A DNA stretch of 64,000 bases from Neoechinorhynchus agilis (lineage: Eukaryota > Animalia > Acanthocephala). The stretch spans positions 7,170,784 to 7,234,783 of the forward strand of contig CM121341.1 of assembly GCA_051530055.1 (NCBI GenBank), in the 5' to 3' direction. Below, one piece after another: positions 1-64,000 of this stretch. The position numbers and the translations under genes were made by a program. The notes under the pieces were generated by a model. That model saw only the letters and a list, made by a program, of their open reading frames with translations. It was not told the origin of the DNA and ran no database searches. The first letter of the stretch is position 1; each line of letters starts with the position of its first letter.

Positions 1-761
1 TCAGCCGGGCCCCATGATCCACTAAAAACGTCCACTTTTGATTCGTTTAAGCCAAAACTAAAAGCCATCGCTTCATGAGCATCGGTCACTATTCCGTCAA
101 GAAGACGAATTCCTCCGATTCTTGCATTATAAGCAACTCCAACACAACAAAAACTATTGTTCGCTTGTGCAGCCACTACTCCCGCACATCGTGTTCCATG
201 CTGGTTTTCAGGAGTTGGACGAGGACGTGGATCGGAATCCATCTCGTTCAAATCATAGCTAGCTTCAGGATCATAATTCTTAATCAAATCAAGATGCGTC
301 CATTCAAGGCCATCATCTATTATGCAAACCCGGACTCCACGTCCAGTATAGCCCATTTTCCAAGCTTCATACACGTTCATTCTCGCAGTATCCGGATGGT
401 TGTCTTCATTTAAATACCACATATTGGGCCATTGAGCGTCATTGAAAGACCCAACGTTTCTTTTAACCCTTGTTTTGCTATCTTGAACCTGAGCCCATTC
501 AACGCTTTCGATTTCTCCGTTTAAAAGAGAGCTGAATTTAACGATGTTCGTCGACGAGAAGAGGTAATACGATCCCGCGGAATGGTATACGTTTCCAAGA
601 AGATCCACATCAAGTAAAGAGCTTATTTCACGTGCCTTCGACGAGTTCTCGGATTTTAAAACCTTCACAAGCACATAAAACAACGATTTGTTTGTTGAAG
701 TCAGCGAATTAATGTCGGAATGAAGTATTGATGCAATTAAAATAACTATTACCCACCACAT
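1..761 (-). CDS. Furin/kexin-like proprotein convertase (S8B), N-terminal part; continues off the left edge
   Basis: Not in the ORF track because it has no stop inside the window. Manual translation from ATG at 761 gives a signal peptide (MWWVIVILIASIL), a prodomain ending RVKR, then FNDAQWPNMWYLN, catalytic Asp motif IIDDG, catalytic His motif QHGTRCAGVVAA, and GGIRLLDG...SWGP. No intron in this part. Confidence 0.92.
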   Translation of the reverse strand, partial: MWWVIVILIASILHSDINSLTSTNKSLFYVLVKVLKSENSSKAREISSLLDVDLLGNVYHSAGSYYLFSSTNIVKFSSLLNGEIESVEWAQVQDSKTRVKRNVGSFNDAQWPNMWYLNEDNHPDTARMNVYEAWKMGYTGRGVRVCIIDDGLEWTHLDLIKNYDPEASYDLNEMDSDPRPRPTPENQHGTRCAGVVAAQANNSFCCVGVAYNARIGGIRLLDGIVTDAHEAMAFSFGLNESKVDVFSGSWGPA

Positions 762-1470
762 TTACGATGCACTTTTTAAAACGATTTAGGATTTTTTGTG
801 GTTTCATGAAAACAAAAACGGCTCATCGATGCCTTGAAACCTAAACCAATTTTTTTGTTGTTATAAAATAAATGCGTGCGTAAAATAGCGACGATTGATT
901 TGCTGTGTTTCCAATGCGGATAATCGAACAGGAAACCGTTACCATGGTCATTATTGATTATTGGATTTATGGACTCAAATCCGACGTATAAAGCGTACAC
1001 AATAATCGATCTTTTGGTGAAAACACATCGATATGACTGTTTATGGATATGCCATGTCTTAGAATTGGCCATTTTACATGTCTGCGACATCGCCGGTCAT
1101 GTTCCTTTATTCTGTCAATTTTGTCTTATATAATAGAAGAAGCAGGTCATCATCGTGTTCTTTTCATTGATGACTTTCTAATGCTGCTTGTGCCAAACTG
1201 TCTGCTGGTCAGAAAAGGAAACAGTCGCTCTATTATTAAAGCATTCATCATATTTGGTAAAATTCCTTTCGTTCTTTGGAATTCTTTATGGCAAATGAAA
1301 ACCCATCTTTTATTAGATATTTAGAACGATTTTTTATCAGAATGAGCATAAAAATTCGTAAACTTTTTAAGATAAAATTGCACCTAAAAATCGAGATATG
1401 AAAATAGCGTTGAACGTTAAAATAGAATTGGTCACTTTTATTCAATGATGAAATTCTAAAATAGTTTTTC

Positions 1471-1637
1471 CACCCCTCGGATTCAAAAATTCACTAATTT
1501 ATTTCCCCGATATTTCACCTATGATAATTCCGACATTTCCTCAAGATTTACCAACCAAACATTGAGGAAATGTCGGAATTATCCGAGAGGTGAGATATCG
1601 GGGAAGTAAATTAGTGAATTTTTGAATCCGAGGGGTG
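1471..1637. mobile_element. Foldback / MITE-like palindromic element
   Basis: Arms of about 74 nt (CACCCCTCGGATTCAAAAATTCACTAATTT... and its reverse complement ending GAATCCGAGGGGTG) around a ~17-nt loop; no clear TSD. Confidence 0.7.
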
Positions 1638-2076
1638 ACAATACTAAGAAAAAGAATAATCCAAAACATCATAAAATTTACTAATTGACTTTGTTCATCT
1701 CAAATGAGAATGTTCGTGGAAATAATTCATAAAATAAGTGATCAGTTTTTCTTAGCGTTTTATTCGACTGCTTAAATCGATGGTCACTTTGTGGCTAAAT
1801 AACAAAATGCGAAATTCAAACAAATAAGTTGTGAATGTCATCAGGAATGTTTAATTATCTTTGCACCTAAAAATATGAGGTCCAAGTTGATGCAATCCGT
1901 TTCAGTTTTAAGGTAATAATTTTAAAAAATGTGTTGTATTATAAAGAATTCGGAACTTACAAAGGATTTTGGCGATTATCTTCGTCTAACACTTGAATAG
2001 GCAGTTCATTCCTAATGCCCATCGTCTCCTTAACTTTAGATAACGGGTTAAATTTATTAGAAAAATAAATCAGTAG

Positions 2077-3299
2077 TTATCCAATTGTGAGATATTCACG
2101 GACGGGCCACGGTAACCGCTCAATATCTCCAGTGAAATAAACCAACATTTTTATTCTCGCAGCCCATTTGAGCGAACCTGGACGCATCATCGGTTGTCGG
2201 CCAAAAATGATTTCTACGCTTTTCATAGCTTGTAATTGTTCTTGAAACAAAGTCCTGGTTCGATTAAACCATTTATAATAATATTGTAAACCGTTGCTTA
2301 AAGGAAGTCTCATTTTAGACTCCTTTTGAAGATTCCACGCGATTTTGTACAATTCTAACCTTTTGTTTTTATAATTATCGACGATCGTTGAGAGCACAAG
2401 AGCAACATATTGCTCAAATGCGTCCGAGGACATAAATACCTCCTCTTTAGAAAGTGTCGCGATCTTCATTATTAGTGGAATTGCCGCGAGGTTAAAGATG
2501 CTGCTACTAATAAGGTACGGACGGTTAATTTTCGCTCCCGTCAATACTATGAACTTATCCAGTTGTTCAATAAATGGTATATAAACGACATAGTCTTGAG
2601 CGGACATGATAGTTCGGACTAACTTATCCAATGCGGACCGCCCTGATGGGGTCAAAGTATTCACTTCGTTTGTCCGAGCAGCCAATTCGCCGAGCGCATC
2701 GATAAATCCCGACTCCGCCGCCACATGAATGGGTAGTTTCGCTTCATCGTTTCTGATATTCACATCAGAACCAGCGCTTAAGAGTTTCCTAAACGCTGGT
2801 TCATTTTTTCTATTGATCGAGTACATAATTGGGACGTTTCCCTCGTTATCTTTACGGTTTAGGTCTATTCCGCTTCGAATAAGAAAATCTACAACTTCGT
2901 TCTGGTGCACGCAAACAGCATCGTGGAGCAAGGTCCATTGTTTGTCCGAGAGCTTGTTTATGTCCGGATGTTTTTCCTTTAAAATCTGAAGAATTATTTG
3001 AAGGATCGCCGAGGTTAGAATTAAACTCATTTTACTTCAACGAACCCTTCATGTATCATATTTCCTCGTCTACATGCAGTGTACATCACAGTTTGAGTTA
3101 CATGGATCTCGTCATAGTTTAAGAGAATTTTTAAGCACTCCAAGGAGTTGTTGAATATTGCAGAGATCAATGGTCCTGGCGAATCTTCATCCAATAACGC
3201 AACTTGCGCCCTTTCCTTGCTGCTCATACCTTCCATAATTTTTATAAGATTCACGTGGTCGTTATGAGCGATTGCTTCCATTATATCGAACACTTCCAT
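2077..3299 (-). CDS. Ankyrin-repeat and SOCS-box protein (ASB-like), 2 exons, ~390 aa
   Basis: Track ORFs 3027..3299 and 2077..3030 are joined in frame by a 50-nt GTAAAA...CTAAC...TTCAG intron (2986..3035). Ankyrin motifs (TLLHDAV, VPIMYSI, LPIHVAAESG) and a C-terminal SOCS-box-like PGSLKWAARIKM...IERLPWPVREYL. Confidence 0.8.
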
Positions 3300-3735
3300 T
3301 CTCTAGAATATAGAAGTTCCTTTAAATCGAGTGAGAATGCATTGCTACAGAAGCTTAAATGCGCATGTAGAGGTTTTCAAGCTTTTTGCTAAGTTTGACT
3401 GTTTTTCCAATGTGCTTTGAAATAAAACAAACGATGAGAATGCAAAATCTTGTCGATCCTCACGATTAAATTAGTCCCACAACTTTTGTCTTGGAATCAC
3501 CCATGTAAAGTTGCAGAACTAAATTGATCAAAGTTTTTCAAAAAGTCGTTAATTTTGTAAATTTCGTTATTGTAGAAGAAAAAAAGTTCGAAATTTGAAA
3601 TTGCGGGTTGATATTTTGGGATATAATTTTTACCTAGGAATTTTATAGCCGTGGTTATAAATAAGGTACAATCTTCATGAATTCGCGATGTTATTATGTT
3701 TTTCGTTTCAAAATCGAATTGTTCATGTTTGCATT

Positions 3736-4815
3736 TGGCGTAAAATTAAAAGAATTTATTGATTCCAATATTTCGGTATAATCTTGTAAGCGTTTATCAG
3801 GTTGCAGTGCGAATTAAACACTTAAAAACCCGACAAAGGCACAAGATTGTGTTGAAATATTACAACCAATAAATTCGCTTAGTTATTATGTTTACCTTGA
3901 AGTAAGACCTAGTATTTTTTCCCGAAATTTTTCTCATGTTTTATAAAAAACAAACGTGAGTTACATGCATGAGTGATTGGCATATTTCTTCAATATCTCT
4001 TGAGTTAGTTTGATTAATTTTGTGCTTGTTTATGGCGTAAAAATTAAAGGAATTTATTAAATCCGATATTTCGAAGGCATGCCTTTAACAAGGTTGTTTG
4101 TTATTCAAAAGACGCTCAATATCAGGCACGATATTGTGCTTCCGAAATATCGGAAAGCATGAATAATTCAACGTTTAAACGATTAATTTTATAACGTTTT
4201 AAAATTGTCGCAATTTTAAAAGGTGATTCAGTCGTCCTTCCTCTCCCTATGATGTCCGGAATTCGCTTGCTGAAACGATGTTAATGATAAAATTTATGAC
4301 AATTATCTTATTATGTTTCATTTTCGACTACTTCGCTCAAATCTGAAAGCGTTTAAAGTTTTTCCTCCGACGACAGTTCTAAGGTTGCGTAGTACTTGTT
4401 CACTGGCGCAACTTCATTCGCTCTCCTGAAAGTCAACGATTTTGCTCGCACAAAAAATATGTCAGCGCATGAAGTTTACTATTCAAGAGAGACTCACATA
4501 ATACAAACACAAATCCTTCATTCAAATCACGAATGAAACGGCGTCGGTTCAAAAAAAGAATGCCTTTGGTCTAGAAAGCTTCATAATAAATGCCCTTTTG
4601 AAGTAATTTATTCCTTGTAACCTCGAGAAAGGAAAGCGATTGTAGCTCCGAAATATCGGATTCAATTACTTTAATTTTTCCCACATAAAAAAAGAGTAAA
4701 GCTTGTTTGAACATTGAATTTTTCTTGCTATTTTATGTGGCGGTGAAAAATTGAAGTAATTTATTCCTTGTAATCTCGAATAAAGAAAGCGATTGTAGCT
4801 CCGAAATATCGGCGA
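3736..4815. repeat. Cluster of ~72-bp mini-element copies, mostly as inverted pairs
   Basis: Copies at ~3736-3804(+), ~3826-3878(-), ~4033-4097(+), ~4120-4175(-), ~4615-4690(-), ~4760-4812(-). Consensus TGGCGTAAAAATTAAAGGAATTTATTAAATCCGATATTTCGGCACAATCTTGTGCCTTTATCAAGGTTG. Confidence 0.6.
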
Positions 4816-4879
4816 ATGCAATCCTCAACGAAAAACACTTTAATAATAACACGTTGATTGAAAATACAAAGAAATATTT

Positions 4880-5650
4880 AGGAGGACCCATGACCTTTGG
4901 GTCCTCATCCGTTGAGATGGGAATATCCAGTCGAGGGATTTCCATTCGGGAGGTAATATCTGGTCGGAGGGATGTCTATTCGGGTTGGAACTATTCAGTC
5001 GTGGACGGTTCGTTTGGGTCGGAAGGTCCGTTCTCGTGGACGAATTGGTGTTTATTGCTTGCAGGAGTGCTTGTGAGGTTGGTCTTTCCTCAGAATCATT
5101 TCAGGTTATGATATCCGAGAGACGATTGGGCAGCATGGAAAAAGGAGCGAGGTCGAAGGAGAATGAAACGAATAAGAATTACGAGTGTTGTGCTCGTATG
5201 AAAAGGGGAGGCGTTTTGATTGTTTTATGAAAATAGCATCAAGGCATTCGGTGAGAGGGGAAAAGTCAGTTGTGCAAATTTTAGATGCTCTTTTATGAAG
5301 AATTTCAAGACGACGGATCAGAGATTTGGAAAGGTTGCAAAATACGGAATAACCGTAGGTGAGAGAAGGTAAAATAAAGCAGAAGTAAAATTTGTAGAGG
5401 TCGGGTGAAGAGATTCCTAAATGTCGGAGGCGTTTGAGGATATAAAATTTAAAGGTGTTGTGCTTAAGGGAGGGAGAGTCCCATTTTAAATTTGATTGAA
5501 ATTGGAGACCCAGAATTCTGAGGGGGAGGTTACTCGTAGGATCTCGAATGTTTGAATTGGTGGCGGTGGTTAGAAAAGTTATGGTGTTACAAGGATCCGG
5601 AAATCGGAAAAAGTTCGAAGAACACAGAGTTCGCTGGACGAACTCCATTA
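4880..5650 (-). mobile_element. 5'-truncated non-LTR retrotransposon (L2/CR1-like) RT C-terminus and 3' tail
   Basis: LRILGLQFQSNLKWD...YILKRLR...LYKFYFCFILPSLTYG...LEILHKRASKIC is typical of the LINE RT C-terminal region. Homologous DNA occurs at ~9140-9200, 44100-44743 and 45640-46436. A 9-bp stem-loop GAGGACCCA-N7-TGGGTCCTC lies at ~4883-4907 near the 3' end. Confidence 0.75.
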
Positions 5651-6424
5651 AGGTTTCGATTTTTTGATTTGGAGAGGGTGTTTACAATGCTGGATATCTT
5701 CTGATTACGATAATGCAGAATCCGCACAAAACGTTTGCCGATTTAAGGAGCACAATACGCACAGAAAGCTGTTTATGTTGTGTTTAACAAATCAAAAGTG
5801 AGCTCCGGAACAATGCTTTAAGATTAAAATTGTTTATTAACTTTTATATGAAGGTACGCCATGGCACAATCTTGTACGCCTTTATCAAAGTTTAAGTTTG
5901 TTGCTGCCGACCAATTATTTGTTTCAAAAATGACGAACTTTCCGAAATTTAGTATGTAGTCTCTTTTCTGATCAATAGGCTAATGGTTGACATTGATCGA
6001 AGTCACATCTTAAGAAATCAAACGATGACCACTTAATTTTTCGTCTTCCAATCGTTTATTGGATAACTTAAAGAAGGATTCGGAGAACGATTAGCGCAAA
6101 AAACATGAGATATTGAAAGTTGAGTGTTTATTTTGCCATTTTTCGCAATGATTTAATCGAAAATAAGAACTCAAGCGGCAAAAATAAGCTAAATATAGAT
6201 TGCTTCAATGATAATAAGAAATATATGGGCTTTTCATTTAAGAAATCAGAATCGATACAGTGCATAAAGTCGCGCTTTAAAACGTGGTTTTCTAAAATAA
6301 ATTTTGTGGCACACCAAAAAAAGGAAAATGATAAATGGAATTATTAAAGTTCGGTGGTTGAATCGCCGCGTTCTGTGGTGGTGTTGTAGTTTTGCTAAGA
6401 ATTCGACTCACGCTGACTCGAAGC

Positions 6425-8530
6425 TTAAACAAGTACTATGTTAACGTATCGTCCAAAGAAACTGGTTCCTGAGAGAATAGCTCGTGCTTGACGAGCGCTC
6501 GCAGGACTAGAACAAGCGACGATGGCATGTCCGGTTGGTTTTCCCGTTTCATCATGACTGATCTTTAGTGTTTCTTCAAGAGGTTCGAAATCTTGTAACC
6601 ATTGGCAAATGTCATGTTTCTCAGCCCTGTAAGGAATATTGTTCAAAAGGAGAACTCTTCCTTTATAGGCATGGAGTTCAATCGGAATCGGAGGAAGAGA
6701 TGAGCAATCGGTTCGAAATGTAGAAACCTGTTGTGAACAAGAAGACGGTGGTGGTGGTGCTTGGTGGCTGCTATGGTGATGGGGCAATGGCATGGCACTG
6801 CCAACGGCATTAGGTGACGCTCGTGCATATGGGCGAATCGGAGGTCGATTGAATCTCTGATGGTTTAAGAGGACTTTTCGCGGATGAAACCCTTGATGAT
6901 CCATGGGTGTGACAAATGCTTGTCGCTTTCTCGTTGTGTAATCTATTAAACAAGGATCTTGGTGTTGATGATGGTGGTCAAACCGACTTCCACCTCGTCT
7001 ACTGTAAGCGGAAGATCGGTGGTAATTAGGTGGAGATGAATGTTCTATCATGAATCCACCATATACACCGAAATCACGATGAGGATCCGGATCGATCGAA
7101 GAAGATACAATCGGCGGTGGTGGGTATGGAAACATCGGTACTGGATGTTGAGCTAAAGAGACCGGCTCGTCAAATCTGGTTTTTCGTGCAACATTTGGTT
7201 CGATTTTTATATCATGCGTTTCGCTTACCACCGCGGACGATGAAGCTGTTGAAGATCGAATCCACTTGGCCTGTTCTTTTGAAACGGCCACAACAGCAAT
7301 GTTTTGGTCATCTATAAGTTCGTCATTGTAAAACAATGCCCTCTCAAGGTCTCTTGAATTCGGCAAAAATACCAAAAACGACCCAGTATCCATGAAATCT
7401 GGCCTGGTCTTAAGAATTTGAGTGCTCGGATCTATAGTGACATTCTGGAGCACAGATGCAACGTTAACGTTCTCGAAATTCGCCGGAAGTTTATCTATTT
7501 TGATAATGAATTCGGATTCAAAAGGATCATTGAAAGACTGGAGCTCAATTTGAAATGGCAAATACGCATCTGCTTGATTCTCAAACTCATAGTGACTCGA
7601 GAGACCAACGTCTGTGATTTGAAGTTCAGGAGATGCACGAGAAACGCCATCGTTTTCCGTCACAAGTCTACGAATCTCGCAGATTATGCGATTGGTCTCG
7701 TCCAGGGCTAAGCCCGGAACTCGAAACAGAATGCGACCACTGAACTGACCTTTGAAATCATTGACTTTCTTAATATCACACAAACTGATTTGGTTGTTGC
7801 AAAGTGGAGTAAGGATTTTCTTTACCGACGTATAAAGACTAAGTTTGAATCGAGAATCTCTTCGTTTTAAATCAATGTAAATAAATGGCTCGGTTTTTAG
7901 TGATTTATCCACCTCATTTACTTTTGCATCCGTTTCCAAAGGCACGTCTTGTTTTAGAGGAGATTGATCTTTTTTAGAAACCTGTTTCTTATCTTGTATG
8001 GTTCTTAGAAGTTCGAGAAGTTCCACGTTATTCTTAGGAATGTCACAAACGGGATTTTTCGGTGGTTTGGGAGTTTGGGCAGCCACTCGTTTGTATATAC
8101 CGTCATGTTGATCTTTCTCAGACGAATGAAGACCGATGAAGTCGGTTAATGCGTTCAGAATACGTGGACTCTCCTTTTTGGCTCGATTGGCTGAACTATA
8201 CTGACGAGGGTCCTGTGGTCGTTTTTCACTAGTCTCTCGATGACTTCCATCCGAATGAGTAGGTCTCGATACAACATTATCCATCTCCTTTTTAGTGCTC
8301 AGACAAAGCTGGATTTGACAACCACGAACAGTTCCGCTATTGCGTTCCATTGCACGAGCTGCGTCCTCTTCTCTGAATGTTATGTAGGCTTCACATGAAT
8401 CATTGGAGCTCACAATGTGTACACCACCGTCCGGAATGTGGATATCGTTGAAGAAACGCCTAATGTCCATCGCACGAACCGATGTGGGCAACTTGAGCAT
8501 TTTAACAACCACCATTTCGGTAGTCAACAT
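6425..8530 (-). CDS. RBM12: RBM12-like multi-RRM RNA-binding protein, intronless, 701 aa
   Basis: N-terminal RRM (VVKMLKLP..VRAMDIRRFF..IHIPDGGVHIV...AYITF), Pro/His-rich linker, C-terminal RRM (LLLNNIPYRA...D.TGKPTGHAIV). Confidence 0.82.
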   Translation of the reverse strand: MLTTEMVVVKMLKLPTSVRAMDIRRFFNDIHIPDGGVHIVSSNDSCEAYITFREEDAARAMERNSGTVRGCQIQLCLSTKKEMDNVVSRPTHSDGSHRETSEKRPQDPRQYSSANRAKKESPRILNALTDFIGLHSSEKDQHDGIYKRVAAQTPKPPKNPVCDIPKNNVELLELLRTIQDKKQVSKKDQSPLKQDVPLETDAKVNEVDKSLKTEPFIYIDLKRRDSRFKLSLYTSVKKILTPLCNNQISLCDIKKVNDFKGQFSGRILFRVPGLALDETNRIICEIRRLVTENDGVSRASPELQITDVGLSSHYEFENQADAYLPFQIELQSFNDPFESEFIIKIDKLPANFENVNVASVLQNVTIDPSTQILKTRPDFMDTGSFLVFLPNSRDLERALFYNDELIDDQNIAVVAVSKEQAKWIRSSTASSSAVVSETHDIKIEPNVARKTRFDEPVSLAQHPVPMFPYPPPPIVSSSIDPDPHRDFGVYGGFMIEHSSPPNYHRSSAYSRRGGSRFDHHHQHQDPCLIDYTTRKRQAFVTPMDHQGFHPRKVLLNHQRFNRPPIRPYARASPNAVGSAMPLPHHHSSHQAPPPPSSCSQQVSTFRTDCSSLPPIPIELHAYKGRVLLLNNIPYRAEKHDICQWLQDFEPLEETLKISHDETGKPTGHAIVACSSPASARQARAILSGTSFFGRYVNIVLV

Positions 8531-9350
8531 TCTCTTTGCGTCTCAATCTGAAAAAAAACACGAGTAATCAAATAAAACCTTTAAAAGGGTATCGTATTCC
8601 TCAATATCCTAGTTCAAAAATCAAAACAAATACGATTGGCGGTCAGTGTTTTAATTTATAGACTTCGAAACAATGATTCTCTTGCACATATCGATAGTGT
8701 TTTAATATTTAAAATTGAATTTCACGTCAAGTTTTAAGCTCTTTTAAATGACGAGATCTCGTTGGCATGAAAAACCCGTTCTGGATGGAGAAATTTAAAT
8801 TATTATCGAGAAAATGATCAATATGTGAGTATTTGTAAACCAGTTCGATTATAGTTCATTAGCGTGTTTTTTGGGAGTAAAGAAATTTCAATAAAGTTCT
8901 TATCATTTATAATTTAGTTAAATCCTCGCGAAAACTCGAGCTGTCGAAAGTCTACACTCGGTACTAATAAACTGATGATGAACTCGACGAGGTTCGACGA
9001 GCGTCCTTTAATCGAAATAATCATTTAAACGCGAGTCTAGACTTCTTAACAATAATTCCAATGTGGCTATTGATTTTGGAATGGATTACGAGTCCGGCCG
9101 AGTGTAAAAGTTGGTGGAAGGAGAATTTGTGTTTTTTCGGTTTATGATATCCGAGAGAATATTGGGCAGTGAGGGAGGATGAAACGAATTTATAATTAAG
9201 AGTAAAAGCACAAGATAAAAAAGGGCCATGAACAGTTCAATCTTCAAACTTATAATTCCATTTTCTTTTGGTAGTTATGGCACACATCATCGGATTTATT
9301 GCCGATATTTCAAGGATTGAAAAATGAAACTGCTCATGATTGTTGTGAAG

Positions 9351-9446
9351 TGGCGACGATTTTTCGGCTCAATCCCGAGCCTTTATCAAGATTGTTTGCA
9401 AAAAGACTCTAGATTGAGCCGGAATATCGATTAAATAAAATTACGC
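9351..9446. repeat. Tail-to-tail pair of the ~72-bp mini-element
   Basis: CGATTTTTC-GGCTC-AATCCC-GAGCC-TTTATCAAG on +, and CGATATTCC-GGCTC-AATCTA-GAGTC on -. Confidence 0.55.
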
Positions 9447-9713
9447 GCAAAGTCAGAATTGACGTGAAATATTTGAATTGTTTTATGGTGCGAAGAAATT
9501 CAATGATAATATTTATTTTTAAATCGATTTTAAAAATAAAATAATCATTCAATTTCTTCATACCATAGAACAATTCAAATAAAATACAATTCAAGCAAAA
9601 AAAATTAGTATATTCCCCACGTTCCTGAGCTGTGAAGAAACTAATAAAAGGCATCAATTCTAACATATAAAGGAGAAATCTTACTGTAACGATGAGGTAG
9701 AATAAGAAGTGGG

Positions 9714-9729
9714 CACGTGACGTCACGTG
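9714..9729. promoter_or_regulatory. Perfect 16-bp palindrome: two E-boxes overlapping a CRE site
   Basis: CACGTGACGTCACGTG, about 1.2 kb upstream of the RBM12 start; function inferred only. Confidence 0.35.
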
Positions 9730-10131
9730 TTTTATCGATTACGTCAACAGCGCTAAGGGTCATTTGTTTAGAGTTTAAAAGTCTGCTTTATTGACGAATC
9801 ACTTACAAAGATTAAAAATATCGATATCGAAAGTTTTGTTTTTAAAAGCATCTTATCGAAAATGAAATCAAAGAAAGGTTCCGTTAATGGCAATACCGAA
9901 GGAAAATTCGATCTCCCTTTTTCTCAAAAAAAGTCACCGAAACGCTGACGAAACATAAAGATTTGAAACAAATATCCGATTGCGAATGAACGACTTTGTT
10001 GACGTTTTGCGCACGCATTAAATACGGAAGAAACATTGAATGTGACGTAGAAAGGGGTTACTTTTTTGAAATTTTAGTGATTTTTCGTCAAAAGTTTGAA
10101 AGAAAATTATTCAGGAGATTTTTTCATTTTT

Positions 10132-10299
10132 AATTAGCGATGTTTGATTCAGAACAGAGATTTATAGTGAATTTTTTTTCGGCCTTTGTAAGTTTTTAAC
10201 ACATTTAAAAACTTACAAGCAATTGACTGAAGAAGGACAACGAAAAGGTCGAAAAAAATTTCAAGATAAATCTATTTTCTGAATCAAGCATCGCTAATT
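10132..10299. mobile_element. MITE-like foldback element
   Basis: ~34-nt TIRs (AATTAGCGATGTTTGATTCAGAA.../...TTCTGAATCAAGCATCGCTAATT) with a nested hairpin TTGTAAGTTTTTAA-CACAT-TTAAAAACTTACAA. The core resembles the centre of the foldback at ~33350. Confidence 0.65.
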
Positions 10300-10449
10300 G
10301 AAACTATAATGTTTTGGTTTTCTTTTAGGTTGAATAGATTTTTAAATTTTAAATCTAACGTTGCAATGAAAATGGCCATTTTGTTTATTTTATTGCCTTA
10401 AAGTCACGAGCGGGCATATAACTCATGGAATTGCCTTTATTCAAAAGTA

Positions 10450-10538
10450 GCATCTTTTATGCTTTAGAGCAAGCAATCGGAAATGAACAGAAAATAACCC
10501 GAAAGGTCCGATTGCTTGCTCCAAAGCTTAAAAGATGC
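10450..10538. mobile_element. Small foldback / MITE-like element
   Basis: ~31-nt imperfect inverted repeats (GCATCTTTT..GCTTTAGAGCAAGCAATCGG / CCGATTGCTTGCTCCAAAGC..AAAAGATGC). Confidence 0.55.
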
Positions 10539-10547
10539 GGTCGCCGC

Positions 10548-11670
10548 GGATGAAGACTTCTAAGTAACACACTTCGGAAATTGAGATATTTCCAAAAAAG
10601 GAAGCCTAATCAATCATTTTTGATTTTTCCATCCACGGCGACCCCAAATGATTTTTCTCTTGATGATTAAAAAATTCTAAAGAATAAGAATCTCCAAGAC
10701 ACTTTTAATAACTAACTAACTGATGATCATGAACTCGACAGGAGGTTCAAAGAACGTCTTTAATTTTAAAGAATTATTTAATAGGTTAAGAAGACTTTTA
10801 AATAACACACTTCAAAAATTGAGATATTTCCAAAAAAGGCAGTCTAATCAGTCATCTAAAAAGACTTTAATTGATTTTTCCATCCACGGCGACCCCAAAT
10901 GATTTTTCTCTTGATGATTAAAAAATTCTAAAGAATAAGAATCTCCAAGACACTTTTAATAACTAACCAAATGATGATCATGAACTCGACAGGAGGTTCA
11001 AAGAACGTCTTTAATTTTAAAGAATTATTTAAAAGGTTAAGAAGACTTTTAAATAACACACTTCAAAAATTGAGATATTTCCAAAAAAATGGAGTCTAAT
11101 CAGTCATCTAAAAAGACTTTAATTGATTTTTCCATCCACGGCGACCCAAATGATTTTTTAAATAACACATTAAAATTGAGATTTTCAAAAAAGAGTAATC
11201 ACTCTTGATGATTAAAAAATTCTAAAGAATAAGAATCTCCAAGGCACTTTTAATAACTAACCAACTATGATGATCATGAAGTTCTCGACGAGGTTCAAAG
11301 AACGTTTTATTTTTAAAGAATTATTTAAAAGGTTAAGAAGACTTTTAAATAACACACTTAAAAAATTTAGATGTTTACAAAAAAATGAAGCCTAATCAGT
11401 CATCTAAAAAGACTTTAATTGATTTTTCCATCCACGGCGACCTCCAAATGATTTTCTCTTGTGATTTTTCCATCCACGGCGACCTCCAAATGATTTTCTC
11501 TTGGTGATTAACAATTTAAATACCACCTAAGAATTATTGATTATTTTAGTTCTAAAGAACAAGAATCTCCAAGACACTTTTAATAACTAAGCAACTGATG
11601 ATGATGAACTCGACAGGAGGTTCAAAAAACGTTTTTAATAAAAAAGTTATTTACTGGGTGAAGACTTCTA
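10548..11670. repeat. Degenerate tandem array, ~4 units of ~250-330 bp
   Basis: AAGAATCTCCAAG recurs at ~10686, ~10937, ~11231 and ~11561, with recurring TTTTCCATCCACGGCGACC; a related fragment lies at ~8965-9050. Confidence 0.85.
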
Positions 11671-12618
11671 AACAATAATTCTACTTCTTGAGTAGATTTT
11701 GCCATTATTAATTTTATGGAGAGAGAAAATCCTTTGGGATGATAAAGTTTGAATTGCGCGTAGTGATCATAATTCCCGACGGATAAAACACATATTTTAT
11801 TGAGATATTTTAAATGAGGAAAGCAGAATAGCGACTGAAGCGGCAAGGAAAACCTTGTGAAATATTTCGCAACTAATAAATGAGTATCGACAACACCGGG
11901 GACGCCAACGTACAATATAAATAATTGCAGCTCTCATTCGTTAGTTATTCGTTAAGCTAGTAAAAGATTAAAATCAAACTTTAGAAGGGAAATTAAAGGA
12001 TAAGGGGCATGATCACTATGAAACTCTAACGAATGTTATTTTGCGCCTAAAAACTTTTTTATCCATTTTAATTTTCCATACTAAGGAGTACATAAGTTCT
12101 TGGCACAATCAAGAGTAAGGCGATTATTTAGAGCTGCTAATTAATCTTTATCAGCCGACGAGTTCTTGGTCAATTTTCATTCCGAATTTTTTTCTTCTAT
12201 GAATTCTAACAAACGATTTCTCTGTTTGAAATCATTCGCGATAATCTGTAACTAATATTTAGCGTTCGCTTCACCCGATTCCCGCCCATTTCTTAAAAGC
12301 TAATATGTTCCCAGACCCGAGATAATGTTTTCCGCTCGTCACTGAAATGTCATTCACTCGCCTTTTCTCCTAGAAGCAAATTAGTCAGCATCGAGGACAA
12401 TGCCACAGGAACTTCTGTTTATTGTCTGCAGAATCGAGTAAGTGTTATGTGTGATGAGACTTGTTGAGATTCTGGCTGATTAGCAGCTTCCTATTGGAGC
12501 CTAGCAGCCGAATTCCATATGGTCTATGGCACCTGACAGCCCTGTAATGTCAATCCACGTTCGCAATCATATACACTCACAAATAAAGGATTATCTATTA
12601 TTGATGAGGTCAAAACTA

Positions 12619-13344
12619 CTAAAATTGACAAGAATTTCCATTGATAAATCTCTTACAAGCAACCGGTCCAACCAGCGATGGTTGACATGTGAACCAATAA
12701 TTTCGATTTAAATACAATGGCTGCTGATGATGATGATGTTGGTTGTGGTGAAAATGGACGAATTCGTTGGCTTGCATGACTTGTTGAAAATGCTGGAACG
12801 AATTAAAAAATGGCAGGTATCTATACTTTAACCTATTTACAGTTCCTTGCCGCCGTCTAAGCTTCCCACAACTATGACCAATAAAGATATCAGTAGCGGT
12901 CGGATCTACCATCCAATAGTTTCCTTTGCCTGGATCATCCACCATGCGTGGGACTTTAATAAAACACTTATTAAGGCTTAGATTGTGTCGAATCGAGTTC
13001 TGCCATCCTTGCCTATTTTGCTTGTAGTATGGAAAATTATTCATTATGTATTCGTATATCTGGTTAAGGGTCAATCTTTTATTTGGACTCTGTTTGATCG
13101 CCATCATGATTAGGGCATTGTAACTATAAGGTGGTTTGCAGTCGTCTTGGTCCAGCTTAGATCGTTTTGCAGTCTTCGGTTCGTCCTCGCAATCTGATTG
13201 GTCAGATTCAGACGTCGTATTGAGCATTCGGCGTATGGAGAAATTACCTTTGAATTTCGTCATGTTGGAAACGTTGTCGGATTGTATGTGTGTGTGTTGG
13301 TATTTATAATAATCCGGCAGATGGTGTCCCAAAAGAGTCTTCAT
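12619..13344 (-). CDS. FOXG1: Forkhead transcription factor FoxG, intronless
   Basis: [32 protein letters not shown]...[31 protein letters not shown]...DIFIG..GKLRRR is diagnostic of FoxG; eh1 motif FSIRRML. An alternative ATG lies at 13263. Confidence 0.93.
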
Positions 13345-15556
13345 CCTGGAGAATGTTATAAAACAATCGCAAACAATAAGGTATCATCTTTAGCATCTGA
13401 TTGGCTGCATAAAACGTCGGAATTGATAGAGCTCGAGACAAAACATGATCCAGATTGCCGTACTGGTTTGTGAATGTACCAGAGTTTCTTCTCTTCATAA
13501 ACATCTCAGCGCTTCACAAATAATGCTTTGTAGGTGCCAGGAGCATATATTGGATTACAACATTTTGGAGTAATGATATGTGTTTGTGTATATGGGCGGG
13601 CAAACTTCTAAGACCTTCGAATAATGACACTTTAATGGGAACATTTGTAGAAGAAATTCATAAAATCGAGCAAATTATTCTACCAATCTGGTGTTTAGTT
13701 TTTTACGTAGCCAATCAGAATTCTTTAAATATTCGAACAATAAATGCGCATTAATCTGTGTAGAGAATATTTATTGCGACAGCAAAAAGTAAGTTTGAAA
13801 TTCAAAATCATTGCGGCGTATAAGAGATCCGTAGTTTTCGTTAAAATACAGTTGTTTTTCGGAAATTGATGTTTTTAAATCATGTTTCAATCAAAAGATG
13901 CTACAATTCGTGCTTTGGTTGAAAGAGGAATAGGATAGGGGTCGCGCGCGCGAACGTTTTTAAGGAAATTGCATTGTTTTTATTCTTGGAGGATGTTCGA
14001 TTTGGATAAATTCTACAAGATTTAATAAACTCTGGGTTAATTTTTCAAAATTTTGTAAAATAGGATGACCAAACCGAAATCAGTAAAACATGAGCCTCGC
14101 TGTGCAACGGTGAACGCTATTTTCGTCATTTCGACCGTTACACCAGGACGACAGTTGAGTGATCCAGAGCGGTGGCGTGGATATTTTTCGAACTCGGTTT
14201 TTTTTTGAGAAAAAGACCTTGAATAATTTCAATTTAGCTATTTGACCGTCAATTTTGTAAGGAGTTTTACTGTTTATTCGATAGGTCTTTTACGAAGATT
14301 TTCGATTTGTTTAATTGTTATTATTTTAGTCGCTTGTCGATCAGAAACTTTCCTCCTCGTCATGCTCATTTGAGTTTTTACATTTGGTTTTTATTCAAAA
14401 AAAGGTTTTTTCGTCGATTTACAGATTGAAGGTTCAGTGTTGAGTTTGAGGTTAACTGAGCATTGATTAGTCCATCATCGGCAGAGAAAATCCTTTGGGT
14501 GATAGAGTTGGAGTTATGACTATCATCGAAATGATTCGCCTTATCCCACGTGCCTAACCGACTAAAACCTTTTTAGATGACTGATGAAACAAGTCTCGAT
14601 AAATTACGTTTTATCCGGCTGATCATGATTACCAAATCTCCAATTAATTTGTTATCAGTTAATTTTAATGAATTAAGCAAATATCAAAAGAAATATTCTT
14701 ACTTAGCCTCAAAATTGTCTACCTTGGCACTAATGTTTAGAATTTTACTTCTAGATTCCTGTTCTTATGACCATTACGATGTGCAAATTCGGTGCTATGT
14801 TCGTAATCGTATTTTCTTCTACATCTACGGACAGCACTTTCTTGAACGCTTATTGGTTGCGATTTTACAATATAGCCGTCAATGCAGAAAACACGCAAAT
14901 AATAGAGAATTGTGTTTCGAAATGTTTACTGGTTTTTTTGTGTGTAAATTTAACCCATAAAATAATCGACGTACGTCTGAAAACACTGAAAAACCCGTGA
15001 TTGGAACTAAGAAAATACTTTGTAGAGCAGGTTTTTTTGTCTAAAAACCCTATTGGGTGTTTAGAACATCTCTTATTCGGATTTTTCCTTTAGGCACACA
15101 GTTAACCGATATCTGAGATCAGGGAAGTGATTGAATCACATCTAAACACCTAATTAATCTAACCGGCTTGCCAGAAGACATAAATAAATCCTATTATTGC
15201 ACTGTCATATTTGATAGTCAGATTTAAAAAGAATTTGTGAATTTTTGGTTATACATTTTAATATTTGCAAGACACTTGAATCGCTTTTTAGCTGGAAAAA
15301 GTTCGTTTTGGAAAAGAACTACGTTTTATGCCGATAAATAAAATTCATCATGCGAGGAGCATAAAGTGTAAAAAAATTTTTTGTTGAATATTCTGTGGTA
15401 TGCAAATTCATTAGAAAGGATCGCAAACACGTTTAATTTATAGAAACTCAAAAAGTGTGTTTTCATATGTCAAAATTTCATCATTTCTTTGATGAAATCG
15501 TGAGATTGACCGAAAATGCTTGGAGCTCAAATATAAACTGTTAATTTTTTACAATT

Positions 15557-16201
15557 TCATGGGCAGAACGGATTATTTACCCGGTCAATAATAAACTCAA
15601 TTATTTCTTTAATCACCATTTTGTCTGTTTGATTTTCTTCATATGCCAATATTGTGCTGGCCAATCTTTTGTCCTCATTTTCGATTGAATCCACGATTTC
15701 ATCTAACGTAAATGCAATCTTAAGCAACTCTATTTCTTCAGAATCTACACTTTTTCCATAGCACAGTGCGCTAAAAATATTAGATTGCTCATTTTTCGTA
15801 CAAACAATTCCGTTTATAATCTCTTTCATTTTTCCAAACGTACACAAAATGCTTTCATGCAATTTTATAGCAGTCCAATCAGCTCGCCGTAAAAGAGTAT
15901 TAAGTTCAGAAAATTTAACAACTTCTTTGTAATGCAAATTTACACTGTCAATAAGATCACAAACGAGCGATTGGCCGATCTGGAAATTACTATCGATTTG
16001 TTCTGTCGAATGTATTTTTATCACAATGTTTTGTCTTGATGATTTTTCGGAAACAAGTTCGAGTTTATAGTGGCCATTTAAAATTGCCAAGTATTTGAAA
16101 TCACACGGAATAATTTCGCTACTCTGAGGCATTGTATTTTTTGGACGCAATATTCGCGACTTCATGGGACATTTAAATTTTCGTCGACACTTTTCGGCCA
16201 T
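15557..16201 (-). CDS. Uncharacterised 214-aa protein
   Basis: Long stop-free ATG ORF in very AT-rich DNA with protein-like composition; no family recognised. Confidence 0.6.
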   Translation of the reverse strand: MAEKCRRKFKCPMKSRILRPKNTMPQSSEIIPCDFKYLAILNGHYKLELVSEKSSRQNIVIKIHSTEQIDSNFQIGQSLVCDLIDSVNLHYKEVVKFSELNTLLRRADWTAIKLHESILCTFGKMKEIINGIVCTKNEQSNIFSALCYGKSVDSEEIELLKIAFTLDEIVDSIENEDKRLASTILAYEENQTDKMVIKEIIEFIIDRVNNPFCP

Positions 16202-16532
16202 TTTAAACTGTGATTATGTAATTCGTGTCGAATTCTTTTGCCATAGAGATAACAGTACAAATTTCAATTGGATTTGCTACATTAAGTAGTTCTTTTTTTT
16301 GTTTCTCGAACAAAAACGAAACTATAATTTTTATAAATTGGAAGACACAAACATTTCAAGCAAATGTACGCACTTGAAACCTTTTTTCAGGATTTATCTG
16401 TATTTTAAGACAAAAAAGATCTTTAAATTTATTGTTCGCCTCGTAATTTGTGTGTTCAACTAATAAAATTTAGATTTTTTCGAGCAAAATTACTGTCTAT
16501 TGTTTTCATCTTTTCATACTACTCAAAAGTCT

Positions 16533-16820
16533 TTAAGCACTGTCAGATGAAAACGTTGACGCTTCTTCAGTTGATTGATTTGCTTTTGATAGTCTACGGA
16601 TTTCCTTCAACAAAACTGATATGCGAATTCTATATTTCTCTTTTTCTTTGTCGCTTCGTTCAAGTGTTCTGATCAGCACTTCTATTCGCTCTCGAGTCAA
16701 ATTAATGTTGGTTTGTATTGTCGAAAGTTTCGAAATTAATTCGTCCAGCGCCTTCGCATCCATTCCTTCTGGGCTTTTTTGTCGAACGTATTCCTTCAGA
16801 CGTTCAAGACGAAGTTTCAT
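16533..16820 (-). CDS. Coiled-coil protein (95-aa ORF, possibly the last exon of a longer gene)
   Basis: Heptad-like charged helix; the ATG is directly preceded by a TTTAG acceptor. Confidence 0.5.
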   Translation of the reverse strand: MKLRLERLKEYVRQKSPEGMDAKALDELISKLSTIQTNINLTRERIEVLIRTLERSDKEKEKYRIRISVLLKEIRRLSKANQSTEEASTFSSDSA

Positions 16821-17849
16821 CTAAAGATAGGAGACAAAATACTTTAAAACTATGTAGCCGTCTATTCAACGATTTTCTGCAATCCAAATATACTCAATAT
16901 TCGAAGCTCTTGTTAGAAAACGTTAGCGATTCTCTCAAAATGAGTCGAGAAATTATACAAACAAAAGATTCTTCATCAAAAAAAGCTTTGAAATGCACAT
17001 CGAACAACTGTCAGTCATGAGAAATGCTTTTTACGATTCCCCTTTATTATTGAATTAATTTCGTGGTTTCAATGTGCAGAAAAATTGATTTTTTATCTAA
17101 ATTAATTTTAAACTAACAAAGACCAAAAAGCGTTATTCTCTTAACAATTTTGATCAGTGTAGTGTTTTTCCCTTCAGCTCACCATTGTGGAATCAAAATA
17201 GCACCTTTTGTGAATCTTCACTGGCTGGAGTGTTCGGCACGAAAAAACCTATAGCCAATAAAAATCGAATGCAAAATTTTAGTTGATCCAGAAAATTTTA
17301 TCGGACAACCGCAGAATAATTAGCGAACGTGCGAATAATTTTATGAGCCTCGATCAAAAGTTGCTTGCATTTCACAATATGTATTTTATTTGTTAAAAAT
17401 AATGAGAAATTTATATAAGAAAGCATTGACAATGAACGGTGGATATCCAAACGAGTAACTTTGCAATTATCAACAACAAAATGAATCACAGGTTTAATTT
17501 GCTGCCGATGTTGACCAATTTATTATAATCAATATAAATTTTATGCTGCCGACATAAAAAACGATGAACGTCGAGATTTTTTTTCATGACCGTAAAAACA
17601 CATTAATTTCAAGCATCGAAGTTTCTAAACATAATTAAAAATCATACCGAGAAAATCCACAGGGATGGTAAATTTGGACTTGTGGTGAAACAATAAAATG
17701 ATTTTTCACCACAAGTCACAATTAAAAATGATGGTCGTCTTCACCAAAGATCTCCATCTCCGAATCCCTCCCTCTCCAGTCATCCGATGGTTCAGGAAGT
17801 CGCAGATCCTCCATTTCATACTGGAAAAAACCCAGTATTTTGTGCACCA

Positions 17850-19490
17850 AACGTTCAAAATTCGTACATTTAATGTTTTCGGCGCCGCTTTATGCGTTTC
17901 CGATTGATTTGAGTGTTCTTGGGCCACTGCTTACTTTTACAACCTTGATAAAGGCACGAGACTGTGCCGAAATAACGAATTTAATAAATTTCTTCTATTT
18001 TTTCGCCAATAACAAGCAATAAGTTTTTCAACATTTACAGCCTTGGATCGCTTTTTAAAATTGTGCTTTAAAATTTCATCTTCGGTTTTGATTTTTCAAC
18101 TCAGCAGGATATTTGCGGACGGAAATAACACGGTAAACAATTCTGCTGTTCTTATGCTGTAAAGTCTTAATGTAAAGATTAGCCGATAAATGGTAGTTTG
18201 CTTCTTAGAAATGATCGGAAATCTTGTCAATAAGTGGAAAAAACGTTCAGAATTCGTACATTTAATGTTTTCGGCGCCGCTTTATGCGTTTCCGATTCAT
18301 TTGAGTGTTCTTAGGCCTTTGCTTACTTTTACAACCTTGATAAAGGCACGAGACTGTGCCGAAATAACGAATTTAATAAATTTCTTCTATTTTTCGCCAA
18401 TAACAAGCAATAAGTTTTTCAACATTTACAGCCTTGGATCGCTTTTTAAAATTGTGCTTTAAAATTTCATCTTCGGTTTTGATTTTTCAGCTCAGCAGGA
18501 TATTTGCGGACGGAAATAACACGGTAAACAATTCTGCTGTTCTTATGCTGTAAAGTCTTAATGTAAAGATTAGCCGATAAATGGTAGTTTGCTTCTTAGA
18601 AATGATCGGAAATCTTGTCAATAAGTGGAAAAAACGTTCAGAATTCGTACATTTAATGTTTTCGGCGCCGCTTTATGCGTTTCCGATTCATTTGAGTGTT
18701 CTTAGGCCTTTGCTTACTTTTACAACCTTGATAAAGGCACGAGACTGTGCCGAAATAACGAATTTAATAAATTTCTTCTATTTTTCGCCAATAACAAGCA
18801 ATAAGTTTTTCAACATTTACAGCCTTGGATCGCTTTTTAAAATTGTGCTTTAAAATTTCATCTTCGGTTTTGATTTTTCAGCTCAGCAGGATATTTGCGG
18901 ACGGAAATAACACGGTAAACAATTCTGCTGTTCTTATGCTGTAAAGTCTTAATGTAAAGATTAGCCGATAAATGGTAGTTTGCTTCTTAGAAATGATCGG
19001 AAATCTTGTCAATAAGTGGAAAAAACGTTCAGAATTCGTACATTTAATGTTTTCGGCGCCGCTTTATGCGTTTCCGATTCATTTGAGTGTTCTTAGGCCT
19101 TTGCTTACTTTTACAACCTTGATAAAGGCACGAGACTGTGCCGAAATAACGAATTTAATAAATTTCTTCTATTTTTTCGCCAATAACAAGCAATAAGTTT
19201 TTCAACATTTACAGCCTTGGATCGCTTTTTAAAATTGTGCTTTAAAATTTCATCTTCTGTTTTGATTTTTCAGCTCAGCAGGATATTTGCCGACGGAAAT
19301 AACACGATAAACAATTCTGCTGTTCTTATGCTGTAAAGTCTTAATGTAAAGATTAGCCGATAAATGGTAGTTTGCTTCTTAGAAATGATCGGAAATCTTG
19401 TCAATAAGTGGAAAAAACGTTCAGAATTCGTACATTTAATGTTTTCGGCGCCGCTTTATGCGTTTCCGATTCATTTGAGTGTTCTTAGGC
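17850..19490. repeat. ~391-bp tandem array (~4.2 units) derived from the 3' end of the adjacent EBP2 gene
   Basis: Unit starts at 18190, 18581, 18972 and 19364 (ORF track). Each unit holds the EBP2 stop and 3' flank plus a diverged copy of its last ~45 codons with an ~81-nt insertion. Confidence 0.92.
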
Positions 19491-20252
19491 TTCTGTTTAC
19501 CAATAAGTTTTTCAACATTCGCACCTTTGGATCTCTTTTCAATTGCGCTTTTAAATTCCCTCTTTTGTTTCGATTTTTTCAGCTCAGCTTGAATTTGAAT
19601 CTTCTTTCCAAACTTTCTTTGATGTCTCAGACGCCTGGCGTGCTCTCTTCGTTCGATTTCCTCTTGTTTCCCAATAAGCTTGCTCTTTATTTTTTTCATA
19701 TGATCGTCGGACTTTAGCATTTCGGCGTAATAGTCCACGGGCCGCTTGTAGGGAATATGGAGCTTCTTGAATTTATCAATAGCAGCCATGGTTGCAACAG
19801 ATGCCAATTTTTGACTAATAAAAGAATTATAATCAAATTATACGAATAAAAACGAGCCTACATTTGGGCTTCTAACTTGAAATCGTCATTAAAAATCTCT
19901 GTGTGATTCGTTGAACTCTCCGGGTTTGCTTCTACGTCGTCGTCCACTTCGACAGTAACATCCACTCTTTCAATCCAAGGGAGATTCTCCGCTTGAAGTT
20001 GCTTCAATTTTGCTTTTAATCCAGCCTTTCAGAAAGACTATTCATCATTCAATCAAAGAATAAAAAACCTTATTATTGATCGATTTCCTTTGTGCTGCAA
20101 AGGGAACTTCAATATTGAGACCAGGTTTCAATCGACCAACCCTGAAAGCTTCTCTAACCTGTAAAAGAAATCAATAGTTTCATTATTGATTTTTTAAATC
20201 AAACCTCATTGTCCTCATCGTCACTAGTTCCGGACGTATCATCATTGAACAT
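19436..20252 (-). CDS. EBNA1BP2: rRNA-processing protein EBP2, 4 exons, ~226 aa
   Basis: Exons 20205-20252, 20069-20158, 19862-20025, 19436-19814; GT-AG introns of 46, 43 and 47 nt. Motifs LKPGLNI, LPWIERVDVT, IPYKRPVDYYAEMLKSDDHMKKIK, KFGKKIQ. Confidence 0.92.
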
Positions 20253-20619
20253 TTGATCTTCAAAAAGCGGAAATGCTCGGGACCAGTGTCGAAAATCTTG
20301 AAGAGAGACGAAAGAATGTGTTGATCGTAAAAAATGTGTTTTTTTTGCGTTTTGAACACTTTTATCAGTAAATATAACTTTCGTCACTTATGGCTATCGC
20401 GTCTTTTGAAACCTTTCCAAATCTCAAATCCGTCGTCTTGAAAAGTTTCACGGAGAAGACTCAATTCCGTCGCTTCGGCGTGGCTTTGTCATCCTTGCGA
20501 CATGCGAGCACTTCCATGGGAAACTGTCTCCCTTGAGACTTTGTGCCCGAATCCTTACAGTTTCAGAAGCCGATGAAACTTTTAACTGTGTACGCGGCAA
20601 CAATCTTCTTCTATAGAGG

Positions 20620-20700
20620 CAATGAAAAATTAAAGGAATTCTATTAAATCCGATTGTTTTCGGCAAAACGCAATCTTGTACGCCTTTATCACAATGTTGT
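20620..20700 (+). repeat. Solo copy of the ~72-bp mini-element
   Basis: AAAATTAAAGGAATTCTATTAAATCCGATTGTTTTCGGC..GCAATCTTGTACGCCTTTATCAC; its first ~40 nt are almost identical to 32125-32165. Confidence 0.55.
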
Positions 20701-21710
20701 AGACGTTCAAAAATCAGATTTAATAAAAATACTTTAACTTTTCATTGCGACAAACAAACAATTGGAAAATTGTTGATCGCAATAACAACAAAGGGTGCAG
20801 CCAACTGTTTTTTATCGGAGAATCAGCGATTCAGAAAGGCGAATGCTGCATTTTCGAAACCATGGACGATAAAGATGTTTCTCCGTTCTCATTTCGGGAC
20901 TTATGAGATTATTAAGAATAATGCCGGCTTGAAGTGTTTCCGAAAATACCCAGTTAATTCCTTTTTTGTAAAGATCGACTGATTTTTACATTTGAAACCA
21001 GCTTTAAACTAGTGAAAATTCATATCGTTTCCATTAGCGTAGAACTAATCTATAGAGTCTCATTTTCTTATATTTTCAACTTAAAGTACAACTGAAAAAT
21101 CGTGTGTCGTATTAAATTTAGACAAGCTTTCTACTTGGTGTTTGACGCTAATTACTAAAAGATTTTCTCTTTATAATTAAATGCGTTTGATTTCGTCAAA
21201 ATCAGCGCTTTAACTATGCGGGACAAAGTTTTCTGATTAAGACTTTATCGGTTGATCGATCGTCTTTAAAAATATATTCCTATAAAGAATTGCGATCTAT
21301 TTTTGATGTGATAATAATCACTTTGTTTCGGTGTTCGGTTCATCCCAGTTTTTCGCAATTTCACTCTGCTTAAATGCACGATTCAGTTGTGTTTCTGTAT
21401 TTTGTTTGGATTGCAACATTCGCAAGGAAATCAGTCAGGAATCCTAATCGCGCTGTCCTAATTTAGCCCGATATTTCAGCTAGCTCAAGCAGTTTTTATA
21501 CCGGACGCCGTTCATCGAATTCGGATTTAAGACATAATTCCGAATTTGGTGATTAGTGATCGTCGTGCACCATCTCAAACATAAGAGAAAATCGGTTATG
21601 TTTTATAATTCGCATCAGTGCTTAATTCTGATATTCTCAAAGGGTGTTTTGTACGTATTTCCATGGTAACAACTACTCTCGTCCATTCCAAATAAAAGAA
21701 TAATGTTAAA

Positions 21711-22734
21711 ATGGAATTCCCCGAAGAAAACGACGAGGCTCCCATAGTTCCGAAACGAGGTCAAATACTGTGCAGACTTGGCGCCGGTTCGTATGGAACG
21801 GTTTACAAGTTACTCAACACCGATACTGGAGAAATAAGAGCGCTGAAAACCGAATTTGTCCGAGATATAAAGCGAATCCAACTGAAAACTGAACACGAAG
21901 TCTACGAGGCAGTTGGGAATCGTTTTGGATTTGTTAAATGTTATAATGCAATTTTTGGCACAAAAGTAAGTTCAATTGAGCTGGACTACATGGGTCCAAG
22001 CGTGCATGACATTGCTGCTCTTCGTCGCACATTTGGATTCAACGAAAAGACCGTCTTGATGCTCGCATATCAGATGATCAATGCACTGGAATCCTTAAAG
22101 CACAGAGTTCAAATCTTTTAGTCTAGAATAAAGATTTGAGATCTCAATACACGAATGCCACTTTTTACACCGTGATGTAAAGCTAAGCAACTTCGTTCTT
22201 GGTCGTGGTGATCGTTCTCACATAGTTCATTTGATAGATTTCGGTCTGTCCAAACGATATAGAGATCGCGAAACTTTGAAACATATCGAGAATGGCACTT
22301 CATCGGGGCTTGTTGGGACTCTTCGTTATATGTCTTTGAATGTGCATCGAAACAAAGAAACTGCCAGAAGAGATGATCTTGAGTCACTCGGATATGCGCT
22401 GGTTCATATGAGCAGAGGAAATCTTCCTTGGATGGGCATACGAGCTATCGACCGGAAGGATAGATATGAACGAGTCTTTGGAATGAAAAGGCGAACGAGT
22501 ATAGAAACTCTTTGCTCGGGTAGCTGTTCCCCATTCTTATTACCATTTATGCGATACGTCCGAGAACTCGAGTTTGATGAACGTCCCGATTACCAGTACT
22601 TAAAGGACCTCGTTCTGTCGCGAATGATTGAGATGCGCTTTCGATTCGATTTTAACTATGATTGGCTAAGCGAGTATGCGAATTCTAAGAAATTTTGGAA
22701 GTTACAATTCTGGCAAAGACGAAAGTGTGGTTGA
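21711..22734 (+). CDS. Casein kinase 1 family Ser/Thr kinase, interrupted at ~22098-22152
   Basis: LGAGSYGTVY, ALKTE, LDYMGPS, KTVLMLAYQMI, then after a frame-changing interruption FLHRDVKLSNF, IDFGLSKRY, GTLRYMS, RRDDLESLGY, LPW.GI, L.FDERPDYQYL, FD.NYDW. May be spliced or a pseudogene. Confidence 0.85.
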
Positions 22735-23003
22735 TAAGTGGTTTGGTTTCACCTGCTTCAATAAGAGTTTCTTTTTTTGACAAAGCCCGTGACCGGACAA
22801 ACCAGCAAGCGAATAAAACTTTAATTTTAAACGACATTTCTATCTGTACCCCAACAATTGGAAGCTTTTGAACTTAAACGCGGCTTGTAATGTGTAAACC
22901 GCGTCAACTTTTAGGTTTTTAAACGTTTTTTTCAAAACAATCCATGCACACCCATAATATTCGGAAAAAAACATCGAGCTGGATTTTCAGATTTGTAACC
23001 AAA

Positions 23004-23366
23004 ATGGAAAGGCGTCGAAGTAATCAAATTAGAGTTAGTCACAAAAACTCGTTCTCAAAATATGTGCGAATTGCAGAAAGCATTCTAAAATCAGGACATG
23101 TACAAGTTGAACTTTTGGCTATGGGCGGACCATCGATTTGTAGATGCATCCAATGTGCTAATGCATTGGCTGAAAAATTTGCCCTTGTTATTGATGGTTC
23201 AATTCAAACCGATACCGTTGACCGCGAGGACAGTTCAAAAGGTTTAAGCAACCAATGTTGCAACGATTCGTCGGATGAAGAGGATATCAGCTTGACCGCT
23301 ACAAACAAGCGAGTATCAACAATTTTAGTCCGAATGAAGTTGAACGATCGGCTTATGAGTAAGTAA
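23004..23366 (+). CDS. POP7: RNase P/MRP subunit Rpp20 (Alba fold)
   Basis: RRSNQIRVSHKNSF...VELLAMGGPSICRCI..A...IQTDTV...RVSTILVRM matches the Rpp20 pattern; ATG 23004 follows a TTTTCAG. Confidence 0.7.
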   Translation: MERRRSNQIRVSHKNSFSKYVRIAESILKSGHVQVELLAMGGPSICRCIQCANALAEKFALVIDGSIQTDTVDREDSSKGLSNQCCNDSSDEEDISLTATNKRVSTILVRMKLNDRLMSK

Positions 23367-23493
23367 AACCTTTGAGAAATGAGTAATGCGTCTGAGATAT
23401 TTTGGGAACATTTTATTTGGCAGCTCTTTTTTGTGTAATTTATAAAATTTCAACGATCAATCAAAGCTTTTAATGATCCAAAAAAGTGAAAAA

Positions 23494-24474
23494 TCATCTT
23501 AGTTGCTTTCGCTCGTGTTTAAAGGGATCTAATTTGTGTCCGGCCATTTCATGTAGCCAATTAAATCTAACGGAAGCATCTAGAGCGTCCAGCTTTTTCA
23601 TATCGTCATCATCCAGTTCGATTGAATCTTTTGATCGAAGGTTTTCCTCTAATCGTTTCGGATTGGCTGATTTTGCGATGGTATTGTATCCTTTCTGGAG
23701 ACACCAACGAATTAGAACTTGAGCAGGAGTCTTTTGGTGTTTCTTAGCGATGTCCTTAACGACCTCGTGATCGAGCAGAATTATTTCACCAGGTTCCCGT
23801 GCGTATGGCGCTCCCAAAGGTGCGTATGCCTGAACCAGAATGCCTTTATGTTGGCAATATTGATTGAGTTCGGTTTGTGCAAGAAGAGGATGAGCTTCGA
23901 GTTGGTGTGCTTCGATGGCTACTTCTGGACACTCCCTTTCAAGACGTTTCAGCTGATCCAAAGTAAAATTACTAACACCCAAGTGTTTCACCTTTCCTTC
24001 CTTTTTCAGTTCACCCATCGCTTTGAAAGTTTCGACATAATCGACATCCGAAAAGGCTACTCGTCCCGTCTCTGGGTCCACGGGAGATTGATCGTCTGTT
24101 CCCTCCTTATATGCAGTTGGCCAATGAATCAAGTAAAGGTCAATATAGTCGAGATTAAGGGCATTAAAAGACTTCTCGAACCCAACTCGGACTTGTTCTT
24201 TTGATCTAAATGTATTCCACAGTTTCGTTGTGATAAATAGATCACTCCGCTTGACGGCTCCGTTTGAATTAGCAATGAACTCACGAACCGCTTCACCGAT
24301 TTCCTTCTCGTTTCCATAAAGCCAAGCTGTATCGATGTGTCGGTATCCAAGTGTCAAGGCGCATTTGACTGCATCGATGGCTGTGTTATCATTGGATAAC
24401 CACGTACCTAGTCCGAGTGATGGGATCTTGTCGCCATCCGAAAAGGTTTCGTAGTCAATTGCTTTAACTGGCAT
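23494..24474 (-). CDS. Aldo-keto reductase (AKR1-type), intronless
   Basis: IPSLGLGTW, GYRHIDTAWLYGNE, LFITTKLW, LDYIDLYLIHWP, LGVSNF, AQVLIRWCLQ, KS.NPKRL.EN. Confidence 0.95.
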   Translation of the reverse strand: MPVKAIDYETFSDGDKIPSLGLGTWLSNDNTAIDAVKCALTLGYRHIDTAWLYGNEKEIGEAVREFIANSNGAVKRSDLFITTKLWNTFRSKEQVRVGFEKSFNALNLDYIDLYLIHWPTAYKEGTDDQSPVDPETGRVAFSDVDYVETFKAMGELKKEGKVKHLGVSNFTLDQLKRLERECPEVAIEAHQLEAHPLLAQTELNQYCQHKGILVQAYAPLGAPYAREPGEIILLDHEVVKDIAKKHQKTPAQVLIRWCLQKGYNTIAKSANPKRLEENLRSKDSIELDDDDMKKLDALDASVRFNWLHEMAGHKLDPFKHERKQLR

Positions 24475-25029
24475 CACTTTTTGTAAAGTAAAACGCCGTC
24501 TTAAAAGGAGTAAAATGTGGATTAGTCAGAGGCTGTGAGTGTAAACATTTCCCCCCCCCAAGAAAAAAGATCAGAGCTTACAGTCTTTTGCTTGAGGAGA
24601 GTTAGAATTTTTTTCTAATGAAAGCTCCGATGCCTTAGTTGGAATAACGTAATGGAGTCGTTGCAAGATAACGATTGTCGTGGCAACGACGACAATTTTT
24701 AACCTTTCTTTAATTCAGTTCGCTTGTTTTTTGAGACGAGATCAAATAACTACCAATAAAGCAGTAATTTGGCTAATAAAATGTAAGAATTTGTTGCTTT
24801 CTCGGTTTACATGGTAGTTTTTTTGTTAAAAATCACGAATTTTCGCCTTATGCTTATTCAGTTTAACTTTAGAAACATTAGTTTTATTCTGCAGTTCAAT
24901 TTTATGCCTATTCAAATGTAATCTAATCGTTCTTATCTCCTCTATTTTTTTGTTTAGACTTAAAATCTTCTAAAACGAAAACGCTTCTAAACAAAAACAT
25001 TTGACATCTCTTTTTAAAGATTTATGAAC

Positions 25030-25290
25030 TGCTGTCCTGGTTTACTGATTGAAAGGACGGATGCAATCTCCCCCACCTCGTTGAATAGCCAGGCTTATGT
25101 TTTGCATAAGAAATTCTCATGTCCTCAGATCTTCAATGATTCGTCTCGGTCTCTTCGACTATTGATTGACCGGATCTTGCTCCGCGGTACCAAACGACCC
25201 GCTTGTGTGTCGACTTCAGCATCGGTTGCTGCTCTCCTGCTTTAACAGCGGCCAATTTTATGAATCGAGTTCGGTTCACCTGGTCACGAT
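25030..25290 (-). mobile_element. Highly degenerate 3' fragment of a CRE-like (RLE) non-LTR retrotransposon
   Basis: Frameshifted remnants resembling AAVKAG.AATDAE and FL.QNISLAIQRG, similar to the C-terminus seen at 37.9-38.2 kb. Confidence 0.4.
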
Positions 25291-26152
25291 AATCTGAAAT
25301 TAAAGACTATAATCGTTTTTAATTTAAAAACACAAATCATTTATTTGAAATTTCAACGACTATTCTTATTAATCGACAAAAAATCCTTTAAAGATACTCT
25401 TTATTCAATTGTCTTTGCAGCACTTGCTGAACTGCATTCAGAATAAATACATTTTTTTGAATTAGCTAAGGATTCGAATCTTTATAGCCGTTTTATTCAC
25501 TTTATTGCGGAATTGATTCTTTTTTTTCTAATTTGACTATCAATGCATGCAATAGAAAAAACGTACACGGCATAAAAATATACTCTATATAGAACTGCAA
25601 TTGATTATTTATTAAATATTTCGATCCCCTATCTTGGATCTTCTTCAGAATTGTTTGCAAGTGTTTACGACGATAGATCGTGTCAGTCGGAAACACTTGC
25701 AAACAATTATGAAGAAGATGCAAGATAGGGTGAATTTAATAAATAATCAATTGAAGTTCTCCAAAACAACCAACAAACTATGAATCATATTTTCAATATA
25801 CTCCATATATCCGGACTTCTTTGAAAAAATAACAAAAAGTAGCCATATTTAGCCGTTACCTTATTGTTCCAAGCAACGTCAATAATAAAAAAAGGCCTCT
25901 CCTCACATTTGAAACTTATAAGCAATACTTGAGAAGGAAGCTTAGGCTTTGAAAATTCGCAATGAAGAGTTCAATAAAGCTCGAGTGGGAGAACAATTCA
26001 CCATTGAGAATACACGTCGACTAGAAGGAACAATTGGATCGAATAAAAAAGTGTCACACGAGTATATCGCTAACTAAACTTTAATGAGGAGACTAAATTC
26101 ATTAGTTCGGAATGGGTAACAACACGTTTTATTTTGTTTAAGAAGAGGATCC

Positions 26153-26461
26153 ATGTACCTCTGGATCCTCGTGATCATTTTAGAGTGGATGACTGATCCG
26201 GAATGGATGACGGATCCGAAGTGGATGACGGATCCGGTTTGGGTGACTGATCCGAAGTGGATGACTGATCCGGGGTGGATGACTGGTTCGGACTGGATGA
26301 CGGATCCGGAGTGGATGACGGATACAGAGTGGATGTTGGATCCAGGGTGGATTACGGATCCTGAATGGATGACTGATCCGGTTTGGATGACTGATCCGAA
26401 GTGGATGACTGATCCGGAATGGATGACAGATCCAGAGGATGGCGGTCCTAAAATTGCTTAA
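26153..26461 (+). CDS. Orphan repeat protein MYLWILVIILE-(WMTDPx)14-DGGPKIA encoded by an 18-bp minisatellite
   Basis: 14 copies of an 18-bp unit (~26183-26437). Variation concentrates at Thr, Pro and Glu third positions, the Trp codon is invariant, and the N-terminus is hydrophobic. Confidence 0.5.
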   Translation: MYLWILVIILEWMTDPEWMTDPKWMTDPVWVTDPKWMTDPGWMTGSDWMTDPEWMTDTEWMLDPGWITDPEWMTDPVWMTDPKWMTDPEWMTDPEDGGPKIA

Positions 26462-27149
26462 CCCAATTTGTTTTTATTAATATCGACTAAAGTCATCTCA
26501 TTACTGTGCCGGACAAATCGAGCACTGCTCTTTAGTTTGTAACTGATCGGAGTTGCTCGAAATTCCTTATTTAAAGTATATTTTGAAAAATTTAGATGTT
26601 TTAGGAACTTTTCACGGCACGATAATGATCAGGACGCAATTGTGGCTTTGCTAATCGGTTTAAAAGCGATTCATCACCATTGAACTCATTGAGAACATCG
26701 ATATTTTTTATTTGTGTTATGAGCAACTGATACAAGGCTATAGGTAAACCATTGAGATTAAAAAAAAGTAATTTAATAATCTCGTCTTTTAGCCGTTGAA
26801 ATTAGACGAGTGGACATTTACTGATCGAAAAATAAACTCTAAAATGCTTTAATAAAACATCGCGTTTCTGAACTCAGAAATTCTGTATGCCATACAAGCA
26901 AAAATGCATAAGAATGAATGCCGATAATTTAAAATGAATGCAGTCTGCCACGAAAACGAACATAACGCCGGGATAACATCTCGGGCGATAGTGTCTACCT
27001 TTTTTTCACTTTCTCGGATCATTCTAAGATGGGGATATACTAAAGGATGGTAAAGATTCAATAGAAAAACTGCGCATTGCGATCTCAAAATATCTTCAGT
27101 ATTCTCATGTTTGAAAAAGAAAGTCTCAGAGGGTTTGTAAGTCCAGTTA

Positions 27150-27900
27150 CTCCTGTGAATCGCTTCTTCGGCAAAGGAATTAATTTGCTCATTGTGGACT
27201 GATTAATTTATTCAAAATTCCATTATTAAGATTTAAAGAGAACGCCTTATTTTAAGTTCCATTTTAAACGGCAACTTCACCAACATATTACTAAATCGAT
27301 TGAGAATTCGGCATTTATCCCCAATTTAAACAATTTTAATATAATTATCCGTGCAGATTCTATCTGTCTTGGATTTAGTGATAATAAATGTCACATTGAA
27401 CGTCGGCATGAACCTCTTAAGATCAATCTTAAAGATAGGCTAGACGATTAAAGACCTTTATCCAGAATTTAACATTCGTGACTGATTCCACCATTATGAC
27501 TTCGTGACTTTTCAGGAAAATCTCATGGATTGCGACGTTTTTATGTGATTTGGAAGCTAATGTTTCTAGGGAACGCCGTCTCTAAAACTGTCATTTGGGA
27601 TGAAGCTAATGAGATGGGACATATGATCTTTATGTTTTTTGGCAGTGTTTGATATTTATCAGCTTCCATAAAAAGACCTTCCTATGCTTCAATCTTGATG
27701 ATCCCTCGTAGAAAAGAAGCGATAACATCCGTTGAAAAAAGGTCTTTTTGATGGTACCAGATTTTAAGAAACAAAAAAAATCGAGTTCAATTCGAACAAA
27801 ATTCAAATCTTGCTTTTCAGGGAAATTCATCAAAAGCGGACTTTTACTTTTATGAACATCTAATAATTTGCATTCAGTGAAATCAGGAAGGCGGCGTCTC
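27150..27900 (+). pseudogene. Degenerate leucine-rich-repeat gene remnant
   Basis: LRR-like pieces across frames (SIENSAF, DLPMLQS, ITSVEKRSF, KKIEFNSNKIQIL, SNNLHSVKSG) broken by stops and frameshifts. Confidence 0.35.
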
Positions 27901-28539
27901 ATACGCATGATTAAATTTTGAAGATATGAAAAAAGATTCCGCTTCAAAAAGTGATTTTTTTAAAGAAGTTTCTCGATGTATAGTGAAACATTCGCATTAA
28001 CTGTGTATATTTATCGATTTTGTTTGCTCAGATTTAAAATCTTTTCCCATTCTAGTTGAGACGAATTAGAGACAAAACTTGTAAAATCACGATTTGCCCT
28101 TCATAAAATCTTAAAGAACGTGGACGACTGCGATGCAATCTCTATAATCAAAAATCTGATTTGCGGGAATTAAAGGGAGCTTGAAGTATGTGGAATGCTG
28201 CTTTGAAGCAATTGTTTCTAGGAGGAAAACGATTTTTTCGGTAAATTGCTTCCTGTTATGATATTACAAATAACGAGATAGTACCAAGAATAGTTTATAT
28301 TAAAAGAAGGCTGCATTCCTTTGGTATTTGTGCATCTATTCTTCAATCGTCGATACCAAGTCGACGTTCTAATTCTGATGATGTCGGGCCTATAAATCAT
28401 AAATAAACGGAAACTTTGTGGCGTTTAATTATTTCCATGTCCAAAAAATCGCATTAATCCTGAAATGTATCCGGTTTTAATCAAAACAGCGTTTTTGTTT
28501 ATGAATTTAAGACAATTTATTGAGCGGTTTCGTACATTT

Positions 28540-29655
28540 TAAACATCTCGACGTGAGTTCATAAAATAATCAAAATATCCTGATTAGAAAGTGACTTTTA
28601 AACCAGATGAAGAAATAAGAGGCTCAATTTTTCTAAAAGAAGAAACCGCACTTTTTTTGAAAACTTTTTATCGAGCCGTTTCGTGTTTTTTAAACATCTC
28701 GACGTGAGTTCATAAATCAATCAAAATATCCTGATTAGAAAGTGACTTTTAAACCAGATGAAGAAATAAGAGGCTCAATTTTTTTAAAGAAGAACCCGCA
28801 CTTTTTTGGGAACTTTTTATCGAGCTGTTTCGTATTTTTTAAACATCTCGACGTGAGTTCATAAATCAATCAAAATATCTCGATTAGAAAGTGACTTTTA
28901 AACCAGATGAAGAAATAAGAGGCTCAATTTTTTTAAAGAAGAAACCGCACTTTTTTGGAAACTTTTTATCGAGCCGTTTCGTACTTTTTAAACATCTCGA
29001 CGTTATTTCATAAATCAAAATATCTCGATTAGAAAGTGACTTTTAAACCAGATGAAGAAATAGGAGGCTCAATTTTCTAAAAGAAGAAACGCACTTTTTT
29101 GAAAACTTTTTATCGAGTTGTTTCGTACATTTTAAACATCTCGACGTGAGTTCATAAATCAATCAAAATATCCTGATTAGAAAGTGACTTTTAAACCAGA
29201 TGAAGAAATAAGAGGCTCAATTTTTTTAAAGAAGAAACCGCACTTTTTTGGAAACTTTTTATCGAGCCGTTTCGCACCCATTAAACATCTCGACGTGAGT
29301 TCATAAATCAATCAAAATATCTCGATTAGAAAGTGACTTTTAAACCAGATGAAGAAATAAGAGGCTCAATTTTTTTAAAGAAGAAACCGCACTTTTTTTG
29401 GGAACTTTTTATCGAGTTGTTTCGTACATTTTAAACATCTCGACGTGAGTTCATAAATCAATCAAAATATCTCGATTAGAAAGTAGCTATTAAACCAGAT
29501 GAAGAAATAAGAGGCTCAATTTTTTTAAAGAAGAAACCGCACTTTTTTTGAAAACTTTTTATCGAGCCGTTTCGCACCCATTAGACATCTCGACGTTATT
29601 TCATAAATCAAAATATCTCGATTGGAAAGTGACTTTTAAACCCGATGAAGAAAGA
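28540..29655. repeat. Tandem satellite, ~7.5 units of ~149 bp
   Basis: A(A/G)ACATCTCGACG recurs at ~28541, 28692, 28841, 28990, 29134, 29283, 29433 and 29583. Confidence 0.95.
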
Positions 29656-30645
29656 GTATTTTTATTAAAGAAATAATGTACTCGTTAGCATCTAAGACCG
29701 TCTTTGCCTGGACGGCGCCCGCATTAATAAACAATGACCGAGTGTTATGACTACGGATTTCCACCTTCTTTAAGCTGTCTGTACGTTGTACGGCCCCGTT
29801 GGAACCGAAGGATAATGGCCAGCATGAACAAATGAATTTTGATATTCTATTTGTCGAAACTTAACCCAAGAGGTTGTGACCGATGATAAAGGAGACGGGA
29901 GCATGCAAACAAAAACGTTCTGTGTGTTTATGCAGACAAAGTAGTAGTCGTATTCATATTGATTGTACCGATCCGGTTGCTCGTCAATGGGTTACGCGGG
30001 TTTGTTTGCACTGGAAAAAATAGCGATAGTAGTGGAAAAAAAGACTCGGTAAATTAAACTGGCTGGTAAGGTAGATAATAAATTTTTGTCTGCGCAAAGG
30101 ATTGTCTTTTTATTTGTTGATCTACAGACGAATGGAGGAACTGTTTTTAGTTGTACATATAAGAAACGGGTGATCGGGTGTATCGGCGGCATATTGACGG
30201 GAAAATAATGCTCGATAGGTATGGCTCCGAAATGCCAGGTCGGATTGCGTGGGAATTAATAATAGCGAAGACGAATGGATATATGACATTTTGTCTATCA
30301 TCAAGGAGAGAATTCGGGAACCTTATTAATGAAATGTTTCTGTAGATTTGATTCGTAAATGTCAATATGTGAACTACCGGCTTCTAATTTCATTTTGTAT
30401 TTTTCTAAAAGATTGATCGGAATATTTCTTTTTTTAGGCTGTTGAGGGCTTACTTTAGCGGTTGTTTTTTTTTCGAAATAAAGGCAAAATAGGAATCGAC
30501 AATGGATATTACATTTTACATAAAAAATATTGGAACTCTCAAATTTTATTGGCTTACCTTCTATTTGCAATTATATAAAAAAATCAATATTAATGTTGAA
30601 TTTGGAAGTGTGTTTGTAAAAAAAAGGACATTCCAGCTGCTTTAG

Positions 30646-31923
30646 ATGCTATTCAACAGACTTAAAAAACGATTGAGTGAGCCTCTAACAATATCCGAAC
30701 CAAGTAACTTTGTGCATCGACAGCACGTGGATTACGACCCAATCCGGCGTACTTACATAAATCTTCCTAATCAATGGCTCGGTATAATCGCACTTGAGCC
30801 GCCGTCCCCATCAAATTCAACTCCGCCACCTCCTCCATCATCCATATCGTCCACTAAAGGTTACGAAGAGAACGAGGAACCGATAAAACCACTTGATCGA
30901 GAGACAATCCTCGCAATCAAAGAAGTGTTTCAATCATGTAGATCAAAAACGAAGCCACTTAATAGTTGCGCAACTGTTGCACGAGCAAGCAGTGATTGTC
31001 GTAATGGATCCGGCTTACAGATTCCTCAACAATGTAACCAATTTGTCCGAGCTCTTGAAGATATAACCACAGTTCTCAATGACCCCGCGGGCATTTTTAT
31101 GGACGTTGAAAAAATCGCTCAAGGCTCAACTTCCGGTGTTTTACGAGCAAAGACAACTTACGGACGACGAGTAGCCATTAAATGTATGGACGTGTTCAAG
31201 CAGCGGAGACGTGAACTAGTTTTGAACGAAGCATTTGTAAGTCGTTTTTTGAAACATACATGCATTGTTGAGACGGTTGATGTGTTTTTATTAGACCGTC
31301 GTCATATGTGGATATGCATGGAGTATATGGACGCCGGTCCACTCACCCATCTCGTTACTTGTCAAAGGATGACAGTTGAACAAATCGCAGCGGTTTGTCG
31401 ATCCGTTCTCAAGGCATTGGACTACATGCATTCTCACGGAATAGTTCATCGAGATATAAAATCTGATTCGGTGTTATTGTCTACTTCGGGAAAGGTAAAG
31501 CTATCCGATTTCGGATTCTCCACTCGTCTTGGTGGTGGCACGAGTGCTCTTCGTCGAACTCGATCTCTTGTTGGAACACCATATTGGATGAGTCCTGAGG
31601 TTATTAATAGAATTCCCTATGGAACCAAAGTAGATATTTGGTCGTTTGGTATTATGGTAATTGAAATGATCGATGGAGAACCTCCTTACTTCAATGAAAC
31701 TCCGTTCAACGCCATGAAGTATATTTCGCTCTTCCCGTCACCAGCTCCAAGCAAATGCGATTGCCCACAATCACTTCTTAGCTTTATCAACAAATGCTTA
31801 AACAAGTCACCGGACGTCAGATCGACCGCGGCTGGGCTTCTTAGTGATCCATTCATCGCTCAAAATCGATGTGATACCGATTGCATTATGCCACTTTTGT
31901 ACAGAGCTTGCGCGTTGGTGTGA
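30646..31923 (+). CDS. Group II p21-activated kinase (PAK4/mbt-like), intronless
   Basis: N-terminal CRIB (ISEPSNFVHRQHV.YD); kinase with QGSTSGV, VAIKCMD..KQRRRELVLNE, HRDIKSDSVLL, DFGF, RSLVGTPYWMSPE, GEPPYFNE. Confidence 0.93.
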   Translation: MLFNRLKKRLSEPLTISEPSNFVHRQHVDYDPIRRTYINLPNQWLGIIALEPPSPSNSTPPPPPSSISSTKGYEENEEPIKPLDRETILAIKEVFQSCRSKTKPLNSCATVARASSDCRNGSGLQIPQQCNQFVRALEDITTVLNDPAGIFMDVEKIAQGSTSGVLRAKTTYGRRVAIKCMDVFKQRRRELVLNEAFVSRFLKHTCIVETVDVFLLDRRHMWICMEYMDAGPLTHLVTCQRMTVEQIAAVCRSVLKALDYMHSHGIVHRDIKSDSVLLSTSGKVKLSDFGFSTRLGGGTSALRRTRSLVGTPYWMSPEVINRIPYGTKVDIWSFGIMVIEMIDGEPPYFNETPFNAMKYISLFPSPAPSKCDCPQSLLSFINKCLNKSPDVRSTAAGLLSDPFIAQNRCDTDCIMPLLYRACALV

Positions 31924-32119
31924 TCTCTTTCATTACAAAAACAAACATTTAACCAAGACTTTGTAAAATTTTGAAAAGTGTTTAATAAACTAATTCTAGG
32001 TGTGACCATCACCGTGGTTTTTTAAAAACGAAAAAGCATGGATTCTTTAGTGAGTAAGCGAAGATAAACAAGCTATTTTGGTGTTGCACGATTAAAATTA
32101 TTCTCATACTTGTTTAGAG

Positions 32120-32215
32120 CCGAAAATTTAAAGGAATTTCTATTAAATCCGATTGTTTTCGGCAACTAACAACCCAAATAAAGTCATGAGATTGCACGAC
32201 GAAATATCGATTTTT
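32120..32215. repeat. Inverted pair of the ~72-bp mini-element
   Basis: Truncated + copy joined to a - copy reading CGATATTTC-GTCGTG-CAATCT-CATGAC-TTTATT. Confidence 0.5.
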
Positions 32216-32420
32216 TGCGCTGCTCGCAATAAAATCTTCTTAAGCGCATTGTGGTTTTTCCAAAGGGAGAAATCTTCCTCTTATTTTATGCTAACTTTTA
32301 AAAATAATGCCCAGTGTTTCTTAATGATAAAAAAAGTCTTAAAAAAGGTGAAGGAACTCGATTACAATACAATTTATTTCGAATTTCTGTAAACTTTAAG
32401 CTCATGTGATCGTTTGTCAG

Positions 32421-34227
32421 TCAAACGAGCAACGATTCCTTTTTGCCTGGCCAGGCTTCTTTTAAGTACTTCTTTTTCCTCGGGCTCTCATCATCAGCAC
32501 TCGGAACTTTTTCATTTTCAGTGGGCAGCCGTCCGCACTTTGGATTATCATCGAAATCAGGAGCTGGATTAGGTGCGTTAATATTCAGCTTGGCAGCAAC
32601 AGGAAATTGCGATAAAACTGAAGTTCTTGAAGACGCAATTGGAGTTTGTTGAGATTGACGAATGAATTGAGTCTTAAGGCAAGAAAGTGGTCGATCTTGG
32701 ATCACTGTTGGTTTCTTCTTTTTTGCAATAATAGAAGTCTCCACTAGATTTCTATACCTTCCAATGCTCGGATCTGCCTCTTCTACATTGATGATTTCAT
32801 CTTCTCCGAGAAAAGATACCGATTTGTACGAGCGTTTCCGATTAACCGAACCTTCTAGACTGCCTTTGATACGGTCGGCGGTACGATAACTGGAGAATAT
32901 TCTACGATTTTGAGCGGTGTTGAATTCGGTCAAATTGTCAATTTCGGCTTCGGTCAAAACATGTTCATTGGTTTGAGTGTTCAAGACACCTTTTTGGCTA
33001 GCACGAAAGCGTGATTTAAGTTCATGTTTTGGTTTGTTGCGGATTACATAAAATCGGGTGGACGCTCCGAAATGGAAAGGACGGTCCAATTCTAGTTGTA
33101 GAGGTCGATGACTTTCCATTCTTATTTTTCCAATGAAAGTACCATGGGCTACATTATCGGGAATCATCGATAGAGAGAAAATTCTTCGGATTAATCAAAG
33201 TTTATACTTTTTGGTGAAAATAACCCCCCGGCCACACAAAGATATTTGATTTATTGGGGAAATATTTCGTTTTTTCTTTAATTTGACAAATACGACCTAA
33301 AGTTTATTTATTTGCCTAGATTTCGCCGCATTACGGCTTCAACTGAGCAATTGCTTTAAAAACTTACAATCAATTGCCCAGTTGAAGAAGTAATACGGCG
33401 AAATCTAGGCAAATAAATAAACTTTAGGTCGTACAAATGTAAAATTAAATTAAAATTAAATTAAGACATTATGAAATATTTAGAAAGCTTTTAAATATGT
33501 GATATGGCCGGGGGATTATTTTCACCAAAAGTTGACTAATTTATTGAAAGAAAATTCTTCGGATTAATCAAAGTTTATACTTTTTGGTGAAAATAACCCC
33601 CCGGCCACACAAAGATATTTGATTTATTGGGGAAATATTTCGTTTTTTCTTTAATTTGACAAATACGACCTAAAGTTTATTTATTTGCCTAGATTTCGCC
33701 GCATTACGGCTTCAACTGAGCAATTGCTTTAAAAACTTACAATCAATTGCCCAGTTGAAGAAGTAATACGGCGAAATCTAGGCAAATAAATAAACTTTAG
33801 GTCGTACAAATGTAAAATTAAAATTAAATTATGACATAAAAGTATAATTATCGGGAATTGTAGAATATAATTACTGAAAGACTAACTTGATCCAAGGTCA
33901 ACTAAAAAAGCTCTGTCCAATGTTTTATGCCATAATATGGCTGCGTGTACTCGAGAACCCGACGAATGGTCAATGTGGACATCGCAGATATCGGCGTTCC
34001 GTCCGAATAAATAACATCCTTTTTCGTCCATTATGAATTTCTAAATGGATTTTCATTTAAAAAATGGAATAGAAAATCTCAGTACCCGAACGAGCTTATC
34101 TTCTTTCATGATATCTAAGTGAGTTCCATCAGGAGGCTTACCGATCCTAAGCGAAAACTTTAAGCCAAGAAAATCTCACGACTCACCAATTGGGGATCTC
34201 GAAGTCATTGAACACTTGGCCAATCAT
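32421..34227 (-). CDS. PPP1R8: Nuclear inhibitor of PP1 (NIPP1), 4 exons, ~327 aa
   Basis: Exons 34187-34227, 34086-34146, 33887-34040, 32421-33148; GT-AG introns of 40, 45 and 738 nt. FHA domain (YLFGRN...DHSSGSRVHAA...LVDLGSTHGTF), NLTEFNTAQNRRI, RVxF-like SVSF, IINVEEADPSIGRYRNLV, KKKYLKEAWPGKK. Confidence 0.93.
33178..33830. mobile_element. Tandemly duplicated nested foldback element (~373-bp unit) inside NIPP1 intron 3
   Basis: Outer inverted repeat TTTTGGTGAAAATAACCCCCCGGCCA / TGGCCGGGGATTATTTTCACCAAAA; inner ~38-nt inverted repeat TACGACCTAAAGTTTATTTATTTGCCTAGATTTCGCCG; a second, truncated unit starts at 33551. Confidence 0.85.
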
Positions 34228-34460
34228 TCTTCAAATATCTTGGCTTTTGGAGTTTGGTTAACACGCCAATGTTTACGTAGTGAGTGCGGAAGGAATTCGT
34301 GAGAGTTGGGGAAATAACGTGAGACGATCCCGTTATGAGATACCAATCAATCACATGATCGGAAATTGTTCTGTTTTTCCATAAAGTAAATCGATACGGC
34401 TCAAAAAACATTTTTTTATAATCGTTTTCTTTTATGCGGAAATATGATTTTTTCCGGGTG

Positions 34461-35373
34461 ATCAATAATCCCGGATATCCAAATTGAGTTGTTTTCGCCT
34501 AATCTAAGGCGTTTGTTTTAATAATTAACAATAACTGAAGAGGCGAGGTTTTCTCTCCTGAAATCTCTCAATTCAATGAAACGTCTTTTATCCGAGGGGG
34601 ATTGTGATCACTGCGTCTCATGAATTCTGTCATCCCGAAGGATTTTCTATCAATAATCCCGGATATCCAAATTGAGTTGTTTTCGCCCAATCTAAGGCGT
34701 TTGTTTTAATAATTAACAATAACTGACGAGGCGAGGTTTTCTCTTCTGAAATCTCTCAATTCAATAAAACGTCTTTTATCCGGGGGGAGGATTATGATCA
34801 CTGCGTCTCATGAACTCTATCATCCCGAAGGATTTTCTATCAATAATCCCGGATATCCAAATTGAGTTGTTTTCGCCCAATCTAAGGCGTTTGTTTTAAT
34901 AATTAACAATAACTGACGAGGCGAGGTTTTCTCTCCTGAAATCTCTCAATTCAATGAAACGTCTTATCCGGGAGTGAGATTGTGATCACTGCGTCTCATG
35001 AATTCTGTCATCCCGAAGGATTTTCTATCAATAATCCCGGATATCCAAATTGAGTTGTTTTCGCCCAATCTAAGGCGTTTGTTTTAATAATTAACAATAA
35101 CTGACGAGGCGAGGTTTTCTCTCCTGAAATCTCTCAATTCAATGAAACGTCTTATCCGGGAGTGAGATTGTGATCACTGCGTCTCATGAACTCTGTCATC
35201 CCGAAGGATTTTCTATCAATAATCCCGGATATCCAAATTGAGTTGTTTTCGCCTAATCTAAGGCGTTTGTTTTAATAATTAACAATAACTGAAGAGGCGA
35301 GGTTTTCTCTCCTGAAATCTCTCAATTCAATGAAACGTCTTTTATCCGAGGGGGATTGTGATCACTACGTCTC
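34461..35373. repeat. Tandem satellite, ~5 units of ~188 bp
   Basis: ATCAATAATCCCGGATATCC recurs at ~34461, 34649, 34839, 35027 and 35215. Confidence 0.95.
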
Positions 35374-35557
35374 AAAATGTGATTTTATTTATATTGACTT
35401 TCTGGATTATCACAAGCGCCCATGGAGTCCCGTGTCGGAAATAGAAGTGTTTGATGAAATTAAGCACGAATTTAATAAAGTTTAAAATTTAAAAATATGT
35501 TCATTTGCTAAACTATTTGTTTCTTTTTACGATCAAGAAACTATTTAATATTACAAT

Positions 35558-36460
35558 TTATGCTGAGAATACAAAATCCGAACTCCGAATTCCATCTCCA
35601 ATATAGAGCGATCCAAACCGATTTTGATCGTTAAACGAATAAAACATGTATCCAATCCACCTCACACTTCTAACAACTACAAGCCTTGTAAATGGAAACT
35701 TCTTGATTTTCCACGTTTCGCTGAACTCATCATTTTCTAGCGTTCTGAGAAAATCAATTGATGGTACTGAGACCAGATCTTCGCAAACGTTCACTAAGGC
35801 AGCCTTGTTCAGATGTAGATATGATCTAAGATATTTAGATTGATCATCTCTAAGGCCGAGAAAGTACTTATTCCTAAAGACTCGATCATCTGGGTCCCGA
35901 ACAAATGATCCACGTGGCACTAAACTCGTATCTTTTTCTATATTCATGACAACAATACCTAATCTTTCCTTCTCCTTTATAGTCAGCATTTCTATATGAA
36001 AATATTTTTCGAAAGTCTGTAGTGTTAGACCGCTGAAATCATCGGTTTTTGCTTTCACATTCACCAGAACCACGTCATTATCCGGATCACCAGTAAATCT
36101 TTCTTTACACAGCAAACAAAGCTCATCTATATCTTGGTCAATGAATTTGATCGGATTCCAATTTTCAAAATCAGTACTAATGGGAAAAGATTATTAGCTA
36201 CGCTTATCTAAAACTATTTCCTCGAACCTAAAGAAGTATTCCCGGTCATTGATCTCGCAGTTGTCGATCTCAATTATGATATGGTAGTCTTTGTCAATGC
36301 CTCTTATTTTCCCCCAATATTCTACCCTTTTTAAGTTCATTTTCAGCTTAACAGCATGAACTGCCGTCACGAGCGAAATCAGCTCGCGTGTCCCTAGAGG
36401 AATCGATGCTAATCGAAGAGCGTTTTTCTCTAGTAGAATATCTTCAATTGGAATTGGCAT
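35558..36460 (-). CDS. RSPH9: Radial spoke head protein 9, 2 exons, ~283 aa
   Basis: Exons 36228-36460 and 35558-36176 with a 51-nt GT-AG intron. VEYWGKIRGIDKDYHI, RFTGDP, IKEKERL..VV..I, VPRGSF, FLGL, VRSVRWIGYMFY, FGSLYIGDG. Confidence 0.87.
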
Positions 36461-36572
36461 AGGTTTTGAGTGATTGGTACTATCCAATCAAATATCGGTA
36501 GTCATGGAAATTTGGGTATTTTGTTCATTATAAAGATTATATTTTTGTAATGCTTTCCATAAATATTTGTAG

Positions 36573-36857
36573 ATGACAACTACGACATCTAATTCAAGCG
36601 AAGTGAAGATCACGTTTCGCATAACTCTTACTTCGGATCCTAAGCAGCCGTTTAAGGTTATCAAAGTGCCGGAAAATACGCCAGTTCCTGCAATCATTAG
36701 ATTTGTCGCTGAAGCATTCGATGTTAATCCGGAGACTTCTGCAATTATTGCCAATGATGGAACAGGTATAAATCCTAACCAAACAGCAGGAAATGTTTTC
36801 TTAAAACATGGAACCGAGCTAAGGCTTATTCCTAGGGATAGAGTTGGCAGACAGTAA
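36573..36857 (+). CDS. UFM1: Ubiquitin-fold modifier 1, intronless
   Basis: [30 protein letters not shown]...[34 protein letters not shown]. Confidence 0.97.
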
Positions 36858-37734
36858 GGAATTTCATGGTATAAACTTATTCTTTGGGTTAATTGATGAT
36901 CAGCGCCTCGGGTCGCAATAATCTAAAATGCAAATCGTTGCTTATTGTTTTAAACATTTTAAAGGCTTTCAAATGCACGTCTTTCCACATTATCGTACTT
37001 TGCTTGTTACATAACCATGCAGCACATTTAAATAGAAGTTCCTTTTAAGAATTAAATCAATCTCATTTTATTGAATGTGTTAAATTCGCTTTTTATTTTC
37101 CAGCCATGTACATAAATGTTTAAAAAAATTAATTTCAATAAAATCAATTTCGTTTAAGCGTAGATTGTCGCTTTTTCAATACGAAATTCGCACTTTAACG
37201 CCAAGGATTAATTTTATGACAGTCGAAATCAAATGTTTGCTTTAATTGAGGATTGCATTCGGGTGTGGTTAAATACGTTGTTATTTAGATCGCTTATCTG
37301 CGCTTTTTTTGATTGGCCGTAATTTTTATATTTTTTCTTTAAAAATTTAAAGCGTTCGATAACATGTTTCCAAGACCATTCTGGAGAATTTTAAAATGCA
37401 ATCTACAACACTTTTGAGCTTTAAAAATAATCAATGTTCATTGCGACACTGTATAAAAATTGGATGTTTGTTTAATGACGCTTCAAAAATTTGGAATTTC
37501 AATTTTAGTCTACAAGGAATTCAACGAATTATTATTAACCAAAATAATCAGCGCTTATCTGTTCTGATTCTCGATGGGTTTTAAATGTTAAAATTCATAC
37601 TAAGATCAGTTAAGAGCATCTTGTCGTATTTGCTTTACAAAACTTTAAAAGTTAGTTAAATTAGAGTGCATACATCATTCAAAAAGAGTTTTGACATTTT
37701 AAATCCATCGAGAATAAGAACAGATAAACGATAG

Positions 37735-38190
37735 CGGACTCTTCGGGGAGACACGGTCTCATATGCAAGACGTCAGCGATTTCCAAGGCATGCTGAAATC
37801 AATGCCATTCTGAGTAGGACTCTAAAAACGCTTTCCTTCCCAAACATTCTAGAACCCACTAATCTTTGTAGATTAGATGGATTCCTTGGCGGGAGGGAAA
37901 ATGTTTTGGCAAACTCCAACATCAGCCACTCGAAAAAAGGTCCAGGAGGAGCGCCGACGGCGACAGAGGAGCGGAAATGCTCGAAATACAGGGAGCTAAT
38001 CCGAAATTACCATTTTGTTCCCTTCGGTGTGGAAACGTACCTTGGGAGGGTCGGCACTGGCCCTCCTCGTGAAGGACTTGGGGAAACGAATCAACGCGGC
38101 GACTGGAGAGCCAAGATCGACTTTGTTCCTAGCCCAAAAAATAAGGATTGCGGTGCAGCGGGGCAATGCGGCCAGCGCCGATGAATAGGA
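37735..38190 (+). mobile_element. 3' fragment of a CRE-clade-like non-LTR retrotransposon (zinc knuckle plus restriction-like endonuclease)
   Basis: Frameshifted remnants GRHGLIC, FPRHAEINAIL, LEP..L.RLDG, IPW..GK, EERKCSKYREL...FVPFGVET, KDLGKRI...TGEPRS..FLAQKI.IAVQRGNAAS. Confidence 0.75.
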
Positions 38191-38604
38191 GCGGAGAGGA
38201 TGTAAACAATGCATAGATAAATTGTATACAAATAAATTTATGATAGAGATTTCCATTTAAAATTTCGTTAAAGCTTGACCATTAAATGACAAAGTAATCC
38301 TTCATTTTGCACGATTTTTAACATAACATTTTTTGAATTCTGTTTTCAAGTTAAAGCGTCGATAAAAACCCGTAGAACTGAGAATAAATTGTGTTATTGA
38401 ACTTTGTGAATGCTTAAATGATCTTTAATAAGTCTCATGACGGAAGATTTTTTAGATTTTGAACAATTTTTGATCCTTCAGAAATTTGTGAGCCACAAAT
38501 TTAATTTTTTGAAGAAAATAAGACAAGAATAAAATACAATTTTATTAAATTCTAAATCTAATGATGTTCATCCCATTTTGATGGACGCTAACTAAAATGA
38601 TCAC

Positions 38605-38955
38605 TCATTTTTCCGTCGTCTTGCGAATGTTATCTTCGCTGCGTTTCTTATTAATATCCCTTTGATGCTTTAGCCAACGAATCCGTCCATTCATTCCATG
38701 AAGAATGTCAAATAGTTTCTTATGTTCTGGTAGACGTGTTGGATTAAAGGGATAAGCACTATTGGGAACCGATGATCTACTCTCAGACAAACGACTATCC
38801 GAGGACATTGCATTTCCTGATGTTTTGATGCTATTTTCATAAGTTAGCTCTTTACTTGAATCTTTCAATGTTTCCATATTACTTGCTTCGGGCTTATTTT
38901 TTGGAATTTCCTTTTGTTCGTTATTGTCAATTTGCTTTTCTATTGGAGACGACAT
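38605..38955 (-). CDS. Uncharacterised small protein (~116 aa)
   Basis: Stop-free ORF from ATG 38955 (MSSPIEKQ...) with protein-like composition; no family recognised. Confidence 0.5.
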   Translation of the reverse strand: MSSPIEKQIDNNEQKEIPKNKPEASNMETLKDSSKELTYENSIKTSGNAMSSDSRLSESRSSVPNSAYPFNPTRLPEHKKLFDILHGMNGRIRWLKHQRDINKKRSEDNIRKTTEK

Positions 38956-41900
38956 TGTGAATTTATGATCGTAGATTATTTGCAAGATATATGAAGTTAA
39001 AACGATGAACGCTAAACTTATCGCTGATCGATCGTATGAACAGTTATAGCGTGCGAAAATAAAGCTTTATTGAAGGAGTATTTTATTTGGTGTCACGTGA
39101 TGCGATTTTCTTGGTACGGTAATTATACCCTAAATTGCATCTGATTGTTTTCATAATTCTCTCATCAGTCAAAAGGGCATTTTATTAGTTTTTTACAATT
39201 TATTGAGAAAAAGTCTATAATTATACAATAATTGTAAATTAAGGAAACGAGGTAATGGGGAATGTGATTGGAATTATTGTTTCTCTATCGATTTGTTTTA
39301 CTGCTCAATCTTTAACGTATGCTTTTTTCTATACTGCTTAATATTAGGCAACTTTATTCTTGGAACATCGTATTAAAAGTCCCGTTGATGTTCGCTCAAA
39401 AGCTTTAGTTATTTGGACTTTTCATAGCATCCGAGGCCATATATCATAGTTTTTGAGTAGAATAAGCCGTTCACCGTTCGTCACTTAAAATTGATCATAA
39501 AAGACATTTATTGGTAATTGGGAGTCGCTTATGCTATTTTGAATTATTCCTTTAAGTATTTAAGGTTTTTTTGGGATGCTTTCAAAAAAATAAGACAAAC
39601 TTTACTTATACAGCAACGGAATTTAAACACAAATCGATTCTCCATTCGTTTATGAAAATGAAAACTAAATCGCTCCAAAGTCCAAATATAATTTCTCTTG
39701 AAAAACACGAAATGCAACGAAATTGATTTCTACGCTTCGAGAAACATTAAATTCAGTAATCGTCAATTTTAATTTTTCATTGAATTAGAATGATGATCAA
39801 AGAAATCTAAAATGCGTAGAATTGCATATTTAAATGTTCTAAACTTTTTGTGATGTCAAGAATCAAGCCATTAGAAGACTAGATGATTACAACTGTATCC
39901 AAGGTTCACATTGTCAGTAAAAAGCATGTTATTTTGTAAAAATTAAAACGCTAAATCATTTGATTAAGATCAAAGTGTCGTTTGTTTCACTGACATATTC
40001 AACTCGATTTTTTTAAATTATTTTTGCGGCATTGTTAGGCATAACGATGTTGCACACAAAACTTCAAAAAAAATCAAATTAGTCAAAAGTCCCTTCTGGG
40101 ACGTTACATTTAATCGAAATGACAAATTTCATCTATCAACGCTTCTTCGACTTCAATATCATCGAATGTTAATGTATTTTTGTATATCGTATATTGAGAT
40201 CTTATTTGTAGAACTCACCACAACGAGTAACATTTAGAAATTCCATAATTTTGAATTATTTTAGAAAGCTAGAATTGTATTTCCGATCAAAAACTTTGTT
40301 TTTCGCAATTTTTGCTTTAAGGTTTCTGAGAAATTAAAGGTCATCTTATAAATTGCATTTTCCTTCAAGTTTTAATCTTTTGTTTATGCTTCACGGCTAA
40401 ACATTGTCAAACAAAAGATATGGCAAAAATTCGTAAATCCTGGAACTAAATTCTCAGTAAAATAAGAATAGCGCAGTGATTACTAATTTTAAAAGTTGTG
40501 TAGCTACAGAAGCCGAATTATGAGCCAATACGTTTTAATATTCGCAAAAAAGAAAACAAAGTGACTTTTAATTCCCGTATTAAATTTAATTTCAGCTCAT
40601 AGTTCACAAAAAAGTTTGCTCTGTTCATGTGTACAACAAGCGAGTTTATAAAATATATTTTATTTTAAAAAGTGGTTCGCATAAGTGCGCAAGTCACGTT
40701 TATGATTGCTAAAAATCATTGCCTAAAGGATAAATAATTGAAGACTTTACATTTAAAGTAGACGCTAAGGTTGCATAAGACTGTCTGTGGATCATTTTTG
40801 CCTATCGCGACCCTTTTAGCATTAAGAAAGTGTTGCTAAAGGTGAGCTTGACTAAAATATCCCACTTCACTAACCAATTCTAATGATCTAACTTTTACCA
40901 TTTGGAAAATAAAGGCAGTCTCTTAAGCTAAATTTAAATCGTAAGAGTTCATGAGCTATTGTGGGTTTAAAAAATACGATTAATGTGAGCTCGCACAACT
41001 CATAGAAATATACTGATTTTTAACTTACAAAATTAGTTCAAGTTATGTTTCTGGTTTCGTCCCTTTCGTGAAGATTTAATGATTTGTCTTCAAGAGATAA
41101 AAATCACTAGTAAACTAAATTCGACGTAATAAATCAGGTTGTTGACATTTACATCTTTTGGCCAATTGCCCATGATCTTAAAATCATTTCATGATATGCG
41201 CCATTGGCCATAATAGACTAAATCGTTTGATCTATTAAAAATGGGTAATAGCACAATGTGGCGATTAAATAGAACAAATGCTCTAACCTCGTAGACTACA
41301 ATGAAACCTATTTATGCCGATTCAAGCATTTTTACATCGTTCAAAGTATTTCTCGTCCTTAAAAGTCATTAAATGTCTTAGAGGAACCATGTATAAAACG
41401 ACAAAGAGCGAGTAATTTAGCCAGAATAAAAGACCGATTAGCAATAGATGGATAATTTTTAATTGGTTGTTCACCTTCGATATTGCTACACACTAAATAA
41501 GAGACTTATTTCAAATTAAAGAAATTGATAAAATCAATAACCCCAGACAATTATCCGAATAAAAGCATTTAATCGACAGTTTGATTCACATTCGAAAAAT
41601 TACAATATTTAAAGGACTTTTTAAAATTGATTTCTTTATTGGAAAAACCTATCTTTTAGAACTACATCTAATTTCGTGCAGAATGCATTCAAGAGAATTT
41701 CCATCTCTTAGCCGTAAAAAACATTACGTTGACCAATCAGTAGACGACGAAAAAATCAATTCGCTCATTTATCTCTACCACATAAAACTACCAATTATTT
41801 TCCTTCAGAATCATTTAAAAAAAGGGAAGCACCCAATGGCATTTCATCTCAGCAAACAAATTAATCGATTTATGTTGTGGCTGATTTCAGCGAGGATGTT

Positions 41901-41979
41901 CATATTTCCGACGTTAAATTAAAAAAATTCAAACCACGGGATTATAGCACTGTAAATATCTTCCATTTATCTCTATCGT

Positions 41980-44742
41980 CTCCTCAACAATTTTCACCGC
42001 GCATTTTTCGAAATACCAACTAAACTGTCATATCGATTTAAATTTAGCCGTAAAACTGTTTGTTTTGTTACCGTTTGAAACAATCGTTCGTTTCGAAACG
42101 CATCAATAAAAATACTCGGTGATTGTAAATTTTAAGTTTCTCAATTGCTCCTTTTTATTTTTACGATCTTTATTGTAAGTTGATCCCAGGAAACCATTTT
42201 ATTAATCAACGTTCTATTTTAAGGAGCGAAATGTCTTACTATCAATCAAATGGCAACAATGACAACTCAGGATATCAAAGAATTAATGAAGAAGTTTCAA
42301 GAGTTAGAAACTACGACATCAACAAGTTTTATGACTTGACTTACAAAGGTACCCCAATGTTAAAGATGTATCCTACAAAAATCTTGATTCGTATTGCTTT
42401 AGAAATCATCAGTCAAAGTCAACAAAACGATGAGGAATCTGGCATCGGTATGGATTTTGGTTCGTTTGCAAGAGAAAAAGCAAATAGTGAATTGGAAAAA
42501 ATCGACATCCTTAGCAATCACGATTCTGGATACGACGGTATTCGTGCTTGGCAGGAACGCTCGTTTGCCCTTTATGGAGACGGTGGTGTAATGGACAATA
42601 TATTCGATTTTTCTGAGAATGAGGATCGGAAAACTATTCAACGACACCATGAACCGCCTGTCGAGCAATTTAAGAGCACCAATTTTCGCCAGTGTACAAG
42701 TCAATTCAATATTCTCGATCAAGATTTAAACTCGGAAAATAGTGTTCCAGTGCGACCTCCGCTTTTCGACGACTTGATGTTTTCCGATTGTCGTGCCGGG
42801 AAGCCAAGTCCAGAAAGAGCTTCACAAGTACCACGAGTACAGATCGTTCCTTTTCTTGAGACTGGCGGATTTGGGGAAGGCGATAACGAGTTCTCTGAGC
42901 CAAACGGAATCGAACTGACAAAGGACGGAAAGGTGATCGTTGTTGATACCAACAAACATCAGATAAAGTTCTTCGATCTCAACGGGACATTTTTGTATAG
43001 ATTTGGAATGCCAGGAAAGGCACTCGGAAAACTTCTTTATCCTTGCAAAGTGGCCCTAACACCCGGCACCGAGGATCTCGTGATTATACAACGCAGTCCT
43101 CTGCCTCAGGTTCAGATATTCGATCAAAAGGGTGGAATCCGTCATCGATTCGGTAACGATCATCTTTTGGTTCCACGCGGAGTTTGTGTCGATGAGAAGG
43201 GCAACATTATTGTAATGGAAAGCAAGGTAATGCGATGCCACATATTTTCGACAAGTGGCCGGCACATCCGGACAATGACTCTAACGAACCATCTTCGATT
43301 TCCATACGACATTTGCGCTGCCAAAGGAATCATCTTTATTGCTGACAATCAAGCACATTGTGTTAAGCTTTTTAGTTACAGTGGAGATTATGTTGGAGCA
43401 ATTGGCGAGAAGGTCACAAAGTATCCAGTATCCGTGAAGATTGTTGCCGGTGATAAGTTACTCGTTGCGGACAATCACGAGAATTTTAATGTTTATTTGT
43501 TTTCACTTCACGATGGTCGCCATTTACAATCCTTTTATAGTAGTATAAAGCATGCTCAATGCTACGATATTGCGGTCAACGACAACATGTACTTGGTGAT
43601 GACTACAAAGGATTTTAGAGTTTACGGATATCGTTTGCCACCAACACCAGTGATCGATCAGCGTGAATCCATTTGCTCTAAACTTGTTGGATATTCACAT
43701 GAACGAGCCGACCGAACCGTTGATTATCAAAGAATGTTCCCTCAAGACTGGAACTTATTTAAAGGGCTACATTGAGTACACCCGTGGCCCAATAATATTT
43801 TTTGACAATCTAATGTGCACCATTAATCAATGCAGCAGCTTAATCGTTATCAATTTACCAATCTTCTTCAAAATCGTTTGTCTATTCAATCGTCGTGCAC
43901 TCGCGTCCATGCAATTTTTTTATCAATTTTCTATTCTTTATCTATTAATCTTTAATGTGCGCGTGTGCGAGGGTGTAAGTGCTTTTAAATCTAAAATTGT
44001 GATAATCTGTACCAAAAGACAATAAAATTGTTCTGAACTCTTTTTTTGGTATAATGAATGTTGGTCTGAATGGGATTTTTGAGGGCAATGCTATCAAGAA
44101 AAGAGCAACAACGTCTCAATCAACTGAACTTTTCGAAAGCATTCGACTCCGTAGACCATTCACTACTTTTTCAGGCCTGCTATGATTTCGGTCTCAACTT
44201 ATGGCACACATTTAGTGCAGGGCTATCTCATCGATCATTAAATACTTCACCAAATGCGTACTTCAAGGTGTCGTCCCATCACCACTTCTTTTTAATAATT
44301 TCATTAACCAGCTTCATCTCACTTTCATCAATCAATCACCCACCCACTTCTCCATCTCCTTAACCTCTAACGAAACAATCCATATGAAAGATTTATGCAC
44401 CAATCACAAACTCTACATGAATGTCTCTAAATGCTTTGAAATGATCCCCTAAATCTCCTGTATCTGACGAGTCACCTCCTTCAGAATTCTGGGCTTCAAA
44501 TTTCAATCAAACCTGAAATAGGACTCACACATTTTACCAAAGCTTTATTATCCCGTCTTTTGCAACCTTCCTCAATCACTAATCCTTCGATTTGAAACGT
44601 TTCACAGAAGAGCATCTAAAATTTGCACAATTGATTTCCCGATTCAACAAACAAACAAAACGACTATCACCCCTTGAACCACAATTTTTACCACATTTTA
44701 TTCCCATTTTCACACGAGCACAACAATCGTAATCCTAACTCG
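41980..44742 (+). repeat. Left arm of a ~2.76-kb inverted segmental duplication
   Basis: Reverse complement of ~45826-48556; mirrored ORF track. Differences seen: one SNP near the outer edge and an ~33-nt indel near the inner edge. Confidence 0.95.
42231..43775 (+). CDS. brat: Brain-tumor (Brat/NCL-1)-like NHL-repeat protein, copy 1
   Basis: The NHL domain follows the Brat pattern closely (F.EP.G, LLYP.KVA, QRSP..QVQIFD, PRGV.VD.KG.IIV.ESKVMR, DN.AHCVK.F, ADNH.NFN, KHAQC.D.A, KD.RVY.YR). No B-boxes in this ORF. First ATG at 42231; frame open from 42180. Confidence 0.9.
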   Translation: MSYYQSNGNNDNSGYQRINEEVSRVRNYDINKFYDLTYKGTPMLKMYPTKILIRIALEIISQSQQNDEESGIGMDFGSFAREKANSELEKIDILSNHDSGYDGIRAWQERSFALYGDGGVMDNIFDFSENEDRKTIQRHHEPPVEQFKSTNFRQCTSQFNILDQDLNSENSVPVRPPLFDDLMFSDCRAGKPSPERASQVPRVQIVPFLETGGFGEGDNEFSEPNGIELTKDGKVIVVDTNKHQIKFFDLNGTFLYRFGMPGKALGKLLYPCKVALTPGTEDLVIIQRSPLPQVQIFDQKGGIRHRFGNDHLLVPRGVCVDEKGNIIVMESKVMRCHIFSTSGRHIRTMTLTNHLRFPYDICAAKGIIFIADNQAHCVKLFSYSGDYVGAIGEKVTKYPVSVKIVAGDKLLVADNHENFNVYLFSLHDGRHLQSFYSSIKHAQCYDIAVNDNMYLVMTTKDFRVYGYRLPPTPVIDQRESICSKLVGYSHERADRTVDYQRMFPQDWNLFKGLH

Positions 44743-44743
44743 T
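44100..44743 (+). mobile_element. L2/CR1-like LINE RT fragment in the left arm
   Basis: NFSKAFDSVDHSLL motif; downstream DNA homologous to 5100-5500. Confidence 0.7.
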
Positions 44744-45094
44744 ATGGGATTTTTGAGGGCAATGCTATCAAGAGTCTAGGTGATTGGTTAATTCTCTAAT
44801 GTTAGAGATCAGTTTTGTCTGAATCCCAGTAAGGGATGATCTGAAAAAACGCTACATCATTTGATTAACATGAATTTAAGCTTTAGCCGAAATCTGATAG
44901 TGAACATTGAACAAAAAAATCACCCAGTAGTTGAATCTCACTTGACGAAACAGAGAATGTGTCTCATGGGAACACGATGTAAGTGAAATGGCGTTTAAAA
45001 TTTATAATTAAAATTTCAAATTTCCAGCCAATAAATTTTTAATTTCATTTATTTTCTCCTATCGACAAATCCAACGTCTTTGATTTGTAAGGCT

Positions 45095-45301
45095 GACGAA
45101 GTTCATTGCAAGTGTCCAGCACACCGAATATTTAGCGAATTGCGGGGTATCTGCGTTCCGGATCGTCAACAATGCAATTGTATGAATGAAGGACAATGTG
45201 TATTGTCGCCCATGGGTACAATGGAGTGTATTTGCAAACCCGGATATGGAGGTTATCCAGTCAGCGGACCCAACAATGACCGCGCCCTCGATATCATCTA
45301 A
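45095..45301 (+). CDS. Orphan EGF-like exon in the spacer of the inverted repeat
   Basis: HCKCPAHRIFSELRGICVPDRQQCNCMNEGQCVLSPMGTMECICKPGYGG has EGF-type Cys spacing; preceded by a TTGTAAG acceptor; no flanking exons found. Confidence 0.55.
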   Translation, partial: DEVHCKCPAHRIFSELRGICVPDRQQCNCMNEGQCVLSPMGTMECICKPGYGGYPVSGPNNDRALDII

Positions 45302-45639
45302 AACCATCAATGCTTTATTAAGATCGTTTTTACGAATCTCCGTTTCGCAAATCAAGGATAGGCCCACGTTTGGATTGAGATCAGGAAAATGAACGTTGAA
45401 TATTACAAAATATTTACGGTCGATGTGAGCTCTCTTTTTACCAATGCCCCACTGTCTAAAACGATTATAATAACACGTTGCTCCTTTGTTCAATCTTCTG
45501 ACGACGAAAAGTTTTTGCTGGTGGTGTCGATGCTTCTTTGTTATTTCTACTGAAATTTTTGTTCGGAAAATATATTGTATTATTAATTACCAAAAGGAAA
45601 TTGGAACCTTTGGATCCTTATGAACACTAGAGTTCTGAT

Positions 45640-46436
45640 AGGATAAATGAATGCGGTTGTTGATTTGGGCGGGTGGGCGAATCGGTGGTTATTGTTTGCA
45701 GGAGCGTTTTTTAAGGTTGGTCTTTCCTCAGAATCATTTCAAGTTCTGGTATTCGATCGAAGATTGGGCAGCATTAAAAAAAGGAGCGTAGGTTTAGGGA
45801 GGTTCGAGGTCGATAAAGGATGAAACGAATTAGGATTACGATTGTTGTGCTCGTGTGAAAATGGGAATAAAATGTGGTAGATTGTTTGTTGAATCGGGAA
45901 ATCAATTGTGCAAATTTTAGATGCTCTTCTGTGAAACGTTTCAAATCGAAGGATTAGTGATTGAGGAAGGTTGCAAAAGACGGGATAATAAAGCTTTGGT
46001 AAAATGTGTGAGTCCTATTTCAGGTTTGATTGAAATTTGAAGCCCAGAATTCTGAAGGAGGTGACTCGTCAGATACAGGAGATTTAGGGGATCATTTCAA
46101 AGCATTTAGAGACATTCATGTAGAGTTTGTGATTGGTGCATAAATCTTTCATATGGATTGTTTCGTTAGAGGTTAAGGAGATGGAGAAGTGGGTGGGTGA
46201 TTGATTGATGAAAGTGAGATGAAGCTGGTTAATGAAATTATTAAAAAGAAGTGGTGATGGGACGACACCTTGAAGTACGCATTTGGTGAAGTATTTAATG
46301 ATCGATGAGATAGCCCTGCACTAAATGTGTGCCATAAGTTGAGACCGAAATCATAGCAGGCCTGAAAAAGTAGTGAATGGTCTACGGAGTCGAATGCTTT
46401 CGAAAAGTTCAGTTGATTGAGACGTTGTTGCTCTTT
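45640..46436 (-). mobile_element. L2/CR1-like LINE RT fragment in the right arm, with a longer 3' end than the left copy
   Basis: Mirror of 44100-44743 plus ~185 nt more that is homologous to 5040-5190. Confidence 0.7.
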
Positions 46437-48556
46437 TCTTGATAGCATTGCCCTCAAAAATCCCATTCAGACCAACATTCATTATACCAAAAAAAGAGTT
46501 CAGAACAATTTTATTGTCTTTTGGTACAGATTATCACAATTTTAGATTTAAAAGCACTTACACCCTCGCACACGCGCACATTAAAGATTAATAGATAAAG
46601 AATAGAAAATTGATAAAAAAATTGCATGGACGCGAGTGCACGACGATTGAATAGACAAACGATTTTGAAGAAGATTGGTAAATTGATAACGATTAAGCTG
46701 CTGCATTGATTAATGGTGCACATTAGATTGTCAAAAAATATTATTGGGCCACGGGTGTACTCAATGTAGCCCTTTAAATAAGTTCCAGTCTTGAGGGAAC
46801 ATTCTTTGATAATCAACGGTTCGGTCGGCTCGTTCATGTGAATATCCAACAAGTTTAGAGCAAATGGATTCACGCTGATCGATCACTGGTGTTGGTGGCA
46901 AACGATATCCGTAAACTCTAAAATCCTTTGTAGTCATCACCAAGTACATGTTGTCGTTGACCGCAATATCGTAGCATTGAGCATGCTTTATACTACTATA
47001 AAAGGATTGTAAATGGCGACCATCGTGAAGTGAAAACAAATAAACATTAAAATTCTCGTGATTGTCCGCAACGAGTAACTTATCACCGGCAACAATCTTC
47101 ACGGATACTGGATACTTTGTGACCTTCTCGCCAATTGCTCCAACATAATCTCCACTGTAACTAAAAAGCTTAACACAATGTGCTTGATTGTCAGCAATAA
47201 AGATGATTCCTTTGGCAGCGCAAATGTCGTATGGAAATCGAAGATGGTTCGTTAGAGTCATTGTCCGGATGTGCCGGCCACTTGTCGAAAATATGTGGCA
47301 TCGCATTACCTTGCTTTCCATTACAATAATGTTGCCCTTCTCATCGACACAAACTCCGCGTGGAACCAAAAGATGATCGTTACCGAATCGATGACGGATT
47401 CCACCCTTTTGATCGAATATCTGAACCTGAGGCAGAGGACTGCGTTGTATAATCACGAGATCCTCGGTGCCGGGTGTTAGGGCCACTTTGCAAGGATAAA
47501 GAAGTTTTCCGAGTGCCTTTCCTGGCATTCCAAATCTATACAAAAATGTCCCGTTGAGATCGAAGAACTTTATCTGATGTTTGTTGGTATCAACAACGAT
47601 CACCTTTCCGTCCTTTGTCAGTTCGATTCCGTTTGGCTCAGAGAACTCGTTATCGCCTTCCCCAAATCCGCCAGTCTCAAGAAAAGGAACGATCTGTACT
47701 CGTGGTACTTGTGAAGCTCTTTCTGGACTTGGCTTCCCGGCACGACAATCGGAAAACATCAAGTCGTCGAAAAGCGGAGGTCGCACTGGAACACTATTTT
47801 CCGAGTTTAAATCTTGATCGAGAATATTGAATTGACTTGTACACTGGCGAAAATTGGTGCTCTTAAATTGCTCGACAGGCGGTTCATGGTGTCGTTGAAT
47901 AGTTTTCCGATCCTCATTCTCAGAAAAATCGAATATATTGTCCATTACACCACCGTCTCCATAAAGGGCAAACGAGCGTTCCTGCCAAGCACGAATACCG
48001 TCGTATCCAGAATCGTGATTGCTAAGGATGTCGATTTTTTCCAATTCACTATTTGCTTTTTCTCTTGCAAACGAACCAAAATCCATACCGATGCCAGATT
48101 CCTCATCGTTTTGTTGACTTTGACTGATGATTTCTAAAGCAATACGAATCAAGATTTTTGTAGGATACATCTTTAACATTGGGGTACCTTTGTAAGTCAA
48201 GTCATAAAACTTGTTGATGTCGTAGTTTCTAACTCTTGAAACTTCTTCATTAATTCTTTGATATCCTGAGTTGTCATTGTTGCCATTTGATTGATAGTAA
48301 GACATTTCGCTCCTTAAAATAGAACGTTGATTAATAAAATGGTTTCCTGGGATCAACTTACAATAAAGATCGTAAAAATAAAAAGGAGCAATTGAGAAAC
48401 TTAAAATTTACAATCACCGAGTATTTTTATTGATGCGTTTCGAAACGAACGATTGTTTCAAACGGTAACAAAACAAACAGTTTTACGGCTAAATTTAAAT
48501 CGATATGACAGTTTAGTTGGTATTTCGAAAAATGCGCGGTGAAAATTGCTGAGGAG
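45826..48556 (-). repeat. Right arm of the inverted segmental duplication
   Basis: Reverse complement of 41980-44742. Confidence 0.95.
46761..48305 (-). CDS. brat: Brat/NCL-1-like NHL-repeat protein, copy 2 (identical translation)
   Basis: The track ORF 46761..48356 translates identically to copy 1. Confidence 0.9.
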   Translation of the reverse strand: MSYYQSNGNNDNSGYQRINEEVSRVRNYDINKFYDLTYKGTPMLKMYPTKILIRIALEIISQSQQNDEESGIGMDFGSFAREKANSELEKIDILSNHDSGYDGIRAWQERSFALYGDGGVMDNIFDFSENEDRKTIQRHHEPPVEQFKSTNFRQCTSQFNILDQDLNSENSVPVRPPLFDDLMFSDCRAGKPSPERASQVPRVQIVPFLETGGFGEGDNEFSEPNGIELTKDGKVIVVDTNKHQIKFFDLNGTFLYRFGMPGKALGKLLYPCKVALTPGTEDLVIIQRSPLPQVQIFDQKGGIRHRFGNDHLLVPRGVCVDEKGNIIVMESKVMRCHIFSTSGRHIRTMTLTNHLRFPYDICAAKGIIFIADNQAHCVKLFSYSGDYVGAIGEKVTKYPVSVKIVAGDKLLVADNHENFNVYLFSLHDGRHLQSFYSSIKHAQCYDIAVNDNMYLVMTTKDFRVYGYRLPPTPVIDQRESICSKLVGYSHERADRTVDYQRMFPQDWNLFKGLH

Positions 48557-51500
48557 CATTTATTTTCATTTCGCTTTTTCCGACTTTAGATTTCTAAGGT
48601 CCAATAAATCGCTATAGAAGCTTTTATTGTAGGATCTCAAGGCTCCATATTTTTCGCTTTTAAATGTCATTTGAATGATTTTTCATTTAAAAATAAGTTG
48701 AGAAATTTAAAATGGTTCTGTTCGATTCAATGCTTATGCAGAATTTCCTGAGTGTTAAAGTGCCACAATTATCGTTGATCAAAAAGTGGAGATTTTAGTT
48801 TTGATTCTCGTTTTTGTTAGCTCTCTGAAAAGTCAATATTCCATTGGAATAGTTTGTGCCATTTTGTTTTAAATTCTTTTTTTTGACTTTATGGGCCAAA
48901 GCGATTTCTTGAAACTCTACTTGATATTATACTTCTTTTCCTTCATAATGTTCAGTTTTTGCATTATATTTACATTTTAAGTCTCTTGCTTTTCTTCGAA
49001 TGCGAACTTCATCATACGGATTAATTGGGTTGTGGCGAAAGCCATGCCATACATTTCTGATCTTACAAAAATCCTTTGTATATTTATCAATATCCTTCGC
49101 TTTTTTCATTATCTCATCGAAAATTGCCTACCTTTATTAGGAATCAATTCAATCTTTTCGATCGGAACTTTAACGTTTTCGCTTTCCTTGTGCTAAACGC
49201 GAAACGCATTTGTTGGCAATTATTCAATTTACCCGATAATTTTTAATTCGTCCGCGATGCCCTTCGGCGACTCAAACTTTATTTTTAATAATGATCAGAG
49301 AATTTATAAGAGATAAACTGACAGTGTGATTTCATGAAAAAGGGTTATAGTACCGTGTTTAGTTGAAGGAAAGAAGATCCGCTAAATTGGCGAATAGGGC
49401 ACCAAAAAAGAGAAATACAAATATCTCTATCCCTAGCCATTGATACAATTGGTGCCGTCTCACCAAGCAGTGCAGAATTTTAATCAATGTTTTTGAAAAT
49501 TGTTAGTCGCAATTATGAGAAAATCAGTTATGCGATTGGTTCGCACCTCACAACCTAATAGAAATCATCGTTGTCACTAGGTCATTCCCAAGTCCGGATG
49601 GGAAGTGAAAAACAGAAAAGATCTCAACGATTGATTTGTCGGAGTCGGAAAGGCTCCTTACGGCAGAGAAACCGGATGGATGCATGAGCTGGCTTTAAAA
49701 GTGACGTCCGATTCATGTTCGTCTTCAGCTGAGGTTCCACGTGGAGGAAATCAGAATTGAAGTTTTCTCGTGACTGGTTTCCGCAATCAGTTATTTTGTT
49801 CGAGCGGAGTCGCCATTCTTTTAAAAAAAGAAGCACATCCTTCGGTCACGAAGAGTGCCGCATGCTCGAAGCAATGGAGGATAAAGATGTTTCCCGTTCC
49901 CATCTTAACGTTTAATCTGGATTATATATAACAATTAAAAGAGGTTAAATCATGTTAACTTCTGTGCCATATTAAGCAAAGTTTTATGACTGGAGATGGA
50001 GGCGAATGAACTCTTCAGCCAACTCGATTGTCTAAAGTGTCTTTGGGCTTAGAATAATAATACAAAAACGACGTTAAAGTACTTTAGAACAAAAAAAACG
50101 GAAGTAGATATTAAAGTCTATATTGAATGCTAGTGAAATTTCATTGAGATGTGAGTAAAGATTACTAAGGCAAAAGCGATTTGTGCTAACAAATCACCTT
50201 TAACATATTTTCCTCTTTTTAATTGATTCCATCCTCTACGACCAATATCGTAGTAGATGTTTGTTCAATTGACTTTTCGCTTGATGGTGCGTGATACCGT
50301 TTCTTATAAATAAAAAAATAAGTGTAGCGTTTCATTTCAAACCCCTTTGTGGTTTCGTGGCTCCCGGGAATGATGGTGAACTAATTTCTTTAAATTAGTT
50401 AACTAAATACGAGCAAACTGCAATTAGTTTTCATCTACATGGACATACTCTAAAATTATTGTTAAAATTTTATCTAATTATCAAATATTCTAATCTTTTT
50501 GCGAACAAGTTTTCTAACCTGTTGCCTTTCCTAATTGGTAATAACAATACATACTCCAAAACCAATTTTCCAATTATCATTCTATGTTATCCAAACTCAT
50601 CCGAACACTTGCATCAACGAACACTTTAATTAAATTATAAATAGAATTTCAACACTTCTTCATTTTCCTAAAGTTCACGATTCATATTCGGTTATGGGAT
50701 TCGCATAATGATTCATACCGTCAACTCACCGTGCTCACAAACGGAAGTAATGAATAGTCCCGATGTCTTTTACGACTATCGTCGAGCCGTTTTTCTTCAA
50801 ACAGCCGTTCAAGCGTAAAAATCTTTATAAGATTGTTAACCTCATAACGGTTTAATGCGCTTCTTAAAAAGTCATCCGGCTTGACCATTACGAATTCTTC
50901 GCCCCCAAAGTATTATCTTACTCATTTTATCGTTTATCTCTCCTTTGTCTTAGCCATGAAACGATAAAAATAGCGCTTTTAGTCCCGAGACGGAACAAAC
51001 GAAAATATCCTTGTCACCTCGAGAGTCACGTGTGTGCCGTCTATTGAGTATGACTGATCCTTTTCCGCAAAATTAACTGAGTTTTAAGATCAAAAAGGTG
51101 CATTGAAGATAAAACGGATTTAGACCTTAGTCTCCACACTTCGAACACTGGACGATTGAACTAGAGAAACAAACGATCCATGCTGCATTGCTATTTGAAG
51201 CATATTGTAATGGTTGAACTGATAAGCTGCGATCTTTGAGCGGATTATCAGCCTTTTCGCGTTTGTCACTTGTTTACCCGTCTAAACAACATATTAGATG
51301 GATACTTACACTTGTCAAGATTCTCACATCGCTCTAGACTTAGATATCTTGTTTCTTGTGCTTAATGACAAGCACGTAGGAGGTTGATTGGTTGAGATTG
51401 GGCTTTGAGTGGAGCCCAGATTTCATTAACTCCATATATCTATTTTCTCCTCCTTGTCTGTGTATTTGTTTTTACTAAATTAAAATATCTCGAATAGAAC

Positions 51501-52190
51501 AAATTATACGAAAAATACACTTTAAAGAGGCTTTTATTTATAGTCAAAGGTGCTCACAGCAATTTTTTGATACTCCATTAACTCATCAATGATATCTGCT
51601 GTGTTGGATTATTATCTTCGGAGAAGAGATAGTCGTCGTGTTAGTTTTACCACCCTGGATGTAAAAATTCACTGATTTATTTCCTGTTAATATTTTGGTT
51701 TATATGCAAAATGATCATCTTGTCCAGATTATGCAAATTCCGCCTAAAGCTTAAATGAATTTTATTATCCACAAATCATATCGCAAAGCAATTTTTCGAC
51801 CCAGCAAGTGATCTACAGCCCTCGGATGACGGAGACGACGGTTCTCTAACGATGAGTTTTCTGATGCTACCATTGTTCGATATTTGATCATAATGGAAGT
51901 CATCGATATAGGGTAAATTTAAAATTGTCATTCAAAAAACAGTGATGCTCTAGCTCAGAGATTCTAGTGGACAACGAGTCTAGGAACAGAGGTTTGACGA
52001 ATCTGTTGGCCGATAATCTCAAGTCTACAGGATAACACTATGATATTTGTATTTTAGATGATAAACCTTGGAGAAATATCGTTATTATCCGGTGTGAAAT
52101 ATCGGAAAAAGATCAATGAATTTAAATGTTGGGGTTCCAAAACTAAGAAAAAGAAAGTATAAGATGTGTTTTTCGTTGGCTCAAACTTAC

Positions 52191-52294
52191 CTTTCTTCGT
52201 TTGACGTGAGCGCTGTCGTGCAGAGTTTTGGTACGAAACGATCAGTTTTCCATCTAGGGTTCAGCTGATACGTTTCTACGGTGAAACTAGCCAT
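52191..52294 (-). CDS. Possible first coding exon of an unidentified spliced gene
   Basis: ATG GCT AGT TTC... open for 34 codons and ending at a consensus AG/GTAAGT donor; downstream exons could not be joined convincingly. Confidence 0.3.
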
Positions 52295-53529
52295 TTTATG
52301 CATTCTTATTTTTAGATATATTCTCTACATAAATTCAAATGTCTCTTGAGTTCGCCACTAGACCGAGGAATAACTCCAATCCGAAAACGAGGCGAATGCC
52401 AGAAATCCATGGAAAGCGCGACTTAAAGGTTAGTAGATGTTTGCCGAAGCTACATTTCTTTTAAACAAAATAATTGTACGATAAATTAAGGCTTTAAATT
52501 CTATACAACGAGCCAAGAGCCATTCTAATTTAAGAATTTGAATTTCTAAATCTCTTAGCGGATTAAAAAACCTTGGCGCTTTCTTTTCAGAAAATCAAAT
52601 GCTTACCGGTTTAAAATCTATTCTATCCTCCCGTTGTTTTGCGTCCACGTTTTTATCCATTGAGCCAGGTCACTTTTAATTGGACCAAAATATTTTTTAT
52701 AGACATTTCTCCGATCTATTTTCCTTGATGGATTCCTTTCTTTTATTATACTAGCAGCGAATTTTCGCAGTCTGGTGGGAAATATGCTGAATGACTTATT
52801 CTTGAAAGAGTCTAGTGCGTAAATCAATTCCATGCAAAGTTCTGCCATTTAAGAACAAGTAAAGAACCATCGTTCATTTCTAAGATAAGGACATTCCCTT
52901 CGCAAATAGAAAATTGTCAATCTTAAGAGCATTTCAATTAGACATCCGAAAAAAGGAAGCTTCTATGTTTCCGGTTTTAAGCGTCGATGAGTCCAAAGAT
53001 GCGGAAAATTATCCTTTGTCATAAAATTCAATGATATTCACCAATTTCGAGATTGTAATGATTCAGACAGATGCTTGTACGATCCTATTGTGCACGATCC
53101 ACTTCATTGAGCGCTAGTATTTAAATTTAGTATCTCGCCTCAAGGAACAAAGCCTATGGAAAACGAATTCCGCATTTGCACATAGAGTACCTCTTTGAGT
53201 CATTGCGCTGCGTTCTTCATCCAATTTCCGTGCAATGAACGCTAGATATCCACAAATTTTCTTAAAGGTTAGTTCGAGGCGAAAACCTTCTCGAATGTTT
53301 CATACCTTGAGGGCCATATTCAAACTTATGCCTACGCTCAGTCATAGATACTCCGAAGAGTTCGAACCCTTTTTATTTATGTTACAATGCACTATAATAC
53401 TTTTTCATCGGTTTTCCTTTATCTAAACTTCCCATGTAACCATTTTGATACTGAGATGAAAATTGAAAGTAAACAATTCGTATTTTTATTTACTTTCTCA
53501 TAAAGTACACATTTTGAATGATGATGAAT

Positions 53530-53670
53530 ATAATCCCAGTTCAAGATTCCTTTATTATGAAATATTTCGAAAGAGGAAACCTTACCTTAGCACTTTAACA
53601 ATGACTGATGGGGTGAGGTTTCCTCTTTCGAAATATTTCATAATAAAGGAATCTTGAACTGAGGGATTAT
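53530..53670. mobile_element. MITE-like foldback element
   Basis: ~46-nt perfect inverted repeat CAGTTCAAGATTCCTTTATTATGAAATATTTCGAAAGAGGAAACCT, extending to ATAATCCC/GGGATTAT. Confidence 0.75.
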
Positions 53671-54397
53671 GTTCAAAAACCATTCAATTTTTACCATCCC
53701 GAAGGATCTTCTTGATATGATTAACACTTGAAATTGTTGTTGTGCCGAAATGTGGATTTGTTCGGGTTTAATACATAATCCATAGCAAGAACCAATGTTG
53801 ACCTTATCTATTCGGCTGATATTTTCTTAGCTTCCCCCTCAATTGAGAACTTTATTAATATCTCAATATTGTTTGCTCTTGAAATCTTACAGTTAATTTA
53901 ACTACATGGGTTTAATTTCGGTTTCGTTTCTTGTGTCTCCCATTTTAGTGCCTTTGAAATACAATATTTAGTCTTGCTTTTAATTCGATTAATGTTACTT
54001 TTCAGCATTATAAAGGAGGGTTATCGCCATAGATTTACGAGAATAGGAGTTTCCTTTGATGATATTACAATACACTATTATATGAACAAATGAAACGAAA
54101 AAAAACGGCGTAAAATCGATGCTATTGAAGTGCACACAAAAACAATTATAATTAATAAAATCATTGCACTCACTTCAAAAATCACAAAACTCGACCTTGT
54201 CTCAAAGCTCCAAAACGCCTTGAAAATTATCGCCCCGGATTCCGTGGCGTAAATTTATTGAATCAAATTACGGCCGCCATTTGTATTTTGCTTTCCATTA
54301 GTCTAAGTGCTTTTTCGTTTACATTAAGGTTCCTTCAATTTAGGGTACTTGGGTACGATTTACTCACAGCGTTCGATCTCACTGTAGCTTTCGAACA

Positions 54398-56184
54398 ATG
54401 AGATTCTATCTTGCCGAACCACAAGTCTTCTTAACAATCGGATCAATAATGATGCAGGTTTTTTGCTTCAAGTCCATCTTGTTTAAGTTTGCATGTCGAT
54501 ATGAGTTCAATGCGACTCAATGTAGCACGATGAACCGAACTGATCCTACCGACGAGGTCGTGCTAAATACTCAGAGTCGTTCAAGTACTTGGACAATGAT
54601 GGCTGATGCTACATTTGGGCTCAGTAGTATAGTCGCATCTAGCATTTTTGGAAGTCTAAGCGACGGAGTGGTCAATAAAAGGAACTTGCTAGTTTTCCTT
54701 AGTCTTGGAGCAACTATTGGTGGATCTATTTTGATTGGAGTTGCATCTCAAAAGACGCCAAGCATTATGATGCCTGTTGGACTTACTCTCTTTCAACTAA
54801 TCTCCGGTTTCATCGCAAGTTCGTTCGTTCTTATATCCACTGCTAACGGATATCTCAGTGCAGTCACTGCTAAGACGGATCGAGCAATTCGTTTTTCATG
54901 TCTTGAACTTTCCTTTTTTATCGGGCAAGCGCTCGCAAGCACTCTTGCTGGCGTTCTGACCGAAAAGATAGAATCTCGTGTGGCGCTGGCTGTTGCTTGC
55001 TCATCAAGTTTGTTGGGAATGTTTTATGCCATGTTACAGAATCGCGATTCCCGAAGTTACCGATTAAAATAGTTTTTCGTTTGCATCCTTTAAAATGAGT
55101 ATTTTGAACATTTTTCTTCTCATATCTAGATTCAAACAAAGAAACACTTCAAAAATTGTTTTCTGAAACAACTGTCAAAATTCAGAAATGTACAGCTTAA
55201 GGGTCGATTGTATTTCTTAAGATCAAGCTAAAAATTAGAAACAATTATCCGTTATCTTTAAAAGTGAATCGCGATTAGCATTTATGAGGAAATCACCAAC
55301 TACATTGAACAACGGTCTTCGTACACAGAGTGCCATGGCTAAGATTAGGGTAAGACTAATCGAAACTTACAGGATTTTGTTCGACACTTCGGATGCTAAC
55401 GGTCACTATGTCGTTTTGTGTTTGGTGATTGTTTATTTTTTTGCCTCAGTTGGATTTTGGAGCAGTACGATGTTTACTTACCTATACCTCAAACTGCCTC
55501 CACTTAACTTAAATGACAGCGAAATCGGTATTTTTAAAGGTGTTAACAGTGCTGCTAACGGCGCTGGACTCATCATAATTCTACCCATATTAAAAGTATG
55601 GTTTAACATAAAAGATTCCATGCTTATGTTGCTTGGATTCTGCAGCGCTTGTGTATATCTCACAATGATATGTTTCATAAAATCAAGATCATGGATTTTC
55701 GCTGGTAATTTTACAAAGGAGAAAATCCTATTTGTTAATAATTCTCTTTAAGCATGTCTATTCTCACTTGGTACCACATTGGACGCTCCCAGTATTCGGT
55801 CATTAATATCGCGACAAGTTCAGATGGACCAGGAAGGTTTGTTTTTTTTATTTCCCAACTAAATATCTGCCCGTAAATATTGAAGGTAGAGCGATCGGAC
55901 TCGTGAGCTCGGCACAATCCCTTGCATACTTTGTATCTGTTTTATTCATGCCACCTTTGTACAAATGGTCTATAAAAACGCCACTCCCTGGACTAATATT
56001 CATAGTCGGCGCTGTGCTGAATCTAATAGCTATTGTTATTATTGGGTAAATCGTTTACTTCAATCAATGCATAAACTGAAACATTCTTAATTGTAGTGTT
56101 TGCATCAAGACGGGAATAATTGTCGAAGAAGAGGAACGGAGAAACGAAGTACATCCCGGCCATAACACCGTCAGTTCCAGTTGA
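54398..56184 (+). CDS. MFS transporter of the SLC46 (PCFT/HCP1-like) family, multi-exon
   Basis: AEPQVFL, FGSLSD...KR, Y.S.VT....RA.RF..LE, YLYLK..P, PSIRSLISRQV...QEG. The 3' exons join through short GT-AG introns (e.g. 55705-55752) to TGA at 56182-56184; the exon structure at 55050-55240 is uncertain. Confidence 0.82.
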
Positions 56185-59100
56185 ATGATTGGCCTCGTGT
56201 AAAATCAATAAAGATGAATGCACGATCTAACCGATCACATACACACATAAAAATAACTTAGTACTTTCCTCAATCTCTTTTAGTTACACCTTCACATGAT
56301 GCTCTAACATTTCTTATACATTCTACAAATTATTCATAAAAAAACGATTGTTATTTCAAGACAAAAGCTACCGAAGAAGTGACATTATTTTTTCTAGATG
56401 ATCACTTATCCTTGGGATCCGCGAAATGTGATTCACAAACTAGTCAAAGTATTTTCTGAATAGTGGGAATTTTTTTTTGCGATGTGTATGTTCGAAGTAT
56501 AAGTGCCCGATAATTTTCTTTATGAGCCATGCAGGATGAAATGGCACTACGATCCTACTAATGGGTACATTGGGGTTAATGGCGTTGTTTTTCCTTATCA
56601 AGAAATTCTACTGATCTTGTACTACTGGTTCATAAATGCCTTTATCTTACTTTCTACGGAATCTGTGTTTTTAGGCTGAAAAAGCATTTGATCCTAAGAG
56701 AGAAAATTCTTACAAAGTCCGATAATAAAACCCGATATGACCGATTCGTAGTATTTGCCGTTGTAACTAAATTAAATTTGGCTTCTGTCACAGAACTGCC
56801 AAAGTACTTGTCGTACTTTCACCGTAGACCGCCAGACTTTAGGAAAATAAGAAGTCGATTGAGTCTCCTGTTGGTTTCCTTAGTCGTTGTCTACTCGAAA
56901 GCAACTAAAGACGTGATACAAATTCTTTACGGTCCTGAATGCTTTAGGCGAGAGTTCAGCAACCATAGTGCGATTGATTTGGTTAATCTCTATATGATTT
57001 TTAAAGATTTTGTTTTCTAAATTTCTTCTAATACACATATTGCTGAAGCATGGTTAACTTATTTTTGAAAAAGTAGTCTTAGATGTTTAGTAGGTTTTTG
57101 TATAAGAACAAGCCCTGCTCCATTGGTTCAAGAGGAAATGCTTTAGTTCGTTTATTTTGTGCTTGTGGTAAATGTGGCAGTTTTTAAAAGTCTTCACTAA
57201 ACCACGCGGGGATTCGTCTTTAAAAACTAAATTCAAAACCACTTTACAGCTTAAGGCGATTGAAACCAAAATCCTGATCACAATAAATTCACTTGTAAAG
57301 CCCAAAGATTGACGTCTTTTTTGAGTATTTTGCAACTCCAAAATGTGTGAAAATGCTTTTGAATATTGAATAATAGAAAGTTTTTCGAAAAAAAATCCCT
57401 CCAGTTATTCCACACGCTTCCGTAACCCAAATCGCAATTATTCAAATTGCTTTAATTTCCGGAAATCAGACAAAAACACACGATTTATATTGGTTATTTT
57501 CACGAATGGTCGAGCAAAGAATATCCCAAATCTAGTATTTTGAATGCACATTAAGAGCATCTGCTTGCAGAGCCGTTACATAACTCAGCCAACTAGCTTA
57601 AAAGCCACAAAGGTACACTGCACCTTAAACATGTATCCTATTGCAAAGATCTACGAATCCTAGATTCAAAAAAAGCCCCGTATTTTGTTTAGAACTAAGG
57701 TTGTGAATAATTTATGGAAGCGTCTCGAATATCCTCTTTTTTTACTAATCACCGTCGTATATCATCGACGAGTATAGAAGGCAACAGTGCCTATAAAAAG
57801 AAGTGACAATAATCGCTTTAAAACGCCCATTACGATCCATTCTTTATTTGAAAAAGATTATGCTTCTCAGTAGCATTTTTCTGTATGCAACCAAGCAGCG
57901 TTCGCTTTTGCTCCGTGGCGTCTATCGTTTTCGGAGCTTTCCACGTGATATCAAGACAGATAGGCTGTCAGTGAATGTGTAGCGGAAGCACATTAAAGAT
58001 TGCCTACCACACACACACGTCCTCATCATACCCGGCTTCTTCAGCCAAAATTTTTGATATCACAAGTAGGTTGCTCCTTTCCAACTTCAAAACCAATTTG
58101 TTCTATTAATTTAACCTTATTTCTTCGTTTGAAGTGGTGAGGCCTTTTCCACGGAAGCCCATAATACCCCGAACCATACGGTTGCGAGTATCGTATCCGG
58201 ACTTATTAGTGAGTTTTCTACTCCCTTCAACGGTTGGTTAACCAGAATTACAAAAATAACCTTTTTTTCTCTCTCAAAACTAATATTTTTTCTAGACATG
58301 TAACGCACTCAGCCAATAGGAGTAAAGGTTACGTTTTTCCCCTGAAAATACCTTTAAAAACATCATTATTTGTATCATGTGGTCATATCTTTTCTTTATC
58401 ATTCTCATAATCACTAAACATATTCTTGATATCCGAAATTTGATGTCTTATGCACTCGTGTCAACTATAACTCCATTCACACCAAAACGAACCAGAACTT
58501 TTTGTTTATGCCATCTTGTCTCGCCCATATCACAGTAATGCTGAAATTCAAGGTTTTTCTCTTGAGATGGCGCAATGTCTGACTATAGGTTTTTCTTAGA
58601 TCTCGTTTTTTTGTGCCTAAAGTGATCGATGGGGTTCGTTGATGAGCTGACCGTTTTCAAAGCAATCCAAATGTCATACCGAATTTTCGCACCAGTGGCT
58701 TCTCTACTAGTCTAATAGTCTGATCGTTTCAGTCTCGTCCCAAAATACTGCTAAATGAATCAGCTTTGTTTGAGTGATTAGTTAATGACACTCGGTATTT
58801 TCATGCTTGGAATATCGTAGGAGCTTTCTAAGAAGGAAAAGTATGCGAGTTTGATGAGAAGAGCAAATATGGAGAAATTAACAGACGACTTGTCAAGAGC
58901 TTTTCTAGATTCCCACTATCGGAATCTAGCGACAATGAACGTTCATTCACATCTACTTTTTTTCGAGAATCACGCGGAAACACGCCATTTACATTCTTGA
59001 CGATAATTATAGGTCTTTTTTGGTATACACGTGAAGAACACCTTTCCGTTTTCCCATTTCGACTGAGGAGTAACTAATATTACTTCTATAATCCTATTTA

Positions 59101-59470
59101 AAAGCTCATAGAGTTACCAACTCCGATGCTGAAAAATTGCGTGCATTGCGTTAAGAGTCGCAAAAACAGTGCCATATTCCACTGAGGAAAAAACGCAAGA
59201 GAGCTGAGCATCGTTGCTCGTATCTGATTTCCCTCTTTCCCACTAGCTGACAGTCAGATATATTTTGGTACACAAAAATAGCTTTTCTTGGGACAAAGGT
59301 TGTTTAGGCATTTGGCGTTTAACCATTATTCACTCCTTTGACTGAAGAATTATCTTCTCGAAACGAGTATAAGCGAATTCAGTAACGTGAGAGAGATAGT
59401 GGAAATGTTCAATTAGTCTTAAATTCCACTTACCCGTCCTCGCTATTTAGGATATAGAGGCAGCTAAGAA

Positions 59471-59914
59471 ATGAACAAGATCGTACCTTACAATCCAAAT
59501 CGACCGCGATCACCTCCATATTATCCACCGTCGAATCAATCAGTTCCAAACGATCTACGAATTGTGCGCAGTCGCGATGAACGAGGCTATGAAACGTTCG
59601 AAATAGATATTGGAGAATATGACCAGCGTGATATATCTGTTCAAGTTCACTCCGATAACCATTTAGTCGTCCACGCTGTACATTACTATAATTATTTGGA
59701 TAAGTTTAACTATGTCCGAAGGGAACTCCTTCGAACATTTCAACTTCCTCCAAATGCGGATCAAGAGTATATAAGCTCGAATTTGAGTCCAAATGGAATC
59801 TTAACTGTTCATGTGCCCATACGAAGACCAGTTCCTCCATACGAACCCCAACCAATGGACGCGATGGTAGTTCCGTTTCGACAAAATACACGAGCTCATG
59901 ATTTGAATTTTTGA
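59471..59914 (+). CDS. Small heat-shock protein (alpha-crystallin domain) 1
   Basis: FEIDIGEYDQRDISVQV...LVVHA...RELLRTFQLPPNAD...SSNLSPNGILTVHVP. Confidence 0.9.
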   Translation: MNKIVPYNPNRPRSPPYYPPSNQSVPNDLRIVRSRDERGYETFEIDIGEYDQRDISVQVHSDNHLVVHAVHYYNYLDKFNYVRRELLRTFQLPPNADQEYISSNLSPNGILTVHVPIRRPVPPYEPQPMDAMVVPFRQNTRAHDLNF

Positions 59915-60048
59915 AACTCTTTTTGCGAAACAAATCTTGAGTTGATAAAACAACTCAGCGTGAACATATCGACAGAAACAATTTTAGTAACCAAGTTTCA
60001 AGTTCAGTTGTCGATATAGTCGAGCCTCGTTCGACTCGCCGCTCATCG

Positions 60049-60450
60049 ATGTTGAACCGATTTATGCCCAATTTCAAACAGCAGGATAGATGTCGCGCAT
60101 CGTCTGGATCACGAATGTTGAACTCAAGACGCAACAGAATGTCCGTACATGATTTTTTGGATTCACCTCTAAAACCCGAATATTCTAAACGAAATCATTC
60201 CCTTATTGTCAGACTTGATCTTCGAGGATACAAAGCTCAGGATATAGCGATCAAGGTTGATGATTATCTGATGACGGTTAGCGCTCAATGTCGCTCTGAT
60301 GAAGACAATCGACGATATGAATCTCGAAAAAAAATTCAGACCTATGAGAAACAGTTTAGATTACCGGACGAAACAGATATTCGAAAGATAAAGTCCGAGC
60401 TGAATGCGAGAGGTGTTCTTGTAATTGAAATTCCATTGCAAAACTTCTAA
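60049..60450 (+). CDS. Small heat-shock protein (alpha-crystallin domain) 2
   Basis: VRLDLRGYKAQDIAIKV...TVSA...YEKQFRLPDETD...IKSELNARGVLVIEIP; the frame is open from 59941. Confidence 0.88.
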   Translation: MLNRFMPNFKQQDRCRASSGSRMLNSRRNRMSVHDFLDSPLKPEYSKRNHSLIVRLDLRGYKAQDIAIKVDDYLMTVSAQCRSDEDNRRYESRKKIQTYEKQFRLPDETDIRKIKSELNARGVLVIEIPLQNF

Positions 60451-60804
60451 AGACGGAGGACCGTGTTGTAAAGTCCCAATCTTATTGAGCGCGAGTGATT
60501 GATTTTTGTTTGCCTAGAGCGAGCAATGCATTGAAATGTTATTGGTTTCATTTTAAATATTGATTTTAACTTTTTCTGCATATGTGAATAAAGCAATTGC
60601 GATTAACATCGGCAATTCGAATCAGCCGGTAATAAATCTTTAAAAAGGTTGAACATCCAGCTTCGACAATCGATTTTTGTGGTTGTGCGTTCGAAAACTA
60701 TTAGCGATTTCCTTCACATAAAGTAAAAAATGATCTTTAATTCCACTAAAAGTTTGTTGGAAGGGGGAAGCTGTGAACGGTCTTTCCAGCTTATCCTGTG
60801 CGGA

Positions 60805-60891
60805 TGTTCCGGCCGGGAATCGAACCCGGATCTCGATGTAAATGCGCTTTTCCGCGTAAATACTCCGTGCTTTCCTCTTAGCTACCGGAAC
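60805..60891 (-). tRNA. tRNA-like gene with elongated anticodon arm/intron (Val-TAC or Lys-TTT register), copy 1
   Basis: GTTCCGG/CCGGAAC-A 7-bp acceptor, CCGGG-TTCGATT-CCCGG T arm, GCT/AGC D stem, A box TAGCTAAGAGG, B box GGTTCGATTCC. Confidence 0.6.
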
Positions 60892-61290
60892 CCGTTATTA
60901 ATGCCAAAAACAGCTATGTAAATACATTTAAAAACTAAACACATAATTTTTACAAGTTTAAATTGTTTTTCAAAAAACAGTCCTATCGATAACAAGCCTG
61001 CATAGAGCGAGCAACGCATTGAAATGTTGCTGGTTTCATTTCAAATATTGATTTTAACTTTTTCTGCATATGTGAATAAAGCAGAATTGTGATTAAGATT
61101 TCACAATTCGAATCAGCCGTAATAAATCTTTAAAAAGAACATCCAGCTTCGACAATCGATTTTTGATGTTGTGCGTTCGAAAACTATTAGCGATTTCCTT
61201 CACATAAAGTAAAAAATGATCTTTAATTCCACTAAAAGTTTGTTGGAAGGGGGAAGCTGTGAACGGTCTTTCCAGCTTATAATATGCGGA

Positions 61291-61377
61291 TGTTCCGGCC
61301 GGGAATCGAACCCGGATCTCGATGTAAATGCGCTTTTCCGCGTAAATACTCCGTGCTTTCCTCTTAGCTACCGGAAC
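61291..61377 (-). tRNA. tRNA-like gene, copy 2 (identical body)
   Basis: Same 87-nt sequence as copy 1. Confidence 0.6.
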
Positions 61378-61778
61378 CCGTTATTATTGCCAAAAACAGC
61401 TATGTAAATACATTTAAAAACTAAACACATAATTTTTACAAGTTTAAATTGTTTTTCAAAAAACAGTCCTATCGATAACAAGCCTGCATAGAGCGAGCAA
61501 CGCATTGAAATGTTATTGGTTTCATTTTAAATATTGATTTTAACTTTTTCTGCATATGTGAATAAAGCAATTGCGATTAACATCGGCAATTCGAATCAGC
61601 CGGTAATAAATCTTTAAAAAGGTTGAACATCCAGCTTCGACAATCGATTTTTGATGTTGTGCGTTCGAAAACTATTAGCGATTTCCTTCACATAAAGTAA
61701 AAAATGATCTTTAATTCCACTAAAAGTTTGTTGGAAGGGGGAAGCTGTGAACGGTCTTTCCAGCTTATAATATGCGGA

Positions 61779-61865
61779 TGTTCCGGCCGGGAATCGAACC
61801 CGGATCTCGATGTAAATGCGCTTTTCCGCGTAAATACTCCGTGCTTTCCTCTTAGCTACCGGAAC
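61779..61865 (-). tRNA. tRNA-like gene, copy 3 (identical body)
   Basis: Same 87-nt sequence as copy 1. Confidence 0.6.
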
Positions 61866-62271
61866 CCGTTATTATTGCCAAAAACAGCTAGTAAAATACA
61901 TTTTAAAAAATAAACACATAATTTTTACAAGTTTAAATTGTTTTTCAAAAAACAGTCCTATCGATAACAAGCCTTGCATAGAGCGAGCAACGCATTGAAA
62001 TGCGTTAATTGGTTTCATTTTAGATATTGATTTTAACTTTTTCTGCATATGTGAATAAAGCAATTGAGATTAACATCGGCAATTCGAATCAGCCGGTAAT
62101 AAATCTTTAAAAAGGTTGAACATCCAGCTTCGACAATCGATTTCTGATGTTGTGCGTTCGAAAACTATTAGCGATTTCCTTCACATAAAGTAAAAAATGA
62201 TCTTTAATTCCACTAAAAGTTTGTTGGAAGGGGGAAGCTGTGAACGGTCTTTCCAGCTTATCCTGTGCAGA

Positions 62272-62359
62272 TGTTCCCGCCGGGAATCGAACCCGGATCT
62301 CGATGTAAATGCGCTTTTCCGCGTAAATAACTCCGTGCTTTCCTCTTAGCTACCGGAAC
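62272..62359 (-). pseudogene. tRNA-like gene, copy 4 (damaged)
   Basis: Substitution in the 3' acceptor strand (plus-strand gttcccg) and a 1-nt insertion in the anticodon stem. Confidence 0.55.
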
Positions 62360-62756
62360 CCGTTATTATTGCCAAAAACAGCTATGTAAATACATTTAAA
62401 AACTAAACACATAATTTTTACAAGTTTAAATTGTTTTTCAAAAAACAGTCCTATCGATAACAAGCCTGCATAGAGCGAGCAACGCATTGAAATGTTATTG
62501 GTTTCATTTTAAATATTGATTTTAACTTTTTCTGCATATGTGAATAAAGCAATTCGTTAACATCGGCAATTCGAATCAGCCGGTAATAAATCTTTAAAGG
62601 TTGAACATCCAGCTTCGACAATCGATTTTTGATGTTGTGCGTTCGAAAACTATTAGCGATTTCCTTCACATAAAGTAAAAAATGATCTTTAATTCCACTA
62701 AAAGTTTGTTGGAAGGGGGAAGCTGTGAACGGTCTTTCCTGCTTATCCTGTGCAGA

Positions 62757-62843
62757 TGTTCCGGCCGGGAATCGAACCCGGATCTCGATGTAAATGCGCT
62801 TTTCCGCGTAAATACTCCGTGCTTTCCTCTTAGCTACCGGAAC
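62757..62843 (-). tRNA. tRNA-like gene, copy 5 (identical body)
   Basis: Same 87-nt sequence as copy 1. Confidence 0.6.
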
Positions 62844-63243
62844 CCGTTATTATTGCCAAAAACAGCTATGTAAATACATTTAAAAACTAAACACATAATT
62901 TTTACAAGTTTAAATTGTTTTCAAAAAACAGTCCTATCGATAACAAGCCTGCATAGAGCGAGCAACGCATTGAAATGTTATTGGTTTCATTTTAAATATT
63001 GATTTTAACTTTTTCTGCATATGTGAATAAAGCAATTGCGATTAACATCGGCAATTCGAATCAGCCGGTAATAAATCTTTAAAAAGGTTGAACATCCAGC
63101 TTCGACAATCGATTTTTGATGTTGTGCGTTCGAAAACTATTAGCGATTTCCTTCCCATAAAGTAAAAAATGATCTTTAATTCCACTAAAAGTTTGTTGGA
63201 AGGGGGAAGCTGTGAACGGTCTTTCCTGCTTATCCTGTGCGGA

Positions 63244-63330
63244 TGTTCCGGCCGGGAATCGAACCCGGATCTCGATGTAAATGCGCTTTTCCGCGTAAAT
63301 ACTCCGTGCTTTCCTCTTAGCTACCGGAAC
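63244..63330 (-). tRNA. tRNA-like gene, copy 6 (identical body)
   Basis: Same 87-nt sequence as copy 1. Confidence 0.6.
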
Positions 63331-63730
63331 CCGTTATTATTGCCAAAAACAGCTATGTAAATACATTTAAAAACTAAACACATAATTTTTACTAGTTTAA
63401 ATTGTTTTTCAAAAAACAGTCCTATCGATAACAAGCCTGCATAGAGCGAGCAACACATTGAAATGTTATTGGTTTCATTTTAAATATTGATTTTAACTTT
63501 TTCTGCATATGTGAATAAAGCAATTGCGATTAACATCGGCAATTCGAATCAGCTCGCAATAAATCTTTAAAAAGGTTGAACATCCAGCTTCACAATCGAT
63601 TTCTGATGTTGTGCGTTCGAAAACTATTAGCGATTTCCTTCACATAAAGTAAAAAATGATCTTTAATTCCACTAAAAGTTTGTTGGAAGGGGGAAGCTGT
63701 GAACGGTCTTTCCTGCTTATCCTGTGCAGA

Positions 63731-63810
63731 TGTTCCGGCCGAACCCGGATCTCGATGTAAATGCGCTTTTCCGCGTAAATACTCCGTGCTTTCCTCTTAG
63801 CTACCGGAAC
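63731..63810 (-). pseudogene. tRNA-like gene, copy 7 (7-nt deletion in the T arm/B box)
   Basis: Plus-strand ccggccgaacc instead of ccggccgggaatcgaacc. Confidence 0.55.
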
Positions 63811-63847
63811 CCGTTATTATTGCCAAAAACAGCTAACCTTCCATCGT

Positions 63848-64000
63848 AATCGCAATTGCTTTATTCACATATGCAGAAAAAGTTAAAATCAATATTTAAA
63901 ATGAAACCAATAACATTTCAATGCGTTGCTCGCTCTATGCAGGCTTGTTATCGATAGGACTGTTTTTTGAAAAACAATTTAAACTAGTAAAAATTATGTG
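63848..64000 (-). repeat. Inverted copy of the 487-bp unit (the array switches orientation)
   Basis: Reverse complement of ~63378-63531, including the ACTAGT variant seen only at ~63391. Confidence 0.9.

Follow-up and report, generated by a model that had tools for sequence, protein, structure and literature searches.

A local tandem array of tRNA-like bodies with a replaced anticodon arm in the acanthocephalan Neoechinorhynchus agilis

The array and its neighbourhood

As listed in Table 1, a tandem array lies next to a small heat-shock gene in the window, that is, the whole 64-kb stretch of Neoechinorhynchus agilis DNA analysed here. TRF reported it as one array with a period of 488 bp, 6.8 copies, and 96% matches, and the unit alignment gave a pairwise identity of 91.5-98.7% among the units. 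The head-to-tail junction, from 60995 back to 60511, is closed by one DNA contig, so that the head-to-tail tandem arrangement typical of a satellite is seen in TRF, in the alignment, and in the contig alike. An exact search of the 64 kb located seven minus-strand tRNA-like bodies, all in the array, and no further copy elsewhere in the window. Thus, the original prediction of a tandem array of a tRNA-shaped gene at 60515-63835 proved right. At 63836-63846 the orientation of the array switches, and the array continues past the window end; an eighth body, in the plus orientation, is probably located a short way past that end.

Table 1. Features of the array and its surroundings (positions in the window)
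Feature	Position	Strand	Basis
Two-domain small heat-shock mRNA	59451..60736	+	HSP20 domains; RNA-type contigs, three runs
Tandem array of 488-bp units, 6.8 copies	60511..63835	-	TRF and unit alignment
Trailer to candidate Pol III stops	60725..60804	-	T4 at 60751-60748, T6 at 60730-60725
tRNA-like body of unit 7, intact consensus form, 87 nt	60805..60891	-	Rfam tRNA 46.5 bits; cloverleaf fold
B-box motif, unit 7	60816..60826	-	perfect GGTTCGANNCC
Anticodon-arm replacement, 34 nt, long imperfect hairpin	60834..60867	-	sequence, ARAGORN, fold; 30-nt Rfam insert
A-box-like motif, unit 7	60874..60884	-	1 mismatch to TRGCNNAGTGG
tRNA-like body of unit 6, identical to consensus	61291..61377	-	Rfam, alignment
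tRNA-like body of unit 5, identical to consensus	61779..61865	-	Rfam, alignment
tRNA-like body of unit 4, damaged	62272..62359	-	ARAGORN, Rfam, alignment
tRNA-like body of unit 3, identical to consensus	62757..62843	-	Rfam, alignment
tRNA-like body of unit 2, identical to consensus	63244..63330	-	Rfam, alignment
tRNA-like body of unit 1, damaged	63731..63810	-	alignment
Inverted partial unit	63847..64000	+	inverted repeats, 97-99% complementarity

How far does the repeat extend beyond this locus? When the unit was compared by BLAST with the remainder of the window (about 60 kb), only chance matches came up, and BLAST of the body against the unit's own spacer revealed no older tRNA remnant. The 5′ half and the acceptor plus T arm had 0 matches in two scans of metagenomes. 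Among the DNA contigs, those of the repeat have depths of 776-1030 versus 133 for the unique flank contig; this ratio suggests roughly 6-8 copies genome-wide, a figure that rests on contig mean depths and is rough by the tool's own warning.

The small heat-shock mRNA overlaps unit 7 by about 210-225 nt of its 3′ UTR, in the antisense direction relative to the trailer, and its contigs terminate at 60717-60736, which coincides with or adjoins the T6 run of the tRNA-like strand. A separate observation concerns the same gene: a 59-nt TA-flanked hairpin insert (59886-59944) is kept in the DNA and is missing from the RNA contigs of three worms, which may reflect either removal from the RNA or an insertion polymorphism. 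This is transcript-level evidence for unusual hairpin inserts, and it is possibly worth more than the array.

The tRNA-like bodies and their anticodon arm

Five of the seven bodies, each 87 nt in length, are identical in the unit alignment, as had been predicted, while the other two are damaged. Under the Rfam tRNA model (RF00005), five bodies reach 46.5 bits and a sixth 40.4, against a gathering threshold of 29, with an E value of 9e-07 over the whole window; thus, the resemblance to tRNA is well beyond chance. A 7-bp acceptor stem, a D arm, a 5-bp T stem, and the conserved bases of the D and T loops emerge from Rfam and folding together, and at minimum energy the body folds into a cloverleaf whose anticodon hairpin is long and imperfect (z = -2.95). 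The perfect pairing claimed earlier for the acceptor and T stems holds in the consensus bodies and fails in the damaged ones: unit 4 has a C>G change which disrupts one acceptor pair, as well as an added T in the anticodon arm, and unit 1 has a 7-nt deletion which takes part of the T arm and the B box and leaves the body with no Rfam call. Besides tRNA and mascRNA, the latter matched at 23-25 bits and thus below its threshold of 42.5, no hammerhead, other ribozyme, or other Rfam family was found in 60000-64000 at E<=1.

The resemblance is confined to the acceptor, D, and T arms. The Rfam alignment covers model positions 1-71 minus the anticodon loop, with a D loop one base shorter than that of the model, and a 30-nt insert is left unaligned where the anticodon loop belongs. 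In the replaced arm, ATTTAC occurs twice, 18 nt apart, flanking a small GC hairpin. Since the anticodon arm is replaced, no isotype can be assigned. By default, ARAGORN calls unit 4 only, as Asn(att), missing the five consensus bodies and the deleted body; with introns permitted, it takes the consensus bodies only as Met(CAT) with an intron at 33/34. The isotype shifts with the copy and the settings among Asn, Met, Thr, and Val. Two further ARAGORN models were rejected as spurious, since their introns (475 and 490 nt) span neighbouring units.

Is it a working, non-canonical tRNA from which an insert of 13-17 nt is spliced? It would be Lys(UUU) in a register with A33, Val(UAC) in one that has a 7-bp stem, or Met(CAU) in one where the intron falls at 33/34. 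The total Rfam score well above threshold and the Met(CAT) model of ARAGORN are in its favour. However, no register of the arm has a 7-nt loop with U33 and a purine at 37. The Lys register gives A33 and the Val register requires a 7-bp stem, in agreement with the earlier reading that neither yields a proper anticodon loop or intron; the Met register of ARAGORN has T37 and an intron at 33/34, a non-metazoan tRNA position. All registers therefore violate a near-universal rule (A33, a pyrimidine at 37, a 7-bp stem, or an intron off 37/38). Removing the 18-nt insert at the ATTTAC repeat was also tried; a 16-nt arm with a 6-nt loop remains, which is still no tRNA.

The bodies are like animal intron-containing tRNA genes (Tyr-GTA, Ile-TAT, and Leu-CAA) in their length of about 87 nt, in the extra bases of the anticodon arm, and in the intact frame of acceptor, D, and T arms. 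They differ from these genes in that removal of a 37/38 intron does not leave a 5-bp stem and a 7-nt loop with U33 and purine 37. They also differ in the splice sites: neither the fold nor the ARAGORN models have a bulge-helix-bulge motif or an anticodon-intron pair in the arm. Rather, the region folds as a near-continuous imperfect helix with the 3′ splice site within paired bases, and both canonical splice positions sit in helix or in a symmetric internal loop rather than in bulges. In another acanthocephalan species, Pomphorhynchus laevis, introns occur in the Leu-CAA, Ile-TAT, and Tyr-GTA genes only (PMC7310846, Table S6). The body is of similar length to the intron-bearing Tyr and Ile genes of this relative, but its candidate isotypes fall outside the intron-bearing set, the P. 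laevis Lys-TTT, Val-TAC, and Met-CAT genes being intronless. The short D loop and a first terminator lying 54 nt downstream also speak against a working tRNA, which is very improbable in any of the three registers. The bodies are probably not working tRNAs.

Promoters, trailer, and conservation

The A and B boxes had been described as intact, and in unit 7 they are, the B box being perfect and the A box having a single mismatch. On the minus strand, the first T4 follows the body at the distance given above, close to the predicted 50 nt or so, and a T6 run comes next. The trailer hairpin AAGCTG...CAGCTT was only partly upheld, since it is intact in four of the seven units, while the other three read AAGCAG. 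The longest invariant run of the unit alignment, 71 columns, lies mostly within the trailer, and the most invariant window of the unit is the trailer rather than the body. Over its 88 columns, the body shows 3 variable events. Its variation per column, 0.034, is lower than the flank average of 0.109 (Fisher p = 0.028), and among windows of that size within the unit, 13.8% are just as invariable. The conservation of the body is no higher than the background of the unit.

These data bear on whether the array produces a functional RNA. One possibility is a Pol III-transcribed family of tRNA-like noncoding RNAs, in which the acceptor/T half would be processed and the hairpin or the 54-nt trailer would have a non-decoding role; alternatively, the bodies, bound by Pol III, would halt or fence off transcription of the convergent small heat-shock gene at the DNA level, acting as its terminator or as a barrier. 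The intact boxes, the extended-arm cloverleaf as the minimum-energy fold, the five identical bodies together with the invariant trailer block, the heat-shock contig ends at or adjoining the T6 run, and the faint mascRNA likeness are all consistent with this. On the other hand, the body does not stand out from the unit in conservation, three units have a broken trailer hairpin and no compensating change, two bodies are damaged, and neither the window BLAST nor the two metagenome scans gave a homologue beyond the locus. The RNA data come from poly-A libraries, which are blind to Pol III products, and they contain the neighbouring small heat-shock mRNA plus one poly-A contig of depth 3 with undefined strand, the whole of the transcript support. 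Such an RNA family or barrier seems unlikely. It is still less probable that a lineage-specific tRNA-like Pol III RNA exists whose acceptor/T half recruits tRNA enzymes and whose hairpin or trailer is newly functional, or that the array is a stop or insulator for the heat-shock gene.

Is the array a cluster of copies of a mobile SINE with a tRNA head, or a single locus of a genome-wide satellite? As in SINEs, the unit does have a tRNA-like head of the Pol III type, complete with A and B boxes. However, the other 60 kb of the window hold no copies, the contig depth points to a total of about 6-8, and the unit has no hammerhead or other Rfam family at E<=1. Neither an A-rich, simple-repeat, or LINE-related tail nor a target-site duplication was seen in the sequence and alignment of the unit. 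The SINE reading is unsupported because no dispersed copy was found in the window, where all copies belong to one array, and because depth suggests so few; the same number by depth falls short of the high copy number at several loci that marks a satellite. There is only a slim chance that either applies. Of the earlier idea of a nascent tRNA-derived SINE or satellite, the satellite part comes closest, in the sense of a local, low-copy, tRNA-derived repeat, and the SINE part falls away for lack of dispersed copies. The two companion ideas, an amplified non-canonical tRNA and a tRNA-mimic ncRNA, gain no support from these data.

Origin and fate of the array

In the reading I prefer, with a probability of about two-thirds, a 488-bp segment carrying one tRNA-derived gene that had already decayed was amplified in tandem, recently and at this locus only, and the resulting array is most likely neutral. 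The starting point would be a segment with a single such gene, whose anticodon stem-loop was swapped for the 34-nt imperfect hairpin prior to amplification. The hairpin has the appearance of an 18-nt insertion, with ATTTAC as a direct repeat on either side. Since the hairpin replaces the anticodon stem-loop, the gene would already have been disabled as a decoder. Unequal crossing-over or replication slippage may then have multiplied the segment and kept the units alike, which would account for the near-identity of body, trailer, and spacer alike. The outcome would be about seven head-to-tail units and the one inverted partial unit. Where the promoters are intact, Pol III may still initiate, and trimming of the acceptor/T half, likewise intact, could fall to RNase P, RNase Z, and the CCA-adding enzyme. 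For want of a usable anticodon, the resulting RNA would be neither charged nor used in translation, for which reason the array is most likely neutral. Five identical bodies, perfect acceptor and T stems, and intact boxes count against this origin, being unusually clean for a pseudogene; the cleanness is explicable if the array is young. The lower variation of the body relative to its flanks also counts against it.

Arrays of this kind are already reported in acanthocephalans. In P. laevis, tRNA genes and pseudogenes are reported to stand commonly in tandem arrays (PMC7310846), and many members of the tandem tRNA genes are pseudo or truncated (PMC7310846, Table S6). There are 58 Cys rows on one contig, while the paper counts 57 Cys genes; an Ala-CGC array has a spacing of about 337 bp and Glu-TTC arrays one of about 1076 bp (PMC7310846, Table S6). 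The N. agilis array resembles these in that its units, each a few hundred bp long and holding a single tRNA-type body, run head to tail, and in the mixing of decayed members among intact ones, the P. laevis copies being intact, low-scoring, truncated, or changed in the anticodon. In contrast, the P. laevis bodies have definite isotypes (Cys, Ala, Glu, and Asp) and normal anticodon loops, while the arm is replaced in N. agilis, and P. laevis belongs to a different acanthocephalan class.

Outside the phylum, the array is like Xenopus laevis satellite 1 and the Hydromantes Hy/Pol III family in being a tandem unit with a tRNA-related region, and the N. agilis unit has A and B boxes. Those two are high-copy, multi-locus satellites. 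Both are tRNA-related Pol III tandem repeats (PMC9659126), whereas the N. agilis array is a single locus of about 7-8 copies whose transcription is putative.

If the local amplification described above is true, the array is another case of the easy amplification of tRNA genes and their remnants in acanthocephalan genomes. Its relevance is mostly to annotation, as tRNA finders miss the bodies or assign arbitrary isotypes to them. A stable processed RNA, if found, would raise the importance of the array, because tRNA mimics are built in this way, from a clean acceptor/T half and an arm foreign to tRNA.

The tandem array and its tRNA-shaped bodies

As listed in the table, Tandem Repeats Finder detected a single array of a 488-bp unit (6.8 copies, 96% matches) near the end of the window. 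An exact search of the 64-kb window with the first 18 bases of the tRNA-shaped body gave seven matches, every one of them on the minus strand and within the array. The unit alignment revealed that five of the seven bodies are identical, each 87 nt in length. In the body of unit 4, the anticodon arm has gained a T and one acceptor pair is disrupted by a C>G change; in unit 1, a deletion has removed 7 nt from the T arm and B box. The Rfam tRNA model (gathering score 29) gives 46.5 bits for the five consensus bodies and 40.4 for that of unit 4. The B box matches its motif perfectly, the A box with a single mismatch, and the first sense-strand T4 and a T6 lie 54 nt and 75 nt beyond the body, respectively. 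Thus, the original prediction described these repeated tRNA-shaped units accurately.

At its end, the array meets an inverted partial unit head to head; this unit continues past the window edge, so that the locus is a partial palindrome. Four further arrays in the window have no Rfam tRNA match at the gathering score and no sequence similarity to the 488-bp unit.

Features of the array and of its surroundings in the window
Feature	Position	Strand	Period or length
488-bp unit array	60511-63835		period 488
Body of unit 1 (deleted)	63731-63810	minus	
Body of unit 4 (mutated)	62272-62359	minus	
Body of unit 7	60805-60891	minus	
Trailer of unit 7 (3′ of the body)	60725-60804	minus	
End of array	63836-63846		
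Inverted partial unit	63847-64000		
Small heat-shock gene	59471-60450	plus	
Heat-shock mRNA contigs	59451-59885 joined to 59945-60717/60736	plus	
Insert in heat-shock gene	59886-59944 (+/-3 nt)	plus	59 nt
Insert in CK1 gene	22098-22152		55 nt
Tandem array	10620-11511		period 251/296
Tandem array	17849-19490		period 391
Tandem array	28516-29653		period 149/442
Tandem array	34461-35374		period 188/378

The anticodon arm and tRNA identity

The Rfam alignment spans the acceptor, D and T arms, with the middle 30 nt as an unaligned insert and a D loop one base short of the model. At minimum energy, the body folds into a cloverleaf (z = -2.95), the fourth arm being a long imperfect helix with a 6-nt closing loop. 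Is this a tRNA gene with an intron? The register counted from the D stem places A33 in the loop and gives the anticodon TTT with a 17-nt insert, and the Val(TAC) register requires a 7-bp stem. By default, ARAGORN called only the mutated unit 4 and missed the deleted body and all five of consensus form; with introns allowed, it proposed Met(CAT) with T at 37 and an intron between positions 33 and 34. Animal nuclear tRNA introns are not known to occupy this position. The canonical splice positions fall in paired bases or in a symmetric internal loop of the fold, and not in bulges. In the tRNAscan-SE table of another acanthocephalan, Pomphorhynchus laevis, introns occur in Leu-CAA, Ile-TAT, and Tyr-GTA only, and the Lys-TTT, Val-TAC, and Met-CAT genes have none (PMC7310846 Table S6). 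On these grounds, the locus does not match the case by which the original prediction might have failed, a regular intron-bearing tRNA frequent in the lineage. Nor is the body a normal tRNA gene.

Most tRNA synthetases read anticodon identity elements, and in the body these would be displaced from their expected place. Since G3:U70 and a long variable arm are also missing from the body, charging of its product would be unlikely. A working tRNA of odd form is highly improbable.

Transcripts and a hairpin insert beside the array

The RNA-type runs found come from one study only and contain 8-15% of the array's sampled words. The N. agilis paper describes poly-A mRNA-Seq of single worms (PMC12690905), a method that would not capture Pol III products. 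The RNA-type contigs at the array represent the neighbouring heat-shock mRNA, both ORFs of which are HSP20 domains. Its 3′ UTR enters the first unit by about 210-225 nt, antisense to the tRNA-like trailer, and ends before the body. A depth-3 contig spanning 60658-60853 has inner-unit-type variants.

It was also observed that at 59451, behind a canonical AG acceptor, the heat-shock mRNA contigs have 5′ leaders without a counterpart near the gene. The 28-nt leader of one run has no window match at up to 3 mismatches, and the distinct 17-nt leader of a second run has its sole window matches (3 mismatches) about 34 kb off, near 25670-25690. Both terminate in AACA; they may represent alternative 5′ exons located far away or leaders added by trans-splicing. 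A third run has the 28-nt leader in reverse complement, with 1 base different, joined at 60717, perhaps through chimeric assembly.

A separate observation concerns the 59-nt insert that divides the two-domain HSP20 gene into two ORFs. It is flanked by TA and folds into a hairpin. It is precisely absent from the RNA-type contigs of three runs and retained in a DNA-type contig, and its removal fuses the two ORFs in frame. GT-AG, GC-AG, or AT-AC ends were found in no register on either strand. Either the piece is a hairpin intron of non-canonical type that is removed from the RNA, or worms differ in whether they carry the insertion. Its stem is similar to that of the CK1 insert, likewise a hairpin, with the motif CAAATCTT / AAGATTTG in common; the two may represent a single family of short inverted-repeat inserts located in coding exons. 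The absence of the 59 nt from RNA contigs provides transcript-level support for hairpin inserts in this genome.

Origin of the array

A SINE or satellite had been among the original suggestions. In BLAST, the unit gave nothing beyond chance matches in the remaining 60 kb of the window, and an A-rich tail, a target-site duplication, and a ribozyme motif were all missing from the unit. One DNA-type Logan contig joins the unit head-to-tail. In the Logan contigs of a DNA-type run, possibly the assembly's own sample, the depth at 59400-60995 is 133 for the unique flank and 776 and 1030 for repeat contigs. Contig depth is a rough measure of copy number, and the ratio suggests a genome total of roughly 6-8 unit copies, which equals the content of this locus. 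By the search of the window and the contig depth, the array is a local tandem amplification, neither a dispersed element nor a genome-wide satellite, and a mobile or satellite family is scarcely credible.

Selection on the body was judged from the variation among units. In the body, 3 variable events fall in 88 alignment columns, versus 45 in 412 for the remaining unit (Fisher p = 0.028). The variation is patchy, with 3 or fewer events in 13.8% of all 88-column unit windows, and both the window of least variation and the longest stretch of invariant columns (71) fall largely within the trailer rather than the body. In three units, the AAGCTG/CAGCTT hairpin of the trailer is disrupted, with no compensating change. 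Unit-to-unit identity is 91.5-98.7%, and some adjacent units have variants in common. This pattern fits recent duplication and homogenisation; therefore, the five identical bodies are a sign of youth, not evidence of constraint. A functional tRNA-like RNA, or a role at the DNA level, seems unlikely.

The favored reading, to which I give about two chances in three, is that a tRNA-derived gene first suffered damage to its anticodon arm and was then multiplied into a young local array, a decoding role being very unlikely. The damage apparently came from an 18-nt insertion flanked by ATTTAC. Pol III transcription of the bodies may persist, and the intact acceptor/T half could undergo tRNA-like trimming. 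In P. laevis, tandem placement of tRNA genes is frequent: one contig has 58 tRNA rows (57 Cys genes by the paper's count, many pseudo or truncated), and Ala-CGC and Glu-TTC arrays have spacings of about 337 bp and about 1076 bp, respectively (PMC7310846). Lists of tandem repeat families related to tRNA likewise include examples from Xenopus and Hydromantes (PMC9659126). The tRNA-derived array of N. agilis adds to an already known kind.
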